From: Alphaproteobacteria bacterium
GTDB taxonomy: Bacteria > Pseudomonadota > Alphaproteobacteria > SP197
Reading direction: 5' to 3'
DNA: 64,000 nt
Assembly (NCBI GenBank): GCA_965228895.1
Contig: OZ245842.1
Coordinates: 4,704,001-4,768,000 of the forward strand
In this document: positions 1 through 64,000 of the stretch, one piece after another
How positions within the stretch are numbered: position 1 is the stretch's first letter
How the letters are laid out: each line of letters opens with the position of its first letter
Position numbers and translations under genes: made by a program
The notes under the pieces: model-generated
Database searches by the model: none
The model's input: only the letters and a program-made list of their open reading frames with translations
What the model was told of the DNA's origin: nothing

Positions 1-1
1 G

Positions 2-1129
2 AAAGACATCGACACCGGCATCATGAACGAGCCGATGATGCGTGCCTATATGCAGGACGATATCCCGGCCGAGCCGTGGTACGCCCACTGTCCCGGCCGC
101 TGGGTCGGCGAACAGGCCTGGCCCAGCAAGCGCATCCGCATGAAACCCTTCCGGCTCAACCCCGACGGCATCGGCACGAAGAAAGGCAAGGACGTGCCAC
201 GTGTGGCCACGACACCGCAAACGCTGGGCATGGCGGGCGGCGAGTGGTGCCCCTATGGCACCGGCGGCGAAGGCCCGGAGTTTCCCGGCGATCAGCGTTT
301 CGACGACGGCGCCTCCATCTGCTTTGACACCGAACCTTTGGAGGAGACGGTCGAGATCCTGGGCGCGCCGGAAGTCAGTCTCGACCTCAGCGTCGACAAG
401 CCCTCTGCCTTCGTCTGCGTGCGGCTCAACGACGTCAAACCGGACGGCTCGGTGGCGCGCGCCACCTACGCGGTCTTGAACCTGACCCATCGCAACGGCC
501 ATGGCCGCATCGCGCGCATCCAGCCGGGCAAACGCTACCAGGTGAAGGTGACGCTCAACGACACGGCCTACGCCTTCCAGCCCGGCCACCGCATCCGCGT
601 CGCCATCTCGACCACCTATTGGCCGATGATCTGGCCCTCGCCGGAGCCGGTCGAACTGACCGTCCATACCGGCACCAGCACGCTCCATCTGCCGGTGCGC
701 CCGACCAAGGGCGGCCCGCGCCTCAAACCCTTCGACGACCCGCAGGAAGCCGCACCCATGCCACAGGAGCAGGTGACGCCCGCATCATCGGCGAACACGG
801 TGACCCGCGACGTCCTGACCGGGCGCGTCGAGGTCCTGTCGCAACGTGGCAGCGGCGTCTACCGGATCAGCGAACACGGCATGGAGTTTGGCCGCAACAC
901 GATCGAGAAGATGGCGATCACCGAGGGCGATCCCTTGAGCGCGGAAACCGAGATGACCGTCACCAGCCACATGAAGCGCGGCGATTTCGAGGTCGACGTT
1001 CACGCGACGACCAACCTGCGCGCCACCGCCGACACGTTTCTGTTGTCCGCCGATCTCGACGTCTGGGAGGGTAAGACGCGCATCCTGGCGAAAAGCTGGT
1101 CGGTGCCGATCAAGCGGGACGGGGTCTAG
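2..1129 (+). CDS. CocE/NonD-family hydrolase, C-terminal part (5' truncated by window edge)
   Basis: Frame is open from position 2. PepX_C/CocE C-terminal signatures: DQRxDDG, 'FDTEPLEETVEILGAP', 'LNLTHR', 'GHRIRVAISTTYWPMIWPSP'. Confidence 0.8.
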   Translation, partial: KDIDTGIMNEPMMRAYMQDDIPAEPWYAHCPGRWVGEQAWPSKRIRMKPFRLNPDGIGTKKGKDVPRVATTPQTLGMAGGEWCPYGTGGEGPEFPGDQRFDDGASICFDTEPLEETVEILGAPEVSLDLSVDKPSAFVCVRLNDVKPDGSVARATYAVLNLTHRNGHGRIARIQPGKRYQVKVTLNDTAYAFQPGHRIRVAISTTYWPMIWPSPEPVELTVHTGTSTLHLPVRPTKGGPRLKPFDDPQEAAPMPQEQVTPASSANTVTRDVLTGRVEVLSQRGSGVYRISEHGMEFGRNTIEKMAITEGDPLSAETEMTVTSHMKRGDFEVDVHATTNLRATADTFLLSADLDVWEGKTRILAKSWSVPIKRDGV

Positions 1130-1226
1130 CCGCGCGTACGTCAGCGCCACATGTCATTAGACGTCGATAGTCTGAACGGCATCTGGACTATCCCGTCGCC
1201 GAGCATCGAAGGAGTACGGCTTGATG

Positions 1227-2009
1227 TCAGGGGTCAATGTCGTAGAGGATGCAGCCGTTCTCGACGCACTCTCTCAATACGACCTGCATTTTCGGCCCAT
1301 AATCGCCGTCGAGTTCACCTGGATCGTAACCTAGTTCCCTGAGTGCCCGTTTGTATCTGTTGACTTTGGAATACCCACCGTCCGACATCGCTTGTTCATA
1401 AACGGCGATCGCTTCTTCGTTGCGACCCTGATCCATGTGAATACGCACCCGAACCTCGTCTCCCATCCACTCGGCGTCCTCAGCATAAGCAAAGGCCAAA
1501 TCCAGGTGTGTGTTGTTTCGATAGAGAGCATTCGCGGCATGGAAGTATAGGTTGATGGGATAAAGGTGCCACCATAGGAAGCTGCCCTCCATGGCGAATG
1601 CGGTTTCGAACTCCGCCAATCCACCATCAACATCGCCTAAGTCCACACGCTCGGCACCGCGCAAGACGTACAAGAGGGGTTCGTTGGGCAAGTACGTGAT
1701 GGCTTGATCAAAATCTTGCAACGCCTGCTCATGCTCACCCGAATAGTGCTGCGCTTGACCGCGACGGTAATGAAGATAACCCCTTTCGTCCTTGGAAAGA
1801 TCGAGGGTCTCCAGACAGTGCGTGAATTCGTCTACTGCCTTTGGAAAATCTCTCTTGTTTTTGCCGAACTGGGCCAAACCGTCTGGGCACGGTTCTTCAA
1901 TAATCTGCGCACTTCCGTCACGCGCTGTTAAGACGAGCGCTAAGACAGCGACAATCAGAAAGAGAGTGCCGCCTGCGATCAGAGACCTCGCGTGTAGTTT
2001 CACCGACAT
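1227..2009 (-). CDS. Exported TPR protein with C-terminal peptidoglycan-binding-like motif
   Basis: N-terminal hydrophobic signal, TPR helices (YRRGQA...ALQDFDQAI), C-terminal 'ALRELGYDPGELDGDYGPK' typical of PG_binding_1. Confidence 0.7.
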   Translation of the reverse strand: MSVKLHARSLIAGGTLFLIVAVLALVLTARDGSAQIIEEPCPDGLAQFGKNKRDFPKAVDEFTHCLETLDLSKDERGYLHYRRGQAQHYSGEHEQALQDFDQAITYLPNEPLLYVLRGAERVDLGDVDGGLAEFETAFAMEGSFLWWHLYPINLYFHAANALYRNNTHLDLAFAYAEDAEWMGDEVRVRIHMDQGRNEEAIAVYEQAMSDGGYSKVNRYKRALRELGYDPGELDGDYGPKMQVVLRECVENGCILYDIDP

Positions 2010-2028
2010 AGCGAAAAAACCTCCACAG

Positions 2029-3555
2029 CTATCGAATGTCTCGAAGATCGGCCGCCATGGCGGCTCCGAGATCAGCCATCGCCGCCTCGGTCTGGCCTAG
2101 CATCAGCAGCGCCACCGCGCGGTTGCGATAGGCGAGGACAGAATCAGGATCGAGTTCGATGGCACGGTCAAACGCCTTCCTCGCACTGAGGTGCCTGCCT
2201 TCCTTGAAGAACAGCCAGCCCCGGCTGTTGTGCACATCGGCGGAGTGGGGCGCGAGCTCGACGGCGCGGTCCATGTCCTGAAGCGCCAACTCGAACTCGC
2301 CGAACTCCTGCCATGCATGCGCGCGATAGAGATAGGCGTCGACATCATCCGGGTCGTCGGCAATCCGCCGATCGAATTCGCTGACGTCGCGATACGACAC
2401 GAAGTCAAGGTTGCGTGAATCTGCGTGGTCGGCATAGACGGCCTTGACGCGATCGAACTCCTGATCAGCCCTTCCAACCTCACCCAATTCCAGCCATGCC
2501 CAACCACGGTAAAGACGGTAACCGCTCGTTTCCGAAAAACTCGAAATCAGTATGTCGAGATCCTCGATCGCACGCTCATACTCGCCAAGCTGATGCCAGG
2601 CCCATGCGCGATTCTTGTACAGTTTGGCATTGCCGCCAATCATAAGGCCGTCGAATGGATCGGTCCCGACTGCAAGCTCGTAATCGGCAATCGCTTTGTC
2701 GAGCTCGCCCATTCTCTGCCAAGCGTCGGCGCGCAACCGGTAGGCCTCGCTGTTACTATCATCGGTTTCGATCAAATGATCATAGACAGCGATCGCGGCG
2801 GCGAAGTCGCCGAGCTTCTGGAGCGCCTTAGCCTGCCCTGTGTATCCAGCAACGAGCTCAGGGAAAAGATCGATGGCGCGGCTGTAATCGGCCACAGCTC
2901 TCTCGTACTCGCCGATACTGTAGAACGACTCGGCACGCATGTATGACGGCATATGGTCTTCAATATCGACTTCGATTGCACGACTGTAGTCGGCGATGGC
3001 TCGGTCAACGTCGCCGAGGTACTCCAAGATCCCGGCGCGTCGAAAGTGCGCACGTTCTAAGTTCGGATCAGCCTCGATAGCGCGGCTATAGTCCGCCAGT
3101 GCCTGTTCGTGTTCGTACTGTCTTTCCCATGCCCGTGCGCGCCTGTAGAAAGCCAGCGCGTAGTCGGGATAAATCTCAATGGCGCGATCGTAGTCCTCGA
3201 TCGCTTGCGCGTACTCCTCACGATGATAGTGCGCATAGCCCCGACCCACATAGGCTTCCGCGTAGTCGGGAAACAAGGAGATTGCGTCGTTGAAGTCGTC
3301 AATCGCCTGCTGTTCGCGCAACAGGCTCTGGTAAGTCTCGCCGCGGAGCGTGTACGCGCGCGCAGCGTTCTTGTTGCCCAGGTCGCCTTCTTCCAGGCAT
3401 CGGGTGAACGCTTCGATGGCGTCGGCCGCCGTCCTGAGGTCGAGCATCAGATTCTCGCCCCGGTCACACCACGAGTAGTTTTCGGCCGACGCGCCATGGC
3501 TGTTGCCAACAAGCACCAGTGCCACAACGAGGCCAACGATCCTAACAAACACCAC
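2029..3555 (-). CDS. Exported multi-TPR protein
   Basis: Signal peptide (…GASA) followed by about 11 TPR units with the repeated pattern 'AIxDYxRAIE'. Confidence 0.85.
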   Translation of the reverse strand: MVFVRIVGLVVALVLVGNSHGASAENYSWCDRGENLMLDLRTAADAIEAFTRCLEEGDLGNKNAARAYTLRGETYQSLLREQQAIDDFNDAISLFPDYAEAYVGRGYAHYHREEYAQAIEDYDRAIEIYPDYALAFYRRARAWERQYEHEQALADYSRAIEADPNLERAHFRRAGILEYLGDVDRAIADYSRAIEVDIEDHMPSYMRAESFYSIGEYERAVADYSRAIDLFPELVAGYTGQAKALQKLGDFAAAIAVYDHLIETDDSNSEAYRLRADAWQRMGELDKAIADYELAVGTDPFDGLMIGGNAKLYKNRAWAWHQLGEYERAIEDLDILISSFSETSGYRLYRGWAWLELGEVGRADQEFDRVKAVYADHADSRNLDFVSYRDVSEFDRRIADDPDDVDAYLYRAHAWQEFGEFELALQDMDRAVELAPHSADVHNSRGWLFFKEGRHLSARKAFDRAIELDPDSVLAYRNRAVALLMLGQTEAAMADLGAAMAADLRDIR

Positions 3556-3675
3556 ACGCTCCGGTTAATCATTAGCCACCAATGTAACCGATGATTGCTG
3601 ACGCCAAAAGCGCGCCCTTCTGCTGAAGGTCAATTGGGCTGATAATCGACGGTCAAGCCACCGAAGGAGCGAGCC

Positions 3676-4029
3676 ATGAGCGATCACGACGACATCACCC
3701 AGACTGTCCAGCACTATGTCGACGGGGCCAAATCCGGCAAGGGCGACGTCATGAAGCGGGCGTTTCACAAGGATGCGATGATCTTCGGCTATACCGGACC
3801 CGATCTTATGGCTGACCCCATACAGAACCTCTTTGACTGGAACGACTCGAACGGTCCGGCACCGGACATCAAGGTTCTCGATACCAAGATCGACGTCGCC
3901 GACACCGTTGCCACCGTCAGGCTGGAACTCGACGACTGGACCGGCCACCGATTCACCGACATGTTCACTCTGCTCAAGGTCGACGGCGAGTGGAAGATCG
4001 TAAACAAGGTCTTTCACCTGCACGGCTGA
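3676..4029 (+). CDS. NTF2-like (putative lumazine-binding family) protein, copy 1
   Basis: 'YVDGAKSG…AFHKDA…FTDMFTLLKVDGEWKIVNKVFH'; RBS AAGGAG upstream. Confidence 0.8.
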   Translation: MSDHDDITQTVQHYVDGAKSGKGDVMKRAFHKDAMIFGYTGPDLMADPIQNLFDWNDSNGPAPDIKVLDTKIDVADTVATVRLELDDWTGHRFTDMFTLLKVDGEWKIVNKVFHLHG

Positions 4030-4076
4030 ACACAGTCCGCCGGTAACCGGGTGGCGGCGATTGGAGACAAGGAGCC

Positions 4077-4448
4077 ATGAACAAAACAATCACCCAAGAT
4101 GAGCATGATGCGATCACGCGCACCGTGCAGCACTACATCGACGGGGCGAAGTCGGGCCGGAGCGATGACATGAAACCGGCCTTCCACGCGGATGCATGGA
4201 TCTTCGGCTACGGCGCCACCGGGCTGCTTGCGAGCCCTATTCAAGAACTCTTCAACCGGGTCGACGCCGGCCAACCGGCGCCGGACGTTAAGGCGGACAT
4301 TGTCGGTATCGATGTGGGCGACACGGTGGCCACCGTGCGTCTCGAACTCGACGAATGGACCGGCCGCCGCTTCACCGACATGTTCACGCTGCTCAAGGTC
4401 GACGGCGACTGGAAGATCATCAACAAGGTCTTCCACCTGCACGGCTGA
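4077..4448 (+). CDS. NTF2-like (putative lumazine-binding family) protein, copy 2
   Basis: Tandem paralog of 3676-4029 with a near-identical C-terminal half; RBS AAGGAG. Confidence 0.8.
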   Translation: MNKTITQDEHDAITRTVQHYIDGAKSGRSDDMKPAFHADAWIFGYGATGLLASPIQELFNRVDAGQPAPDVKADIVGIDVGDTVATVRLELDEWTGRRFTDMFTLLKVDGDWKIINKVFHLHG

Positions 4449-4557
4449 TCGCGCGCCCTGACCGACAAGATCGCGCTGCCGTTTCGACCGGCGTCCCGGA
4501 CGAGACCGGCAAGTGTGAGCTCGACGGCGTCAGAAGCTCGGGGAGCTGACGCGCAGT

Positions 4558-4929
4558 TCAGTTCTCAAGGTGGACCAGCGCCATGTCGTAGGCGCCGCCG
4601 TCGACCTCCGTCATCCGATGGCCTCAGCCTTCCGTGTCCTCGTTGATGAACATGCCGCCGGTCTCGATCATGCGGTGATCGCCGTCGGTCGTCTCAAGGC
4701 GCAGCCGGCCCGACAGCAGGACCACCAACACGCGCTGGGGCACCGGGTGCCAGGTGTCGACATAGCCTGCCGGCGTGCGCATAACACAGACGGCGTCCGA
4801 AGCGAGCTTGGGCGACACCCAGTAGCCCGGCGGCGAGGGCGGCGCGAAGTCGGCGACTTCCAAGGGAAGTTCTGTTTCGCCGAAAAAGGTGCCGCCTTCC
4901 TCATCCATCAGGACCGTGAGGACCATCAC
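4558..4929 (-). pseudogene. Cupin-domain protein gene with in-frame TGA at 4624-4626
   Basis: GGAGG RBS then GTG/ATG. Reads 'WHPVPQRVLVVLLSG…EDTEG*GHRMTEVDGGAYDMALVHLEN*'. The family motif EDTxGxGH continues across the stop. Confidence 0.65.
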
Positions 4930-4961
4930 GTGCCGGCCCTCCCACCGCCGGAGACCGGGGA

Positions 4962-5633
4962 TTACGCCGCCGGCGTGCCGCGCGCGGCCTCGTTGAAGGC
5001 AGTCTTCAGGAACGCCGCGCCTGCTTCCAGCGCGCCCGGATCGATACCGTGGCCGACACCCTGACTGACATGCCACTGCGCGGCGATGTCGTGTTTGGCC
5101 AACACGCCGACTGCTTCGTGCATGGACTGGAAGGGCACCATCGGATCGGCATCGCCGTGGGCCAAGAGCACCGGCGGACGGGCTTTGAGTTCGCTCTCCA
5201 AACCGTCGGCATCGATCATCATGCCGGAATAGCCGACGACGCCGGCGCAAGCGCGCGCGCGGCGCAGGGCGACATAAAGCGCCATCATCGCACCCTGGCT
5301 GAACCCGATCAGCGCCAGACGGCTGTCGTCGAGCTTGAGCCGCTCGAGTTCGGTGTCGATGAAGTCGTTGATCATGCCGGCCGCCCGCTCATAACCGGCC
5401 TTCAGCGTCTCCGGCCGTTCGTCGGCGAAGCTGTACCACTGGCGGCCCATCGGGTTCTGGTCGCAAGGGTCGGGCGCGTTGGGGCTGGTGAAACGCGCAT
5501 GCGGGAGAGTCGGCTGCAAGGCAGGCGCCAGCCCGATCAGATCGTTGCCGTCGGCGCCCCAGCCGTGCAGCAGCACGACAAATTGTTGCGGTTCGCCCTG
5601 GCGCGGCGGCACCACCGGTCCTGATAACGTCAT
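4962..5633 (-). CDS. Phospholipase/carboxylesterase (alpha/beta hydrolase)
   Basis: LLHGWGADG, GFSQG nucleophile elbow, HGDADPMVP, GVGHGI. Confidence 0.9.
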   Translation of the reverse strand: MTLSGPVVPPRQGEPQQFVVLLHGWGADGNDLIGLAPALQPTLPHARFTSPNAPDPCDQNPMGRQWYSFADERPETLKAGYERAAGMINDFIDTELERLKLDDSRLALIGFSQGAMMALYVALRRARACAGVVGYSGMMIDADGLESELKARPPVLLAHGDADPMVPFQSMHEAVGVLAKHDIAAQWHVSQGVGHGIDPGALEAGAAFLKTAFNEAARGTPAA

Positions 5634-5698
5634 CTTGTAGCCCTCATCATGGTCGATCTTGGGTATCGTTAGCTTTCACGGTTAGCAAGGGTGAAAAC

Positions 5699-6721
5699 GT
5701 GCCGGTTCTGCGTTTCCTGATGGCCTTCCTGTCCTGCCTCCTAGTCGGGCCAGCGCTGGCCGAACTGCCGGCGTCCTGGCCCGATGCCGGAAACGATGAT
5801 GCCGTGCTGGTCGAGTCTGTCGCGCTTGCCAGCAGCACGCCGTTCACGCTTGCCGATGTCGGCGATCCCGAGGATGCGCCGCCGACGCAAGCATCGGCCG
5901 TTCTCTTCCTGCCGGCGAACGCCTCGGCAGACAATCCGGTCCCCGCGGTTGTCTTGCTGCACGGAGCGGCCGGCGTGTTGCAGACACGCGAGCCGGCCTA
6001 CGCACGTCAACTCGCCAGCTTGGGTGTTGCCGCCGTGGTCGTCGATGTTTTCGGTGCGCGGCGCGATCTGGCCACCGGCTTCACCGACCGCCTGTTGAAC
6101 ATCACCGAGGCCGCGATGCTGGCCGACGCCTTCGCCGCGCTGGTCTATATCGATAGCCTGCCCGAGATCGACGGCACCCGAGTCGTCGTGGCCGGCTTCT
6201 CCTATGGCGGCATGGCCGCCACCTACGCGGCTTACGAAACGGTCGCCGAGCGCCTGGCGCCAGACGGCCAACGCTTTGCCGGACACGTCGCCTTCTACGC
6301 ACCGTGCATCGCGAGTTTCGAAGACAACCGCGCGACCGGCGCGCCGCTGCTGATGCTGGCGGGCACCGGTGACGCCATCGTCGACCCCGAACGCTGCAGC
6401 GCGGTCGCCGGCGAGTTGGAGGATGGCGGCGCCGATGTCACGACCGTCTACTACGACGGCGCCTATCATCAGTGGGACGGCCGTTTCGCCGGCCCGCGCG
6501 CGATCGGCCGTAATCTGGCACCATGCGATTTCTATGTCGACGACGACGGCGACGTCTACGACGCCGGTTCGTGGCTGCCGATGAGCGGGCCTTTCATGCG
6601 CAAGATCATCCTGGGCCTGTGCAGCGATCCCGACGGTTACCTGATCGGCCGCGATGACGAGGTCCGTGACCGCGCGATCGTCGACTGGACCCGCTTCCTG
6701 AACGCCGTCTTCGACGGCTGA
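5699..6721 (+). CDS. Exported dienelactone-hydrolase-family alpha/beta hydrolase
   Basis: Signal peptide, LLHGAAG, GFSYGG, 'GAYHQWD'. Confidence 0.75.
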   Translation: MPVLRFLMAFLSCLLVGPALAELPASWPDAGNDDAVLVESVALASSTPFTLADVGDPEDAPPTQASAVLFLPANASADNPVPAVVLLHGAAGVLQTREPAYARQLASLGVAAVVVDVFGARRDLATGFTDRLLNITEAAMLADAFAALVYIDSLPEIDGTRVVVAGFSYGGMAATYAAYETVAERLAPDGQRFAGHVAFYAPCIASFEDNRATGAPLLMLAGTGDAIVDPERCSAVAGELEDGGADVTTVYYDGAYHQWDGRFAGPRAIGRNLAPCDFYVDDDGDVYDAGSWLPMSGPFMRKIILGLCSDPDGYLIGRDDEVRDRAIVDWTRFLNAVFDG

Positions 6722-6773
6722 CGCAGCCGCGCGGGCGTTCTATAGAGGGAACCTCGTTTAACGGGGATTCCCA

Positions 6774-7406
6774 ATGATCGATCCCGCGCTGTTTCTGAAA
6801 AGTCTCGCCATGGGTTTGGCGGTCGCCGCGCCCATGGGACCGATGAGCGTTATCTTGATCCGTCGTACGCTCGCCCAAGGTTACGGGGCGGGACTTTCCG
6901 GCGGGTTGGGCATCGCGACCGCAGACGGTTTCTACGGCGCGGTCGCCGCGTTCGGCCTGACCGCCATCAGTTCAGCGCTGATCGAGCATCAGTTCTGGCT
7001 GCGCCTGGTCGGCGGGGCGTTCCTGGTGTGGCTGGGCTTGAGGATCTTCTTCAAGGAAAGCCGTCAGAACGGCGCCATGGCGGGGGAGCGCGGACCGGGC
7101 GGCGGGTTTTTCACCATGCTGGGGCTGACCATCACCAACCCGATGACGATCCTCTCCTTTGCCGCGATCTTCGCCGGTCTGGGGCTGGTTGAACCGGGCA
7201 GCGACCACATGACCGCGATCACCATGACAGCAGGCGTGTTTCTCGGCTCGTTGTTATGGTGGGTCGTGTTATGTGGGGCGATCACGCTGGTGCGCCGGCG
7301 TGTCACCGGCGGCGTCATGCTCTGGCTCAACCGGATCGCCGGCGCGCTGATCACCGGCTTCGGCATCGCCGCCCTGGTCGGGGCGCGCCACGGCCCGGGA
7401 TCGTGA
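6774..7406 (+). CDS. LysE-family translocator
   Basis: 'GLAVAAPMGP', 'GLGIATADGFYG', 'LTITNPMTILSF'; multiple TM helices. Confidence 0.9.
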   Translation: MIDPALFLKSLAMGLAVAAPMGPMSVILIRRTLAQGYGAGLSGGLGIATADGFYGAVAAFGLTAISSALIEHQFWLRLVGGAFLVWLGLRIFFKESRQNGAMAGERGPGGGFFTMLGLTITNPMTILSFAAIFAGLGLVEPGSDHMTAITMTAGVFLGSLLWWVVLCGAITLVRRRVTGGVMLWLNRIAGALITGFGIAALVGARHGPGS

Positions 7407-8278
7407 GTCCCGCGTCGACGACCACCCGTTTCGCACCAAGTCCCACCGGCCTGCTCCATATCGGCCATGCGTGGTCGGCACTGATGGGTTGGCGCGCCGC
7501 GCGCGCCGATCCGGACGGCCGCTTCCTGCTCAGGATCGAAGACATCGACAGCGCCCGCTGCCGCCCGGACTACGAGCAGGCAATCTATGACGACATGACA
7601 TGGCTCGGGCTGACCTGGAACGGTCCGGTACGCCGCCAGTCCGATCACCTGGACGACTATCGCGCAGCGCTCGACCGGCTTGAGTCGGGCAACCTTGTCT
7701 ATCCGTGCTTCTGCACACGTCGCCAGATCCGCGACGAGGTCGCGGCCAGCGCCAGCGCGCCCCACGGCCCACTCGGCCTGATCTATCCGGGCACGTGCCG
7801 GCATCTAAGCGGCGACGAACGCCAGCGGCGCATCGATGCCGGTGAGAGTTATGCGCTGCGCCTCGACATGGCCGAAGCCGCGCGGCGAACCGGACCGCTT
7901 TCCTGGCGTGAGAAGAGTGAAGGTGAGGTCCAGGTCGATCCGATGGAGAACGGCGACGTCGTTGTTGCGCGCAAGGAAACGGCCGCCAGCTATCACCTGA
8001 CCGTCACCACGGACGACCATCTGCAGGGCGTCACCCTGATCAATCGCGGCCGCGACCTCTATCACGCCACGCCGGTTCACCGCGTGTTGCAGGCCCTGCT
8101 CGGCTATGACGCGCCCGCCTATGACCATCACGGCCTGTTGCTGGATGCCGACGGCAAACGGTTTGCCAAGCGCGACCGCACGGTCACGCTGCAAGCGTTG
8201 CGCGAGGCCGGCCATACGCCCGAGGCGGTCATCGCCATGGCCGAGCGACTGGCGGCGTCATCGACGCGTTCGCGCTAA
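7403..8278 (+). CDS. gluQ: Glutamyl-Q tRNA(Asp) synthetase
   Basis: RFAPSPTG, HIGH, LRIEDID, CxC zinc motif, RGRDL, KMSKS-like 'RFAKR'; no anticodon domain. GTG start overlaps the LysE stop. Confidence 0.88.
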   Translation: MSPASTTTRFAPSPTGLLHIGHAWSALMGWRAARADPDGRFLLRIEDIDSARCRPDYEQAIYDDMTWLGLTWNGPVRRQSDHLDDYRAALDRLESGNLVYPCFCTRRQIRDEVAASASAPHGPLGLIYPGTCRHLSGDERQRRIDAGESYALRLDMAEAARRTGPLSWREKSEGEVQVDPMENGDVVVARKETAASYHLTVTTDDHLQGVTLINRGRDLYHATPVHRVLQALLGYDAPAYDHHGLLLDADGKRFAKRDRTVTLQALREAGHTPEAVIAMAERLAASSTRSR

Positions 8279-8309
8279 GATTGGTGGCGACAGGAAGGAG
8301 TACGCGATC

Positions 8310-9260
8310 ATGACCGCGACCATCTTCGACCCCGCGCTCTACCGGCCGACCGGCGGTTTCATGGGTTTGCCCAACCGCTATGACTTGGCGGGCGCCCAGC
8401 TTGCCGTGCTCGGCATGCCGTTCGATTGCGGCGTGCACCCGACCCGCATAGGGTCGCGCCTGGGACCGGCGGCGATCCGCGAGCAGTCGGGTCTGGTGCG
8501 CCCCTACCAGCCGCCCATCGCCGACTTCAATCCGCTGGAGGAACTGGGCGCCATCGACTGTGGCGACGCCGCGTGTTCGCCGGGCCGCCTTGAACAGTCC
8601 TTCGAGGTCATGGAGGAAGCGAGCTGGCGCATCGTCTCTGAGGGCCTCAAGACACTCTCCATGGGCGGCGACGGCTCGGTCAGCTTGCCCCAGCTTCGCG
8701 CCATGAAGCGGGTCTATCCCGACCTCGCCCTGCTCCATGTCGACGCCCATACCGATGCCTATCCGGTGACGGGCCAGGAGCGCCACACGACCGCGACCAC
8801 CTTCACCTGTGCAACCGAGGAAGGTTTGATCGACACCGACGCCACCATCCACGTGGGCGCGCGCGGACCGATCTTCATGGGCGGCGTGTTCGAGCATACA
8901 CGCGGCCTCGGTCACACCTTGATCCCCGACCGGGATCTGCGCGATCAGGGTTTCGATGCGGTGATCGAGGACCTTCACCGGCGGCTTGCCGGCCGCAAGG
9001 TCTATCTGTGCTTCGACATGGATACGTTCGATCCGTCCTGCGCGCCCGGCGTCGCGACACCGACCTGGGGCGGATGGACGGCCGCCGAGGGGCTCGGTTT
9101 CCTGCAGGCGCTGGCAGGTCTCGACTTCGTCGCCTTCGACATCAACACGGTCAGCCCGCCGCACGATCTGGGCGGCATGACCGCTTATCTGGCCGGCAGT
9201 GTGATGCTGGAATGTATGGTGTTGGCCTGCCGCGTGCCGGGCGGGCCGAAAGCGCTCTAA
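8310..9260 (+). CDS. Arginase/agmatinase-family ureohydrolase (divergent active site)
   Basis: GMPFD, GSRLGPAAIR, DAHTD, DMDTFDPSCAPG; GGDG where the family usually has GGDH. RBS GGAAGGAG. Confidence 0.8.
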   Translation: MTATIFDPALYRPTGGFMGLPNRYDLAGAQLAVLGMPFDCGVHPTRIGSRLGPAAIREQSGLVRPYQPPIADFNPLEELGAIDCGDAACSPGRLEQSFEVMEEASWRIVSEGLKTLSMGGDGSVSLPQLRAMKRVYPDLALLHVDAHTDAYPVTGQERHTTATTFTCATEEGLIDTDATIHVGARGPIFMGGVFEHTRGLGHTLIPDRDLRDQGFDAVIEDLHRRLAGRKVYLCFDMDTFDPSCAPGVATPTWGGWTAAEGLGFLQALAGLDFVAFDINTVSPPHDLGGMTAYLAGSVMLECMVLACRVPGGPKAL

Positions 9261-9448
9261 GCGACGTACTGGATCTCGGCTTGGCTGTTCTGGCGCAACA
9301 CCGCTTCGGCGTCGTCACCGAGCAGTTCGATTAACGTGGCGCGTAGAAACTCAAGCTGCGCCTCGATCCGGTCGAGGTCGCACTGAACGGCGACGATGTC
9401 GTCGTGTCCATAGGGCGGGGCCGTGTTTTCCATCGTGTCCATCTCCAA
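9257..9448 (-). CDS. Small hypothetical protein
   Basis: 63-aa ORF with plausible codon usage and a coiled-coil-like segment; no family recognised. Confidence 0.4.
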   Translation of the reverse strand: MEMDTMENTAPPYGHDDIVAVQCDLDRIEAQLEFLRATLIELLGDDAEAVLRQNSQAEIQYVA

Positions 9449-9636
9449 GGTCGCAGAACGCCTTGTCCGCTATCGTGAATATGGACGAACCCGCCGTCTG
9501 CCGCGCGTGACTGGGATCACAGGGCGGGCGAAAGTGTTACAAAACCGTTAGCGCTGGCCCCAAACCGCGTGATCGTCATCACGTCAGGGCATCAAATCCG
9601 ATCTTCAATCCAGCGTTTGGCCGTCGATGGACGCGG

Positions 9637-10851
9637 CTATTCCGCAGCATCCTGGATCGGGTCCAGCGGCACGAAGTCGAGTACGCTCTGCTGGAAGAAC
9701 GCAATCGATGCCTCGCCGCCGGCACTGCGGGCGAGTTCGCCGACTTCAAAGGCAGGAGACTGCAGCGAGCGTTGCATCTTTTCGCAGACCCATGTGTCTT
9801 CGCTCTGGAAGTCGCCGGCCTCGAGCGGATGGGTCTTCCAGTGTGAGGACTTGATGCGGCCGCTTTCAGGATCGTAGCCGGGGATATCGGCAAGTGAGCC
9901 ACGGGTCTCGTAAGATCCCTTCGGCGACCACAGACGGATGCGCAACAGCGTCGTGTTGGCGTCAATCGGTTCCATCCAAGACACTGAGAAGGCATAGGCG
10001 CTCGGTAAGATCGCGATGGTCGGGAACAACATGTAGAGACCGGGATAGCCGGGCTTTTCCGCACCCTTGAACATGGGCGCGTCGCTGTTGTCGTAATAGT
10101 CCCGTGCCAGCGGAGGCAACCTGTGCTTTTGGCCGTTCTCATCGGTGGCGTACCAGATGAAGTGCCGGCCCCGGGCCTCGTAAAAGTTCCCGTCGGGCCC
10201 GGGCCCGCCGAGAGTCTGCTTGTGGAGATAGGCCAGGTGATAACCGTCAATGGCGTTCTCGTAGAACACTTTCCAATTGCACTTCAGCTCGTAGACGATT
10301 TCGTCGGGGAACTCTTCAACGTCGGATGACGTGAGGTCGTGGGGCCAAGCGACATCGGCCAATTCCGCAAACCACGACTCAAGACTCTCGTCCGGTTGGG
10401 CGGACGGATGGACGAAGACAAGACCCCTGAAGATGCCGAGCGATGCCGGTTTCAAACCGAAGCGTGACTTGTCGATGTTGGGGAAGCAGAGCGCCTCGTC
10501 CGGCATGTGATTCAACCCGCCATCGAGATCATAGGTCCAGCGATGATAGGGACAGACGATCGCGCCGGGCGCATTGCCGCAACCCTCCAAGAGTTCGGTC
10601 CCGCGATGGCGGCAGAGGTTATGGAAGGCCTTTAACTCACCCATCTTGTTGCGCATGACGATCAGCGGATAGACGCCCGCCTGGACCGTTCGGAAGTCGC
10701 CGGGTTCCTTGAAGTCGGAGACGATACCGACAAACGTCCAGGCATTGCCGAACAGGTCGACCCGTTCCCGATCGAGCCATGCCTCGGAAATGTAGGCCTC
10801 GCGCGGAAGCAGTTGGGCGGGGACATCGGGCAGTGTGCGTTCGACGGACAT
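9637..10851 (-). CDS. Rieske non-heme iron oxygenase alpha subunit (choline monooxygenase/CntA-like group)
   Basis: Rieske CRHRG…CPYH; mononuclear Fe 'NWK…ENAIDGYH…LH' and 'FQSED'. RBS AGGGAG before MSVERT. Confidence 0.88.
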   Translation of the reverse strand: MSVERTLPDVPAQLLPREAYISEAWLDRERVDLFGNAWTFVGIVSDFKEPGDFRTVQAGVYPLIVMRNKMGELKAFHNLCRHRGTELLEGCGNAPGAIVCPYHRWTYDLDGGLNHMPDEALCFPNIDKSRFGLKPASLGIFRGLVFVHPSAQPDESLESWFAELADVAWPHDLTSSDVEEFPDEIVYELKCNWKVFYENAIDGYHLAYLHKQTLGGPGPDGNFYEARGRHFIWYATDENGQKHRLPPLARDYYDNSDAPMFKGAEKPGYPGLYMLFPTIAILPSAYAFSVSWMEPIDANTTLLRIRLWSPKGSYETRGSLADIPGYDPESGRIKSSHWKTHPLEAGDFQSEDTWVCEKMQRSLQSPAFEVGELARSAGGEASIAFFQQSVLDFVPLDPIQDAAE

Positions 10852-10919
10852 GGCTGGCTCCCTTGGTGATTGGCCGCAGCACGGGCCGACCGACCGGTGG
10901 CCGCGACGGCTCGTGTAAA

Positions 10920-10971
10920 TTGTCACTATTGACAATATACGGATGTCCTAGTAGATTGTCAATAGTGACAA
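10920..10971. promoter_or_regulatory. Overlapping divergent sigma70-type promoters with twin palindromic operators
   Basis: 17-bp perfect inverted repeat TTGTCACTATTGACAAT (10920-10936) / ATTGTCAATAGTGACAA (10955-10971). TTGACA-N17-TAGATT on + and TTGACA-N17-TATATT on -. Confidence 0.7.
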
Positions 10972-11023
10972 CCTATAGAGATCCCGCGGCCTGGTTTTCC
11001 GCCCACAGACGAAAGACATAACG

Positions 11024-11275
11024 ATGAAGGACATGAAATGGTTCACGGCGGCCGCCCTCGTCGTGCTGGCGGTCGCCAGCTACTACGAGTGGTATTGGGT
11101 CTGGGGCGCCCTGTTCGTGTTCTGGGCCGCCATCAGCATTCGGGGCGGGCAGGCCTTCGTGGTCGAGACGATCAGCCGCCGCCAGAACCCAATTCTTTTC
11201 TGGCTCATCACCGCCATGTGGGGCGGTTTCGGCGCCTGGTATGTGTGGGCCGACCTGACGTGGCGACTTGCCTGA
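11024..11275 (+). CDS. Small membrane protein, hypothetical
   Basis: Three Trp-rich hydrophobic segments; lies downstream of the divergent promoter. Confidence 0.7.
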   Translation: MKDMKWFTAAALVVLAVASYYEWYWVWGALFVFWAAISIRGGQAFVVETISRRQNPILFWLITAMWGGFGAWYVWADLTWRLA

Positions 11276-11305
11276 CGTCCGGCGCTGTGGCGGTCCTTCC
11301 TGAGC

Positions 11306-11749
11306 CTACTGCAAAAGCCGGTGGAAGCTGCCGCAGCCGACGGCGTGACCGTCGTGGTAACTCTCGGTGTAGCAGAACTTCAGCTCGTTCTTGCCGATCA
11401 GGTGGAACTCATGCACGCCGCTCTTATCGACCACCTTGGCGGTGTGCTGACCGTCGGTGAACGTGCCGACAAAGTGCGACTTCTGGCCGTGTGTGCCTTC
11501 CGATTCGATCGTGCCGGAGAAGCTTTTGCCGACCTGATGGTTCACATGAATGATGAACTTGGTGTCGACCAGACGCGGCGTCTCGGCGGCGCCACTGCCG
11601 GCATGGGTCGTGTTGCCCGATGCGATCGCTTCGGTGTGCCCTTCCCAGGTGCCGAGCAGATCCGGCCACTGTTGTTCGGCCGGCGCGCTGCCGGATGCCA
11701 GCGTCAGCGAAAGGAGAAGGGCAATCAGGCCCAGGCTTCGTGCGGCCAT
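11306..11749 (-). CDS. Exported hypothetical protein (beta-barrel-like)
   Basis: Signal peptide, 'PDLLGTWEG' motif, C-terminal Cys pair; RBS GGGAG. Confidence 0.65.
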   Translation of the reverse strand: MAARSLGLIALLLSLTLASGSAPAEQQWPDLLGTWEGHTEAIASGNTTHAGSGAAETPRLVDTKFIIHVNHQVGKSFSGTIESEGTHGQKSHFVGTFTDGQHTAKVVDKSGVHEFHLIGKNELKFCYTESYHDGHAVGCGSFHRLLQ

Positions 11750-11815
11750 GGTGGTGGCTCCCAATGTCTGTCGGCGATCCCCCAGTACAGCGCCCCAGTA
11801 TAGCGCTTGGGACCG

Positions 11816-13801
11816 CTACTCCGCAGCCGTCGGCAGTTGCCGCTCGGCGAGGTCGGCGATGTCCTTCATGATTTGCGTCAGCTCGAAATCCTTCGGCGTA
11901 TAGACCGCGGCGACACCCGCGGCCTTCAACGCCGCTTCGTCCTCGGCCGGGATGATGCCGCCGGCGACAACCGGGACATCGCCGCAACCCATCTCTTCCA
12001 TCAGCTTGCGGACCTCGGCGACCAGGCGGATATGGGCGCCCGACAGAATCGAGAGGCCGACCACGTGCACGCTCTCTTCCTGCGCCGCCGCGGCGATCTG
12101 GCGCGGCGACAGGCGGATGCCCTGATAGACGACCTCCATGCCGCAATCGCGGGCGCGAAGCGCGATCTGCTCGGCGCCGTTCGAATGACCGTCCAGGCCG
12201 GGCTTGCCGACAAGCAGTTTGAGCCGACGCCCGAGCCGGCCCGACACCGCCTCGACGTGGGCACGCGCGTCTTCCAGCCCGCCTTCCGGCGCCGCGCCGG
12301 CGGCGCTCAAACCGGTCGGCGCGCGGTACTCGCCGAACACCTCGCGCAGCGCCCGGCCCCACTCGCCGGTGGTGACGCCGGCCTGGGCGCAGGCGATCGA
12401 CGGTTCCATGATGTTTTGGCCCTCCGCCGCCGCGGCCTTGAGCGACGCAATCGCCGCATCCGCCGCGGCGCCGTCGCGTGCGTCGCGCCACGCCTTGATG
12501 GCGGCGATCTGCTCGTCTTCGGCCGATGTCGCGACGGTCATGAAGCCGCCGTCCTCGCCTGAGGTCAGCGGCGACGGCGCACTTTCGGTAAAGACGTTGA
12601 CGCCGACCACCGGTTTATCGCCGGACTCGATATCGGCGACGCGCCGGCTGTTCGATTCGACCAGCGCCTGTTTCATGTATCCGGATTCAACCGCGACCGC
12701 CGCGCCGCCCAGCGCCGCGATATCGGCCATTACGCCCCGCGCCTCGTCCTTCAGCTCGGCGACCTTGGCGGCGATCTCGTGGCTGCCGTCGAAGATATCG
12801 GCGAACTCCAGAAGATCCGTCTCCATGGCGACGATTTGTTGCAGGCGCAGGCTCCACTGCTGGTCCCACGGACGCGGCAGGCCGAGCGCCTCGTTCCACG
12901 CCGGCAGTTGCACGGCGCGCGCCCGCGCGTTCTTCGACATGACCACCGCGAGCATCTCCAAGAGGATGCGATAGACGTTGTTTTCCGGCTGCTGTTCGGT
13001 GAGACCCAGCGAGTTCACCTGAACGCCATAACGGAAGCGGCGCAGCTTGGGATCGGTGACGCCATAACGTTCGGCGGTGATCTCGTCCCACAGTTCGGTG
13101 AACGCGCGCATCTTGCACATCTCGGTGACGAACCGGATGCCGGCGTTGACGAAGAAACTGATGCGCCCGGCAACCCGGTCGAAGTCCTCCGGTTTGACCG
13201 CGCCCGACGCCTTGACGTCATCCAGGATCTGGATCGCCGTCGCCAGCGAGAACGCGATCTCCTGCACCGGCGTCGCACCGGCTTCCTGCAGGTGATAGGG
13301 GCACACGTTCACCGGATTCCATTTCGGCGTCTCGGCGACCGAGAAGGTGATGGTGTCGGTGATCAGCTTCAGCGATGGCTTGGGCGGAAAGATATAGGTG
13401 CCGCGCGACAGGTACTCCTTGACGATATCGTTCTGGATCGTGCCGGAGAGCGCGCCGCGGTCGACGCCGCGTTTGTCCGCCAAGGCGATATAGAGCGAGA
13501 AAAGCCAGGCCGCCGTCGCGTTGATGGTCATCGACGTGTTCATCTGATCGAGCGGGATGCCGTCGAACAGGGTCTCCATGTCGCCCAGATGGCTGACCGG
13601 CACGCCGACACGCCCGACTTCGCCGCGCGCGATATCGTCGTCGGAATCGTAGCCGGTCTGGGTCGGCAGATCGAAGGCGATCGACAGCCCCGTCTGGCCG
13701 CGTGCCAGATTGGTACGGTAGAGTTCGTTCGACGCCCGGGCCGTGCTGTGGCCCGAATAGGTGCGCATCAGCCAGGGTCGGTCGCGTTTGACCTCGGTCA
13801 T
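11816..13801 (-). CDS. ecm: Ethylmalonyl-CoA mutase (MeaA), B12-dependent
   Basis: 'RDRPWLMRTYSGHS', AFDLPTQTGYD, C-terminal B12-binding 'GKPGLDGHSNG'; divergent from ccr. Confidence 0.93.
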   Translation of the reverse strand: MTEVKRDRPWLMRTYSGHSTARASNELYRTNLARGQTGLSIAFDLPTQTGYDSDDDIARGEVGRVGVPVSHLGDMETLFDGIPLDQMNTSMTINATAAWLFSLYIALADKRGVDRGALSGTIQNDIVKEYLSRGTYIFPPKPSLKLITDTITFSVAETPKWNPVNVCPYHLQEAGATPVQEIAFSLATAIQILDDVKASGAVKPEDFDRVAGRISFFVNAGIRFVTEMCKMRAFTELWDEITAERYGVTDPKLRRFRYGVQVNSLGLTEQQPENNVYRILLEMLAVVMSKNARARAVQLPAWNEALGLPRPWDQQWSLRLQQIVAMETDLLEFADIFDGSHEIAAKVAELKDEARGVMADIAALGGAAVAVESGYMKQALVESNSRRVADIESGDKPVVGVNVFTESAPSPLTSGEDGGFMTVATSAEDEQIAAIKAWRDARDGAAADAAIASLKAAAAEGQNIMEPSIACAQAGVTTGEWGRALREVFGEYRAPTGLSAAGAAPEGGLEDARAHVEAVSGRLGRRLKLLVGKPGLDGHSNGAEQIALRARDCGMEVVYQGIRLSPRQIAAAAQEESVHVVGLSILSGAHIRLVAEVRKLMEEMGCGDVPVVAGGIIPAEDEAALKAAGVAAVYTPKDFELTQIMKDIADLAERQLPTAAE

Positions 13802-13841
13802 GGTCGTCCTCGCCACCTTTGGTCTAATCCTGATGCGTATA

Positions 13842-13938
13842 ATGCTGCAGTGCAAAAAATCTTGCAAATGCTGCGCTGCCGAAAAAGAATTGCCGCCCCC
13901 ACGGTGGCGTGGGACGGTATCGTGTTGCGATGCAACAC
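13842..13938. promoter_or_regulatory. Cluster of TGC-rich palindromes (candidate PhaR-type sites) between ecm and ccr
   Basis: ATGCTGCAGTGCAA (13842), ATGCTGCGCTGC (13868), GTGTTGC-GAT-GCAACAC (13922-13938). Confidence 0.45.
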
Positions 13939-13973
13939 AGGGCAACACCTGACGGAACGACGGAGTGAAGACC

Positions 13974-15257
13974 ATGGCTGAGGCCGCTGAAGTCCTGCCT
14001 TTCGACTATGAAGCGCCGGAAAAGGACCTCTATGAGGTCGGCGAAATCCCGCCGTTGGGCCATGTACCGTCAAAAATGTACGGTTGGGCGATTCGCCGGG
14101 AGCGCCACGGCGAGCCCGATACCGCCATGCAGGTCGAGGTATTGCCGACGCCTGAAATCGACAGCCACGAGGTCCTGGTCCTCGTGATGGCCGCCGGCGT
14201 CAACTATAACGGCGTCTGGGCCTCGCTCGGCATTCCGATCAGCCCGTTCGACGTCCACAAGGCCGAGTTCCACATCGCCGGCTCCGATGCCTCGGGCATC
14301 GTCTGGGCGGTCGGATCCAAGGTGAAGCGCTGGAAGGTCGGCGACGAGGTCGTCGTCCACTGCAATCAGGACGACGGCGACGACGAGGAGTGCAACGGCG
14401 GCGATCCCATGTATTCGCCGACCCAGCGCATCTGGGGTTATGAGACGCCCGACGGCAGCTTTGCCCAGTTCTGCCGCGTGCAGGCCCAGCAGTTGATGCC
14501 GCGTCCCCGTCACCTGACCTGGGAAGAAGCCGCCTGCTACACCCTGACGCTGGCGACCGCCTACCGCATGTTGTTCGGCCATCGCCCGCATATCCTCAGG
14601 CCCGGCCACAACGTGCTGGTCTGGGGCGCCTCCGGTGGCCTCGGCTCCTTCGCGGTGCAGCTTGCCGCGACCGCGGGCGCCAACGCGATCGGCATCATCA
14701 GCGACGACGACAAGGCCGACTTCGTCATGTCGCTCGGCGCCAAGGGCGTGATCAACCGCAACAACTTCGACTGCTGGGGCCGCCTGCCGGAAGTCTCCGA
14801 CGCCAAGGCTTACGGCGAATACATGAAGAAGTGCCGGGAGTTCGGCAAGGCGATCTGGTCCTTCACCGGCAAGGGCAACGATGTCGATGTCGTCTTCGAA
14901 CATCCGGGCGAAGCGACTTTTCCGGTCTCCTGCTTCGTCGTGAAGCGCGGCGGCATGGTGGTCTTCTGCGCCGGCACCACCGGCTACAACATCACATTCG
15001 ACGCCCGCTTCGTGTGGATGCGCCAGAAGCGTATCCAGGGCAGCCATTTCGCCAACCTCGCCCAGGCGAGCCAGGCCAACAAGCTGGTCATCGAGCGGCG
15101 CATCGACCCCTGCATGTCGGAAGTCTTCAGCTGGGACGACATCCCGCGCGCCCACATGAAGATGCGCGCCAACGAGCACAAGCCCGGCAACATGGCCGTG
15201 CTCGTACAGTCGCCGCGCCCGGGCTTGCGTACGCTCGAAGACGTGCTGGAAGGGTGA
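13974..15257 (+). CDS. ccr: Crotonyl-CoA carboxylase/reductase
   Basis: 'KDLYEVGEIPPLGHVP', MAAGVNYNG, RIWGYETPDGSFAQF, WMRQKRIQGSH. Confidence 0.96.
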   Translation: MAEAAEVLPFDYEAPEKDLYEVGEIPPLGHVPSKMYGWAIRRERHGEPDTAMQVEVLPTPEIDSHEVLVLVMAAGVNYNGVWASLGIPISPFDVHKAEFHIAGSDASGIVWAVGSKVKRWKVGDEVVVHCNQDDGDDEECNGGDPMYSPTQRIWGYETPDGSFAQFCRVQAQQLMPRPRHLTWEEAACYTLTLATAYRMLFGHRPHILRPGHNVLVWGASGGLGSFAVQLAATAGANAIGIISDDDKADFVMSLGAKGVINRNNFDCWGRLPEVSDAKAYGEYMKKCREFGKAIWSFTGKGNDVDVVFEHPGEATFPVSCFVVKRGGMVVFCAGTTGYNITFDARFVWMRQKRIQGSHFANLAQASQANKLVIERRIDPCMSEVFSWDDIPRAHMKMRANEHKPGNMAVLVQSPRPGLRTLEDVLEG

Positions 15258-15310
15258 TCGCCTGAGCCGGACGGTACGTAACCGTTCGTCTGACGCGTTG
15301 GTCTGAAAGC

Positions 15311-16972
15311 ATGGCGATTCTCGACAACCTGCTACCGCTTTGCCGCGGCGCGCTTGGCGCGGCCGAAGGGCTCTATGGCGCGGCGCGCGCGGCCGTCCGC
15401 AATCTCGCGACGACGGATGAGGGCAAGGTCGACGCCAAGGCGCTCGACCGCCACCAGACGGCGGCCCATGGGCTGGCGTGGTTCGCGACCTATGTCGAGG
15501 CGCTGCGCCAGATGCTCGGTTGGGCAGAGCGGCTGGAAAGCGCCGGCCGCCTGGGTGAGCTGGAAGCGCTAATCCTGCAGGCGGCTTACGGCGAGTACCT
15601 CGCCCAAATCGCCGGCGGCATCCCGATGAGCCAGGGTGAGATCGTGCGGCCCTACGACTTGGGCGTCGACGATTCGAGCCTGCACGCCTTCTATACGCCG
15701 GAGGTGAGCGCGCTTCTGAAGGACGGCCACAGTGCCGACGTCCGCGACACCATCGCGCGGCTGGTCGCCGAGGCGGCCGATGCCGGCAGTTTTGGAGATG
15801 CGGGCCTCGCCGACGACGACGTCATGATCCGCGACCAGTTCCGCCGCTTCGCCGAAGACAAGGTGACGCCCTATGCCCATGACTGGCACCTGAAGGACGA
15901 ACTGATCCCGCTTTCGGTGATCGAGGAACTCGCCGAGATGGGGGTCTTCGGGCTGACCGTGCCCGAAGACGTCGGCGGGCTCGGCATGAACAAGACCGCC
16001 ATGTGTCTGGTGACCGAGGAATTGTCGCGCGCCTATATCGGTGTGGGGTCGCTGGGCACGCGCACCGAGATCGCCGCCGAACTGGTGCTGCACGGCGGCA
16101 CGGCGGCGCAAAAGGAAGCTTGGCTGCCGCGTATCGTTTCCGGCGACATCATCCCGACCGCTGTCTTCACCGAGCCGGGCACCGGTTCCGACCTCGGCTC
16201 ATTGCGCACCCGTGCCCAGCGCGACGGCGAGACCTACCGCGTCACCGGCAACAAGACCTGGATCACCCATGCCGCGCGCGCCAACCTGATGACGCTCCTG
16301 GCGCGCACCAACCCGGACGAAAAGGGTTATCGCGGCCTTTCCATGTTCCTGGCCGAAAAACCGGCGGGCACCGACGCCGACCCCTTCCCCGCCACGGGCA
16401 TGAAGGGCGGCGAGATCCCGGTGCTCGGTTACCGCGGCATGAAGGAATACGAGATCGGCTTCGACGGATTCGAAGTTCCGGCCGCCAATCTGCTCGGCGA
16501 AGAAGAGGGCCAGGGTTTCAAGCAGCTCATGGCGACGTTTGAATCCGCGCGCATCCAGACGGCTGCGCGCGCTACCGGCGTCGCCCAGAACGCCATGGAA
16601 CTGGGCCTGGCTTATGCTCGCGAACGCCAGCAGTTCGGCCGCGCCATCTTCGATTTCCCGCGTGTCGGTCACAAGGTCGCGTGGATGGCGGTCGAGATCA
16701 TGATCGCGCGCCAGCTCACCTGGTTCTCCGCGCGCGAGAAGGACCAGGGCCGTCGCTGCGACCTGGAAGCCGGCATGGCGAAACTGCTCGCCGCCCGCGT
16801 CGCCTGGGCCTCCGCCGACAACGCGGTCCAGATCCACGGCGGCAACGGCTACGCCATGGAGTACCCGATCAGCCGCGTTCTGTGCGACGCCCGCATCCTG
16901 AACGTTTTCGAGGGTGCCGCCGAAATCCAGGCCCACGTCATCGCACGGCGGCTGCTCTCCGACGCTAACTGA
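15311..16972 (+). CDS. mcd: (2S)-methylsuccinyl-CoA dehydrogenase
   Basis: Acyl-CoA dehydrogenase with the extended N-terminal domain ('QTAAHGLAWFATY'), 'GGEIPVLGYRGMKEY'; follows ccr. Confidence 0.88.
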   Translation: MAILDNLLPLCRGALGAAEGLYGAARAAVRNLATTDEGKVDAKALDRHQTAAHGLAWFATYVEALRQMLGWAERLESAGRLGELEALILQAAYGEYLAQIAGGIPMSQGEIVRPYDLGVDDSSLHAFYTPEVSALLKDGHSADVRDTIARLVAEAADAGSFGDAGLADDDVMIRDQFRRFAEDKVTPYAHDWHLKDELIPLSVIEELAEMGVFGLTVPEDVGGLGMNKTAMCLVTEELSRAYIGVGSLGTRTEIAAELVLHGGTAAQKEAWLPRIVSGDIIPTAVFTEPGTGSDLGSLRTRAQRDGETYRVTGNKTWITHAARANLMTLLARTNPDEKGYRGLSMFLAEKPAGTDADPFPATGMKGGEIPVLGYRGMKEYEIGFDGFEVPAANLLGEEEGQGFKQLMATFESARIQTAARATGVAQNAMELGLAYARERQQFGRAIFDFPRVGHKVAWMAVEIMIARQLTWFSAREKDQGRRCDLEAGMAKLLAARVAWASADNAVQIHGGNGYAMEYPISRVLCDARILNVFEGAAEIQAHVIARRLLSDAN

Positions 16973-17041
16973 GATTTTTCAACGCTTCTTCGGCCTGCGC
17001 CATCCGCTAGGATGCGCGGATTGTTCTGACGGGGCGCATCC

Positions 17042-18043
17042 ATGACCGATCTCACCACACCGACCTGCGAACTGCTCGGCATCAAACGGCCGATCGTTCA
17101 GGCGCCGGTCTCTACCACACCCGATGTCATTGCCGGCGTGTCGAATGCCGGCGGTCTTGGCGTGCTCCAGGCAACGTGGATGAACGACGACACGACGAGC
17201 GATATCGTCGCGGCCATCCAGCGCCGCACCAATCGTCCGTTTGCCGCCAACTACGTCATCTCGTTGATGGATGACGACGTGAACGCCAATCTCGACTACG
17301 TCCTGGAAGTGGGCGTGCCCGCGATCTCGACCTTCTGGGGCGATCCCGCGCCCTTGGTGCCCCGCATTCATGATGCCGGCGCGTTAGCCATGCACACGGT
17401 CGGGTCAGCGGAAGAAGCCCGGCGCGTCGTCGATGCCGGTGTGGATATCGTGGTCGCCCAGGGCGTCGAGGCGGGCGGCCATGTCTGGGGCGAGGTGTCG
17501 ACGCTGGTCCTGGTGCCCGCCGTCGTCGACGCGGTGCCCGATGCGCATGTCATCGCCGCCGGCGGCATCGCCGATGGGCGCGGTCTCGCCGCCGTTCTGG
17601 CGCTGGGCGCGGGCGCCGCATGGATCGGCACGCGCTTTGTCATGTCGAAGGAAAACAAGCTGCCTGCCGACTATCGCGAACGGATGCTCGCCGCCAAGGA
17701 GACCGACACCTTCTATTCATCGCTGTTCGATATCGGCTGGCCCGACGCACCACACCGCGTGCTCGTCAACGACACCGTCCAAGCGTGGGTCGAAGCCGGC
17801 CGGCCGCCGCCTGGCGAACGGCCCAACGAGGGCGACGTCCTCGGCCATCATCCGACCGGTGAGCCGATCCTGCGCTACAGCACTGATGATCCCTATGACG
17901 GCATGACCGGCGACCTGGCCGCGATGTGTTTGTATGCAGGCCAGGGCATCGGTCTGATCAACGAAGAGAAGGCGGTCGCCGACATCGTCGACGAGATGGT
18001 CGCCGATGCCGCCGCCATCATCTCGCGCATCGGCAACAGTTAA
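17042..18043 (+). CDS. Nitronate monooxygenase / FabK-like flavoprotein
   Basis: 'PIVQAP', 'VSNAGGLG', 'QGVEAGGH', 'AAGGIADGRG', 'GTRF'. Confidence 0.88.
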   Translation: MTDLTTPTCELLGIKRPIVQAPVSTTPDVIAGVSNAGGLGVLQATWMNDDTTSDIVAAIQRRTNRPFAANYVISLMDDDVNANLDYVLEVGVPAISTFWGDPAPLVPRIHDAGALAMHTVGSAEEARRVVDAGVDIVVAQGVEAGGHVWGEVSTLVLVPAVVDAVPDAHVIAAGGIADGRGLAAVLALGAGAAWIGTRFVMSKENKLPADYRERMLAAKETDTFYSSLFDIGWPDAPHRVLVNDTVQAWVEAGRPPPGERPNEGDVLGHHPTGEPILRYSTDDPYDGMTGDLAAMCLYAGQGIGLINEEKAVADIVDEMVADAAAIISRIGNS

Positions 18044-18046
18044 GAC

Positions 18047-18187
18047 GCGACACGCGCCACCGGTACGCCGCATCCCGGACGACCACCGGGAGATCCGGGA
18101 TCCAGGCACACGACTGTCGCCTTGATCGGTACATCCCGTGTTCATGGGTACCGGCTCGCGCTTCGCTTGGCCGGCACGCGGTGTCGC
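18047..18187. repeat. Degenerate REP doublet (CATCCCGG…CCGGGATCCA / TGGGTACCGG…CCGG type) between convergent genes
   Basis: Two short hairpins in inverted orientation, with outer arms GCGACAC/GTGTCGC. Confidence 0.5.
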
Positions 18188-18678
18188 TATGATGCCGCGC
18201 TTACGTCCCTGGCGTCGCAGGCCTCGATGTAGCGGCGCAGGATGGCTGACGTATCGTCTTTGCCGGCCAGTTCCTGGTTGGCGAAGTCGATGGCGACGTG
18301 CTCGTGTTCTGTGAGGATCTTGAGCGCCGGAAGATCCTCCGGCGGCGCCATGGCTTCCAGCCCTTCGAAGTCGTCGATGTAGCCGGGGTAACGCGTCGCC
18401 ATGTAGGTGACCATCTCGTGCCAGCTCAAGTCCTGGTGCCGGGCGACGTGGCTCTTGCCCTCTTCGATCAGCACCGCGTCGTCGCGCTGCTGAAGGCCGT
18501 GTTTGGCGAGCAGCGGCCGGACACTGTTGGCGGCGCATCGTTCCACCTCGCCCAACAGATGCAGCTTGTCGCTGGCACCAGGCTCGCTGAAGTGTTCGGC
18601 GAGACCGTGGAAGTAAGCTTCGCCGGCGACCTCCTCCTCGAAGTACTGCAGCAACGTCTTCAGGTACGTGTCACTCAA
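18187..18678 (-). CDS. Hypothetical ferritin-like protein
   Basis: Helical protein with 'EEEVAGE…E' and 'EHE' carboxylate/His pattern; probable TTG start overlaps the betC stop. Confidence 0.6.
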   Translation of the reverse strand: MSDTYLKTLLQYFEEEVAGEAYFHGLAEHFSEPGASDKLHLLGEVERCAANSVRPLLAKHGLQQRDDAVLIEEGKSHVARHQDLSWHEMVTYMATRYPGYIDDFEGLEAMAPPEDLPALKILTEHEHVAIDFANQELAGKDDTSAILRRYIEACDARDVSAAS

Positions 18679-20197
18679 TGTCCGTCGTCTCCCGTTCGTC
18701 GACATCGCCTATGCTGAGACCCCTGAGCGAAGCGCCGCCCCTGTAATAGGCCACCGAGGCGTCGCGCATCGGCTGGAAGTCCCAACTTTGTGCCCTACCC
18801 TCGGCCATGGCGGCGCCGACCGCAAGCCGGCGTTGCTGGCTCGCCATGATGGCGGCGGTCAGGTGTTCAAAGTCCCATCGCCGCGCCACTTCGTCCGCGA
18901 AAGCCTGTTCGACCGCGGCCAGCGCCGTCTCGCCGGCGCGGTTGGTTATCTCGTCAGGATCGGTTTTCAGGTCGAACAGCATGGTCGGATAGGCGCTCGA
19001 CGCGATGTACTTCCAGCGGCCCCAGCGCAGCATGACCACCGGCCCGGCGGTGCCTTCCGACAACAGTTCGCCGATCACCGAATCCGGCCAGTCGTCCGAG
19101 GTGTCGTCCATCAAGGGCAACAGGCTCGAACCATCCAGCACATCCGGCAGATAGGCGAGCTCGGTTTCGGCGATCGCGGCGAAGGTCGGCAGCAGGTCGA
19201 CAAGCGAGACGTGAGACCCGCAGCGCGACGGTTTCTTGCCGGGTACGCGCACGATCAACGGCACGCGGACTGCCGGTTCGTAGAAGTTCTTTTTGTACCA
19301 GAGGCCCCGCTCGCCCAGCATTTCGCCGTGATCGGCCGTCACCACGACCACGGTGTCGTCGGCCATGCCGGCCTGCTCCAGCGTATAGAGCATGAGGCCG
19401 ACGTAATCGTCGATCATGGTGATGTTGGCGTAGTAGGCGCGGCGCGTCCGAATGATGTCGGCCTCACTCGGCGTATAGAGGTCCATGCCGTGGTGATAAG
19501 AGAGATCGCGGGCATGGGGATCGCGCTCCTCGATCGGCATGAACGGCACCTTCGGCAAATCGATGGCCGCGTCTTTGTACTGGTTCCAGTAGTACGGCAG
19601 CGCGACGAAGGGATCGTGCGGATGGGTGAACGAGACGACCAGCGCCATCGGCCGATCGTCCGCCGAGCGGGCGTGATCGAAGATGAAGCGCTTGGCCTCG
19701 TGGGCGACCTCCTCGTCATAGTCCAACTGGACCGAGCGCCGGCAGGTGCCCGATTGGCGCACCGGCGTCAGGTCCATGAACCGTTCCTTGACCCCGTTGC
19801 GCCAGTCGGGCGTCCACAGGAAATCGGCGGGATAGATGTCGGTGGTCAGCCGCTCCTCGAACCCGTGCAACTGGTCGGGACCGACAAAGTGCATCTTGCC
19901 GGCCAGCGCCGTGCGGTAGCCGGCGTGCCGCAAGACATGGGCGAAGGTCGGGATATCGGCCGGAAACTCCGAGGCATTGTCGAACGCGCCGATACGCGAC
20001 GCCAACTGGCCGGACATCATGGAAAACCTGGAGGGCGCGCAGAGTGGGAAGTTGCAGTAGGCGCTGTCGAAGACCGTGCCGGTTTCCGCCAGCCCTTGCA
20101 TGTGCGGCGCGCGCACGATGTCATGGCCATAGAACGGCAGACAACGGGCCGCCATCTGGTCGGCCTGGATCATCAGGATGTGGGGTGTCTTTGCCAA
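18671..20197 (-). CDS. betC: Choline sulfatase
   Basis: 'ILMIQADQ', formylglycine motif CAPSR, 'GKMHFVGPDQLHGFEERLTTDIYPADF', 'SQQRR…SWDFQP'. Confidence 0.88.
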   Translation of the reverse strand: MAKTPHILMIQADQMAARCLPFYGHDIVRAPHMQGLAETGTVFDSAYCNFPLCAPSRFSMMSGQLASRIGAFDNASEFPADIPTFAHVLRHAGYRTALAGKMHFVGPDQLHGFEERLTTDIYPADFLWTPDWRNGVKERFMDLTPVRQSGTCRRSVQLDYDEEVAHEAKRFIFDHARSADDRPMALVVSFTHPHDPFVALPYYWNQYKDAAIDLPKVPFMPIEERDPHARDLSYHHGMDLYTPSEADIIRTRRAYYANITMIDDYVGLMLYTLEQAGMADDTVVVVTADHGEMLGERGLWYKKNFYEPAVRVPLIVRVPGKKPSRCGSHVSLVDLLPTFAAIAETELAYLPDVLDGSSLLPLMDDTSDDWPDSVIGELLSEGTAGPVVMLRWGRWKYIASSAYPTMLFDLKTDPDEITNRAGETALAAVEQAFADEVARRWDFEHLTAAIMASQQRRLAVGAAMAEGRAQSWDFQPMRDASVAYYRGGASLRGLSIGDVDERETTDIE

Positions 20198-20342
20198 ACC
20201 GTCGCTCCCGGATGCCGGAACTTCCGGCGCCCTCAGTTGTGCGTCTCGACCATAGCCCATCTGCGTACGGCGCGGACATCTTACGATTGCCCCGCCATCA
20301 CGACAGCGCGATGATGCGCTGCGCCAACGATGGAGGTCCGCC

Positions 20343-21449
20343 ATGGCCGACCTGACCGGTTTCACCAATTCCGGCGACCGCCTTGAGCTCTCCTGGAGCG
20401 ACGGCCGCCACGATACGGTTTATGCGATCTGGCTGCGCGACAACTCGCCCAATCCGGACGCGCGCCACGCGAGCGGCCAGAAGCTTTTCGACATCACCGA
20501 CATCGACGACGACGTCATGATCGACCACGTCGCTAATGGCGGCGGCATGGTGGAGATCCGCTTCGCACCGGACGGCCACGAGGCGCGCTACGACGTCGAC
20601 TGGTTGCGTTTGAACGCCGCGCCGACGCACCGTGATCACCCGCGCCGCCTTTGGGGTGCGGAGCTGGGCGACGTCATGCCGGTTTTTCGTTATGGCGAGG
20701 TCGTCAGCAATGACACCGCCAAGCGCGCCTGGCTATCAGCCATCAGCGAACTGGGTTTTGCGCTCCTGAAAGAGACGCCGTGCGAACCTGAAATGGTGTG
20801 CCGTGTCGCCGAGCTGTTCGGCTATGTGCGCGAGACGAACTACGGGCGCTTCTTCGAGGTCAGGACCGAGCCGGACCCGATCAACCTGGCCTATACGCCC
20901 ATGGGCCTGTCCTGCCATACCGACAACCCCTATCGCGATCCGGTGCCAGGCCTGCAGTTGCTGCACTGTCTGGTCGCCGATAACGATGGCGGTGAGTCCG
21001 TCGTCGTCGACGGGTTCAAGGCGGCCGCGATTCTGCGCGACGAAGCGCCGGATGACTTTGAGCTCCTGACCCGCCACGCCGTGCCGTTCCGGTTTTCCAG
21101 CGACAGCGCCGACCTCGTCGCGCGCGCGCGGCTGATCAGCCTGGACGACAAGGGCGACGTCGCGGAGGTGCGTTTCAACAACCGGTCGATCGCCACCTTC
21201 GATCTGTCCGCCGACATCATGCCCGCCTTCTACCGCGCATACCGCCGATTCGCCGAGGTACTGCAGCGCCCCGAACTGGAAGTCGGTTTCAAGGCCGGCC
21301 CCGGTGACCTCTTCATCGTCGACAACCAGCGTGTGCTGCACGGGCGGCGGACGGTCAGCGGCTCGGGCCGCCGGCATCTGCAAGGCTGCTACGCCGACAA
21401 GGATTCGTTGGAGAGCACGCTGCGCCTGCTCGAACGGGAGACCGCATGA
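20343..21449 (+). CDS. tmpA: Fe(II)/2-oxoglutarate dioxygenase, gamma-butyrobetaine hydroxylase family (TmpA-like)
   Basis: N-terminal GBBH-like domain 'WLRDN', 'RETNYG', 'HTDNPYRDP', 'DNQRVLHGR', 'RHLQGCY'; adjacent HD oxygenase. Confidence 0.75.
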   Translation: MADLTGFTNSGDRLELSWSDGRHDTVYAIWLRDNSPNPDARHASGQKLFDITDIDDDVMIDHVANGGGMVEIRFAPDGHEARYDVDWLRLNAAPTHRDHPRRLWGAELGDVMPVFRYGEVVSNDTAKRAWLSAISELGFALLKETPCEPEMVCRVAELFGYVRETNYGRFFEVRTEPDPINLAYTPMGLSCHTDNPYRDPVPGLQLLHCLVADNDGGESVVVDGFKAAAILRDEAPDDFELLTRHAVPFRFSSDSADLVARARLISLDDKGDVAEVRFNNRSIATFDLSADIMPAFYRAYRRFAEVLQRPELEVGFKAGPGDLFIVDNQRVLHGRRTVSGSGRRHLQGCYADKDSLESTLRLLERETA

Positions 21450-21856
21450 TCCGCGGTATCAATCACATCACGCTCTCCATTGCCGACCTCAACCGCTCGC
21501 TTACCTTTTACCGAGATGTTCTGGGATGCCGTGTCGCCGCGCGGTGGGATGACGGCTGCTACCTCGAAGCCGGCGATCTTTGGCTGGCGCTCGTGGTCGA
21601 AGACAACGTGCGATCGGCGCCGCTACCGGAATACACACATCTTGCGTTCGACGTCGCCGCCGCCGACTTTGCCGCTATGACCGATCGGGTCGGACAATCC
21701 GGCGCAGAGGTCTTCCAGGACAACAGCACCGAGGGTGAGTCGCTCTATTTCCTCGATCCCGACGGCCACAAGCTTGAGCTTCATGTCGGCAGCCTGGGCA
21801 CGCGCCTTGACGAGATGCGGCGCGAACCGTGGGACGGTCTTGAGGTTCTCGGCTAG
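21446..21856 (+). CDS. FosA-family VOC metalloenzyme (fosfomycin glutathione transferase-like)
   Basis: 'GINHITL', 'ARWDDGCYLEAGDLWLAL', 'YTHLAF', 'NSTEGESLYFLDPDGHKLELHVGSL..RL' track FosA closely; ATGA overlap with tmpA. Confidence 0.8.
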   Translation: MIRGINHITLSIADLNRSLTFYRDVLGCRVAARWDDGCYLEAGDLWLALVVEDNVRSAPLPEYTHLAFDVAAADFAAMTDRVGQSGAEVFQDNSTEGESLYFLDPDGHKLELHVGSLGTRLDEMRREPWDGLEVLG

Positions 21857-21868
21857 GAAGAAACTGCC

Positions 21869-22486
21869 ATGATCGCAAAAACGCTTCTGTCCGATCTGAC
21901 GCCCGACAACGTCGTCGACAAGCTGGACGCCCTGTTCGCCGCGATTGCCGGGACGAGCTACTTGGGCGAACCCATCACCATCGCCGAGCACATGCTGCAA
22001 TCGGCCGCCTGTGCCCAACGCGATGGCGCCGATGACGCGCTGATCGCCGCCGCGCTGCTGCACGATGTCGGCTACTACGTCGATCCCGCACCGGACAACG
22101 AGAACGAAACCGACCTTAGAAAACGCCATGATCTGGCCGCCGCACGTATCCTGGCGCCCGTATTGCCGGCCGCCGTGACCGAGCCGATCCGGCTTCACGT
22201 CGACGCCAAGCGTTATCTCTGCGCCATCGAACCCGCTTACTGCGACAAGCTTTCCGATGCGTCGAAGCACACCATGCGGCTTCAGGGCGGCGTCATGGAT
22301 GCCGATCAGGCCAAGGTCTTCGCTGGCGAAGCCTATTGCGAGGACGCGGTCCGCCTGCGCCGATGGGACGACGAAGGCAAGACGCCGGATGTTGCCGTGC
22401 CCGGTTTCGAAGCCTATCGCGCCATGCTGGAAACCCTGTCGCACGAGCATACGGGAGCTTCCAGAGCAGGCTTTGCCTCCGCCTAG
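21869..22486 (+). CDS. tmpB: HD-domain mixed-valent diiron oxygenase (TmpB/PhnZ-like)
   Basis: 'YLGEPITIAEHMLQ', 'ALLHD', 'RLHVDAKRYL', 'LSDASKHTMRLQGG', 'LRRWDDEGK'. Confidence 0.75.
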   Translation: MIAKTLLSDLTPDNVVDKLDALFAAIAGTSYLGEPITIAEHMLQSAACAQRDGADDALIAAALLHDVGYYVDPAPDNENETDLRKRHDLAAARILAPVLPAAVTEPIRLHVDAKRYLCAIEPAYCDKLSDASKHTMRLQGGVMDADQAKVFAGEAYCEDAVRLRRWDDEGKTPDVAVPGFEAYRAMLETLSHEHTGASRAGFASA

Positions 22487-22572
22487 CCAACCCGCCGCAA
22501 TTGGAGTAAGAGCGGTCGATATCGACTGAGCGCGGCGATCCACTTAACCGCGACGCGCGTAAGGACATTGTT

Positions 22573-22761
22573 ATGGGCGTTATCATCATTCTTCTCGCCA
22601 TCTCGACCCTGGGCGTCCTGTTCCTGGGCCTGGGCGGCTTTATCGCCGGCGGTCAGTTCAACGAGAAGTACGGCAACCGGATCATGCAGGCCCGCGTCGT
22701 GCTGCAAGGCATCACCGTGCTGTTGATCATGCTCGCCCTGCTTGCCAGCGGTTCGAGCTGA
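22573..22761 (+). CDS. Twin transmembrane helix small protein (HIG1-like)
   Basis: 'GGQFNEKYGNRIMQARVVLQG'; conserved position upstream of pduO-etfB. Confidence 0.8.
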   Translation: MGVIIILLAISTLGVLFLGLGGFIAGGQFNEKYGNRIMQARVVLQGITVLLIMLALLASGSS

Positions 22762-23325
22762 GTGGTCAAACTCGACAAGATCTATACGCGCGGCGGCGAC
22801 AAGGGCGAGACATCGCTGGGCGACGGTCGCCGGGTCGCCAAGCACGACCTGAGGGTCGCCGCCTACGGCACCGCCGATGAGGCCAACAGCGTGCTGGGGC
22901 TGGCCCGCCTGCAGACGGACGGCGACGACGACGCCATGCTGGCGCGCATCCAGAACGATCTGTTCGATCTGGGCGCCGATCTCTGCACGCCCCACGACGC
23001 CAAGCGGGCGGCCGGCGCGCTTCGGATTACCGCCGATCAGGTGGCCCGTCTGGAGGCTGAAATCGATGCCATGAATGAGGCGCTGAACCCGCTGACCTCG
23101 TTCATTCTGCCCGGCGGCAAGCCGGCAGCGGCCTGGCTCCATCTGGCGCGCACCATTGTGCGGCGCAGCGAAAGGCTGATGACCGAGCTGGCCGGCAGCG
23201 AAGAGGTTAATCCGGAGGCCGTCAAGTACGTGAACCGGCTCTCCGACCATTTGTTTGTCCTGGCGCGGCGCCTTAATGACAACGGCACTGCCGATGTTTT
23301 GTGGCAACCGGGCAGCACCCAATAG
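22762..23325 (+). CDS. Cob(I)alamin adenosyltransferase (PduO type)
   Basis: 'KIYTRGGDKGETSL', 'AYGTADEANS', 'FILPGG', 'RRSER', 'YVNRLSDHLF'. Confidence 0.93.
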   Translation: MVKLDKIYTRGGDKGETSLGDGRRVAKHDLRVAAYGTADEANSVLGLARLQTDGDDDAMLARIQNDLFDLGADLCTPHDAKRAAGALRITADQVARLEAEIDAMNEALNPLTSFILPGGKPAAAWLHLARTIVRRSERLMTELAGSEEVNPEAVKYVNRLSDHLFVLARRLNDNGTADVLWQPGSTQ

Positions 23326-23471
23326 AAATCGTCCCAAAATCGCACACCGGCGATTCTGCGCGTTGACATTGGGTCCCGCGCGGTCCTAGTTTTCGCACCT
23401 GCGAAATGAGCGGGAATGCGCCGCCTGACCCGCCCCTCGTGTAATCCCCTGAAGTCCTGGAGACGGAAGCG

Positions 23472-24220
<749 letters not shown>

Positions 24221-24221
<1 letters not shown>

Positions 24222-25174
24222 TGGCGATCCTCGTCTATGCCGAACACGACAACGCGGAGCTGAAGCCCGCGACGTTGAATGCCGTGACCGCCGCCCAGGC
24301 GATGGGCGGCGATATCGAGCTTCTGGTTGCCGGCGACGGTTGTGATGCCGTTGCCGAAGCCGGATCCAAGGTCGCCGGTGTTTCCAAGGTGCTGGTCGCC
24401 CAGGACGCCGCCTATAAAGATCAACTGGCCGAGAACGTCGCGCCGCTGATCGCTAAGCTCGCACCCAGTTACAGCCACGTGGTGGCCGGTGCGACGACGA
24501 CCGGCAAGAACGTGATGCCGCGCGCCGCCGCTCTGCTCGATACCCAGCAGGTCTCCGACATCATCGAGGTCGAAAGCGCCGATACCTTCGTGCGTCCGAT
24601 CTATGCCGGCAACGCCATGGCGACCGTGCAGTCGTCCGACCCCGTCAAGCTGATCACCGTGCGCACGACTGCGTTCGCACCGGCTGAGGAGACTGGCGGT
24701 TCGGCTGGCGTCGAAGCCGTCGACGGCACCGGCGATGCGGGCCTCTCGAGCTTTGAAGGCGCCGCGCTTTCGTCGAGCGAACGTCCCGAACTGACGACCG
24801 CCCGAGTCGTTATCTCCGGTGGTCGTGGCATGCAGTCGGGCGACAACTTCCACATGCTGGAAGAGGTCGCTGACATCCTGGGCGCCGCCGTCGGCGCCAG
24901 CCGCGCCGCGGTTGATGCGGGTTATGTGCCCAACGACTACCAGGTCGGCCAGACCGGCAAGGTCGTCGCGCCCGAGCTTTATCTGGCGGTCGGCATCTCC
25001 GGTGCGATCCAGCATCTGGCCGGCATGAAAGACAGCAAGGTCATCGCCTGCATCAACAAGGATGAGGAAGCGCCGATCTTCCAGGTCGCCGATTTCGGCC
25101 TGGTCGCGGATCTGTTCCAGGCCCTGCCCGAGCTGCGTGACAAGTTGAGCGAGAAGGGTATTCAGGCCCGCTAG
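24221..25174 (+). CDS. etfA: Electron transfer flavoprotein subunit alpha
   Basis: 'RPIYAGN', 'SGGRG', '[10 protein letters not shown]', 'QVGQTGK', 'GISGAIQH'. Confidence 0.97.
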
Positions 25175-25310
25175 AGCAGATCCCACTTTGACGGGATCGC
25201 TTCGCGATACCGTCAAAGTGGGTGAATCTGCTCTATTCATAGAATGAGAGCGGATTCACGCAGTTAGGTGGAACCGTCGACCGGTTCCTCCAAACCACGA
25301 TCCGCTCTAA
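25171..25310. repeat. Double-hairpin intergenic element, family A copy 1 (RIME/Bru-RS-like)
   Basis: TAGAGCAGATCC-stem-GGTGAATCTGCTCTA, short spacer, then AGAGCGGATTCACG…GGAACCG-loop-CGGTTC…CACGATCCGCTCTA. Confidence 0.8.
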
Positions 25311-25346
25311 GAAGGACCTGACCGAAAAGGAAGGTTAGTCAGTACC

Positions 25347-26222
25347 ATGGACATCCAATCCATCGGGGTTATCGGCGCCGGAGCCATGGGTTCCGGCATC
25401 GCCCACGTCTGTGCCCTGTCGGGCCTCGACGTCAAGCTGATCGACGCCGAGCGCGAGCGGTCGGAAAAGGGATTGGAGACGATCACCAAGAACATGGAAC
25501 GCCAGGTTCGCCGTGGCCTGATCAACCAGGACGACATGGACGCCGGCCTGAAGCGTATCCAGATCATCGACGATTTCTCGGACTTCGGCGACACCGATTG
25601 CGTGATCGAGGCGGCGGTCGAGAACGAAAAGGTGAAGAAAGAAATCTTCGCCGAGCTGGTGCCCCACCTGAAGCCTGAGGCGATCCTGTGTTCGAACACC
25701 TCGTCGATCCCGATCACCCGGCTGGGCGCGTCGACCGATCGACCGGAAAAGTTCATGGGCATGCACTTCATGAACCCGGTGCCGGTCATGAAGCTGGTCG
25801 AACTGATCCGCGGTCTGGCGACCGACCAGGAAACCTTCGACACGATTCGCGATCTGACCATCCGGCTGGAGAAACAGCCAGCCAACGCTGAGGACTTCCC
25901 GGCCTTCATCGTCAACCGTATCCTGCTGCCGATGATCAACGAGGCCGTCTATGCGCTGTACGAAGGCGTCGGCAATGTTGAATCGATCGATACCGCCATG
26001 AAGCTCGGCGCCAACCACCCGATGGGTCCGCTCGAACTCGCCGATTTCATCGGTCTCGACGTCTGCCTGTCGGTCATGCAGGTGCTCTACGAAGGTCTGG
26101 CCGATAGCAAGTACCGGCCGTGCCCGCTGCTCGCCAAGTATGTCGAGGCCGGCTGGCTGGGCCGAAAATCCGGCAAGGGCTTCTACGACTACACCGGCGA
26201 CGAACCGGTCCCGACCCGCTGA
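25347..26222 (+). CDS. hbd: 3-hydroxybutyryl-CoA dehydrogenase
   Basis: GAGAMG, EAAVEN, SNTSS, GMHFMNP, 'FIVNRIL', 'GANHPMGPL'. Confidence 0.93.
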   Translation: MDIQSIGVIGAGAMGSGIAHVCALSGLDVKLIDAERERSEKGLETITKNMERQVRRGLINQDDMDAGLKRIQIIDDFSDFGDTDCVIEAAVENEKVKKEIFAELVPHLKPEAILCSNTSSIPITRLGASTDRPEKFMGMHFMNPVPVMKLVELIRGLATDQETFDTIRDLTIRLEKQPANAEDFPAFIVNRILLPMINEAVYALYEGVGNVESIDTAMKLGANHPMGPLELADFIGLDVCLSVMQVLYEGLADSKYRPCPLLAKYVEAGWLGRKSGKGFYDYTGDEPVPTR

Positions 26223-26316
26223 TCCGGCTGGCGCGCGCTGATTTGATTCGCGACATCACCAGCCCGCTCCCCCGCCGATTTCGTGCCAACAGAAAATCAC
26301 CTAGTATCGCCGCATC

Positions 26317-27285
26317 ATGAAAGCCGGCGACCCCCTCCTCTATCTTTCCAGCGCGACACTCGCGTCTCTCGACGTCAGCACGGACGACGTGGTGGCCGCG
26401 ATCGAGGGACTGTTGAAGGGCCGCTTGGCCGACAAGGTCTGGAATGCGCCCAAGAGCGCCCTGGAGCCGGGCCGCCGCCGTTACTTCATGAACACCCTCT
26501 CGGTTTCCGATGATCCGCCCTATGGCGCGGTCAAGGCTCTGGGGCTCAGCCCCGACAACCCGTCGCGCGGCATGGAGTCGATCGGTTCACTGGTCGTGCT
26601 GCTCGACAGCGAGACCGGCTGGCCGATCGCCGTGATGGACGGCAACTGGGTGACCGCGATCCGCACGGCCGGCCTAAGCGCCGTCGCAGCGAAGTACATG
26701 GCGCGACCGGACTCAGCGATCATCGCCTTTATCGGCTGCGGCGTGCAGGCGCGCAGCCATCTCGACGCTTTCGCCCAGATGTTTCCGCTGAAAGAAGTCC
26801 GTGCCTTCGGTCGTGGTGCCACGAACCGCGATCGTCTGTGCGGGATTGCCAAGGACAAGGGCCTTGATGCGGTCGCCAGCGACACGGCGCAGGCGGCCAT
26901 CGAGGGCGCCGATCTCATCGTCACCTCGGTGCCGGTCGTGCTCGACGTCGACCCGTTTCTTGACGCCACCTGGCTGAAGCCGGGCGCCTTCGCCGCCATA
27001 ACCGATCTGGCCCGCCCCTGGATCGACGACAGCCTGAGCGCGCTCGACCGCGTCGTCGTCGACGATTTGGAGCAGGAGAGAACGTTGCCCAAACCCCTGG
27101 TCGATCCGGCGCTGGTTGCCGGCGATATCACGGGGCTTGCCACCGGCGAGGTGGCGGGCCGCGAAAACGACGACCAGACGACCGCGTTTATCTTCCGGGG
27201 TCTTTCGCTGGGCGATTTGGCGCTTGCCTATCTGGGCTACGAACGCGCCCGCGCCGTAGGGGCCGGGGTCGAACTGGAACGTTAG
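26317..27285 (+). CDS. Ornithine cyclodeaminase / mu-crystallin family protein, copy 1
   Basis: 'TAIRTAGLSAVAA', 'IGCGVQARSH', 'FRGLSLGDLA'. Confidence 0.88.
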   Translation: MKAGDPLLYLSSATLASLDVSTDDVVAAIEGLLKGRLADKVWNAPKSALEPGRRRYFMNTLSVSDDPPYGAVKALGLSPDNPSRGMESIGSLVVLLDSETGWPIAVMDGNWVTAIRTAGLSAVAAKYMARPDSAIIAFIGCGVQARSHLDAFAQMFPLKEVRAFGRGATNRDRLCGIAKDKGLDAVASDTAQAAIEGADLIVTSVPVVLDVDPFLDATWLKPGAFAAITDLARPWIDDSLSALDRVVVDDLEQERTLPKPLVDPALVAGDITGLATGEVAGRENDDQTTAFIFRGLSLGDLALAYLGYERARAVGAGVELER

Positions 27286-27299
27286 GCCGAGTCTTCGTT

Positions 27300-28268
27300 G
27301 TGAAAGCCGGCGAACCGCTTCTTTATCTCTCCCGCGCGGCTCTCGAAACACTCGCTATCAGCACGGCCGATGGCGTTGCCGCGATCGAGAGGCTGTTCAC
27401 GGGCCGCGCCCAAGGTACCGTCTGGAACGCGAGCAAAGTCGGGATCTCACCCGGCGATGGCCGCTACTTCTTGAGTACGCTGTCGGCCGCCAACGATCCG
27501 CCCTATGCGGCGGTAAAGGCACTGGGTCTCAACCCGGCGAACAAGGCCGATGGTCTCGCCTCGATCGGCGCGCTGGTCGTGCTCCACGACAGCGACACCG
27601 GCTGGCCGATCGCCATGATGGATGGCAACTGGGTGACGGCGATCCGAACGGCGGGCCTGAGCGCCGTTGCCGCGACGCATCTTGCCAGGAAAGACGCGAG
27701 CACGATGGCCTTCATCGGCTGCGGCGCGCAGGCAAGAAGCCACCTCGATGCTTTCGCTGATCTGTTTCCTCTCCAAGAGATCCGCGCCTTCGGACGGGGC
27801 ACGGCCAACCGCGATCGTCTATGCGCCATCGCCCGCGACAAAGGTTTGAAGGCGATGGCCAGCGCGACCGCCCGCGAAGCGGTCGAGGGCGCCGATATCA
27901 TCGTCACTTCGGTTTCTGCTGGTCCCGGCCTCGAACCCTTCCTTGATGCCGCCTGGCTGGGCGCGGGCGCCTTTGCGGCGATCACAGACCTACACGGGCC
28001 GTGGCGCGCCGACACCTTCACGGCGTTTGACCGCATCGTTATCGACGATCTGGAACAGGACCGCGACTTGGGCAAACCTTTGGTCGATCCCAAACTGGTG
28101 AGCGGTGACTTCACCGGCCTCATCACCGGTGACGTTCCCGACCGGAAAAACGAAAAGGAACGGACCGCCTTCATTTTTCGCGGTCTGGCCCTGGGCGATC
28201 TGGCGCTTGCCTACCTCGCCTATGAGGCCGCCCAGAAAGCGGGTATCGGACTCAGCCTGGAACGTTAG
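27300..28268 (+). CDS. Ornithine cyclodeaminase / mu-crystallin family protein, copy 2
   Basis: Colinear tandem paralog of identical length (322 aa); GTG start. Confidence 0.88.
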   Translation: MKAGEPLLYLSRAALETLAISTADGVAAIERLFTGRAQGTVWNASKVGISPGDGRYFLSTLSAANDPPYAAVKALGLNPANKADGLASIGALVVLHDSDTGWPIAMMDGNWVTAIRTAGLSAVAATHLARKDASTMAFIGCGAQARSHLDAFADLFPLQEIRAFGRGTANRDRLCAIARDKGLKAMASATAREAVEGADIIVTSVSAGPGLEPFLDAAWLGAGAFAAITDLHGPWRADTFTAFDRIVIDDLEQDRDLGKPLVDPKLVSGDFTGLITGDVPDRKNEKERTAFIFRGLALGDLALAYLAYEAAQKAGIGLSLER

Positions 28269-28405
28269 AGCAGATCCTGTTGTTGGTGATGTCGCGAAGC
28301 GGTTCCGCCAACAACAGGTGAATCTGCTCTACTTAGTGATACAGAGCGGATTCACGTGGATAGGGGGAACCGTGCACGGTTCACCCTAACCACGACCCGC
28401 TCTAG
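28265..28405. repeat. Double-hairpin intergenic element, family A copy 2
   Basis: Same conserved ends and bulges as 25171-25310 with different inner stems (CCTGTTGTTGG/CCAACAACAGG). Confidence 0.8.
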
Positions 28406-29618
28406 AACGCCGCCGTGACGCGACGATTAGCCAGATGAACGCTGCGATTTGCACGAGAACCCAGGGACCAAAGGCGACCAGATAACCGATCGGCGCGTAA
28501 CGGCCACCGTCGAGCGGAAAGAAATCGAGCACAAAGCCGAAGCCGATCTGCAACAGGAACGCGCCGGAAAACGTAAAGAGCGCCATCGACGTGTTGACGC
28601 GGCCAGCCAGCGCGACCGGGAAGTCCTGGGTCAGGGCGGCATAGAAGATCGTCGCCGCGCCGCCGAAGAAACCGAACAAAAAGCACAGGAGCCATGGCGG
28701 CACCGGCGCCTCGAGCACGATCAACACCTGAACGACAATGAAAGCGCCAACACCGACCCCTGCCACCGCACGGGTCGGCACGCCGCGCCGACCGAGCCGT
28801 TCGGTGATCGCGCCCAAAAGCGCGTAGCCGACGATCATGCCGATGCCGCCCATCAAAAGCGCGTTGGCGGCCGCAAGGCCACCCAAACCCGGCACATCGC
28901 GCAGCCAGGCGCCGAGCCACAACGCCTGGATCGACATCCAGGCCGCCTGCACAGTCATGACCAGCGGCGCCGTGCCCCAGAAGACGCGCGAGCCCAGGAT
29001 CTGGCCCAGGCCGCGCCACTGGTCGGCCATAGAGCGCGGCTCGCCCTCAACATGCCGCTCTGGGACAACCACATAGACGACCGCGGCGACGAAGAGCGTG
29101 ATGCCGGCGACCAACTGAAAGAGGCCGCGCCACGTCATGTGGTCCAGCGCGAGCTGAACCGGCGCGCTGGCCGCCACCACACCCAGACCGCCGAAAGCCA
29201 GCAGATAACCGTTGACCAGCGGCAGCCGCTCCTTGGGCAGCCACAGGGCGAACGCCTTAAAGGAGGCCAGCAGACAGCCCGAGACACCAACGCCGATCAA
29301 CGCCCGCGCCAATGCGAGGCTTGGCGTGTCATGGCCGAAGGAGAACGCAAGAGCGCCCAGCGCCGCCACAGCCAGGAGCACCGTCTGGGTGCGGCGCGGC
29401 CCGAACCGGTCGAGCGCCATGCCAAGCGGTATTTGAGAGGCCGCAAAGGCCAGGAAATAAGCGCCGGTCAACAGGCCGATCCCGGCCGCGTCAATCGAAA
29501 GCTCGCGTGCCAGTTCCGGGCCCAGAACCGCATTCACGGTGCGAAAGGCATAGGACAGGAAATAGCCCATGGCGAACGGCGCGAAGACGCGCAGGACAAT
29601 GAAGGCGAGGCTGGGCAT
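28386..29618 (-). CDS. MFS transporter
   Basis: About 12 TM segments; motif A 'GMALDRFGPRR'. Confidence 0.9.
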   Translation of the reverse strand: MPSLAFIVLRVFAPFAMGYFLSYAFRTVNAVLGPELARELSIDAAGIGLLTGAYFLAFAASQIPLGMALDRFGPRRTQTVLLAVAALGALAFSFGHDTPSLALARALIGVGVSGCLLASFKAFALWLPKERLPLVNGYLLAFGGLGVVAASAPVQLALDHMTWRGLFQLVAGITLFVAAVVYVVVPERHVEGEPRSMADQWRGLGQILGSRVFWGTAPLVMTVQAAWMSIQALWLGAWLRDVPGLGGLAAANALLMGGIGMIVGYALLGAITERLGRRGVPTRAVAGVGVGAFIVVQVLIVLEAPVPPWLLCFLFGFFGGAATIFYAALTQDFPVALAGRVNTSMALFTFSGAFLLQIGFGFVLDFFPLDGGRYAPIGYLVAFGPWVLVQIAAFIWLIVASRRRSRAGRG

Positions 29619-29732
29619 GAAGGATCGACCGACCGGGCGGGATGCGTTGCGTTGCTTCTAGAGGAAATCGGTCGCGTGTGAAATCACTGCCGACGCGCGG
29701 GAATCCTTGCATCGGGTGCCTTTAAGGGGAAA

Positions 29733-31154
29733 ATGCGCGCCATGTCGGACAACGAGAAACAAACCGGCGCGCCTGGGGCCAATCCGCTGTGGGGCGGCCG
29801 CTTCGCCGAGGGACCGGCGGCGATCATGGAAGAGATCAACGCTTCCGTGGCCTTCGATCACCGTCTGGCGCAACAGGATATCGTGGGCTCAAGGGCCCAC
29901 GCCGCGATGCTGGTCGCCCAGGGCATTCTGACCGCCGAGGACGGCGATGCGATCGCGACCGGGCTGGATCAAATCGCCGCGGAGATCACGTCGGGCGCCT
30001 TCCATTTCGATCCCGCCCTTGAAGACGTGCACATGAATATCGAGGCGCGGCTGCGCGAGCTGATTGGCGATGCGGCCGGGCGCCTGCATACCGCGCGTTC
30101 GCGCAACGATCAGGTGGCGACCGACATGCGCCTTTGGGTGCGCGAGACGATCGACGCGGTCGATGGCGAGCTCAAGGCCCTGCAGGCGGCCCTGCTCGAC
30201 CAGGCCGAGGCTGAGGCCGCAACCATCCTGCCGGGCTTTACCCATTTGCAGCCGGCCCAGCCGGTCACCTTCGGCCATCACATGATGGCCTATGTTGAAA
30301 TGCTGGGCCGCGATCGCGGCCGCTTCGCCGATACCCGCCGGCGGCTCAACGAGAGCCCGCTGGGCGCCGCCGCACTTGCCGGCACGTCGTTTGCCATTGA
30401 CCGCAAGGCGACCGCTAGTGCACTCGAATTCGACCGGCCGGCGGCGAACTCCATGGACGCGGTCAGCGACCGCGACTTCTGCCTGGAGTTTCTGGCGGCG
30501 GCCTCGATCCTGGCCGTTCATCTGTCGCGTCTGGCCGAGGAGCTGGTGCTCTGGACCAGCCCGGCGTTTGACCTTGTCGCCCTGCCGGACAGCCTGACCA
30601 CCGGCTCGTCGATCATGCCGCAGAAACGCAATCCCGACGCCGCCGAGCTGGTGCGCGGCAAGGCCGGCCGCGTGTTCGGCGATCTCACCGGCATGCTGAC
30701 CACGCTGAAGGGTCTGCCGATGACCTATGGCAAGGACATGCAGGAAGATAAGGAGCCGGTGTTCGATGCCGCCGACACCTTGATGCTGATCGTGCCCGCG
30801 ACGACAGCCATGATCGCCGGCATGACCGTCAACGCCGACGCCATGCGCGCGCTGACAAGCCAGGGGTTTCTGACCGCGACCGATCTTGCCGACTGGTTGG
30901 TGCGTGAGCTCGACATGCCGTTCCGCGACGCCCACCACGTCACCGGTGCCATCGTCAAGCTGGCGGAAACAAAGGGTTGTGATCTGACCGACCTCAACCT
31001 TGAAGATCTGCAGCGTATCGAGCCACGCTTGACGGAGAAGGTCTACGACGCGCTCGACATCGAACGCGCTGTGGCCGGCCGTACCAGCGAAGGCGGTACG
31101 GCGCCTGAGAACGTCAAAGCCTCCGTCAAGGCGGCACGCAAGAGGTTTCTATGA
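29733..31154 (+). CDS. argH: Argininosuccinate lyase
   Basis: 'LWGGRF', 'HTARSRNDQ', 'PGFTHLQ', '[12 protein letters not shown]'. Confidence 0.97.
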
Positions 31155-31288
31155 TGAGCCGACGCGAATTGATGCGGGGCATCGCTGCCTCCGCAATGGC
31201 CTTGCTCTTCGCCGCCTGTGCCGGCGGCGGGACGACCACGTCAGGTGATGGCGACAACGAGAACCCCGACGAAGGGCGCGATTATTGA
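31151..31288 (+). CDS. Small lipoprotein (45 aa), absent from ORF track
   Basis: [45 protein letters not shown]; lipobox FAAC; ATGA overlap with the argH stop. Confidence 0.6.
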
Positions 31289-31390
31289 CGTTGACGGCGC
31301 CCTCGCCATGCTTCTTGTTGGCAAAGGTATGAGTGCGGGAAGGATCGACCGCTGTCGGGTGAATGTTCCCGTGGCGGCCAGGGTGAGTTG

Positions 31391-31549
31391 ATGATGACAC
31401 GACGCGAGACGCTTGAACTGATCACCGCAGCGGCGCTTGTCTCTCTGCTGGCAGCCTGCGGCCGCAAGGGCCCGCTGACCCCGCCCGATCAGGTCGACCC
31501 GGATGATCCCGACGAGTACGAACTGGAACCCGACGAGTACGGCTTTTGA
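31391..31549 (+). CDS. lptM: LptM/YifL-family small lipoprotein (52 aa), absent from ORF track
   Basis: MMTRRETLELITAAALVSLLAA-CGRKGPLTPP…; the CGxKGPL signature; stop overlaps the lysA start (TTGA), the usual position. Confidence 0.8.
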   Translation: MMTRRETLELITAAALVSLLAACGRKGPLTPPDQVDPDDPDEYELEPDEYGF

Positions 31550-32838
31550 ACCCCTTCACCTATCACCACGGCGAGCTCCATGCCGAAGAAACGGCCCTTG
31601 CGGCTATCGCGCAAGAGGTCGGCACGCCGTTCTATTGCTACGCGCAAGAGGCGCTTGAAGAACGTTATCGCCGGTTGGCGGCCGCCTGTGCGGAATCGGG
31701 GACCAAGATCGCCTACGCGGTGAAAGCCAACGGCAATCTTGCCGTCATCGCGACCTTCGCCCGGCTTGGCGCCGGCGCCGATATCGTGTCGGGCGGCGAA
31801 TTGCTGCGCGCGCTCGCCGCGGGGGTACCGGCGGATCGCATTGTCTTTTCCGGGGTCGGCAAGACGGCCGAGGAAATCGACATGGCGCTCGAACAAGGCG
31901 TCGGCCAGTTGAATGTCGAGTCCGAGGACGAACTGGCCGATATCAGCCGTGTCGCCGCGGGCCGCGGTCAGCGGGCGCCGATCGCGTTGCGCATCAACCC
32001 CGATGTCGCCGCCGGCGGCCATGACAAGATTTCGACCGGCCGCAAGACCGACAAGTTCGGCGTCGCGTTCGATCGCGCGGCCGAGCTTTATGCACGCGCC
32101 GCCGCCGATCCCCACCTCGAGCCGCTGGGTCTGGCGATCCATATCGGCTCTCAGATCTACGATCTCAGCGCCTTCGAGACCGCCATCGATCGCTTGATCG
32201 CGCTGCGTGGCGTTATCCGCGACGCCGGGCACGCGGTACCCCATCTCGATCTGGGTGGCGGCCTGGGCGTCGCCTATGACGGCGGCGAAGACATGGCGCT
32301 GGCGCCCTATGGCGGCCTTCTGGCCCGTGTGGCGGCGGAAACCGGCGCCGAGCTCACGATCGAACCCGGACGCTGGCTTGTCGCCGGCGCCGGCCTCCTG
32401 ATCGGGCAGGTGCTGGCCACCAAACAGGCGGGAGACCGCCGTTTCGTGATTGTCGATGCGGCCATGAATGACATGATCCGCCCGGCGCTCTACGAGGCCA
32501 GCCATCCGGTGTGGCCGGTCAAAAAACCGCCGGAAAGCGCCGCTACAGAGGTCGTGACGCTGGCCGGGCCGGTCTGTGAGTCAACCGACGTTTTGGCCCG
32601 CGATATCGCGCTTTCCGGCGTCGAAACCGGCGATCTGGTCGCCATTGGCATGGCCGGCGCCTACGGCGCGGTGCTGTCGTCGGGCTATAATGGGCGGCGC
32701 CTGGTCCCCGAAGTGATGGTACGAGGACGTGATTTTACCGTGGTCCGCCGACGGCCTACATATGAAGAGAGCATGGCGCTCGATCGTCTGCCTGATTGGA
32801 TGGCGGGCACGGATGGCGCCAAACGAGGCGTTGCATGA
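31546..32838 (+). CDS. lysA: Diaminopimelate decarboxylase
   Basis: 'YAVKAN' (PLP Lys), 'HIGSQI', 'DLGGG', 'EPGR', 'GPVCESTD', 'GAYG'. Confidence 0.96.
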   Translation: MNPFTYHHGELHAEETALAAIAQEVGTPFYCYAQEALEERYRRLAAACAESGTKIAYAVKANGNLAVIATFARLGAGADIVSGGELLRALAAGVPADRIVFSGVGKTAEEIDMALEQGVGQLNVESEDELADISRVAAGRGQRAPIALRINPDVAAGGHDKISTGRKTDKFGVAFDRAAELYARAAADPHLEPLGLAIHIGSQIYDLSAFETAIDRLIALRGVIRDAGHAVPHLDLGGGLGVAYDGGEDMALAPYGGLLARVAAETGAELTIEPGRWLVAGAGLLIGQVLATKQAGDRRFVIVDAAMNDMIRPALYEASHPVWPVKKPPESAATEVVTLAGPVCESTDVLARDIALSGVETGDLVAIGMAGAYGAVLSSGYNGRRLVPEVMVRGRDFTVVRRRPTYEESMALDRLPDWMAGTDGAKRGVA

Positions 32839-35249
32839 GTGACGACAGCCCGGCTAACCGACCCGGGAGCCGCCCCCTAGCGGTGCAGCGGCGCATTCTG
32901 CTTGCCCAGGCAGCGCTTGCCTGGGAGGACCTGATGCCGCGCCTGTGGCGCAGCGTTGCGCTGATCGCCGGATTTGTCGGCATCACCTTGCTGGGTCTGT
33001 GGCTGTGGCTGCCGGGATGGCTGCATCTCATTATTTTGGCAGGTTTTGTCGTTTTGCTGCCATACTTCCTGTGGCGCGACCTGCCGGGCTGGCGCATCCC
33101 GGGCGAAGCCGACGCCCTGCGCCGCCTGGAGCTGAAAAGCGGCTTCGATCACCGCCCGCTGACCGCCCTTGAAGACAGTTTTGCCGGCGACCGCCGGGAC
33201 GGTGCCAGCCGCGCCTTGTGGCAAGCCCACCGGCGTCGCGTGCGCCAGGCAATCAAACGGCTGAAGGTCGGCTGGCCGGCGTCTAAGGTCGCCAACCGCG
33301 ACGGTTTTGCGTTGCGCGGGATTGCGGGTCTGGTGCTGGCGGCCGGTCTCTTGGTCGGCTGGCAGCACGCCGGCCTCAACTTCGCTGCCGCGTTCAAACC
33401 CGATTTCAGCCGCGCCCTGGCAGCCTCGCCGGTCGGCGAGCTGACCTTGTGGATCACGCCGCCCGCCTATACCGGCGTGCCGCCGCTCTGGCTCGACCCG
33501 ACGACGGCGGCCGAAACCACCGAGCCGGTGGTCATCCCGGCCGGCAGCGAACTGGTCGCCCAGGTGCGTGGTGGCAGCCAGACGCCGGAGGTTGTCATCG
33601 GCGAGACGGCGACCGGCTTCGAGCAGGCGGGATCATCCAGTTTCCAGATCACCATGGAACTTGAGGCCGGCAACCGGCTGGCGTTTCAGCAGGGCGGCAG
33701 CGAGCTCGCGGCTTGGCCGATCGATATCGTGCCGGACCGCGTGCCGACCGTCGGTCTGACCGAGGAGCCTCAGGAAACCCTGCGCACCACCCTGCGCCTC
33801 GACGTTGCGGCAGAGGATGATTACGGCATCGATGGCATCCGCGCGCGGCTGTCGCGGGTCGCCGTGCCCGACGAGATCATGGAACTCTCCGTGCCGATCG
33901 CCCACAAAGGCGTGCGCGAAGCCAGGGGCCCGTCGTTCTATGACCTGACGCCCCATCCCTGGGCCGGCCTGGACGTCACGATGCAGCTCTATGCCACCGA
34001 CGTGACCGGTCAGGTCGGCCAGAGCGAGATCTACACCTTCAAACTACCGCGCCGCTATTTTTACCACATGGTCGCGCGTGAGATCGCCGATCTGCGCCAG
34101 AATCTGGTCCAGGATCCCGGACTGCGTGAGGAGACCGCCGAGGCCCTGGCGGCGCTGACCTTGGATCCCGAAGCCTATCTGAGCGACGTGACCGTCCACC
34201 TGGCGCTCGTCACCAGCGCCAACCGGCTGATGCTCGATAACAGCGAAGCGGGCATGGACGCGGTCATCGCGCTGATGTGGGACACCGCGCTCGCTATCGA
34301 AGAAGGTCCCCTGGCGTTCGCCGAACGACGCGTGCGCGACCTGCAGCAACAGCTCCTGGAGGCGCTGTCGGAAGGCGCCACGGACGATGAGATCGTGCGC
34401 CTGATCGATGAGCTGCGCCAGGCGATGGAAGACTACATGCGCGCGCTCTCCAACCGCCTGCGCACGGACCCCGGCGAACTGTTCGATCCGACCGATGCGC
34501 TGAAAGCCGTCGGCAGTCGTGAACTGACCGATCTGGTCGATCAGTTGCGCGACCTCGTCAATTCCGGCTCGCGCGATGCGGCCCAAACGCTTCTGAGCCG
34601 CATGCAGGAGATCATGGAGAACATCTCGGTCGGCAATCTCTCCGACCTGACCGGCGCGATCAGCGCCCAGGCGGCCGAGGTGTTGCAGACGATACGCCAG
34701 CTCATGAGCGGCCAACAGGAACTGCTTGATGAAACGTTTCGCATGCTGCGCGAGGAAGATGCGGAAGGTGCCGACAGCTCAGGTGCCTTCGCGGGTCAGA
34801 CCCAATTGCAGCAGTCGTTGCAGGAACTGATGGAGCGCATGGAGGAGTTCGGCTTCGGTACGTCGCGCGAGTTCGAGCGCGCCGACCGTTCCATGGGCCG
34901 TTCCGCGCGCCAGCTCGAAAACGACCGACCCGGCCAGGCGGTCGATCACCAGACCGAAGCGATCGAACAACTGCGCGCCGGCGCCGACGCGCTGATGGAA
35001 AGTCTGATGGAGCAGGCTGGCGAAGACGTGGCCGGCGAAGGCCAGAACTTCTTCGGTGCGCCGCGCGATCCCATGGGCCGCCACCTTGGCGGTGATGGCG
35101 GCGAGGATACCGGCGACTTTCAGCTGCCCGACCGCGGCGCTATCGTGCGCGCCCGCGAGATCCTGGACGAGCTCTACAAGCGCGCCAGCGAACAGCATCG
35201 CCCGGTCGACGAACAGCAGTACCTGGAGCGCCTGCTGCGCCGCTTCTAG
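32835..35249 (+). CDS. DUF4175 / TIGR02302-type membrane-anchored coiled-coil protein
   Basis: 'WITPPAYTG', 'RDPMGR', 'RAREILDEL…YLERLL'; conserved position after lysA. Confidence 0.8.
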   Translation: MSDDSPANRPGSRPLAVQRRILLAQAALAWEDLMPRLWRSVALIAGFVGITLLGLWLWLPGWLHLIILAGFVVLLPYFLWRDLPGWRIPGEADALRRLELKSGFDHRPLTALEDSFAGDRRDGASRALWQAHRRRVRQAIKRLKVGWPASKVANRDGFALRGIAGLVLAAGLLVGWQHAGLNFAAAFKPDFSRALAASPVGELTLWITPPAYTGVPPLWLDPTTAAETTEPVVIPAGSELVAQVRGGSQTPEVVIGETATGFEQAGSSSFQITMELEAGNRLAFQQGGSELAAWPIDIVPDRVPTVGLTEEPQETLRTTLRLDVAAEDDYGIDGIRARLSRVAVPDEIMELSVPIAHKGVREARGPSFYDLTPHPWAGLDVTMQLYATDVTGQVGQSEIYTFKLPRRYFYHMVAREIADLRQNLVQDPGLREETAEALAALTLDPEAYLSDVTVHLALVTSANRLMLDNSEAGMDAVIALMWDTALAIEEGPLAFAERRVRDLQQQLLEALSEGATDDEIVRLIDELRQAMEDYMRALSNRLRTDPGELFDPTDALKAVGSRELTDLVDQLRDLVNSGSRDAAQTLLSRMQEIMENISVGNLSDLTGAISAQAAEVLQTIRQLMSGQQELLDETFRMLREEDAEGADSSGAFAGQTQLQQSLQELMERMEEFGFGTSREFERADRSMGRSARQLENDRPGQAVDHQTEAIEQLRAGADALMESLMEQAGEDVAGEGQNFFGAPRDPMGRHLGGDGGEDTGDFQLPDRGAIVRAREILDELYKRASEQHRPVDEQQYLERLLRRF

Positions 35250-35268
35250 ACGAGACGCGTTCAACCCC

Positions 35269-35820
35269 ATGACCGATCAGCCGACAGCCAGGCCGGACTT
35301 CACCGTGCGCGACGGTTGTCCGGGCGATATTCCCGCGACTACCCGCATTTACGCTATTGAGGTGCGCGACGGCAGCGCGTCCTTCGAATTGAGTGCGCCG
35401 GACGAAACCGAGATGGCCCGCCGGTTCGAAACCATCCGCGACGCCGGGCTGCCCTATCTGGTGGCCGAGGACGAGAGCGGACAAATTCTGGGGTACGCCT
35501 ATGCCGGCACCTACCGGCCCCGCCCGGCCTATGGCGCGACGGTCGAGAACTCGGTCTATGTCGCGGCTGAAGCGCGCGGCCGGGGCGTTGGGCGTGCGTT
35601 GCTGGCGGCGCTGATCGAGCGCTGCCGTCAGGCGGGAAAGCGTGAAATGATCGCCGTCATCGGCGATTCCACCAATCTCGGCTCAATAGGCTTGCACCGT
35701 GCCCTGGGTTTCCGCGATGCCGGCGTGTTGCGCGATGTCGGCCGCAAGCACGGACGCTGGCTCGACACCGTCTTGATGCAGTACACGCTCCACGATGAAG
35801 GTGGTGAAGGCGGACGCTGA
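35269..35820 (+). CDS. GNAT acetyltransferase (phosphinothricin acetyltransferase/YncA-like)
   Basis: 'ASFE', 'GYAYAGTYRPRPAY', 'VENSVYV', 'ARGRGVG', 'VGRKHGRWLDT'. Confidence 0.88.
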   Translation: MTDQPTARPDFTVRDGCPGDIPATTRIYAIEVRDGSASFELSAPDETEMARRFETIRDAGLPYLVAEDESGQILGYAYAGTYRPRPAYGATVENSVYVAAEARGRGVGRALLAALIERCRQAGKREMIAVIGDSTNLGSIGLHRALGFRDAGVLRDVGRKHGRWLDTVLMQYTLHDEGGEGGR

Positions 35821-35836
35821 CGGCCGCGCGGGCGCG

Positions 35837-36769
35837 TTATCTCAGATCGTCGAAGGTTACCAGGATATCGGTTTCGTCGCCGGTCACCGGCGGGTCGGGA
35901 TAGATATCGCGGAAGCCGGTGTCACCGCCCGGAGCCAGAACCTCGGCCGTCGCGACAAACGTCCAGAACGTCGTGACCTGACCTGCCTGATCGAGCAGCT
36001 CGGCACGGAGCATCGGCAGAAGACTCAAATCCGGTCCGGCGTTAACGACACGCCCGGAGACGATCAGCACCTTGTCACCGTTCTCGTCGAGCACCTCGAA
36101 GGCGACGTCTTCCAATTTGAGATTTTGCGAACTCGGCGGACCAATCAGGTCGAGAGCGGCATAGGCCGGCAAGGTCTGGGGGAACGCCTGCAGGACGTCC
36201 GTCCGCCATTGATAGAGCGCGGCCCCGGCCGCGACCAGCAACAGCACGACCAACAGGATTGCCCGCCCGCGGCCTCTGGGCGATCTGCCATCGGCATCGT
36301 CGGGACCGACGACGCGGCTTACATCGAAGTCCGGTGTGCTATCGACCCGCACATTGTCACTCATGCCCAGAGCCGCACTTTCCGCCGTCGGCTGGCTGGC
36401 CGACAGTTGGTGAGACTCCGATGTATCGCTGTCCGGTACCTCCTGCGCCTCGATTTCGCTCACGGTTTCGGCAGCAATCAGGGAGGGTGTATCTGTCGGT
36501 GGTAAAATCTCGGGCGCCGATTGGTCCGCCGTTGCCACCTGTGGCACGTCAGGGTCGGTTTTGGCCTCTACGCTGGGCTCAGCGTCAGAATCCGGTCGCT
36601 GAGGCGCGGTTTCCTCGGCGATCGGCGGCGGCGCATCGGCCGCAACGGCTTCCGGCGCCTGAAACCAAACGTGTTTGCAGGCCGAACACTTAACTTTACG
36701 GCCCGCCGTGCCCAGGGCACCGTCAGGAATCTGGAAGCGGGATCCGCAAGATGGACAGGTAAGGATCAT
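35837..36769 (-). CDS. MJ0042 zinc-finger / DUF3426 bitopic protein (ZitP-like)
   Basis: 'MILTCPSC…GRKVKCSACKHVWF', low-complexity linker, one TM helix, periplasmic domain; divergent from ftsE. Confidence 0.8.
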   Translation of the reverse strand: MILTCPSCGSRFQIPDGALGTAGRKVKCSACKHVWFQAPEAVAADAPPPIAEETAPQRPDSDAEPSVEAKTDPDVPQVATADQSAPEILPPTDTPSLIAAETVSEIEAQEVPDSDTSESHQLSASQPTAESAALGMSDNVRVDSTPDFDVSRVVGPDDADGRSPRGRGRAILLVVLLLVAAGAALYQWRTDVLQAFPQTLPAYAALDLIGPPSSQNLKLEDVAFEVLDENGDKVLIVSGRVVNAGPDLSLLPMLRAELLDQAGQVTTFWTFVATAEVLAPGGDTGFRDIYPDPPVTGDETDILVTFDDLR

Positions 36770-36892
36770 GTCCCTTCACACACCTACGATCGAAATAGCT
36801 ACACTGCTCTATAGGCGCGGGCGCGATGGCTGGCAAGATTCGCCGAATCTGCGACATTGGGCGCCACGACACGGGCTCAGGGACTAGATCTG

Positions 36893-37591
36893 TTGGTGCG
36901 TTTCGAAAATGTCGGCCTACGTTACGGCAACGGGCCGGAGGTGCTGCACGATGTCAGCCTCTCCCTGGCGCCGGGTTCCTATCATTTCCTGGTTGGGGCC
37001 AGTGGCGCCGGAAAGTCGTCGCTGCTGAGCCTGCTCTATCTGGCGCGCCGGCCGACACGCGGTCTGATTCAGATGTTCGACCACGATATCGCCGCGGTGC
37101 CACGCGATCAGATGCCGGCGTTGCGGCGAAAGATCGGCGTCGTTTTTCAGGATTACCATCTCTTGGACCATCTTTCGGCGCTGGAGAACGTCGCCCTGCC
37201 GTTGCGCGTCGCCGGCAACGATCGCGGCAAGATCCGCGACCACGTCATCGAGCTGCTGGAATGGGTCGGCCTGGGCGACAAGCTCGATGTGCGCCCGCCC
37301 GCGCTTTCCGGCGGCGAAAAGCAACGGATGGCGGTTGCCAGGGCCGTCATCGCGCGCCCTAAGCTGCTGTTGGCTGACGAACCGACCGGTAACCTGGATG
37401 ACAACATCGGCGAGCGGCTGATGCGTCTGTTCGACGAACTCAACCGCCTTGGTACGACCCTTGTCGTGGCGACCCATAACAGCAATCTGCCGGTCCGCTT
37501 TCCTCATCCTGTGCTTCGCCTGCAGGATGGTGAACTGCATGCGATGACGAAACAAAGAGGCGGCGCGCATGTTGTTTCGACGGCGCCATGA
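36893..37591 (+). CDS. ftsE: Cell division ATP-binding protein FtsE
   Basis: Walker A GASGAGKS, 'IGVVFQD', LSGGE, 'LLADEPTGNLD'; followed by ftsX. Confidence 0.93.
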   Translation: MVRFENVGLRYGNGPEVLHDVSLSLAPGSYHFLVGASGAGKSSLLSLLYLARRPTRGLIQMFDHDIAAVPRDQMPALRRKIGVVFQDYHLLDHLSALENVALPLRVAGNDRGKIRDHVIELLEWVGLGDKLDVRPPALSGGEKQRMAVARAVIARPKLLLADEPTGNLDDNIGERLMRLFDELNRLGTTLVVATHNSNLPVRFPHPVLRLQDGELHAMTKQRGGAHVVSTAP

Positions 37592-38444
37592 CGTGCCGCT
37601 GGCCGGCGACCCGGCCAGCCGCTTCGTCCCCGGTATAATCGGCATCATGGTGTTCCTGTCGGTGCTGGTGCTCGCCTCTGCCTTGGTTCTGGGCAACGCG
37701 ATCGAACAGTGGCGCTTGAGCCACAGCGTTCAGATCACTGTCGAAGTGCCGCCTAGCGCCGCGTCGGGAGGGGCGGTCGAAAGCGTCATCGAGGTCCTGG
37801 CCGCGACACCCGGTGTGACCGAGGCCCGGCGTTTGAGCGGTGACAAGGTGAGCGAGCTGCTGTCCCCGTGGATCGGCAACGACCTTGATATCACCGAACT
37901 GCCGCTGCCGGTGCTGATCGATGTCCGGCTTGATCGCCCCGGCGCGGTCGATGCGGAGGCGCTGCAGGCGCTGCTGGATCAGGAGATACCCGGCATTCGC
38001 GTCGACGACGGCCGACGCTGGCTGCAGCCGATCCGCGCGACGGCGCGCACGCTTCAACTGGTCGCCGGCATCGTCCTGCTGCTGATCGCCGGCGGCGCAA
38101 TCGCGACCATCATCTTCATGACGCGGACCGGTCTGGCGGTGCATCACGACACCATCGCCATCCTGCATCTCGTCGGTGCGAAGGACGCATACGTTGCCCG
38201 GCAGTTCCAGGCCCAGGCTTTACGGCTGGCGCTTTATGGTGGTGTGCCGGGTCTGGTGGTCGCCGGCCTGTGCATCGCGCTGGTCGGCCGTCTGGCGGGC
38301 CAACTGGAGGCGCCGCTGTTGCCACAGCTCAGCCTCGGCCTGCACGGCTGGATCGCGCTGGCTGCCGTGCCGCTTGTTGCCGCCGTCATCGCGGTAATCA
38401 CGGCACGCGCCACCGTGATGGCGACCTTGCAACGTCTGCCATGA
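37569..38444 (+). CDS. ftsX: Cell division permease FtsX
   Basis: Four-TM topology, 'LPLPVLIDV', 'ILHLVGAKDAYVARQF'. Confidence 0.88.
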   Translation: MLFRRRHDVPLAGDPASRFVPGIIGIMVFLSVLVLASALVLGNAIEQWRLSHSVQITVEVPPSAASGGAVESVIEVLAATPGVTEARRLSGDKVSELLSPWIGNDLDITELPLPVLIDVRLDRPGAVDAEALQALLDQEIPGIRVDDGRRWLQPIRATARTLQLVAGIVLLLIAGGAIATIIFMTRTGLAVHHDTIAILHLVGAKDAYVARQFQAQALRLALYGGVPGLVVAGLCIALVGRLAGQLEAPLLPQLSLGLHGWIALAAVPLVAAVIAVITARATVMATLQRLP

Positions 38445-39031
38445 CCCGGCGCCGCGGCAGATGGTTTCGCCGGTTTCTGGTGCTGGCCGTCCTCCTGGCC
38501 TTGGCCTGGGCGGCCGGTTTTATCTGGTTCGTCAACAACTTACCGAGCGCGCCGACCGACGACACGACACCGACCGATGCCATTGTGGTGCTGACCGGCG
38601 GCGCCGACCGGCTGACGACCGGCCTTGGCCTATTGGATCAGGAACTGGCGGAAACGCTCTTCATTTCCGGGGTCTACACCGGCGTCGACGTGGCGACGAT
38701 CCTGGCCCTGGACGATCAGGCACCGGCCAAACTGGCCTGTTGCATCGAGCTGGGCCATAGCGCCCAGCATACGGTTGGCAACGCAGCGGAGACCGCGGCC
38801 TGGATGGCCGAAAGCGGGCGTTCCTCGCTCAGGCTGGTCACCGCCGCCTATCACATGCCGCGCAGCCTTGTGCTGTTCCATCGTTCGATGCCGGACATCA
38901 CCATCGTGCCGCATCCGGTGTTCCCGGCGAGCGTCGACCTGGATGCCTGGTGGTACGACACCGACACCTTCTCTCTGCTGGCCGGCGAATACAGCAAGTA
39001 CCTGGTGAGCCAAGCTTGGCCGGTTCTATGA
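38441..39031 (+). CDS. YdcF/DUF218 family protein
   Basis: 'DAIVVLTGG', 'TVGNA', 'LVTAAYHMPRS', 'EYSKY'. Confidence 0.88.
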   Translation: MTRRRGRWFRRFLVLAVLLALAWAAGFIWFVNNLPSAPTDDTTPTDAIVVLTGGADRLTTGLGLLDQELAETLFISGVYTGVDVATILALDDQAPAKLACCIELGHSAQHTVGNAAETAAWMAESGRSSLRLVTAAYHMPRSLVLFHRSMPDITIVPHPVFPASVDLDAWWYDTDTFSLLAGEYSKYLVSQAWPVL

Positions 39032-39741
39032 CGGCACTCAGATCGGCCCTGTTCAACGGCTTGATGATCGGCTCGATGATCATCGCCGGCATTCTGTGCC
39101 TGCCGATCCTGGTGATCAGCCGAAAGGCGGCACGTTGGATCACGTTGACCTGGTGCCGCTGGATGTTCTGGCTGCTTCGTCATGTCGTCGGCCTGTCCGT
39201 CGAAGTCACGGGCACCGAGCATATCGTCGACGGCCCGGCGATTTACGCCGCCAAGCACCAGTCGGCCCTGGAGACATTCAAGCTGCCGCTGGTTCTGCCC
39301 CAGGCCGACATCGTTCTGAAGCGTGAACTCCTCATGATCCCGGTCGTCGGCTGGTTCATGGCGTCGGTCGGCACCGTGCCAGTCGACCGGGGCGCTGGTG
39401 CGCGCGCCTTGCGCGCCATGTTGAAACGCGCGCGCGCATCGGTCGCCGGCGGCCGTTCGCTGCTGATCTTTCCCGAAGGTACGCGCACCGCGCCGGACAC
39501 ACGCCGGCCGTTCCATCCAGGCGTTGCCGCGCTCTATGGCGACCTCGGCTTGCCGGTCGTGCCGATTGCCTTGAACACCGGCCTCTTTTGGAGTCGGCGT
39601 GCGTTCCGGAAACGACCGGGTGTCGCCCGCATCACGTTTCTGCCGCCGATCGTGCCGGGACTCGACAGGCGTAAATTCGTCGAAGCGTTGGAGCAGCGCA
39701 TACACGACACCAGCGAACAACTCACCGGTACCGCCTTGTAA
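39028..39741 (+). CDS. plsC: 1-acyl-sn-glycerol-3-phosphate acyltransferase family protein
   Basis: 'KHQSALE', 'LKREL', 'IFPEGTR'. Confidence 0.85.
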   Translation: MTALRSALFNGLMIGSMIIAGILCLPILVISRKAARWITLTWCRWMFWLLRHVVGLSVEVTGTEHIVDGPAIYAAKHQSALETFKLPLVLPQADIVLKRELLMIPVVGWFMASVGTVPVDRGAGARALRAMLKRARASVAGGRSLLIFPEGTRTAPDTRRPFHPGVAALYGDLGLPVVPIALNTGLFWSRRAFRKRPGVARITFLPPIVPGLDRRKFVEALEQRIHDTSEQLTGTAL

Positions 39742-39750
39742 TTTTGGGTA

Positions 39751-39830
39751 TGCCTACAATTTGTGACACCAAATCAAGAGGTTAAGCCGTGCGCGACTCG
39801 GGATGAAGCAGTGGAAACAAATATAGAACA
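39751..39830. promoter_or_regulatory. Candidate NrdR and/or alpha-type LexA boxes upstream of nrdJ
   Basis: TGCCTACAATTTGTGA (39751-39766) resembles the NrdR consensus; AAAC-AAATATA-GAAC (39815-39829) is one mismatch from GAAC-N7-GAAC. Confidence 0.4.
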
Positions 39831-39916
39831 CTGGCATGCTTTTCCAGCTTGGCGTATGCTATGTGGTCCCCGCAATGACCAACCGACCGTGACCAACCGA
39901 TAGAAACGAGACGTTG

Positions 39917-42900
39917 ATGAGCCTCTCGCCTACGCCGATCGCTCTGCAGATCTGGGACATGAAATACCGCCTGAAGGCAGCCGATGGATCGGCCGTCGAC
40001 GGCAGCGTTGAAGACAGCTGGCGCCGGGTCGCCGCCGCCCTCGCCGAGGTCGAGCCGGAGGGCGAGCGCCAGCAACGCGCCGATGATTTCTATGAGGCGA
40101 TGTCCGGCTTCAAGTATCTGCCCGCCGGGCGCATCCTGGCCGGCGCCGGGACGGATCGGAACGTCACGCTCTTCAACTGCTTTGTCATGGGCACGATCCC
40201 CGACGACATGGGTGGCATCTTCGATCATCTGAAAGAAGCCGCGCTGACCATGCAGGCCGGCGGCGGCATCGGTTATGACTTCTCGACGCTCAGGCCCAAA
40301 GGTGCGCCGGTCAAAGGCGTCGGCGCCGATGCCTCCGGCCCGCTGACCTTCATGGACGTGTGGGACGCCATGTGCCGGACCATCATGAGCGCGGGCCACC
40401 GGCGCGGCGCGATGATGGCGACCATGCGCTGCGATCATCCCGATATCGAAGCCTTTATCGATGCCAAGCGCGATCCCGGCCGGCTGCGCATGTTCAACCT
40501 GTCGGTGCTGGTCACCGATGACTTCATGGCCGCGGTGAAGGCCAATGACGCCTGGGAGCTGACGTTTGACGGCGTCGTCTTCAAGACGCTGTCGGCACGC
40601 GAGCTGTGGGACAAGATCATGCACGCGACCTATGCCTATGCCGAGCCGGGCGTGATCTTCATCGACCGCATCAACCGCCGCAACAACCTGCACTACGCCG
40701 AGACGATCAGCGCGACGAACCCATGTGTCACGGCGGAAACCTGGGTGCAGACGGCGGACGGCCCGCGCCAGGTTCAGGACCTGATAGGCCGGCCCTTCCG
40801 CGCCCTCGTCAATGGCGAAGCATGGCCAAGCGGCGACGCCGGCTTTTTCGTAACGGGCCACAAGCGTGTGCATCGGCTCAGAACGAAGGAAGGATTTACG
40901 CTCGATCTGACGGCGGACCACCCGGTCGCCCGGGTGACCGAGCGGACGCGTTACCGCACCGAATGGGCGTGGACGCAGGCGACGGCGCTGGAGGTCGGCG
41001 ACGAGGTCGTGCTTAACGATCACCACTCGGCGGCAGGCTGGGAAGGCACCGGTTACTCCAAGCATGAGGGGTATCTAATCGGCCTCCTTCTGGGTGACGG
41101 CACCTTGAAGGAGGACAAGGCCGTGTTATCCGCATGGCCGGGCGCGATGGTCGCCAATGGCGGTATGGAGCGTCCGGGTGTCGTCGCGATCATGGCCGCC
41201 GCCGAGGAAGCAGCCCGCACATTGCCCCATCGCGCGGACTTCCAGGGCTGGATCGATGTTCCCGGCCGCGGCGAGATGCGGCTTGCTCTCGGCGCTTTGA
41301 AGACGCTTGCACGCGAACTCGGTATGGCGCCAGGCAACAAAGGGGTTACGCCCGCCATAGAACAGGCCTCGTCCGAGTTCGCTGCGGGATTTCTGCGGGG
41401 ATTGTTCGACGCCGATGGCAGCGTGCAGGGCACGCAATCGAAGGGTGTCAGCATCCGACTGGCGCAGAGCAGCATGGATGTTCTCGCCGCAGTACAGCGC
41501 ATGCTGATTCGGTTGGGCATCGTCTCGACCATCTACCGGGAACGGCGGCCAGCAGGCCCGCGTCCGCTGCCGGACGGACACGGGGGCGCTAAGCTCTACG
41601 ACGTCGCCGCCCAGCACGAACTGGTGATCTCCGGCGAAAACATGACGCGTTTCGCTGAGATCATTGGTTTTTCTGATTCCGACAAGGCCGGGCGTCTCGC
41701 TTTCTTGACCGCGAACTATCGGCGCAGACTGAACCGCGAGCGCTTTGTCGCGACCATTGCCTCGCTAGATGAGCTTGGCGAAGAGACCGTCTTCGACGTC
41801 CAGGTTCCCGGCATCAATGCGTTCGATGCCAACGGTCTCGTTGTTCACAATTGCGGTGAACAGCCGCTGCCGCCTTATGGCGCCTGCCTGCTGGGCTCGG
41901 TCAATCTGGCGCGGCTGATCCAAAACCCGTTCGACGACGACGCCGCGCTCGACGAAGAGGCGCTCGACCGCACGGTGACGACAGCCGTGCGCATGATGGA
42001 CAACGTGGTCGAGGTCTCGCGCTTTCCGCTTGAAGCGCAGCGTCAGGAGGCCGAAGCCAAGCGGCGCATCGGGCTTGGTGTCACCGGACTGGCCGATGCG
42101 CTGATCATGATGCAGGCACGTTACGGCAGCGATCGCGCGCTCGAACTGACCGAGGCCTGGATGGCGCGGCTGAGGCGCGCGGCCTATCTCGCCTCGGTCG
42201 AACTCGCCAAGGAGCGCGGCCCCTTCCCGCTTTATGAGCGCGACGCCTATATGGCGAGCGAGACGATTCAGGAGCTCGACGACGATGTGCGCGCGGCGAT
42301 CGCCGAACACGGCATCCGCAACGCACTTGTTACGTCGATCGCGCCGACCGGCACCATCTCGCTCTTTGCCGACAATGTCTCGTCGGGCCTGGAGCCGGTC
42401 TTTGCCTTCAGCTATCAGCGCAACGTCCTGATGCCCGACGGCAGCCGAAAGACCGAGGAGGTCTCCGACTATGCGGTCCGTCTTTATCGGCGCCTCAAGG
42501 GCAATGGCGGTCCGCTGCCCGACTACTTCGTCGACGCCCAGACGCTCTCGCCCAGCGATCACGTGCGCATGCAGGCGGCGGTCCAGAAGTATGTCGACAG
42601 CTCGATCTCCAAGACCATCAACTGTCCTGAGGACATGTCCTTCGACGACTTCAAGGACATTTATCTCCAGGCCTATGAGACCGGTTGCAAGGGCTGCACC
42701 ACCTACCGGCCCAACGAGGTGACCGGCGCTGTTCTCGAGCTGAAACAGGACCCGCCGGACGAACCGCGCCTGCCGTTCGAGGAGCCGTCAAGCGACAAAC
42801 CCGCCGACGCCTTTGAAGCCGGCGGCGTCGTTTACATGACGCGCCCGCTCGACCGGCCGGAGGTTCTGCCGGGCCAGACCTATAAGCTGCGCTGGCCGGA

Positions 42901-43357
42901 ATCCGATCACGCCATCTATCTCACCGTGAACGATGTGGTGCGCGACGGCAGACGGCGGCCGTTCGAGATCTTCATCAATTCGAAGAACATGGACCACTAC
43001 GCCTGGACGCTCGGCCTGACGCGCATGATCAGCGCGGTCTTCCGGCGCGGCGGCGATGTTAGTTTCGTGGTCGAGGAACTGAAAGCCGTGTTCGACCCGC
43101 GCGGCGGCCAATGGGTCGACGGCCATTATGTGCCTTCGCTTCTGGCGGCCATTGGCGAGGTCATCGAGAAACACATGATCAACATCGGCTTCCTGCACGT
43201 CGAATCCGATGACTCGAACATCGAGATCCTGGCGCGCGCCGCCGGCGAGCACGGCGGCCGGTCACCGGAACTGTGTCCGCGCTGTAGCCAGCCTAGTCTA
43301 ATTCATCAGGAAGGCTGCAACCTCTGCACCTCCTGCGGTTTCTCGAAGTGCGCGTGA
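39917..43357 (+). CDS. nrdJ: Adenosylcobalamin-dependent (class II) ribonucleotide reductase with intein and C-terminal TSCPD/zinc-ribbon domain
   Basis: 'PAGRILAGAG…TLFNCFV', 'RRGAMM', TNP…CGEQPL, 'SIAPTGTIS', C-terminal CxxC…CxxC…SKC. Confidence 0.95.
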   Translation: MSLSPTPIALQIWDMKYRLKAADGSAVDGSVEDSWRRVAAALAEVEPEGERQQRADDFYEAMSGFKYLPAGRILAGAGTDRNVTLFNCFVMGTIPDDMGGIFDHLKEAALTMQAGGGIGYDFSTLRPKGAPVKGVGADASGPLTFMDVWDAMCRTIMSAGHRRGAMMATMRCDHPDIEAFIDAKRDPGRLRMFNLSVLVTDDFMAAVKANDAWELTFDGVVFKTLSARELWDKIMHATYAYAEPGVIFIDRINRRNNLHYAETISATNPCVTAETWVQTADGPRQVQDLIGRPFRALVNGEAWPSGDAGFFVTGHKRVHRLRTKEGFTLDLTADHPVARVTERTRYRTEWAWTQATALEVGDEVVLNDHHSAAGWEGTGYSKHEGYLIGLLLGDGTLKEDKAVLSAWPGAMVANGGMERPGVVAIMAAAEEAARTLPHRADFQGWIDVPGRGEMRLALGALKTLARELGMAPGNKGVTPAIEQASSEFAAGFLRGLFDADGSVQGTQSKGVSIRLAQSSMDVLAAVQRMLIRLGIVSTIYRERRPAGPRPLPDGHGGAKLYDVAAQHELVISGENMTRFAEIIGFSDSDKAGRLAFLTANYRRRLNRERFVATIASLDELGEETVFDVQVPGINAFDANGLVVHNCGEQPLPPYGACLLGSVNLARLIQNPFDDDAALDEEALDRTVTTAVRMMDNVVEVSRFPLEAQRQEAEAKRRIGLGVTGLADALIMMQARYGSDRALELTEAWMARLRRAAYLASVELAKERGPFPLYERDAYMASETIQELDDDVRAAIAEHGIRNALVTSIAPTGTISLFADNVSSGLEPVFAFSYQRNVLMPDGSRKTEEVSDYAVRLYRRLKGNGGPLPDYFVDAQTLSPSDHVRMQAAVQKYVDSSISKTINCPEDMSFDDFKDIYLQAYETGCKGCTTYRPNEVTGAVLELKQDPPDEPRLPFEEPSSDKPADAFEAGGVVYMTRPLDRPEVLPGQTYKLRWPESDHAIYLTVNDVVRDGRRRPFEIFINSKNMDHYAWTLGLTRMISAVFRRGGDVSFVVEELKAVFDPRGGQWVDGHYVPSLLAAIGEVIEKHMINIGFLHVESDDSNIEILARAAGEHGGRSPELCPRCSQPSLIHQEGCNLCTSCGFSKCA
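40724..41851 (+). mobile_element. Intein (376 aa) with LAGLIDADG homing endonuclease
   Basis: Starts CVTAETWV, block B 'LTADHPV', LAGLIDADG motifs 'LIGLLLGDG' and 'FLRGLFDADG', block F 'VFDVQV', ends 'VVHN' before Cys. Removal restores TNP-CGEQPL. Confidence 0.95.
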
Positions 43358-43369
43358 GCGCCTAAGACA

Positions 43370-43705
43370 ATGTGGATCATGGTCGCCGGCCCCTACCGCT
43401 CCGGCGCGAAGGACGACACGGCTCGCGCCGCCAATCTCGAAGCGATGAACCGGGCAGCGCTGAATGTTTGGCGGCTCGGGCACGTGCCCGTGATTGGCGT
43501 CAACATGGCGCTACCGATGATCGAAGCAGCGGACGATGACTGCTACGACGACGTCATGACCCCGGTCTCCCTGGCGCTCGCTGAGCGCTGCGACGCGATC
43601 TTAAGGATTGGCGGCCCGTCAGGCGGCGCCGACAAGGAGGTCGACGTCATCCGCGCCATGGGCGGCCAAGTGTTTACCGATATCGCGGACGTGCCTAAGG
43701 CCTGA
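43370..43705 (+). CDS. DUF4406-like / nucleoside 2-deoxyribosyltransferase-fold protein
   Basis: 'IMVAGPYRS', 'CDAILRIGGPSGGADKE'; 12 nt after the nrdJ stop. Confidence 0.6.
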   Translation: MWIMVAGPYRSGAKDDTARAANLEAMNRAALNVWRLGHVPVIGVNMALPMIEAADDDCYDDVMTPVSLALAERCDAILRIGGPSGGADKEVDVIRAMGGQVFTDIADVPKA

Positions 43706-45088
43706 CTACGGCGTGGTCTCCGCGTAGAGGTCGCTTTCGACACCCAGGTAGCCATCCCAGGCGAACCAGTAGGCGATATGGCCGGGCACCCGCGCCAGGC
43801 GCGTGCCGTCTGGCCCGGTTAGCGCGTCTTCGCCGATCTGCCACACACCGTCCGATGCCGCGAGGTTTCCGGGGTCGTCGCTGGCGGTGAAGGTCCTGCC
43901 GTCTCTGTCATAGGCGCGCACGGTGCGTGTCGCGGCATCGCCGATCAAGACGACATCGCGCATGCCGACCGCGTCGTTGATGACCGCGCCGCCCTCGAAG
44001 GCTTTGATCGGCCAGGCCTTTGACGCCGCGACATTGCGGATGCCGAACACATAGTCTTTTTGACGCAGGTCTTCTTCGTCGACGAGCGCCGGGAACATCA
44101 GGTCCGGACTGGCGAAGTAGTCACTGTAAACGACACCGGAGCGATAATCGCGCAGGTGCCCGGTCTCAAGTGACAACACGCGGGTCTCGGGATTTTGTGT
44201 CTGCCAGTCCTGCCACGACGTGATGGTGACCGGGCGGATCTTGAGTTCGATACCACTGTCCAGCAACGGCCCGCTGACCGGTTTGCCGGTGAACTGGTTC
44301 CACAAGCTGTCGGTCTGGCGATCAAACATCAGCTTGTTGGACCGATAGAGAAATCCGGACGAACCGAACACGAAAGTTTCGTCATACCCTTCGACATCGG
44401 TTTCGAACAGGATGCCTGCGCCGCACAGGGTGCAATAGGCGAGCGCCACCGGCACACCGCCGATGACGTCGTTGAACATCTCGTGCCAGCCCATGATGCG
44501 CAGCGGATAGGCGCGGGCATCACCGTTGATCTCGACACCGAACACCAGGTCGTCGTCCTTGAGGTAGTCCGCTTCATCGGCCGCGATCAGGTCGGGGTTG
44601 TCGAGCGAGGGAATACCGTCGACGCGCACACCGCCCCAGGTGATCTCCTCGAACCGGATTGCCATGTTCTCCGGCAGCGAACGTTCGCCGCCGAGAAAAC
44701 GCAGGAAGGCGGGGTCGATGCTCTCGAAAACCTGAAGCTTGATGTCGCGGAAACTGGGATGGGGTTCGACCTCCGGGTGGGCCTGTTGCCACAGCATGGC
44801 ATCGAACCAGCCGTCGACCTCAGCGCCGGTCAGTGCCTCGAAGGCCGCGGGCAGGGTGGGATCGTCGCGCCAGAAACGCATGGCCAAGATCAGAACGGCC
44901 GCGGCATCGGGCTCGCCATGCTCAACGATGCGCTGCACGGCGAGCATACGGACCGGTGGCGGGCCGAAGATGAGGTCGTGACTGGCGCGATCGAGACCTT
45001 GGCCATCGGGCGCGGCCCTGGCCTGCCCGACACCGGCAACCAAACAAACGAGCGCGAGACCGCACAGCACACGGGCCGGTCTTCTCAT
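43706..45088 (-). CDS. Exported DUF3179-family protein
   Basis: Signal peptide, 'GGVRVDGIPSL', 'RAYPLRIMGWHE', YCTLC, 'SGFLYRSN', 'YWFAW'. Confidence 0.85.
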   Translation of the reverse strand: MRRPARVLCGLALVCLVAGVGQARAAPDGQGLDRASHDLIFGPPPVRMLAVQRIVEHGEPDAAAVLILAMRFWRDDPTLPAAFEALTGAEVDGWFDAMLWQQAHPEVEPHPSFRDIKLQVFESIDPAFLRFLGGERSLPENMAIRFEEITWGGVRVDGIPSLDNPDLIAADEADYLKDDDLVFGVEINGDARAYPLRIMGWHEMFNDVIGGVPVALAYCTLCGAGILFETDVEGYDETFVFGSSGFLYRSNKLMFDRQTDSLWNQFTGKPVSGPLLDSGIELKIRPVTITSWQDWQTQNPETRVLSLETGHLRDYRSGVVYSDYFASPDLMFPALVDEEDLRQKDYVFGIRNVAASKAWPIKAFEGGAVINDAVGMRDVVLIGDAATRTVRAYDRDGRTFTASDDPGNLAASDGVWQIGEDALTGPDGTRLARVPGHIAYWFAWDGYLGVESDLYAETTP

Positions 45089-45098
45089 ACGGCAACTC

Positions 45099-45161
45099 CT
45101 AGAGCGGATCATGGTTAAGTGGAACCGTCTGTCGGTTCCACCAAATCAGGATCTGCTCTAG
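45099..45161. repeat. Single-hairpin derivative of repeat family A
   Basis: CTAGAGCGGATC…GGAACCG-TCTGT-CGGTTCC…GATCTGCTCTAG; both outer ends of the family with only one inner stem. Confidence 0.75.
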
Positions 45162-45245
45162 ACGCGATCCCACGGCAGAAGATGGCATGTCAGCGCCGCC
45201 GTTCCACCCCGTCTCACCGTGATGTGTTGCAGTGTGTAGGACGCG

Positions 45246-45938
45246 TCAGGCCGTGCGCCGGCCCTTCTTCTTCGGCTGTGCGGGACGCAGCAGCTTGAAC
45301 ACCGCCTGTTCGGCAAAGAGATTGGCCTGGCCGACCTGATCGCCGCGAATCAAGGTGACGTCCCGGTCTTTGGAAAGGCCGTAGCCGAGCTCAATTGTAA
45401 TGCCGAGGATCTTGGTCAGATCGACGAAGTCCCGGACCGTGCACGGATGGATGTTCTGCGTTTCGAACCAGGGGGTGGCAAGCGCGCGCGTGTGCGGCAT
45501 GCGCCCGCGCGACAGCACCGACATCCGCGCCTGCCACTGGCCGTAGTTCAGGAACGAAACGATAGCCGTGTCGGCGATCCGGAGCATCTGCAGCAAGACC
45601 TCGCGCGGTTTGCGCACCGCTTGCAAGGTCTGGCTCAAGATGACGTAGTCGAAGCTGTCATCGGGGTAATCGACCAGATGCCGGTCGGCATCGCCCTGCA
45701 CGGCCGACAGGCCGCGCGCGACGCAGGCGTTGACGCCCTTCTGCGAAATCTCCATGCCGCGCCCGTCGCAGCCCTTCTGGTTGACCAGATAGTCGAGCAA
45801 GGCGCCATCGCCGCAGCCGACGTCCATAAGCCGCGTCTCCGGTTCGATCATGCTGGCGACCAGCGCCAGGTCGGGCCTCAGACCAAACTCGTTATCGCCC
45901 AGGGTGAAACGGGACTTGGCGCCAACGAGTAGGCTCAT
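45246..45938 (-). CDS. metW: Methionine biosynthesis protein MetW
   Basis: 'LRPDL', DVGCGDG, '[10 protein letters not shown]', 'NIHPCT'; overlaps the metX stop. Confidence 0.92.
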
Positions 45939-47107
45939 GACTCGCCGTCCCGGGGGCAATGCCGCGCGACGCTGCCCAGGAATCCATCGACGATCTCGAA
46001 CAGCTCGGGCTCGTCGAGCAGAAAGGCGTCATGGCCGCGCTCGGATTCGATTTCGACGAAACTCACGTTCGCGGCGGCACGGTTCAGGGCGCGCACGACT
46101 TCTTTGCTTTCGCTGGTCGGAAACAGCCAGTCGCTGGTGAAGCTGACCAGAAGGAAACGCACATCGGTTTCGTGATAGGCGCGCGCGAGATCGCGGTCGA
46201 ACTCCGCCTCCAGGTCGAAGTAGTCCATGGCGCGGGTGATGTAGAGATAGGCGTTGGCGTCGAACCGATCGACGAAACTGGCGCCCTGGTAACGCAGATA
46301 ACTCTCGACCTGGAAATCCGCGTCGAAGCCGTAGGACTTCGAGGCGCGGTCCTGCAGGCTGCGGCCGAACTTGCTCCACAGCGCGGGTTCGGAGAGATAG
46401 GTGATGTGCGCGGCCATGCGCGCGACCGACAGGCCGGCCTCCGGGCGCTTGCCTTCGTTGTAATAGAAGCCGCGACACCAATCGGGATCGGCCATGATGG
46501 CTTGGCGCCCGACCTCGTGAAACGCGATGTTCTGGGCCGAATGGCGCGCGGCGCCGGCAATCGAGACGGCGCTCGCAATGCGATCGCCATGATAGGCCGC
46601 CCAGGCGAGCACCTGCATGGCGCCCATCGAACCGCCGATGACACACATCACACGGCTGATGCCAAGTTCCTCCAACAGCATGCGCTGGACCTCGACCATG
46701 TCGCGGATGGTGATGACCGGGAAGCTCAGCCCATAGAGTTCGCCGGTCTCGGGATCGATCGCGGCGGGGCCGGTGGTGCCCATGCAGCCGCCCAGGCAAT
46801 TCGGGCAGATGACGAAATAGCGGTCGGTGTCGATCGGTTTGCCGGGGCCGACCATCAGTTCCCACCAGCCGGACTTGCCGGTCACCGGATGACTGCCGAT
46901 GACAAACTGGTCGCCGGTCAAGGCATGGCAGATCAAGACGACGTTGGATTTGTCGGCGTTGAGTTCGCCCCAGGTCTGGTAGGCAACGGTCACCGGACCC
47001 AGCATGGCGCCCGATTCCAGACGAATCGGCGCCCCGTCGTTCAGCACGGCGCGCGGCCCGGGCAGGTCTTCCTGAAGCGTATGGACGGCGGCGACCGTCT
47101 GTTTCAT
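45935..47107 (-). CDS. metX: Homoserine O-acyltransferase
   Basis: 'CHALTGD', GGSMG, '[11 protein letters not shown]', 'GHDAFLL'. Confidence 0.95.
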
Positions 47108-47276
47108 GGGCGTTAGCCCCGCAATGGTTTCAGCCGATTGGCGCGTCAGTCTCGCTGGCGGCGGAGCAGCCGTTAGCTAGGCACCGCCCCCATCTATGTC
47201 AATGTTTTCTTTGATTTTCCAGAGAAGCCTACGCTATCAGTATCGGCTTCCCAGGGCAGCCGGACAACTGACGCCC

Positions 47277-48092
47277 ATGTGCGCCGCTGAAAAATCGCTG
47301 GCGGACCTGCGTCGCGAAATCGACGCGGTCGACGACCAGATGCATGATTTGATCATACGTCGCGCCGAGTTGACGCTTGGTGTCAAGGCGGCGAAGGCGC
47401 GCGCGAACAACCACGTCTATCTGCGACTGGGACGCGAAGCCCAGATCCTGCGCCGGCTGGCAGCGCGCCACAGCGGCAACTACCCGCTCGGCGCCCTCGT
47501 GCGTATCTGGCGCGAGGTGCTGTGCGCGCAGATCCCCGTCCAGGGCCCGTTCGAGATCGCGGTCGCGACAACCGGTGATATCGGTCTGTGGGATACAGCG
47601 CGCGACCATTTCGGCTCGAATACCGCCATGCATGGCTACGACACGAGCGAAGCCGCCCTGGACGCCGTCACCGATGGCAGCGCGACCCTTGCCGTTCTGC
47701 CTGAACCCACAGCCGATGCCGGCTGGTGGCCCCATTTGATGGCGGCAGCGGGACCGCTGATTCTGATGAAGCTGCCCTTCATTGCCATGGAGCGCCGCGA
47801 CGTGGTGCCGACGACAGCTTACGTCGTCGGTCTAGTGCCGTCGGAACCGAGCGATGACGATGTCACGGTCATCGTCTCTCGCGCCGCCGATGATCTGGGC
47901 CCGGCGCTCCACGGCCTCGACATGGAGCCGCATGTGTTGCGTTCCTGGCCCGGGCTCGCCGTGGCCGAGGTGGCGGGTTTCCTGACCGCCGATGACGACC
48001 GCGTGCGAGCCCTGCAACAAGCCTGCGCCGATGCGACCATTCTGGGCGCCTACCCCGTCCCCCTGACTCCGTTTGCCGGAGACGCCTCATGA
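47277..48092 (+). CDS. Chorismate mutase (alphaproteobacterial extended form)
   Basis: 'LADLRREIDAVD', 'REAQILRRL', 'RIWRE', 'ARDHFG', C-terminal 'LGAYPVP'; upstream of hisC. Confidence 0.82.
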   Translation: MCAAEKSLADLRREIDAVDDQMHDLIIRRAELTLGVKAAKARANNHVYLRLGREAQILRRLAARHSGNYPLGALVRIWREVLCAQIPVQGPFEIAVATTGDIGLWDTARDHFGSNTAMHGYDTSEAALDAVTDGSATLAVLPEPTADAGWWPHLMAAAGPLILMKLPFIAMERRDVVPTTAYVVGLVPSEPSDDDVTVIVSRAADDLGPALHGLDMEPHVLRSWPGLAVAEVAGFLTADDDRVRALQQACADATILGAYPVPLTPFAGDAS

Positions 48093-49186
48093 CCGCGCCG
48101 ACACCGCGACCCGGCATCATGGAGATCAGTCCCTATGTGCCGGGCAAGAGCGGCCCGGCCGACGGCGACGATCGTCCGGTGATCAAGCTTTCTTCCAACG
48201 AATCGGCCCTGGGGCCGAGCCCCAAGGCTGTCGAAGCTGCCAAGGCGGCGGCCGAGACCATGGTGCGCTACCCCGATGGCGGCGCGACCGCGTTGCGTGA
48301 GGCGATTGGCGCCCATCACGGCCTTGACCCCGCGCGGATCATCTGCGGTGCGGGTTCCGATGAACTGCTCGAAATGATCCCGCGCGCCTATGCCGGCACC
48401 GGCGACGAGGTGCTGTTCAGTCAGTACGGCTTCGCCATGTATCCGATTGCGACCCACGCGGTCGGCGCCACGCCGGTGACGGCACCGGAGACCGACTATC
48501 ACACCGATGTCGACGCCATGCTGGATCGGGTCAGCGAACGCACGAAGATCGTGTTCCTGGCCAACCCGAACAATCCGACCGGCAGCTATATCGGCCGCGA
48601 TCAGGTTCACCGCCTGCGCGCCGGCCTGCCGGACGACGTTCTTCTGGTCCTGGATTCCGCCTATGCGGAGTTTGTCGACCACGACGACTACAGCGCCGGG
48701 CGTGAACTGGTCGATGTCGGCGAGAACACGGTGATGACGCGGACGTTTTCGAAGATCTACGCGCTCGCCGGTCTGCGTATCGGCTGGCTCTATGGCCCGC
48801 CGGCGATCGTCGACGTGTTGAACCGCATCCGCTCGCCGTTCAACGTCTCCGCTGTCGCCATCGCCGCCGCGACCGCCGCCATCGACGACCACGAGCACGT
48901 GGCGCAAGCGCGCGAACACAACAGGTTATGGCTGCCGCGCCTGACCCAGTCGCTACGCGGCCTGGGCCTTACCGTTCATCCCAGCGTGGTGAACTTCTTG
49001 CTGGTTCAGTTCCCTGGCGGCGAAGCACAGGCCAAAGCGGCCGAGGACTTCCTGGCCGCGCGGCGCATCTTTGTCCGCAACCTCGTCGCCTACGGCCTGC
49101 CCGATTGCCTGCGCATCAATCTGGGCCTGGATCACGAGATGGCCGCCCTGATCGATGCGCTCGGCGACTTCATGGAGAACGCATGA
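48089..49186 (+). CDS. hisC: Histidinol-phosphate aminotransferase
   Basis: 'KLSSNE', 'GSDE', 'ANPNNPTG', 'DSAY', 'RTFSKIYALAGLRIG'. Confidence 0.95.
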   Translation: MTAPTPRPGIMEISPYVPGKSGPADGDDRPVIKLSSNESALGPSPKAVEAAKAAAETMVRYPDGGATALREAIGAHHGLDPARIICGAGSDELLEMIPRAYAGTGDEVLFSQYGFAMYPIATHAVGATPVTAPETDYHTDVDAMLDRVSERTKIVFLANPNNPTGSYIGRDQVHRLRAGLPDDVLLVLDSAYAEFVDHDDYSAGRELVDVGENTVMTRTFSKIYALAGLRIGWLYGPPAIVDVLNRIRSPFNVSAVAIAAATAAIDDHEHVAQAREHNRLWLPRLTQSLRGLGLTVHPSVVNFLLVQFPGGEAQAKAAEDFLAARRIFVRNLVAYGLPDCLRINLGLDHEMAALIDALGDFMENA

Positions 49187-50070
49187 GCGACGAACCCATG
49201 TTCGACACCGTCTGCCTGATCGGCATCGGTCTGATTGGCTCTTCCCTGGCCCGGGTCATGCGCCGCGATGGTCTGGCGCGCCATGTCATCGCCTGCGCGC
49301 GCACCGACGAGACGCTGGCCAAGGTGGCCGAACTCGACCTGGCCGACGAAACGTCCAAGGATTTGGGCAAGGCGGTTGAGAACGCGGACCTCGTCGTCAT
49401 CTCGACGCCCATCGGCACCAATGGCGCGATTGCCGAGACCATCGCCCCGCATTTGAAACCGGGCGCCATCGTGACCGATGTCGGCTCGGTCAAACAGGCG
49501 GTCATCGCCGCTGTCGGCCCGCACATCCCCGAAGGCGTTCACTTCGTGCCCGGCCATCCGCTGGCGGGCACGGAAAACACCGGCCCCGAGGCTGGCTTTG
49601 CTGAATTGTTCGAAGGCCGCTGGTGCGTCCTGACGCCTGACGAAAAGACCGATTCCGACGCGGTCGACAAGGTCGCCGAGCTGTGGCACCGCGCCGGATC
49701 GAAGGTCGACATGATGGATGCCGAACACCATGACTGGGTGCTTGCCCTGACGTCGCATCTGCCGACCCTGATCGCTTTCAATATCGTCGGCACGGTGGCG
49801 GATCTCGAAGACAGCACCAAGCAGGAGGTCATCAAGTATTCGGCCACCGGCTTCCGCGACTTCACCCGCATCGCCGCCCAGGACCCCGTCATGTGGCGCG
49901 ACGTTTACCTGAACAACCGCGAGGCCGTCCTGGACATGCTGCAGCGATTCAGCGAGGACCTGTCGCGCCTGCAACGCGCCATCCGCTGGGGCGAAGCCGA
50001 CATGCTGGAAGACCTGTTCCGCCGCAGCCGCGACGTGCGCCGCAACATCATCGACGCCGGTCAGGCGTAG
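49183..50070 (+). CDS. tyrC: Prephenate/arogenate (cyclohexadienyl) dehydrogenase
   Basis: GIGLIG, 'TDVGSVK', 'PGHPLAGTE', 'HHD…TSHLP', 'GFRDFTRIA'. Confidence 0.9.
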   Translation: MSDEPMFDTVCLIGIGLIGSSLARVMRRDGLARHVIACARTDETLAKVAELDLADETSKDLGKAVENADLVVISTPIGTNGAIAETIAPHLKPGAIVTDVGSVKQAVIAAVGPHIPEGVHFVPGHPLAGTENTGPEAGFAELFEGRWCVLTPDEKTDSDAVDKVAELWHRAGSKVDMMDAEHHDWVLALTSHLPTLIAFNIVGTVADLEDSTKQEVIKYSATGFRDFTRIAAQDPVMWRDVYLNNREAVLDMLQRFSEDLSRLQRAIRWGEADMLEDLFRRSRDVRRNIIDAGQA

Positions 50071-50090
50071 CGTTTTTTCTTTAGTTGCGG

Positions 50091-50194
50091 CACCGGCCCA
50101 CTCCCCCGCCTCCGGGGCAAAACGCCGAAAGGCGTTTTCGCCGAGGCCACCCCGAGGATGCTGCCATGGGTGGCCGGGCGGGGGAGTGGGCCGG
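50091..50194. repeat. Long GC-rich hairpin, family B copy 1, with nested hairpin insertion
   Basis: CCGGCCCACTCCCCCGCC-[34-nt insert]-GGCCACCC…GGGTGGCCGGGCGGGGGAGTGGGCCGG between convergent genes. Confidence 0.8.
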
Positions 50195-50207
50195 CAAGGT
50201 CAGCGCC

Positions 50208-51236
50208 CTAAAGCAACATATCCGGCGGCAGCACGGGCGGTACCGGCATCAGCGGCACCGGGCCGACAAAGAGCGTACCGTTCTGAACGGTGACCGGCAC
50301 GCTCAGCCGCCGTTCGCCCGTCTCCGCGTCCTGGTCGGCCATGACATCCAGGACGGTCGAGGCGATCGACGCCTGATTGCGTGAGACCGACCCGACATCG
50401 ACGAGGGCGTCGATCAGATCGTTGTAACCGACAATGTCGGCGGTAAAGGCGCCGACCGGGCGAAACCCCTGATCGACGGCCACGGTGCCGTCGGCCTCGA
50501 TATCGAGCGGCGGCCAATCGAGCTTGAACGACAGGACATCCAGCACGCCACCGGTATCGCGCCAGACCGCGAGGCGGTCGCGCACCGGCCCACCGGACGG
50601 CACGGCGCCGGTTAAGCGCAAGGCGGCCGCCAGAAACGGCACCTCGCCGGAAAACGGCTCGGGCATACGCGCCACAAATCCCAGATCGTCAATCTGAACG
50701 AACAGATCGTGCGCCTGGCCACCATCGACCTGCTCGGCTTCGACCAGGATCCGGCCAGCGGTAATCGGCGCCTGGTTCTGTTCGACGGTGATAACAGCGT
50801 CCAGTGTCTCCGTTGTGACCTTGCTCGCGCGACCGTTGAATATCTCGACCTGACCGAGCGCTTTCGAGGACTGCACCAGCACCATGCGCGGCTGGTCGCC
50901 GGCGTTGATGTAGATGCGCTGCTCCTCCGGCAGATCGAGCTGGATACGGTCGAACTCCCAGGGAAGATACCGTGCGACCAGCCAGGCGCCGGACCAGGTC
51001 GCCGCCTGGCCTTCGCCGTGCCAGACGATCTCCGGCGTCGTAATCCGGATGTTCATGCCGAACGGAAAACCCGAGACCTCGGTGGCCGCATAGGTCGCGT
51101 GCCAATCCTTGTCGGGCTCGATCGCGGCCCAGGCGGCGATCCAATCCTCGGACCGCCCGGCCAGGACAAACCAGAACACGGTATAGGCGACGGCCAAAAG
51201 GACCAGAACGGCGATAGGCCATTTCAAGAAGCGCAT
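50208..51236 (-). CDS. DUF2125-family protein
   Basis: N-terminal anchor 'YTVFWF', 'SGFPF', 'WRDTGG', C-terminal 'LFVGPVPL'. Confidence 0.8.
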   Translation of the reverse strand: MRFLKWPIAVLVLLAVAYTVFWFVLAGRSEDWIAAWAAIEPDKDWHATYAATEVSGFPFGMNIRITTPEIVWHGEGQAATWSGAWLVARYLPWEFDRIQLDLPEEQRIYINAGDQPRMVLVQSSKALGQVEIFNGRASKVTTETLDAVITVEQNQAPITAGRILVEAEQVDGGQAHDLFVQIDDLGFVARMPEPFSGEVPFLAAALRLTGAVPSGGPVRDRLAVWRDTGGVLDVLSFKLDWPPLDIEADGTVAVDQGFRPVGAFTADIVGYNDLIDALVDVGSVSRNQASIASTVLDVMADQDAETGERRLSVPVTVQNGTLFVGPVPLMPVPPVLPPDMLL

Positions 51237-51317
51237 GGCTCCTTATATCCTGCCGCCCCCTTGCCCGCGACCATCATCAGCCTTATGTGGCGTGGCACAT
51301 GCCTGGGACTAGGGGAC

Positions 51318-51881
51318 ATGACCGATCGTTGGACTGAGCCGAACGGCGACATATGGGTCTTCGGCTACGGCTCGCTGATCTGGCGGCCGGGCTTTGACTA
51401 TGTCCTGCGCCGACAGGCGCTGATCCACGGCTATCACCGGTCATTCTGTATCTTTTCCCACTATCACCGCGGCACGCCGGAAAAGCCCGGATTGGTGCTC
51501 GGCCTGGACCGTGGGGGGTCGTGCCGGGGCGTCGTCTATCGGGTTACCGCCCAGAATGCATCCGGTGTGATCGACTACCTGGACGCGCGCGAACGGGTCA
51601 CCGACGTCTATCACCAGGCATGGGTGGCGGCGAAAACCGACCACGGGACAGTCAAGGCGCTGGCCTATGTGCCGCGCTATCGCACCCACCCGCAATATGC
51701 CGGCAAGCTGGAACCGGAGCGCGCCGCCGATCTGATCGCCCACGGTGTCGGCAATTCAGGTCCCGGCTGGGAATACCTGGAGCACACCGTCAACCATCTG
51801 GACGAACTGGGCATCCGTGATCGGAGCCTGGCGGACCTGCATCAGCGGGTCAGGACGATTCGCAGCCGAAGACGGCGGTAA
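51318..51881 (+). CDS. chaC: Gamma-glutamylcyclotransferase (ChaC family)
   Basis: 'WVFGYGSLIW', 'HRGTPEKPGLVLGL', 'YLDARE', 'GNSGP..EYL'. Confidence 0.9.
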   Translation: MTDRWTEPNGDIWVFGYGSLIWRPGFDYVLRRQALIHGYHRSFCIFSHYHRGTPEKPGLVLGLDRGGSCRGVVYRVTAQNASGVIDYLDARERVTDVYHQAWVAAKTDHGTVKALAYVPRYRTHPQYAGKLEPERAADLIAHGVGNSGPGWEYLEHTVNHLDELGIRDRSLADLHQRVRTIRSRRRR

Positions 51882-51917
51882 CCGCTGGCCTGGAAGGCCA
51901 ACGCTTAGCTGGCATCA

Positions 51918-51986
51918 CCGGCCCGCTCCCCCTCCCGGCCACCCATGGCAGTATCCTCTGGGTGGCCGGGAGGGGGAGCGGGCCGG
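51918..51986. repeat. Long GC-rich hairpin, family B copy 2
   Basis: 28-bp perfect stem CCGGCCCGCTCCCCCTCCCGGCCACCCA with a 13-nt loop TGGCAGTATCCTC, between convergent genes. Confidence 0.85.
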
Positions 51987-52012
51987 CACCGATTGCGCGT
52001 GAGCAAAGCTAC

Positions 52013-52564
52013 CTATTCGGCGTTGTCGGAGGGATAGACGCCCCAGAGCGAGGCCATGGGCAGCCAGCCCTTGGCGCCACTCATATCGACGCGGCACCAA
52101 TCGTCTTCGCAGGACAGAAGCGTCCCCTGGACGCCTGGTTCGGCGCGGAACACGGGGAAGGCGCTATCCGACGGGTCTTCGCGCGCGGTTGCCAAATTGA
52201 CGCCATCGACCATGACCGTGCGCTGGCCCGACAGCATGACCCGGTGCACCCAGCCCACGGTGCCCTCGATATCCTGGATCTTACGCCACTGGTCGTACTC
52301 GGCGATGATCTCGACCGGCAGGCCCTTGCGGGTGTAGACCCACTCGACCGGATAGGCCTGACCCGGACCGGCGCGCATGTTGACCTCATCGGCCTTCAAC
52401 GACGCGAACCGCGGCAACGGCAGATCCTGGGCCTCGGTACCGGTCAAGCCGACGAACGTGCCGATAAGAAAAACCGCTACGGCAGTGCTCAGGTTGCGTT
52501 GTCCGGCATAAATGTATTTGCTAAAGAACGCGCGCACGCCGGCCGACAAATAATTGACGCGCAT
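52013..52564 (-). CDS. Bacterial SH3 (DUF1058-type) protein; start uncertain
   Basis: 'LPLPRFASLK', 'NMRAGPG…YPVEW', 'GLPVEI', 'GWVH', 'LWGV'. Confidence 0.82.
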   Translation of the reverse strand: MRVNYLSAGVRAFFSKYIYAGQRNLSTAVAVFLIGTFVGLTGTEAQDLPLPRFASLKADEVNMRAGPGQAYPVEWVYTRKGLPVEIIAEYDQWRKIQDIEGTVGWVHRVMLSGQRTVMVDGVNLATAREDPSDSAFPVFRAEPGVQGTLLSCEDDWCRVDMSGAKGWLPMASLWGVYPSDNAE

Positions 52565-52583
52565 CCTGGTACCTGGGAGTGAC

Positions 52584-53570
52584 ATGTCCCGTAAACGTCC
52601 CCTTGTAATCGTGACCCGCAAATTGCCCGACGTCATCGAGACGCGGATGATGGAACTGTTTGATACGCGGCTCAACGATGACGATCATCCCATGAGCCGC
52701 GACGAACTGGTCGAGGCGGTCAAAACGGCCGATATCCTGGTGCCGACCCTGACCGACCGTATCGATAAAGGCATCCTGGCCCAGGCCGGCGAGAACCTGC
52801 GCCTGATCGCCAACTTCGCCACCGGCGTCGATCATATCGATTTGGCGGCCGCCCGTGAACGGGGCATTACCGTCACCAACACGCCGGGCGTGCTGACCGA
52901 AGACACCGCCGACATGACGATGGCGCTGATCCTGGCCGTCATCCGCCGGGTCAGCGAGGGCGAGCGCCTGATTCGCGATGGCGAGTGGACCGGTTGGGGG
53001 CCCAACTTCATGCTCGGCCACCGGCTGTGGGGCAAGCGGCTCGGCATCATCGGCATGGGCCGCATCGGTTCCGCCGTCGCGCGCCGCGCCCGGGGCTTCG
53101 GCCTCTCGATCCACTACCACAACCGGCGCCAGCTTCCCGAGGCCGCGGAAAACGCGCTGGAGGCGACCTATTGGGAAAGCCTCGATCAGATGCTGGCGCG
53201 CATGGACATCATCTCGGTCAACTGCCCGCATACGCCGGCGACTTTTCACCTGCTCTCGGCGCGTCGTCTGAAACTTCTGAAAGAGACCGCCGTCGTGGTC
53301 AACACCTCGCGCGGCGAGGTTATCGACGAGCAGGCTCTGACCCGGATTTTGCGCGACAAGGCGATCGCTGGCGCCGGCCTTGACGTCTTCGAGCACGAGC
53401 CGGCGGTCAATCCCAAGCTCCTGGCGCTCAACAACGTCGTCCTGCTGCCCCATATGGGTTCGGCCACCATCGAGGGCCGGATCGACATGGGCGAAAAGGT
53501 CATCATCAACATCAAGACCTTCGTCGACGGCCACAAACCGCCGGACCGGGTCATCGATACGCTGCTCTAA
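52584..53570 (+). CDS. D-2-hydroxyacid dehydrogenase (glyoxylate reductase / D-glycerate dehydrogenase)
   Basis: 'TNTPGVLTEDTAD', GMGRIG, 'NTSRGEV', 'LDVFEHEP', 'PHMGSAT'. Confidence 0.92.
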   Translation: MSRKRPLVIVTRKLPDVIETRMMELFDTRLNDDDHPMSRDELVEAVKTADILVPTLTDRIDKGILAQAGENLRLIANFATGVDHIDLAAARERGITVTNTPGVLTEDTADMTMALILAVIRRVSEGERLIRDGEWTGWGPNFMLGHRLWGKRLGIIGMGRIGSAVARRARGFGLSIHYHNRRQLPEAAENALEATYWESLDQMLARMDIISVNCPHTPATFHLLSARRLKLLKETAVVVNTSRGEVIDEQALTRILRDKAIAGAGLDVFEHEPAVNPKLLALNNVVLLPHMGSATIEGRIDMGEKVIINIKTFVDGHKPPDRVIDTLL

Positions 53571-53584
53571 GGCAGGCTCCGCGT

Positions 53585-53995
53585 TCAAACGAACAGTGTC
53601 TGGCCTTCCGGCTCGGTCTGGCCGAAGAAGGTGACGAGGCCGCTGACTTCGATCGCGATGTCGTCGCGCAGATCGTCGGCCATCATGTCCTCGGCCTTCA
53701 GGCCGGCCTCGCAGACCATGAAGGCGACGTCCATCGCATCGCAGGACTGCAGCAGCGTCTCGAAGTCGGCGATGTTCCGCTCCTTCAAATGATCGTCCCA
53801 TTCGGCACCCGACAAATTCACCCAGCCATCGGGACGGCGCAGCGCCTGGGTGGCGCCCATGGTGAAGAAAAGCGTGACCGGCCGATCGACGGCCGCGGCG
53901 GCCGCCGCCATCATCAGCGCATAGTGGACACGTCCGAAATCGCCGGAATGAACGACGATGGAAAGGCGCCCCTGGTTGGCGGCAGTCTCAGACAT
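53585..53995 (-). CDS. DsrE/DsrF-like family protein
   Basis: 'VHYALMMAAAAAA…VTLFFTMGA', 'FMVCEAG', C-terminal 'TLFV'. Confidence 0.8.
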   Translation of the reverse strand: MSETAANQGRLSIVVHSGDFGRVHYALMMAAAAAAVDRPVTLFFTMGATQALRRPDGWVNLSGAEWDDHLKERNIADFETLLQSCDAMDVAFMVCEAGLKAEDMMADDLRDDIAIEVSGLVTFFGQTEPEGQTLFV

Positions 53996-54794
53996 GGACG
54001 TGACCCGAGAGGTCCTTGATCGTCGCCTGCGGCCCGCATAGGGCGCAGTCGGGATCAGCACCATAGCTGACCCGCCGGAACTCGGTGCCCAGCGCGTCAT
54101 AGATCACCAGTGTGCCGTCCAAACGCTCGCCGAGCTCCAGGATCTCCTTCAGGACCTCAACCGCCTGGAGCGAGCCCATAACGCCCGCAATGGCGCCCAG
54201 GATGCCAGCCTCCGAACACGTCGGGATGACACCGTCGGGCGGCGGATTGGGGAACAGGCAGCGGTAACAGGGGTGTTCGCCGTCTTCAAACGCGCGAAAC
54301 GTGGTCAACTGACCGTCGAACCGCAGCATGGCCGCGCTGACCAGCGGTTTTTTCGCCAGGAAAGAGGCGTCGTTGATCAGATAGCGGGTCGCAAAGTTGT
54401 CGGTGCCGTCGCAGACGAGATCATAGCCGGCGACGATGTCGAGCGCGTTGTCGGCCTCGAACCGTTCGTGGTGCAGGATGACCTCGACCTCGGGATTGAG
54501 TGCTTCAACCGCCTGGCGCGCGCTTTCGGTCTTCGCGACGCCGACACGGTCGGTCGTATGGATGACCTGACGCTGCAGGTTGGAGAAGTCGACGTCGTCG
54601 TTGTCGACAACGCCCAGGGTGCCCACACCGGCAGCGGCCAGGTACATCAGAAGCGGCGCGCCAAGCCCGCCGGCGCCGATTACCAAGACCTTGGCCTGCA
54701 TCAGCTTGGTCTGGCCGATGCCCCCGACCTCCGGCATGACGATGTGGCGGGCGTAGCGCTGAAGCTGCGCTTCGGTGAAGTCGGCGATATCCAT
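53988..54794 (-). CDS. moeB: Molybdopterin-synthase adenylyltransferase (MoeB/ThiF family)
   Basis: 'RYARH', GAGGLG, 'SNLQRQ', 'DGTDNF', CYRC, 'TCSEAG', CxxC. Confidence 0.9.
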   Translation of the reverse strand: MDIADFTEAQLQRYARHIVMPEVGGIGQTKLMQAKVLVIGAGGLGAPLLMYLAAAGVGTLGVVDNDDVDFSNLQRQVIHTTDRVGVAKTESARQAVEALNPEVEVILHHERFEADNALDIVAGYDLVCDGTDNFATRYLINDASFLAKKPLVSAAMLRFDGQLTTFRAFEDGEHPCYRCLFPNPPPDGVIPTCSEAGILGAIAGVMGSLQAVEVLKEILELGERLDGTLVIYDALGTEFRRVSYGADPDCALCGPQATIKDLSGHVHV

Positions 54795-55243
54795 CAGGCA
54801 GTCCCCGTCGATCCATGGCCGCCGGCGCCGCGCGCCGTGTCGTCCAGGACGTCGACCTCGACAAGTTCGGCCCGTGTCACCGGCGCGATAACCATCTGTG
54901 CGATACGCATGCCCCGTTCTATCACGAACGGCTCGCTGCCCAGGTTGATCAGGATAACCATGACCTCCCCGCGATAATCCGCATCAATCGTGCCCGGGGT
55001 GTTGAGCACCGTCACGCCATGTTTGGCGGCCAGGCCCGAACGCGGCCTGACCTGGGCCTCATAGCCTACGGGCAGCGCGATCGACAGGCCTGTCGGCACC
55101 AGGGCGCGTTCGTGCACGTTCAGATCGATCGGTTCATCGACAGCCGCCCGCAGGTCAAGGCCGGCGGCATCCGCCGTCGCATAGGCCGGCAAGTCCAGGC
55201 CCTGGCCGTGGGCGAGCCTTAAGACGTTAACCTCCAGGCTCAC
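54794..55243 (-). CDS. dut: dUTP diphosphatase
   Basis: 'AAGLDL', 'RPRSGLA', '[11 protein letters not shown]', 'RIAQMV', '[10 protein letters not shown]'. Confidence 0.96.
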
Positions 55244-56457
55244 GCGGCAAGCCGTTCGGCGATGCGTTGTGCGAGTTCTCGGGCGACCTCGGCCTTTGTC
55301 ATGCGCGGCCAATCCTCGACCCCGTCGGCCGAGACCAGATGGACGCTGTTGTCGTCACCGCCGAAGGTGCCTGTTCCCACCGAGACATCGTTGGCGACGA
55401 TCCAGTCACAGCCCTTACTGGCCAGCTTGCCCTTGGCGTAAGCAACGACATCGCCGGTTTCGGCGGCAAAGCCGATGACCAGACGCGGCCGGCGGTCGTT
55501 GCGCCCGGCAAGGGTCGCCAGGATGTCCGGGTTCTCCGCCATCTCCAGAACCGGCGCGCCATCGCCGTTCTTCTTGAGCTTGGTCGAGGCCTCGCGGGCG
55601 ACACGCCAATCGGCGACGGCGGCGGCACAGACCGCAACATCGGCCGGCAGCGCATCGTCGCAGGCCGCCAGCATGTCCCGGGCGGTCTCGACATGAATTA
55701 CATGCACGCCGCATGGGTCCGGTTGGGCGGTCGGCCCAGAGACAAGGGTGACCCGCGCGCCAAGGGTGGCGCACGCCGCGGCGATCGCATGGCCCTGCTT
55801 GCCGGAAGATCGGTTGGCGATATAGCGCACGGGGTCGATCGGTTCATAGGTCGGCCCGCTGGTGACCAAGGCGTGCAGGCCGGCAAGCGGACGCGCTGCG
55901 CCCTCAGGCCGGCCTTCGCCGAAAAAATCGTCGATCGCCTCAATAATGGCCGCGGGCTCGGCCATGCGGCCCTTGCCGACTTCGCCACAGGCAAGGTCGC
56001 CCTCGCCGGAATCAACGAACATGACGCCGTCGTCTTTGAGGCGCGCCATGTTGCGCTGGGTCGCCGGATGCTCCCACATGCGCGTGTTCATGGTCGGCGC
56101 CACCAAGACGGGCTTGTCGGTCGCCAGGAGGACGGTCGCGGCCAGATCGTCGGTCATGCCGGCCGCCATGCGCGCCATCAAATCGGCTGAAGCAGGCGCG
56201 ACAACGATCAGGTCGGCTTCGCGGGACAGGCGGATATGGCCCATCTCGCTCTCGTCGATCAGCGAGAACAGATCCTGATACACCTTGTCGCCGGATAGCG
56301 CGGCCACCGACAGCGGCGTCACAAACTGCGCGCCACCGGCGGTCAGCACACAGCGTACGGCCGCGCGGCGCTCGCGAAGCCGCCGGATCAGCTCCAGCGA
56401 CTTATAGGCCGCGATACCGCCGGAAATGATCAACAGAAGACGTTTGCCGTCCAGCAT
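55240..56457 (-). CDS. coaBC: Phosphopantothenoylcysteine decarboxylase/ligase
   Basis: 'GGIAAYK', 'PTMNTRMW', 'LACGE.G.GR', '[15 protein letters not shown]', 'GFAAET'. Confidence 0.96.
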
Positions 56458-56837
56458 CGGGGCCTCCTCGGCTGATCGTCATGCTGCACCTGCGAAAAGG
56501 TAGGCGCGTGGACGGGATGGTGCAAGGGGGCGTCTTGGCACTCCTAGCGTTCACACGATTGTCCCGTTTTGACACATGAACCGTGTCCACCCCACGCCGA
56601 CAGGCTGACGCAGGCGACTTGGTGATCGTGATCGTCGATCGTCAGAACCCATCGTTCCGAAGCCCGATCCGACCTATGGCGCGGGTATCCACCCGCGTCG
56701 TGGTCAAGCCTAGACAATCGTAGAACACCGGGACGGCCGGCATCGGACATCACCGCCGATACCGGTCACGCGATACAACCGAGACGATATCGTGGGGTTC
56801 GGGCAGATCTGGGCGCCCAATCTGCCTCCATCGCCGG

Positions 56838-58394
56838 TCACTCAATAAGAGCGATTACCGCGACGAGCAGCGCAAACCCGGCAACCAGCCATAACCAGCG
56901 CAACGTCCTGGACGTGCGCGCCGCCTGCTGGCGGGCCATGTCTTCGACGGTGTCGGGATGCAGCTTCAAGCCGCCACTTGTCAGGTCGTTGACCAGCTTT
57001 TCTGCCTTCAACGCCATGCCCGGCATACGCTGCACGAACTCACCGGCATCGTTGGCGCCATCCATGAGCTTGGCCTGCGGGCCTAAGTTGGCAACGCTCC
57101 ACTCCTCGATCAGCGGGCGTGCGACGTCCCAGATATTGAGACCGGGTGTCAGCGCGCGCCCGATGCCTTCGGTCATCAACATGGTCTTCTGCAACATCAG
57201 CAATTGCGGCTGGGTCTCCATGCCGAACTGTTCGGTAACGCGAAACAATTGCGCCAAGAGGCGCGCCAGGGAGATGTCACTAAGCGGCCGTTCGAAGATC
57301 GGTTCGCCGATCGATCGGCATGCCTGCATAAAGAGATCGCGCGATGACGACTTCGGTACATAACCGGCTTCGAAATGCACGTCTGCGACACGCCCATAGT
57401 CGCGCGTCAGGAAACCGAGCAGCATCTCCGCCAGCGTGCGCCGGGTCTGCCGGTCAAGCCTGCCCATGATGCCAAAGTCGACGGCAACGATAATGCCGTC
57501 TTCGTCGACGAACAGATTGCCGGGGTGCATGTCGGCATGAAAGAAGCCATCGCGGAACACCTGGTTGAAAAATGTCTCGGCAGCCTGTTCGACAATCCTT
57601 CCGGGATCGTGGCCGGCTGCGATCAAGGCGTCACGTTCATCGATGGGGATGCCGTCAATACGTTCGACCGTCATGACGCGCCGCCCGGTGCGCTGCCAGT
57701 CGACAGCCGGCACACGAAAACCGGCATCGCCGGCGGTGTTCTCCGCCAGTTCCGACGCGGCCGCGGCTTCCAACCGCAGATCCATCTCGACCGCGACGGA
57801 CTCGGCCAGAGTCCTGACCACTTCGACAGGTTTTAGACGGCGTAAACTGGGCTGCGTGCGTTCGACCCACTCGGCGAGCCATTGCGCCAACGCCATATCG
57901 GCCGCAAAGACATCCTCGATACCCGGGCGCAAGACCTTGACCGCGACATCGCGGCCATCCGTCGTGGTGGCAAAGTGCACCTGCGCAATCGACGCAGCGG
58001 CGACAGCGTTGTCGTCGAAACTCTCGAACAAGGTGTCGACGTTTTCGTCCAACGCCTCTTCGATGGCCGCGCGCGCGGCGTCACCGGAGAACGCGGGCAG
58101 GCTATCCTGGAGGTTGGAAAGGTCGTGCGCGATCTCGTCACCGACAAGATCGGGCCGCACCGACAGCAGCTGGCCAACCTTGATGAAACTGGGACCCAGT
58201 TCCTGAAGCGCGGCGCCTAAACGTTCGCCGCGCCGGCCGGGCACCTCTTGGCGCGACACCTGACGCGCGGCCCATGTCAGCGGCGGCGCCACACCAAGCA
58301 TCTCCAGCGGGAACAACGCATCGTGTCGGGCAAGCGTTCGCGCGATGGCGAACAAACGGCCGAGATGGCGAACGCTTGCGAAGACGCCGCTCAT
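56838..58394 (-). CDS. ubiB: Ubiquinone biosynthesis kinase-like protein UbiB
   Basis: 'LGPSFIKVGQ', 'AAASIAQVH', 'VAVKV', 'GFFHADMHPGN', 'DFGIMG'. Confidence 0.95.
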   Translation of the reverse strand: MSGVFASVRHLGRLFAIARTLARHDALFPLEMLGVAPPLTWAARQVSRQEVPGRRGERLGAALQELGPSFIKVGQLLSVRPDLVGDEIAHDLSNLQDSLPAFSGDAARAAIEEALDENVDTLFESFDDNAVAAASIAQVHFATTTDGRDVAVKVLRPGIEDVFAADMALAQWLAEWVERTQPSLRRLKPVEVVRTLAESVAVEMDLRLEAAAASELAENTAGDAGFRVPAVDWQRTGRRVMTVERIDGIPIDERDALIAAGHDPGRIVEQAAETFFNQVFRDGFFHADMHPGNLFVDEDGIIVAVDFGIMGRLDRQTRRTLAEMLLGFLTRDYGRVADVHFEAGYVPKSSSRDLFMQACRSIGEPIFERPLSDISLARLLAQLFRVTEQFGMETQPQLLMLQKTMLMTEGIGRALTPGLNIWDVARPLIEEWSVANLGPQAKLMDGANDAGEFVQRMPGMALKAEKLVNDLTSGGLKLHPDTVEDMARQQAARTSRTLRWLWLVAGFALLVAVIALIE

Positions 58395-58410
58395 GACTGC
58401 GGATATCGTC

Positions 58411-59163
58411 TCAGAGCCGCCACGCGGTGTGGAGTGCCGCAACGCCGCCGGTCAGGTTGGCGACCTTAACGTGGGCAAGACCGGCATCATCGACCATCTG
58501 CGCAAACACATTCTGATCGGGAAAGCGCCGAATGCTCTCGACAAGATAACGATAGGAGTCGGGATCGCCCGCAACGAGACCGCCCAGGCGCGGCAGAACC
58601 GTATCGGAATAGGCGCGGTAGGCACGATCAAGAACCGGCAGCACGACATGGCTGAATTCCAGACAGGCAAACCGCCCGCCCGGCTTCAGCACACGGCGCG
58701 CTTCATCGAGCGCGCGGTCGACATGGGTGACGTTGCGAATGCCGAACGCGATCGTATAGGCATCAGCCGAACCTCTAGCCAACGGCAAGGCCTCGGCATC
58801 ACCGCAGACCCATGTCAGATTGTCGATCAGGCCACGGTCATAGGCGCGGTCGCGCCCGACATCCAGCATAGCCGGGTTGATATCGACCAGGGTGACAGCA
58901 GCACCCTGGTCGATCATGCGAAACGCAATGTCGCCGGTGCCGCCCGCCACATCAACAACGTGTTGACCGGCTCTTGGCTTGACCGCCGCGACCATCTGAC
59001 GTTTCCACAGACGATGCACGCCGGCGCTCATCAGATCGTTCATCAGGTCGTAGCGCGGCGCCACGCTCTCGAAGACGTCGCGCACCAGGCCGGACTTTTC
59101 GTCCTCACCCACAACGCGATCGCCGAAACGCGTTGCGTGGTCGTTGTTTCCGTCGCCCAACAT
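58411..59163 (-). CDS. ubiE: Ubiquinone/menaquinone C-methyltransferase
   Basis: '[13 protein letters not shown]', 'DVAGGTGD', 'AFGIRNV', '[10 protein letters not shown]'. Confidence 0.95.
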
Positions 59164-59212
59164 GGCGGCGACCATAGCGCGCGCCCACAAAGGGCGCTAG
59201 TTTCGCCACACC

Positions 59213-60046
59213 ATGCCGGAACTACCCGAAGTCGAGACCGTCAGACGTGGGCTTCAACCGATCTTGGAGCGGCGCGTGTTGACGCGTGTCGAACAGCGCC
59301 GTCCCGATCTGCGCATTCCGTTTCCCGATGACTTTGTCGCGCGGCTTGAAGGACACCGTGTCGACGCGCTGCGCCGCCGCGCGAAGTATCTCCTGCTTGA
59401 TCTTGATGACGGCACGGTGGTCATCGCGCATCTCGGCATGTCCGGGCGCATGATCGTCAGACCGAAGGGCAGCAACGCGCCGCTCGAAACGCATGACCAT
59501 GTCATCTTGCACACCGATCAGGGGTCAAGCGTCGTCTATAACGATGCACGGCGCTTCGGTTTGATGACATTGACGGATCGAGACCACGAGTCGTCGCATC
59601 CCTTGTTGCGCCATCTGGCACCTGATCCGACCGAAGCCGATTTCACGGGACCGCATCTAGCCGATCGTTTGGCGGGGAAAAGAACGCCGATCAAAGCAGC
59701 GCTTCTCGATCAAACGGTGATTGGCGGTGTCGGCAACATCTATGCGTCCGAAGCGCTTCATCGCGCCGGCATTTCACCGCGACGCCTGGCGGCAAGCATC
59801 AAGCGCCAGCGCGCGGAACGCTTGGCCTCTGCCGTGCGCGAAGTCATCGCCGAAGCGATCGACGCGGGCGGTTCGTCACTGCGCGATTACGTGCAGGCCG
59901 ATGGTGAACTCGGCTACTTCCAGCATCGCTGGCGCGTCTATGACCGCGAGGACCAGCCATGCCCAACACCAGGCTGCCATGGTTTGGTCAAACGGATCGT
60001 TCAATCGAACCGCTCGACATTCTATTGCGGTTTCTGCCAACGTTGA
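59213..60046 (+). CDS. mutM: Formamidopyrimidine-DNA glycosylase
   Basis: N-terminal MPELPEVE, 'HLGMSG', 'GVGNIY', C-terminal zinc finger. Confidence 0.97.
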   Translation: MPELPEVETVRRGLQPILERRVLTRVEQRRPDLRIPFPDDFVARLEGHRVDALRRRAKYLLLDLDDGTVVIAHLGMSGRMIVRPKGSNAPLETHDHVILHTDQGSSVVYNDARRFGLMTLTDRDHESSHPLLRHLAPDPTEADFTGPHLADRLAGKRTPIKAALLDQTVIGGVGNIYASEALHRAGISPRRLAASIKRQRAERLASAVREVIAEAIDAGGSSLRDYVQADGELGYFQHRWRVYDREDQPCPTPGCHGLVKRIVQSNRSTFYCGFCQR

Positions 60047-60048
60047 TC

Positions 60049-60411
60049 ATGACCTCACGCCTTCTCATCGCAGCACTGCTTTCCATCGCGCTGTCGCATC
60101 CTCTCAGCGCCAATAACGACAGCACCTTTGTCGCCGGCATCGGCGACCTGCCGTTGATGGAGGGCCTGACCGAAGATCCCGACTCCGCGATCATTTATGA
60201 CAAACCCGAAGGACGTATTGTCGAGGCCATCGCACACGGTGATGTCTCGGCCGAAGACGTCCGCGCCTTTTATGGCGACACCCTGGTTCAGCTTGGCTGG
60301 CAGGCAAGCGGTGACGACATGATCTTCACCCGCGAAGGCGAAGTCCTGACGATCATGGTGGACGACGACGGGAACGTGGCGACCGTCAGCTTTTCGCTCG
60401 CGCCACGTTGA
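60049..60411 (+). CDS. Exported hypothetical protein
   Basis: Signal peptide, 'DLPLMEGL', 'DKPEGRIVE', 'FYGDTLVQLGW'. Confidence 0.7.
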   Translation: MTSRLLIAALLSIALSHPLSANNDSTFVAGIGDLPLMEGLTEDPDSAIIYDKPEGRIVEAIAHGDVSAEDVRAFYGDTLVQLGWQASGDDMIFTREGEVLTIMVDDDGNVATVSFSLAPR

Positions 60412-60536
60412 TGGTGTCGAACGCCCGAGCCTAGTCGATCAAGCGACCGCGAATCGCCGGGTATGCTGCGATTGACGATGCCCCGGCCCACCGCTATAAC
60501 CCGCCTCCCAATTTCACCAAGATAAACGAGACGATC

Positions 60537-60797
60537 ATGGCCAATTCGGCACAAGCCCGTAAGCGCGTCCGCCAGACGCAGCGCCGCACAACCGTTAACC
60601 GCGCGCGCCTTAGCCGCATCCGTACCTATGTCAAAAAAGTCGAGACGGCGATCGCCACCGGCGACAAGGAAGCCGCGAAGGCCGCATTGAAAGATGCGCA
60701 GCCTGAATTGATGCGCGGCGCGAAGGTCGGGGTGTTGCACAAAAACACCGCGTCGCGAAAAGTGTCGCGTCTTTCCCGTCGCGTCGCACAGATGTAA
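60537..60797 (+). CDS. rpsT: 30S ribosomal protein S20
   Basis: '[10 protein letters not shown]', '[12 protein letters not shown]'; upstream of dnaA. Confidence 0.97.
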
Positions 60798-60834
60798 CGA
60801 CGCGCGCCACAGGGCGCGCACACTTTGCGTTTTC

Positions 60835-60869
60835 AAACGCGTCGGATGACACCATCCGGCGCGTTTTTT
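60835..60869 (+). terminator. Rho-independent terminator after rpsT
   Basis: AAACGCGTCGGATG-ACAC-CATCCGGCGCGTTT hairpin followed by a T run. Confidence 0.7.
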
Positions 60870-61172
60870 CTTACTCGGCGAAAAAGTGGTTTTGCTACTT
60901 CTAGTTGCTGTCATTCGTGACGGGCTCATGTTCGCGTCATAACCCCATTGTGCGCGCTTCCGCGGTTGAATTAAGGTGATCGCCAGGTCGAGGGTTCCGG
61001 CCAACAAAAAATCCTAAGAACAGCAGGTCTGTTCGGCGAAAGCCTCCAACGAAGGGGTCGTACGTTAGCCCCGTCGCGAGAGAAGTCGTCTCGAGATTTG
61101 GAACCGCAGACTTTTTGGAGTCGTGCTGCATCGCCCATAAGGGGATGCACCAGGGGGTGATACGAAGTCGTG

Positions 61173-61185
61173 CAACTCATTGATA
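61173..61185 (-). promoter_or_regulatory. IHF consensus site in dnaA upstream region
   Basis: TATCAATGAGTTG on the minus strand matches WATCAANNNNTTR exactly, with an adjacent A/T tract. Confidence 0.5.
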
Positions 61186-61378
61186 CCAAAAGAAAAATTC
61201 AAACACCGCAAAATCGTAGTTGGGCGCGGTGCAACAGTGTCGATGCGAACGAAGCCGTCATGAACCATGCGCAACATTGTTTGTCGCGTTCACAGGAAAC
61301 GGCCGACTCGTTGAGAATCCTTACCGACTCGTTACATGGCCACGTGACGTGGCGTTGACGCAGATGGGGAAAACATCG

Positions 61379-62806
61379 ATGGCCGTTGAAGCCGTAACTC
61401 TTGATCATGATGTCGAGGAGCAATGGAAGCGCGTACGAGGTCGCTTAAGGGCAGAACTTGGCGAGGCAGCATTCAAGACATGGTTGCGCCCGCTATCGCT
61501 GGACGGTGTCGCCGATGGCGAGGTCGTTATGCGGGTGCCCAGCGGCAACATGCGCGAATGGGTGATGTCGCGTTGCGGCCAGCGTTTGCGCGATCTGTGG
61601 CTGGGCGAGAACGACGGCATCACGGGGATCAGTATCCAGGTCGGTGCACCGCGCCAGGCGCCCGCGCGCCGATCCATGGCCAGCGCGCGCGCCCAGGCCG
61701 CCACCACCGCCGTGCAGGTCAGTGACATGAATGGCAGCAATCGCTCCGCGACCGTCACCCATATCGATGACGTCAACGCCTTCGAAGCGACCCTCGATTC
61801 GCGCTTTACGTTCGACGACTTCGTTGTCGGCAAGCCCAACGAGTTCGCCCATGCCGCCGCGCGCCGAGTCGCGGAGGCCGAAAAGGTTACTTTCAACCCG
61901 CTTTTCCTTTATGGCGGCGTTGGCCTGGGCAAGACCCATCTGATGCATGCCATCGCCTGGCATATCCGCCGGACCACGCCTGAGCGGCGCGTGCTCTACA
62001 TGTCGGCTGAAAAGTTCATGTACAAGTTCATCCGGGCGCTGCGCTTCAAGACCCAGGTGGACTTCAAGGAGCAGTTCCGCTCGGTCGACGTCCTGATGAT
62101 CGACGACATCCAGTTCATTGCCGGCAAGGAATCGACCCAGGAAGAGTTCTTCCACACCTTCAACGCGCTGGTCGATCAGAACCGCCAGGTGGTGATTTCC
62201 GGTGATCGCTCACCGTCGGACCTCGACAACATGGAAGAACGTCTGCGCTCGCGGCTCGGCTGGGGCCTGGTGGCCGACATCCACCCGACCGATTATGAGC
62301 TCCGGCTCGGCATTCTGGAGGCCAAGAACGCCCAGATCAGCGATGTCGAGGTGCCGCGCCGGGTCATGGAGTTCCTGGCCCACAAGATCACGTCGAATGT
62401 CCGTGAGCTGGAAGGCGCGCTCAACCGCATCACCGCCCATGCCCAACTCGTCGGGCGCCCGGTTTCGCTGGAATCGAGCCAGGAGCTCCTGCGCGACCTC
62501 TTAAGGGCCCAAGACCGGCGGGTGACGATCGAGGAAATCCAGAAAAAGGTCGCCGAACATTTCAACATCCGCATGGCCGATATGGTGTCGGCCCGCAAGC
62601 AGCGAGCGATCGCGCGGCCACGCCAGATCGCCATGTATCTGGCCAAGCGTTTGACCTCCCGGTCGCTGCCGGAAATCGGCCGAAAGTTCGGTGGCCGGGA
62701 CCACACGACGGTCATGCACGGGGTGCGCAAGGTCGAACAATTGAAGAGCCAAGACCCCGCCTTTCGCGAGGATGTGGACCTTCTCGAGCGCATGCTAGAA
62801 AACTAA
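61379..62806 (+). CDS. dnaA: Chromosomal replication initiator DnaA
   Basis: 'FNPLFLYGGVGLGKTHL', 'DDIQF', 'QEEFFHTFN', 'NVRELEGAL', 'RDHTTVMH'. Confidence 0.98.
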   Translation: MAVEAVTLDHDVEEQWKRVRGRLRAELGEAAFKTWLRPLSLDGVADGEVVMRVPSGNMREWVMSRCGQRLRDLWLGENDGITGISIQVGAPRQAPARRSMASARAQAATTAVQVSDMNGSNRSATVTHIDDVNAFEATLDSRFTFDDFVVGKPNEFAHAAARRVAEAEKVTFNPLFLYGGVGLGKTHLMHAIAWHIRRTTPERRVLYMSAEKFMYKFIRALRFKTQVDFKEQFRSVDVLMIDDIQFIAGKESTQEEFFHTFNALVDQNRQVVISGDRSPSDLDNMEERLRSRLGWGLVADIHPTDYELRLGILEAKNAQISDVEVPRRVMEFLAHKITSNVRELEGALNRITAHAQLVGRPVSLESSQELLRDLLRAQDRRVTIEEIQKKVAEHFNIRMADMVSARKQRAIARPRQIAMYLAKRLTSRSLPEIGRKFGGRDHTTVMHGVRKVEQLKSQDPAFREDVDLLERMLEN

Positions 62807-62992
62807 GTTATTTCAATAACTTACGACACCGCCGCCAGGGCCGTAAAACTGGCGGCGGGCGTCCTTGTCTGCTAATCTCATCTAATTGTTTCCGGCCCTG
62901 CCGTACGCTATCCGTTCGCGCCCAGTTTCGGGCGCAGCGAACGGGTGGTTTGCGGGCAGCGGCCAACCATTAGCAACGCGCAGGTTTGTCCC

Positions 62993-64000
62993 ATGAAGTT
63001 GACCATCGAGCGCGCCGTCCTGTTGAGGGCGCTGGCCCATGTGCAGAGTGTTGTCGAGCGGCGCAACACCATCCCGATCCTGTCGAATGTGCGGCTGGAG
63101 GCCGAGGACGGCAGTCTTCGCCTGACCGCCACCGACATGGATCTGGAGGTCGTTGAGGCCGTGCCGGCCGACTTGGCGGTCGCCGGCGCAACAACCGCCC
63201 CGGCCCATACGCTCTATGACATCTGCCGCAAGCTGCCGGAAGGCGCGGAGGTGGCGCTCGACACGACGGGCGACGCAGGCCGGCTCGATATCGCGTGCGG
63301 GCGCATCAACTTCCGCCTGCCCTGCCTGCCGCCCGAGGACTTCCCGGTCATGTCGGGCGGCGAATTCAGCCACCACTTCGCCCTGCCGGCCAGCGAGTTG
63401 CGCCGCCTGATCGACAAGACGCGGTTTGCCGTCTCGACCGAGGAGACCCGCTATTACCTGAACGGCATCTATCTGCACTGCGCCGAAGGTGAAGACGGCC
63501 AGGCCCTGCGCGCGGTCGCGACCGACGGCCACCGCCTGGCCAGGGTCGATTCCGACCTGCCGGACGGCGCCGACGGCATGCCGGGCGTGATCGTGCCGCG
63601 CAAGGCGATCGGCGAATTGAGGAAGCTGATCGACGAAATGGACGGCGCGGTCCAGATCGACATGTCGGATACCAAGATCCGCTACACGTTCGACACGGTC
63701 GTCCTGACCACCAAGCTGATCGACGGCACGTTCCCGGATTACGAACGGGTGATCCCGCAGAACAACGACAAGATGCTGGAGATCGACAGCCGGCCCTTTA
63801 TCGACGCCGTCGACCGCATGGCGGCGATCTCGACCGATAAGTCGCGCTCGATCAAGCTGGCGCTCGACAGTGACAAACTGATGCTCTCGGCCAACAGCCC
63901 GGACAGCGCATCGGGCGAGGAGGAATTGCCTGTCGAGTTTGCCGGGCCGGGCCTGGAGATCGGCTTCAACTCCCGCTATGTGCTTGATATGACGAGCCAT
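62993..64000 (+). CDS. dnaN: DNA polymerase III beta clamp (3' truncated by window edge)
   Basis: 'VVERRNTIPILSNV', 'ATDMD', 'EETRYYLNG', 'ATDGHRL', 'KLIDGTFPDY'; not in the ORF track because it has no stop in the window. Confidence 0.97.
   Translation, partial: MKLTIERAVLLRALAHVQSVVERRNTIPILSNVRLEAEDGSLRLTATDMDLEVVEAVPADLAVAGATTAPAHTLYDICRKLPEGAEVALDTTGDAGRLDIACGRINFRLPCLPPEDFPVMSGGEFSHHFALPASELRRLIDKTRFAVSTEETRYYLNGIYLHCAEGEDGQALRAVATDGHRLARVDSDLPDGADGMPGVIVPRKAIGELRKLIDEMDGAVQIDMSDTKIRYTFDTVVLTTKLIDGTFPDYERVIPQNNDKMLEIDSRPFIDAVDRMAAISTDKSRSIKLALDSDKLMLSANSPDSASGEEELPVEFAGPGLEIGFNSRYVLDMTSH

Follow-up and report, generated by a model that had tools for sequence, protein, structure and literature searches.

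FosA enzymes rank among the major causes of fosfomycin resistance; what they natively do in environmental bacteria is unsettled. The window analysed here, a 64,000-nucleotide stretch of an alphaproteobacterial genome (G000; contig OZ245842.1, positions 4,704,001 to 4,768,000), raises the question of what such an enzyme does inside an operon for oxidative phosphonate breakdown. Three co-directional genes on the plus strand encode proteins of 368, 136 and 205 residues (Table 1). The ATGA at 21446-21449 overlaps the stop codon of the first gene with the start codon of the second, which ends in TAG at 21854-21856, and the ATG of the third follows 12 nt on, at 21869. This layout, described in the earlier note, was seen in both the list of open reading frames and the sequence. 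The plus strand between 20343 and 22486 showed neither a promoter-like nor a terminator-like site, and the three genes form one tightly coupled unit. A chance arrangement was ruled out because the same order recurs in a second genome of the genus (G002), in a metagenome contig from a second genus (L141) and, in run X2, on a contig from a near-identical strain of another study. The order, whose conservation the note had proposed to search for, is thus not limited to the window genome.

Table 1. Features of the locus in window coordinates.
Feature	Position	Strand	Basis
betC choline sulfatase, divergent neighbour	18671..20260	-	TIGR03417; start uncertain, listed ORF extends to 20368
Promoter-like element TTGCCC-N17-GATGAT	20287..20315	+	By eye, not a statistical motif search
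tmpA, Fe(II)/2-oxoglutarate dioxygenase of the 2-trimethylaminoethylphosphonate hydroxylase type	20343..21449	+	NF049936; TauD and GBBH-like_N domains; PDB 6NPB
FosA-like VOC metalloenzyme gene	21446..21856	+	PF00903; Fos_GSH score; FosA PA1129 score
Spacer of 12 nt, VOC stop to tmpB start	21857..21868	+	Sequence
tmpB-type HD-domain diiron oxygenase (C-P bond cleavage)	21869..22486	+	PDB 6NPA; PhnZ; TIGR03276; NF049941

The promoter-like element lies about 30 nt 5' of tmpA, inside a divergent region of ~80 bp common to tmpA and betC. A likeness of the form (C)GATTG...N...(G/C)ATGAT(G), also judged by eye, was present at an equal distance 5' of tmpA in orthologous loci of other genera. For 10 loci, visual inspection of the 260 bp 5' of tmpA and a scan with a single simple pattern gave no convincing Pho box; the sole pattern match in these regions was a single half-site in G005. 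The divergent neighbour scored 626 bits against TIGR03417 (cut-off 433), with the match beginning at residue 61 of the long open reading frame. betC adjoins tmpA in G000 and G002 and lies ~3.7 kb from it in G005; it was not found within ~4.9 kb upstream of tmpA in G045 or within ~3 kb in G001. The operon itself contains no phosphonate importer gene.

Profile and PDB scores upheld the identities proposed for the three proteins, namely a TmpA-like dioxygenase, a FosA-like VOC enzyme and a TmpB/PhnZ-like HD oxygenase. TmpA scored 438 bits against the NCBIfam TmpA equivalog NF049936, above the cut-off of 400, and 333 bits against TmpA in PDB 6NPB, its best PDB match. It has the GBBH-like_N (PF06155) and TauD (PF02668) domains, and the iron triad H192-x-D194...H333 is present when aligned to 6NPB. 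TmpB scored below the cut-offs of both TIGR03276 Phn-HD (199 bits, cut-off 214.6) and TmpB NF049941 (193 bits, cut-off 300); its best PDB match was TmpB 6NPA at 137 bits, with PhnZ at 108 bits. By alignment, it retains the diiron ligands (H41, H65-D66, H87, H110 and D167/168) and the substrate loop YxxE (Y31-x-x-E34), the Glu of which reads the ammonium group according to the excerpted text of PMC8177086, the source of the ligand and loop motifs.

The VOC protein scored 167 bits against Fos_GSH NF000496 (166.2 in the genome search), below the cut-off of 180, and is 50.7% identical to FosA3. Among PDB entries it matched FosA PA1129 with 144 bits, FosB with 89, Mesorhizobium loti FosX (1R9C) with 54 and Listeria FosX with 52. 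The phylogeny against the Fos families that the earlier note had suggested was built and placed the protein within a separate environmental subclade of the FosA branch. By these sequence comparisons, the protein is assigned to the FosA branch and not to the FosX branch. All 857 plasmid records with a match to it were below 60% identity.

The metal site of FosA is well matched: the Mn2+ ligands His7, His64 and Glu110 correspond to H7, H65 and E111, which are invariant in 14/14 clade members, and the K+ loop residues Ser94, Glu95 and Ser98 to T95 (a conservative change), E96 and S99. The fosfomycin contacts Arg119 and Tyr100 are kept as R120 and Y101, and Thr9 is kept in the alignment. Five of the eight channel residues are also retained (W34, Y39, W46, D104, H108), and the other three are replaced (C48 by A, Y65 by L, Y128 by W). 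The contact Lys90 is Gln91 in all 14 clade members, versus Lys in 7/7 reference FosA sequences; Lys90, Cys48, Tyr65 and Tyr128 together occur in all seven references and are absent from the VOC protein. Of the 16 essential FosA residues listed in PMC11933065 (in excerpt, citing Beharry and Palzkill 2005), 12 are identical in the alignment and S94 is T; five of the seven fosfomycin contacts of K. pneumoniae FosA listed in the excerpted PMC10779102 are identical as well. Across positions 91-94, two positive charges are lost and one negative is gained relative to reference FosA, with K changed to Q and then D-N-S where P. aeruginosa FosA has Q-N-R. Rigsby et al. in 2007 reportedly identified Gln36, Ser50, Lys90 and Arg93 as glutathione contacts; these positions are changed in the VOC protein.

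Among relatives, the VOC gene is a presence/absence polymorphism at the tmpA/tmpB junction. Only 2 of the 33 genomes of the order carry it. An intact orthologous tmpA-tmpB-pduO locus is present in 11 genomes, and because nine of these loci are without the VOC gene, it is dispensable. In G001, from the same genus (TmpA 91% and TmpB 90% identical), tmpA and tmpB overlap directly by ATGA with no VOC gene between them. The same direct ATGA overlap is found in G045, the flanks of which are 95% identical to those of L141; relative to G045, L141 has a 416-bp insert that is almost solely the VOC open reading frame (411 bp). Both VOC junctions in L141 are 4-nt overlaps, the VOC gene and tmpB being joined by ATGA instead of the 12-nt spacer. 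All three clade members with known context (G000, G002 and L141) have the gene at this junction, and contigs of three sequencing runs contained no joint skipping exactly the VOC gene. An adjacent TmpA/TmpB pair without the VOC gene occurs in 27 other loci.

The dS of the VOC gene was 0.69 between G000 and G002 (flanks 0.60-0.74) and 1.5 between G000 and L141 (flanks 1.2-1.4), and its dN/dS of 0.09-0.14 indicates purifying selection. This divergence in step with the flanks, together with purifying selection, fits an old insertion that was then repeatedly lost; the locus tree needs at least two changes of state. GC3 is 0.72 for the VOC gene, 0.76 for tmpB and 0.83 for tmpA. A mobile-element origin was rejected because the insert in L141 is too short to hold an attC site or repeats besides the open reading frame. 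A recent cassette transfer between the two genera was also rejected, since the flanks share just 66-84% identity and the VOC gene has a dS that matches theirs.

Elsewhere, the two gene families were not found together. A comparison set of 159 other FosA-like loci (80 genome and 79 other metagenome loci, 106 of the 159 with at least 1.2 kb on both sides) included none with TmpA or TmpB nearby (0/80 and 0/79), and a general link between FosA-like and phosphonate genes was rejected on this count. No phosphonate genes were among the neighbours of these loci, the commonest being TetR regulators (14), HlyD (10), ABC exporters (9) and MFS pumps (6). Likewise, all 69 other TmpB-like loci were without a VOC gene.

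The best explanation, held tentatively and at a little under an even chance, is that TmpA and TmpB cleave a quaternary aminophosphonate and that the VOC enzyme plays an accessory part, detoxifying fosfomycin-like phosphonates. The operon would have carried this extra FosA-subfamily gene at the tmpA/tmpB junction since before the two genera of the family split. Judging from family membership, the substrate of TmpA would be 2-trimethylaminoethylphosphonate, or a closely related quaternary or amino compound, hydroxylated at C1; C-P bond cleavage by TmpB would then yield glycine betaine and phosphate. The VOC protein, a putative Mn2+/K+-type FosA-branch enzyme, would be translated with both without being needed for their chemistry, and sister lineages would have lost its gene cleanly while retaining near-identical TmpA and TmpB. 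Most likely it would open the epoxide of fosfomycin-like reactive phosphonates, a thiol, for instance glutathione, being the probable nucleophile and water a possible one. In this way, a fosfomycin-sensitive MurA may be shielded while the phosphonate-scavenging genes are expressed and such compounds are met. A detoxifying role makes sense because G000 MurA has the active-site Cys (in GGCAIGTRP), glutathione synthetase is present, efflux and regulator genes neighbour other FosA-like loci, and phn and pst genes affect fosfomycin susceptibility in E. coli (PMC7566553, in excerpt).

Several observations count against a detoxifier. The score lies below the Fos_GSH cut-off, and the fosfomycin contact Lys90 is replaced along with Cys48, Tyr65 and Tyr128. 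No Pho box was seen upstream in the 10 loci, and no importer gene in the operon. Why a gene for resistance alone would need the exact tmpA/tmpB site, with overlapping codons in two genera, is not obvious; this exact position argues for a functional tie, which the idea of a safeguard explains just loosely.

A tighter tie was proposed in the earlier note: the VOC enzyme would open fosfomycin or a related epoxy-phosphonate by FosX-like addition of water, and the HD oxygenase would cleave the resulting 1-hydroxy-phosphonate, making the antibiotic a P source. We consider this route distinctly unlikely. In its favour, all three proteins appear by sequence to belong to families binding small phosphonates, and translational coupling sets the VOC gene directly 5' of tmpB, by an ATGA overlap in L141. 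There are also partial precedents in the excerpted literature: Rhizobium huakuii PMY1 grows on fosfomycin, with a C-P-cleaving enzyme that is undescribed (PMC3266647), and fosX of M. loti, found within a phn (C-P lyase) operon, is regarded as a metabolic gene and not a resistance gene (PMC6122793, PMC12413358). However, the bit scores and the tree place the window protein with FosA and not FosX, and a C1 thiol adduct would not be a 1-hydroxy substrate. Position 44, the probable site of the FosX Glu general base, has no conserved acidic residue among 14 clade members (D in seven, N in four, A in two, one other), and FosX-like hydration was not borne out. TmpB also speaks against the route, retaining in its YxxE loop the Glu partner of the ammonium group (PMC8177086, in excerpt). 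Moreover, TmpB of L141, with the VOC gene, and of G045, without it, are 97% identical, and none of the 6/198 differing residues is at a metal ligand or in the YxxE loop. This near-identity means that nothing suggests that the VOC enzyme feeds TmpB, as had been supposed. TmpA would be idle in such a route, and 0/159 other FosA-like loci lie beside an HD oxygenase. That the FosA-like enzyme itself carries out a step of phosphonate catabolism, turning an epoxy or otherwise reactive phosphonate into a product cleaved by the HD oxygenase to phosphate, we regard as very improbable; if true, the operon would show an ancestral metabolic role behind FosA-type antibiotic resistance.

It also seems rather improbable that the VOC substrate is an intermediate of the quaternary-amine phosphonate pathway, or an analogue of one, and not fosfomycin. 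The enzyme might, for example, eliminate, isomerise or epimerise 1-hydroxy-TMAEP or a related 2-substituted phosphonate, with the metal chelating the hydroxyl and phosphonate oxygens. The long conservation of the exact tmpA/tmpB position in two genera and six residues of the clade's own (R3, C38, D69, F90, M124 and D130) favour this, and the charge shift at positions 91-94 would suit a cationic substrate. However, Gln91 is not tied to tmpAB, being present in 99/183 environmental FosA-like sequences unlinked to these genes; none of the six residues is a known catalytic position; the TmpA/TmpB pair works in the 27 other loci without the VOC gene; and the FosA branch is not known to carry out such reactions. 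A looser association, in which an ordinary environmental FosA-like resistance gene borrows the operon promoter with no adaptive link to phosphonates, is unlikely in our view, although the gene is dispensable and often lost, its GC3 is lower than that of both flanking genes, and the wider FosA-like family has no fixed neighbourhood. Against such a passenger stand the single junction shared by all members with known context, the divergence equal to that of the flanks under purifying selection, and the remodelling of both L141 junctions into overlaps. Long retention at one site argues for a benefit from co-expression.

The locus provides a natural experiment: at one exact position of an oxidative C-P cleavage operon, a FosA-like gene is present in some matched lineages and absent from others, and the flanking enzymes are near-identical. 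Two questions become directly testable, namely whether the FosA branch is linked to the scavenging of phosphonates, a link suspected for M. loti FosX, and what is done by the numerous environmental FosA-like proteins that have Gln at 90 and Ala at 48. If the enzyme is a safeguard only, the addition is modest, showing that nutrient-scavenging operons can incorporate resistance-type genes.

The operon had been put forward as undescribed, and this holds for a FosA-type gene inside tmpA-tmpB, of which no description was found in the literature. PMC10574752, on TmpA, TmpB and phosphonate, does not mention FosA or fosfomycin, and publications naming PhnZ and FosA were, by their titles and the starts of their abstracts, all on plasmids. 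It does not hold for a Fos-family gene in a phosphonate operon, which is known from M. loti fosX.

TmpA and TmpB of Leisingera caerulea (PDB 6NPB and 6NPA), reportedly the subject of Rajakovich et al. in 2019, belong to the two enzyme families seen here, with their genes in the same order, and are the best PDB matches of both window proteins. The L. caerulea genes form a two-gene operon (PMC10574752, in excerpt), whereas a third gene is wedged between them in the window, where TmpB is also divergent from the TmpB family. FosA PA1129, FosA3 and K. pneumoniae FosA have the VOC fold and ~50% identity in common with the window protein, together with the Mn ligands, the K+ loop, Arg119, Tyr100, Thr9, Trp34, Tyr39 and Trp46. 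Unlike them, the window protein is below the family cut-off, has the changes Lys90 to Gln, Cys48 to Ala, Tyr65 to Leu and Tyr128 to Trp, falls in a separate environmental subclade and is encoded on the chromosome inside a catabolic operon. R. huakuii PMY1 resembles the proposed epoxide route in converting fosfomycin to phosphate via hydroxylated phosphonates, but in the excerpted PMC3266647 the proposed C-P substrate is 1-hydroxy-2-oxopropylphosphonate, the route is Pho-independent and no TmpB-type link is shown. M. loti fosX is likewise an alphaproteobacterial VOC gene of the Fos family that lies in an operon for phosphonate utilisation, as far as the excerpted sources go; it differs in belonging to another subfamily (54 versus 144 bits), in serving a C-P lyase pathway and in encoding a hydrolase with a Glu base.

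Three co-directional genes lie together in the window: tmpA, encoding an Fe(II)/2-oxoglutarate dioxygenase, a FosA-like VOC gene, and a tmpB-type gene for an HD-domain diiron oxygenase of the kind that cleaves the C-P bond. The ORF list and the sequence confirmed this arrangement: ATGA at 21446-21449 is common to the tmpA stop and the VOC gene start, and tmpB begins 12 nt after the TAG stop of the VOC gene. The + strand of the unit showed no promoter-like or terminator-like site.

Genes and ORFs at and near the tmpA-VOC-tmpB unit (window positions)
Feature	Position	Strand	Product
172-aa protein	18187-18705	-	172 aa
choline sulfatase (betC) ORF, as listed	18671-20368	-	
tmpA	20343-21449	+	ORF 368 aa
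FosA-like VOC gene	21446-21856	+	ORF 136 aa
tmpB-type gene	21869-22486	+	ORF 205 aa
two tandem paralogues	26317-28268	+	322 aa each

The TmpA-like, FosA-like and TmpB/PhnZ-like identities proposed in the earlier note held up in profile and PDB scores, with TmpB divergent and the FosA-like protein under the Fos_GSH cut-off. TmpA combines TauD and GBBH-like N-terminal domains, scores 438 bits against the NCBIfam TmpA equivalog (cut-off 400) and 333 bits against L. caerulea TmpA (PDB 6NPB), and aligns at the HxD...H triad. TmpB is an HD-domain protein whose top solved relative is TmpB 6NPA (137 bits; PhnZ, 108), and it keeps the diiron ligands and YxxE loop, features described for PhnZ and TmpB in an excerpt of PMC8177086. 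It falls under both NCBIfam cut-offs (193 vs 300 and 199 vs 214.6) and is therefore a divergent member. By family membership, the pair would carry out TmpA/TmpB chemistry. The divergent betC, which adjoins tmpA in the window's genome and in its congener G002 and lies 3.7 kb off in genome G005, fits a quaternary-amine theme. As listed, the betC ORF has a TTG start overlapping the tmpA start and a family match from residue 61; translation probably begins instead at an ATG around 20260. In G001, also of the window's genus, antisense DNA at the start of tmpA matches residues 1-41 of the long ORF. Further downstream, the two tandem paralogues, with near-identical N-termini (MKAGDPLLYLS and MKAGEPLLYLS), look like a tandem duplication.

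We asked what kind of Fos protein the VOC gene encodes. It is a VOC protein (PF00903) scoring 167 bits against the Fos_GSH profile (cut-off 180); in the PDB it matches P. aeruginosa FosA at 144 bits, FosB at 89 and M. loti FosX at 54, and it is 50.7% identical to FosA3. In a FastTree phylogeny rooted on FosB6 and FosD, the protein and its closest relatives (14 members) formed a single group (support 88) nested in a cloud of environmental FosA-like sequences, and the reference FosA proteins (FosA3, FosA5, Kluyvera, Pseudomonas) formed a separate group with weak support (83). An excerpt of PMC11933065 lists 16 residues essential for FosA, and 12 of them are identical here (the others are Ser94 to Thr, Cys48 to Ala, Tyr65 to Leu and Tyr128 to Trp), as are five of the seven fosfomycin contacts listed for K. 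pneumoniae FosA in part of PMC10779102 (the other two are Ser to Thr and Lys to Gln). Ala48, Trp129 and Gln91 occur in 112, 113 and 99 of 183 unlinked FosA-like sequences, respectively, and are markers of the environmental subfamily rather than of the tmpAB link. The clade-specific residues are R3, C38, D69, F90, M124 and D130, none at a known catalytic position. Clade members differ at position 44, which we take to be the site of the FosX base. Judged from its residues, the active site appears shaped to hold a small Mn-chelated phosphonate.

The tmpA-fosA-tmpB order extends beyond the window's genome. Among 33 genomes of the order, all from one family of five genera, the VOC gene (E 1e-25 or better) was present in two, the window's own and G002, which share the order betC-tmpA-VOC-tmpB-pduO. 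A protein search gave 11 clusters with identities of 72-87%, followed by a large cloud whose members reached no more than 68%. A metagenome contig from a second genus, L141 (VOC 71% identical), carries tmpA (3' end)-VOC-tmpB-pduO, and a contig of a near-identical strain (run X2), from a study other than that of the probable source run, covers 19500-22980 with 44 differences.

Of the 33 genomes, 11 have the orthologous tmpA-tmpB-pduO locus in intact form (TmpB identity 61% or higher); tmpA and tmpB abut directly in nine of these. In G001 (TmpA 91%, TmpB 90% identical) the two overlap by ATGA, where the window has 445 extra bases. Within the second genus, L141 and genome G045 share 95% DNA identity on both flanks; the junction is 416 bp in L141, with GTGA and ATGA overlaps at its ends, vs 6 bp in G045. 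Thus the VOC gene is optional at the locus, and TmpA/TmpB chemistry does not need its enzyme. The G045 layout (acyl-CoA dehydrogenase, nitronate monooxygenase-like, 172-aa protein, tmpA, tmpB, pduO, etfB) is the ancestral one, the window being that layout plus betC and the VOC gene.

In G045 the gene for the 172-aa protein stands next to tmpA in divergent orientation, and upstream DNA suggests that it does so at most loci of two other genera as well. Searches of Pfam and NCBIfam gave no match; a protein atlas returned hypothetical clusters only, and its leads to rubrerythrin/ferritin-like families were weak (0.86-0.88). The protein may be a conserved companion of the tmpAB locus. In two further genomes, G046 (L245) and G012 (L246), tmpA and tmpB survive only as fragments with frame breaks beside a pduO that is intact; some species of the family are losing the oxidative operon as a whole. 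A short TmpB-like fragment just upstream of tmpA in G005 (L112 3225-3413 / L300 3962-4150; 57% identical, residues 100-162) suggests an old partial duplication or rearrangement.

Outside the family, the 80 best FosA-like loci of species-representative genomes (47-62% identical) had no TmpA or TmpB match in the surrounding sequence, examined to a distance of up to 6 kb, and neither did 79 other metagenome loci; for 106 of these 159, each flank measured 1.2 kb or more. The top neighbours of unlinked FosA-like genes were TetR regulators (14 loci), HlyD (10), ABC exporters (9) and MFS pumps (6), company that speaks of detoxification rather than of phosphonates. Conversely, among 401 genomes sampled from the class, 75 had a TmpB-like gene. 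A TmpA-like gene was adjacent at 20 of the best 29 loci in other genomes and at 7 of 40 inspected among the remaining 55 places, with no VOC gene at either set. The window's genome has a second gene for a PhnZ/TmpB-like HD oxygenase (G000:C1:1285173-1285712; 39% identical); nothing TmpA-like lies within 2 kb of it.

Synonymous divergence of the VOC gene matches its surroundings: dS is 0.69 between the window's genome and G002 (0.60-0.74 for tmpB and tmpA) and 1.5 against L141 (flanks, 1.2-1.4). Its dN/dS is 0.09-0.14, and on the flanking-protein tree the VOC state must have changed two or more times. Taken together, these favour a single old insertion that predates the separation of the two genera, with purifying selection keeping the gene in some lines and clean loss elsewhere. 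Recent cassette transfer between genera was ruled out, as the flanks are too different.

What the enzyme does at this locus allows several readings. The earlier note had suggested that the operon could salvage fosfomycin or a related epoxy-phosphonate as a P source, an idea now weakened and improbable: the protein lies on the FosA branch and has no conserved base, and TmpB has an ammonium-reading Glu and is 97% identical with and without the VOC gene. Action on a pathway intermediate is similarly doubtful, and that the gene is a mere passenger seems somewhat less unlikely. We tentatively favour an accessory detoxifier that would be co-expressed with phosphonate scavenging, because the enzyme is dispensable for TmpA/TmpB, its active site appears to be of phosphonate type, the host MurA carries the fosfomycin-sensitive Cys, and the cell is able to synthesise glutathione. 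Because alleles that carry the gene and alleles that lack it both occur in nature, its role can be tested.

Open-access papers and preprints yielded no description of a FosA-branch gene wedged into tmpA-tmpB. M. loti already offers an example of a Fos-family gene within a phosphonate operon, according to excerpts of PMC6122793 and PMC12413358; there fosX sits in the phn operon, whereas in the window a FosA-branch gene sits within the oxidative tmpA-tmpB pair.
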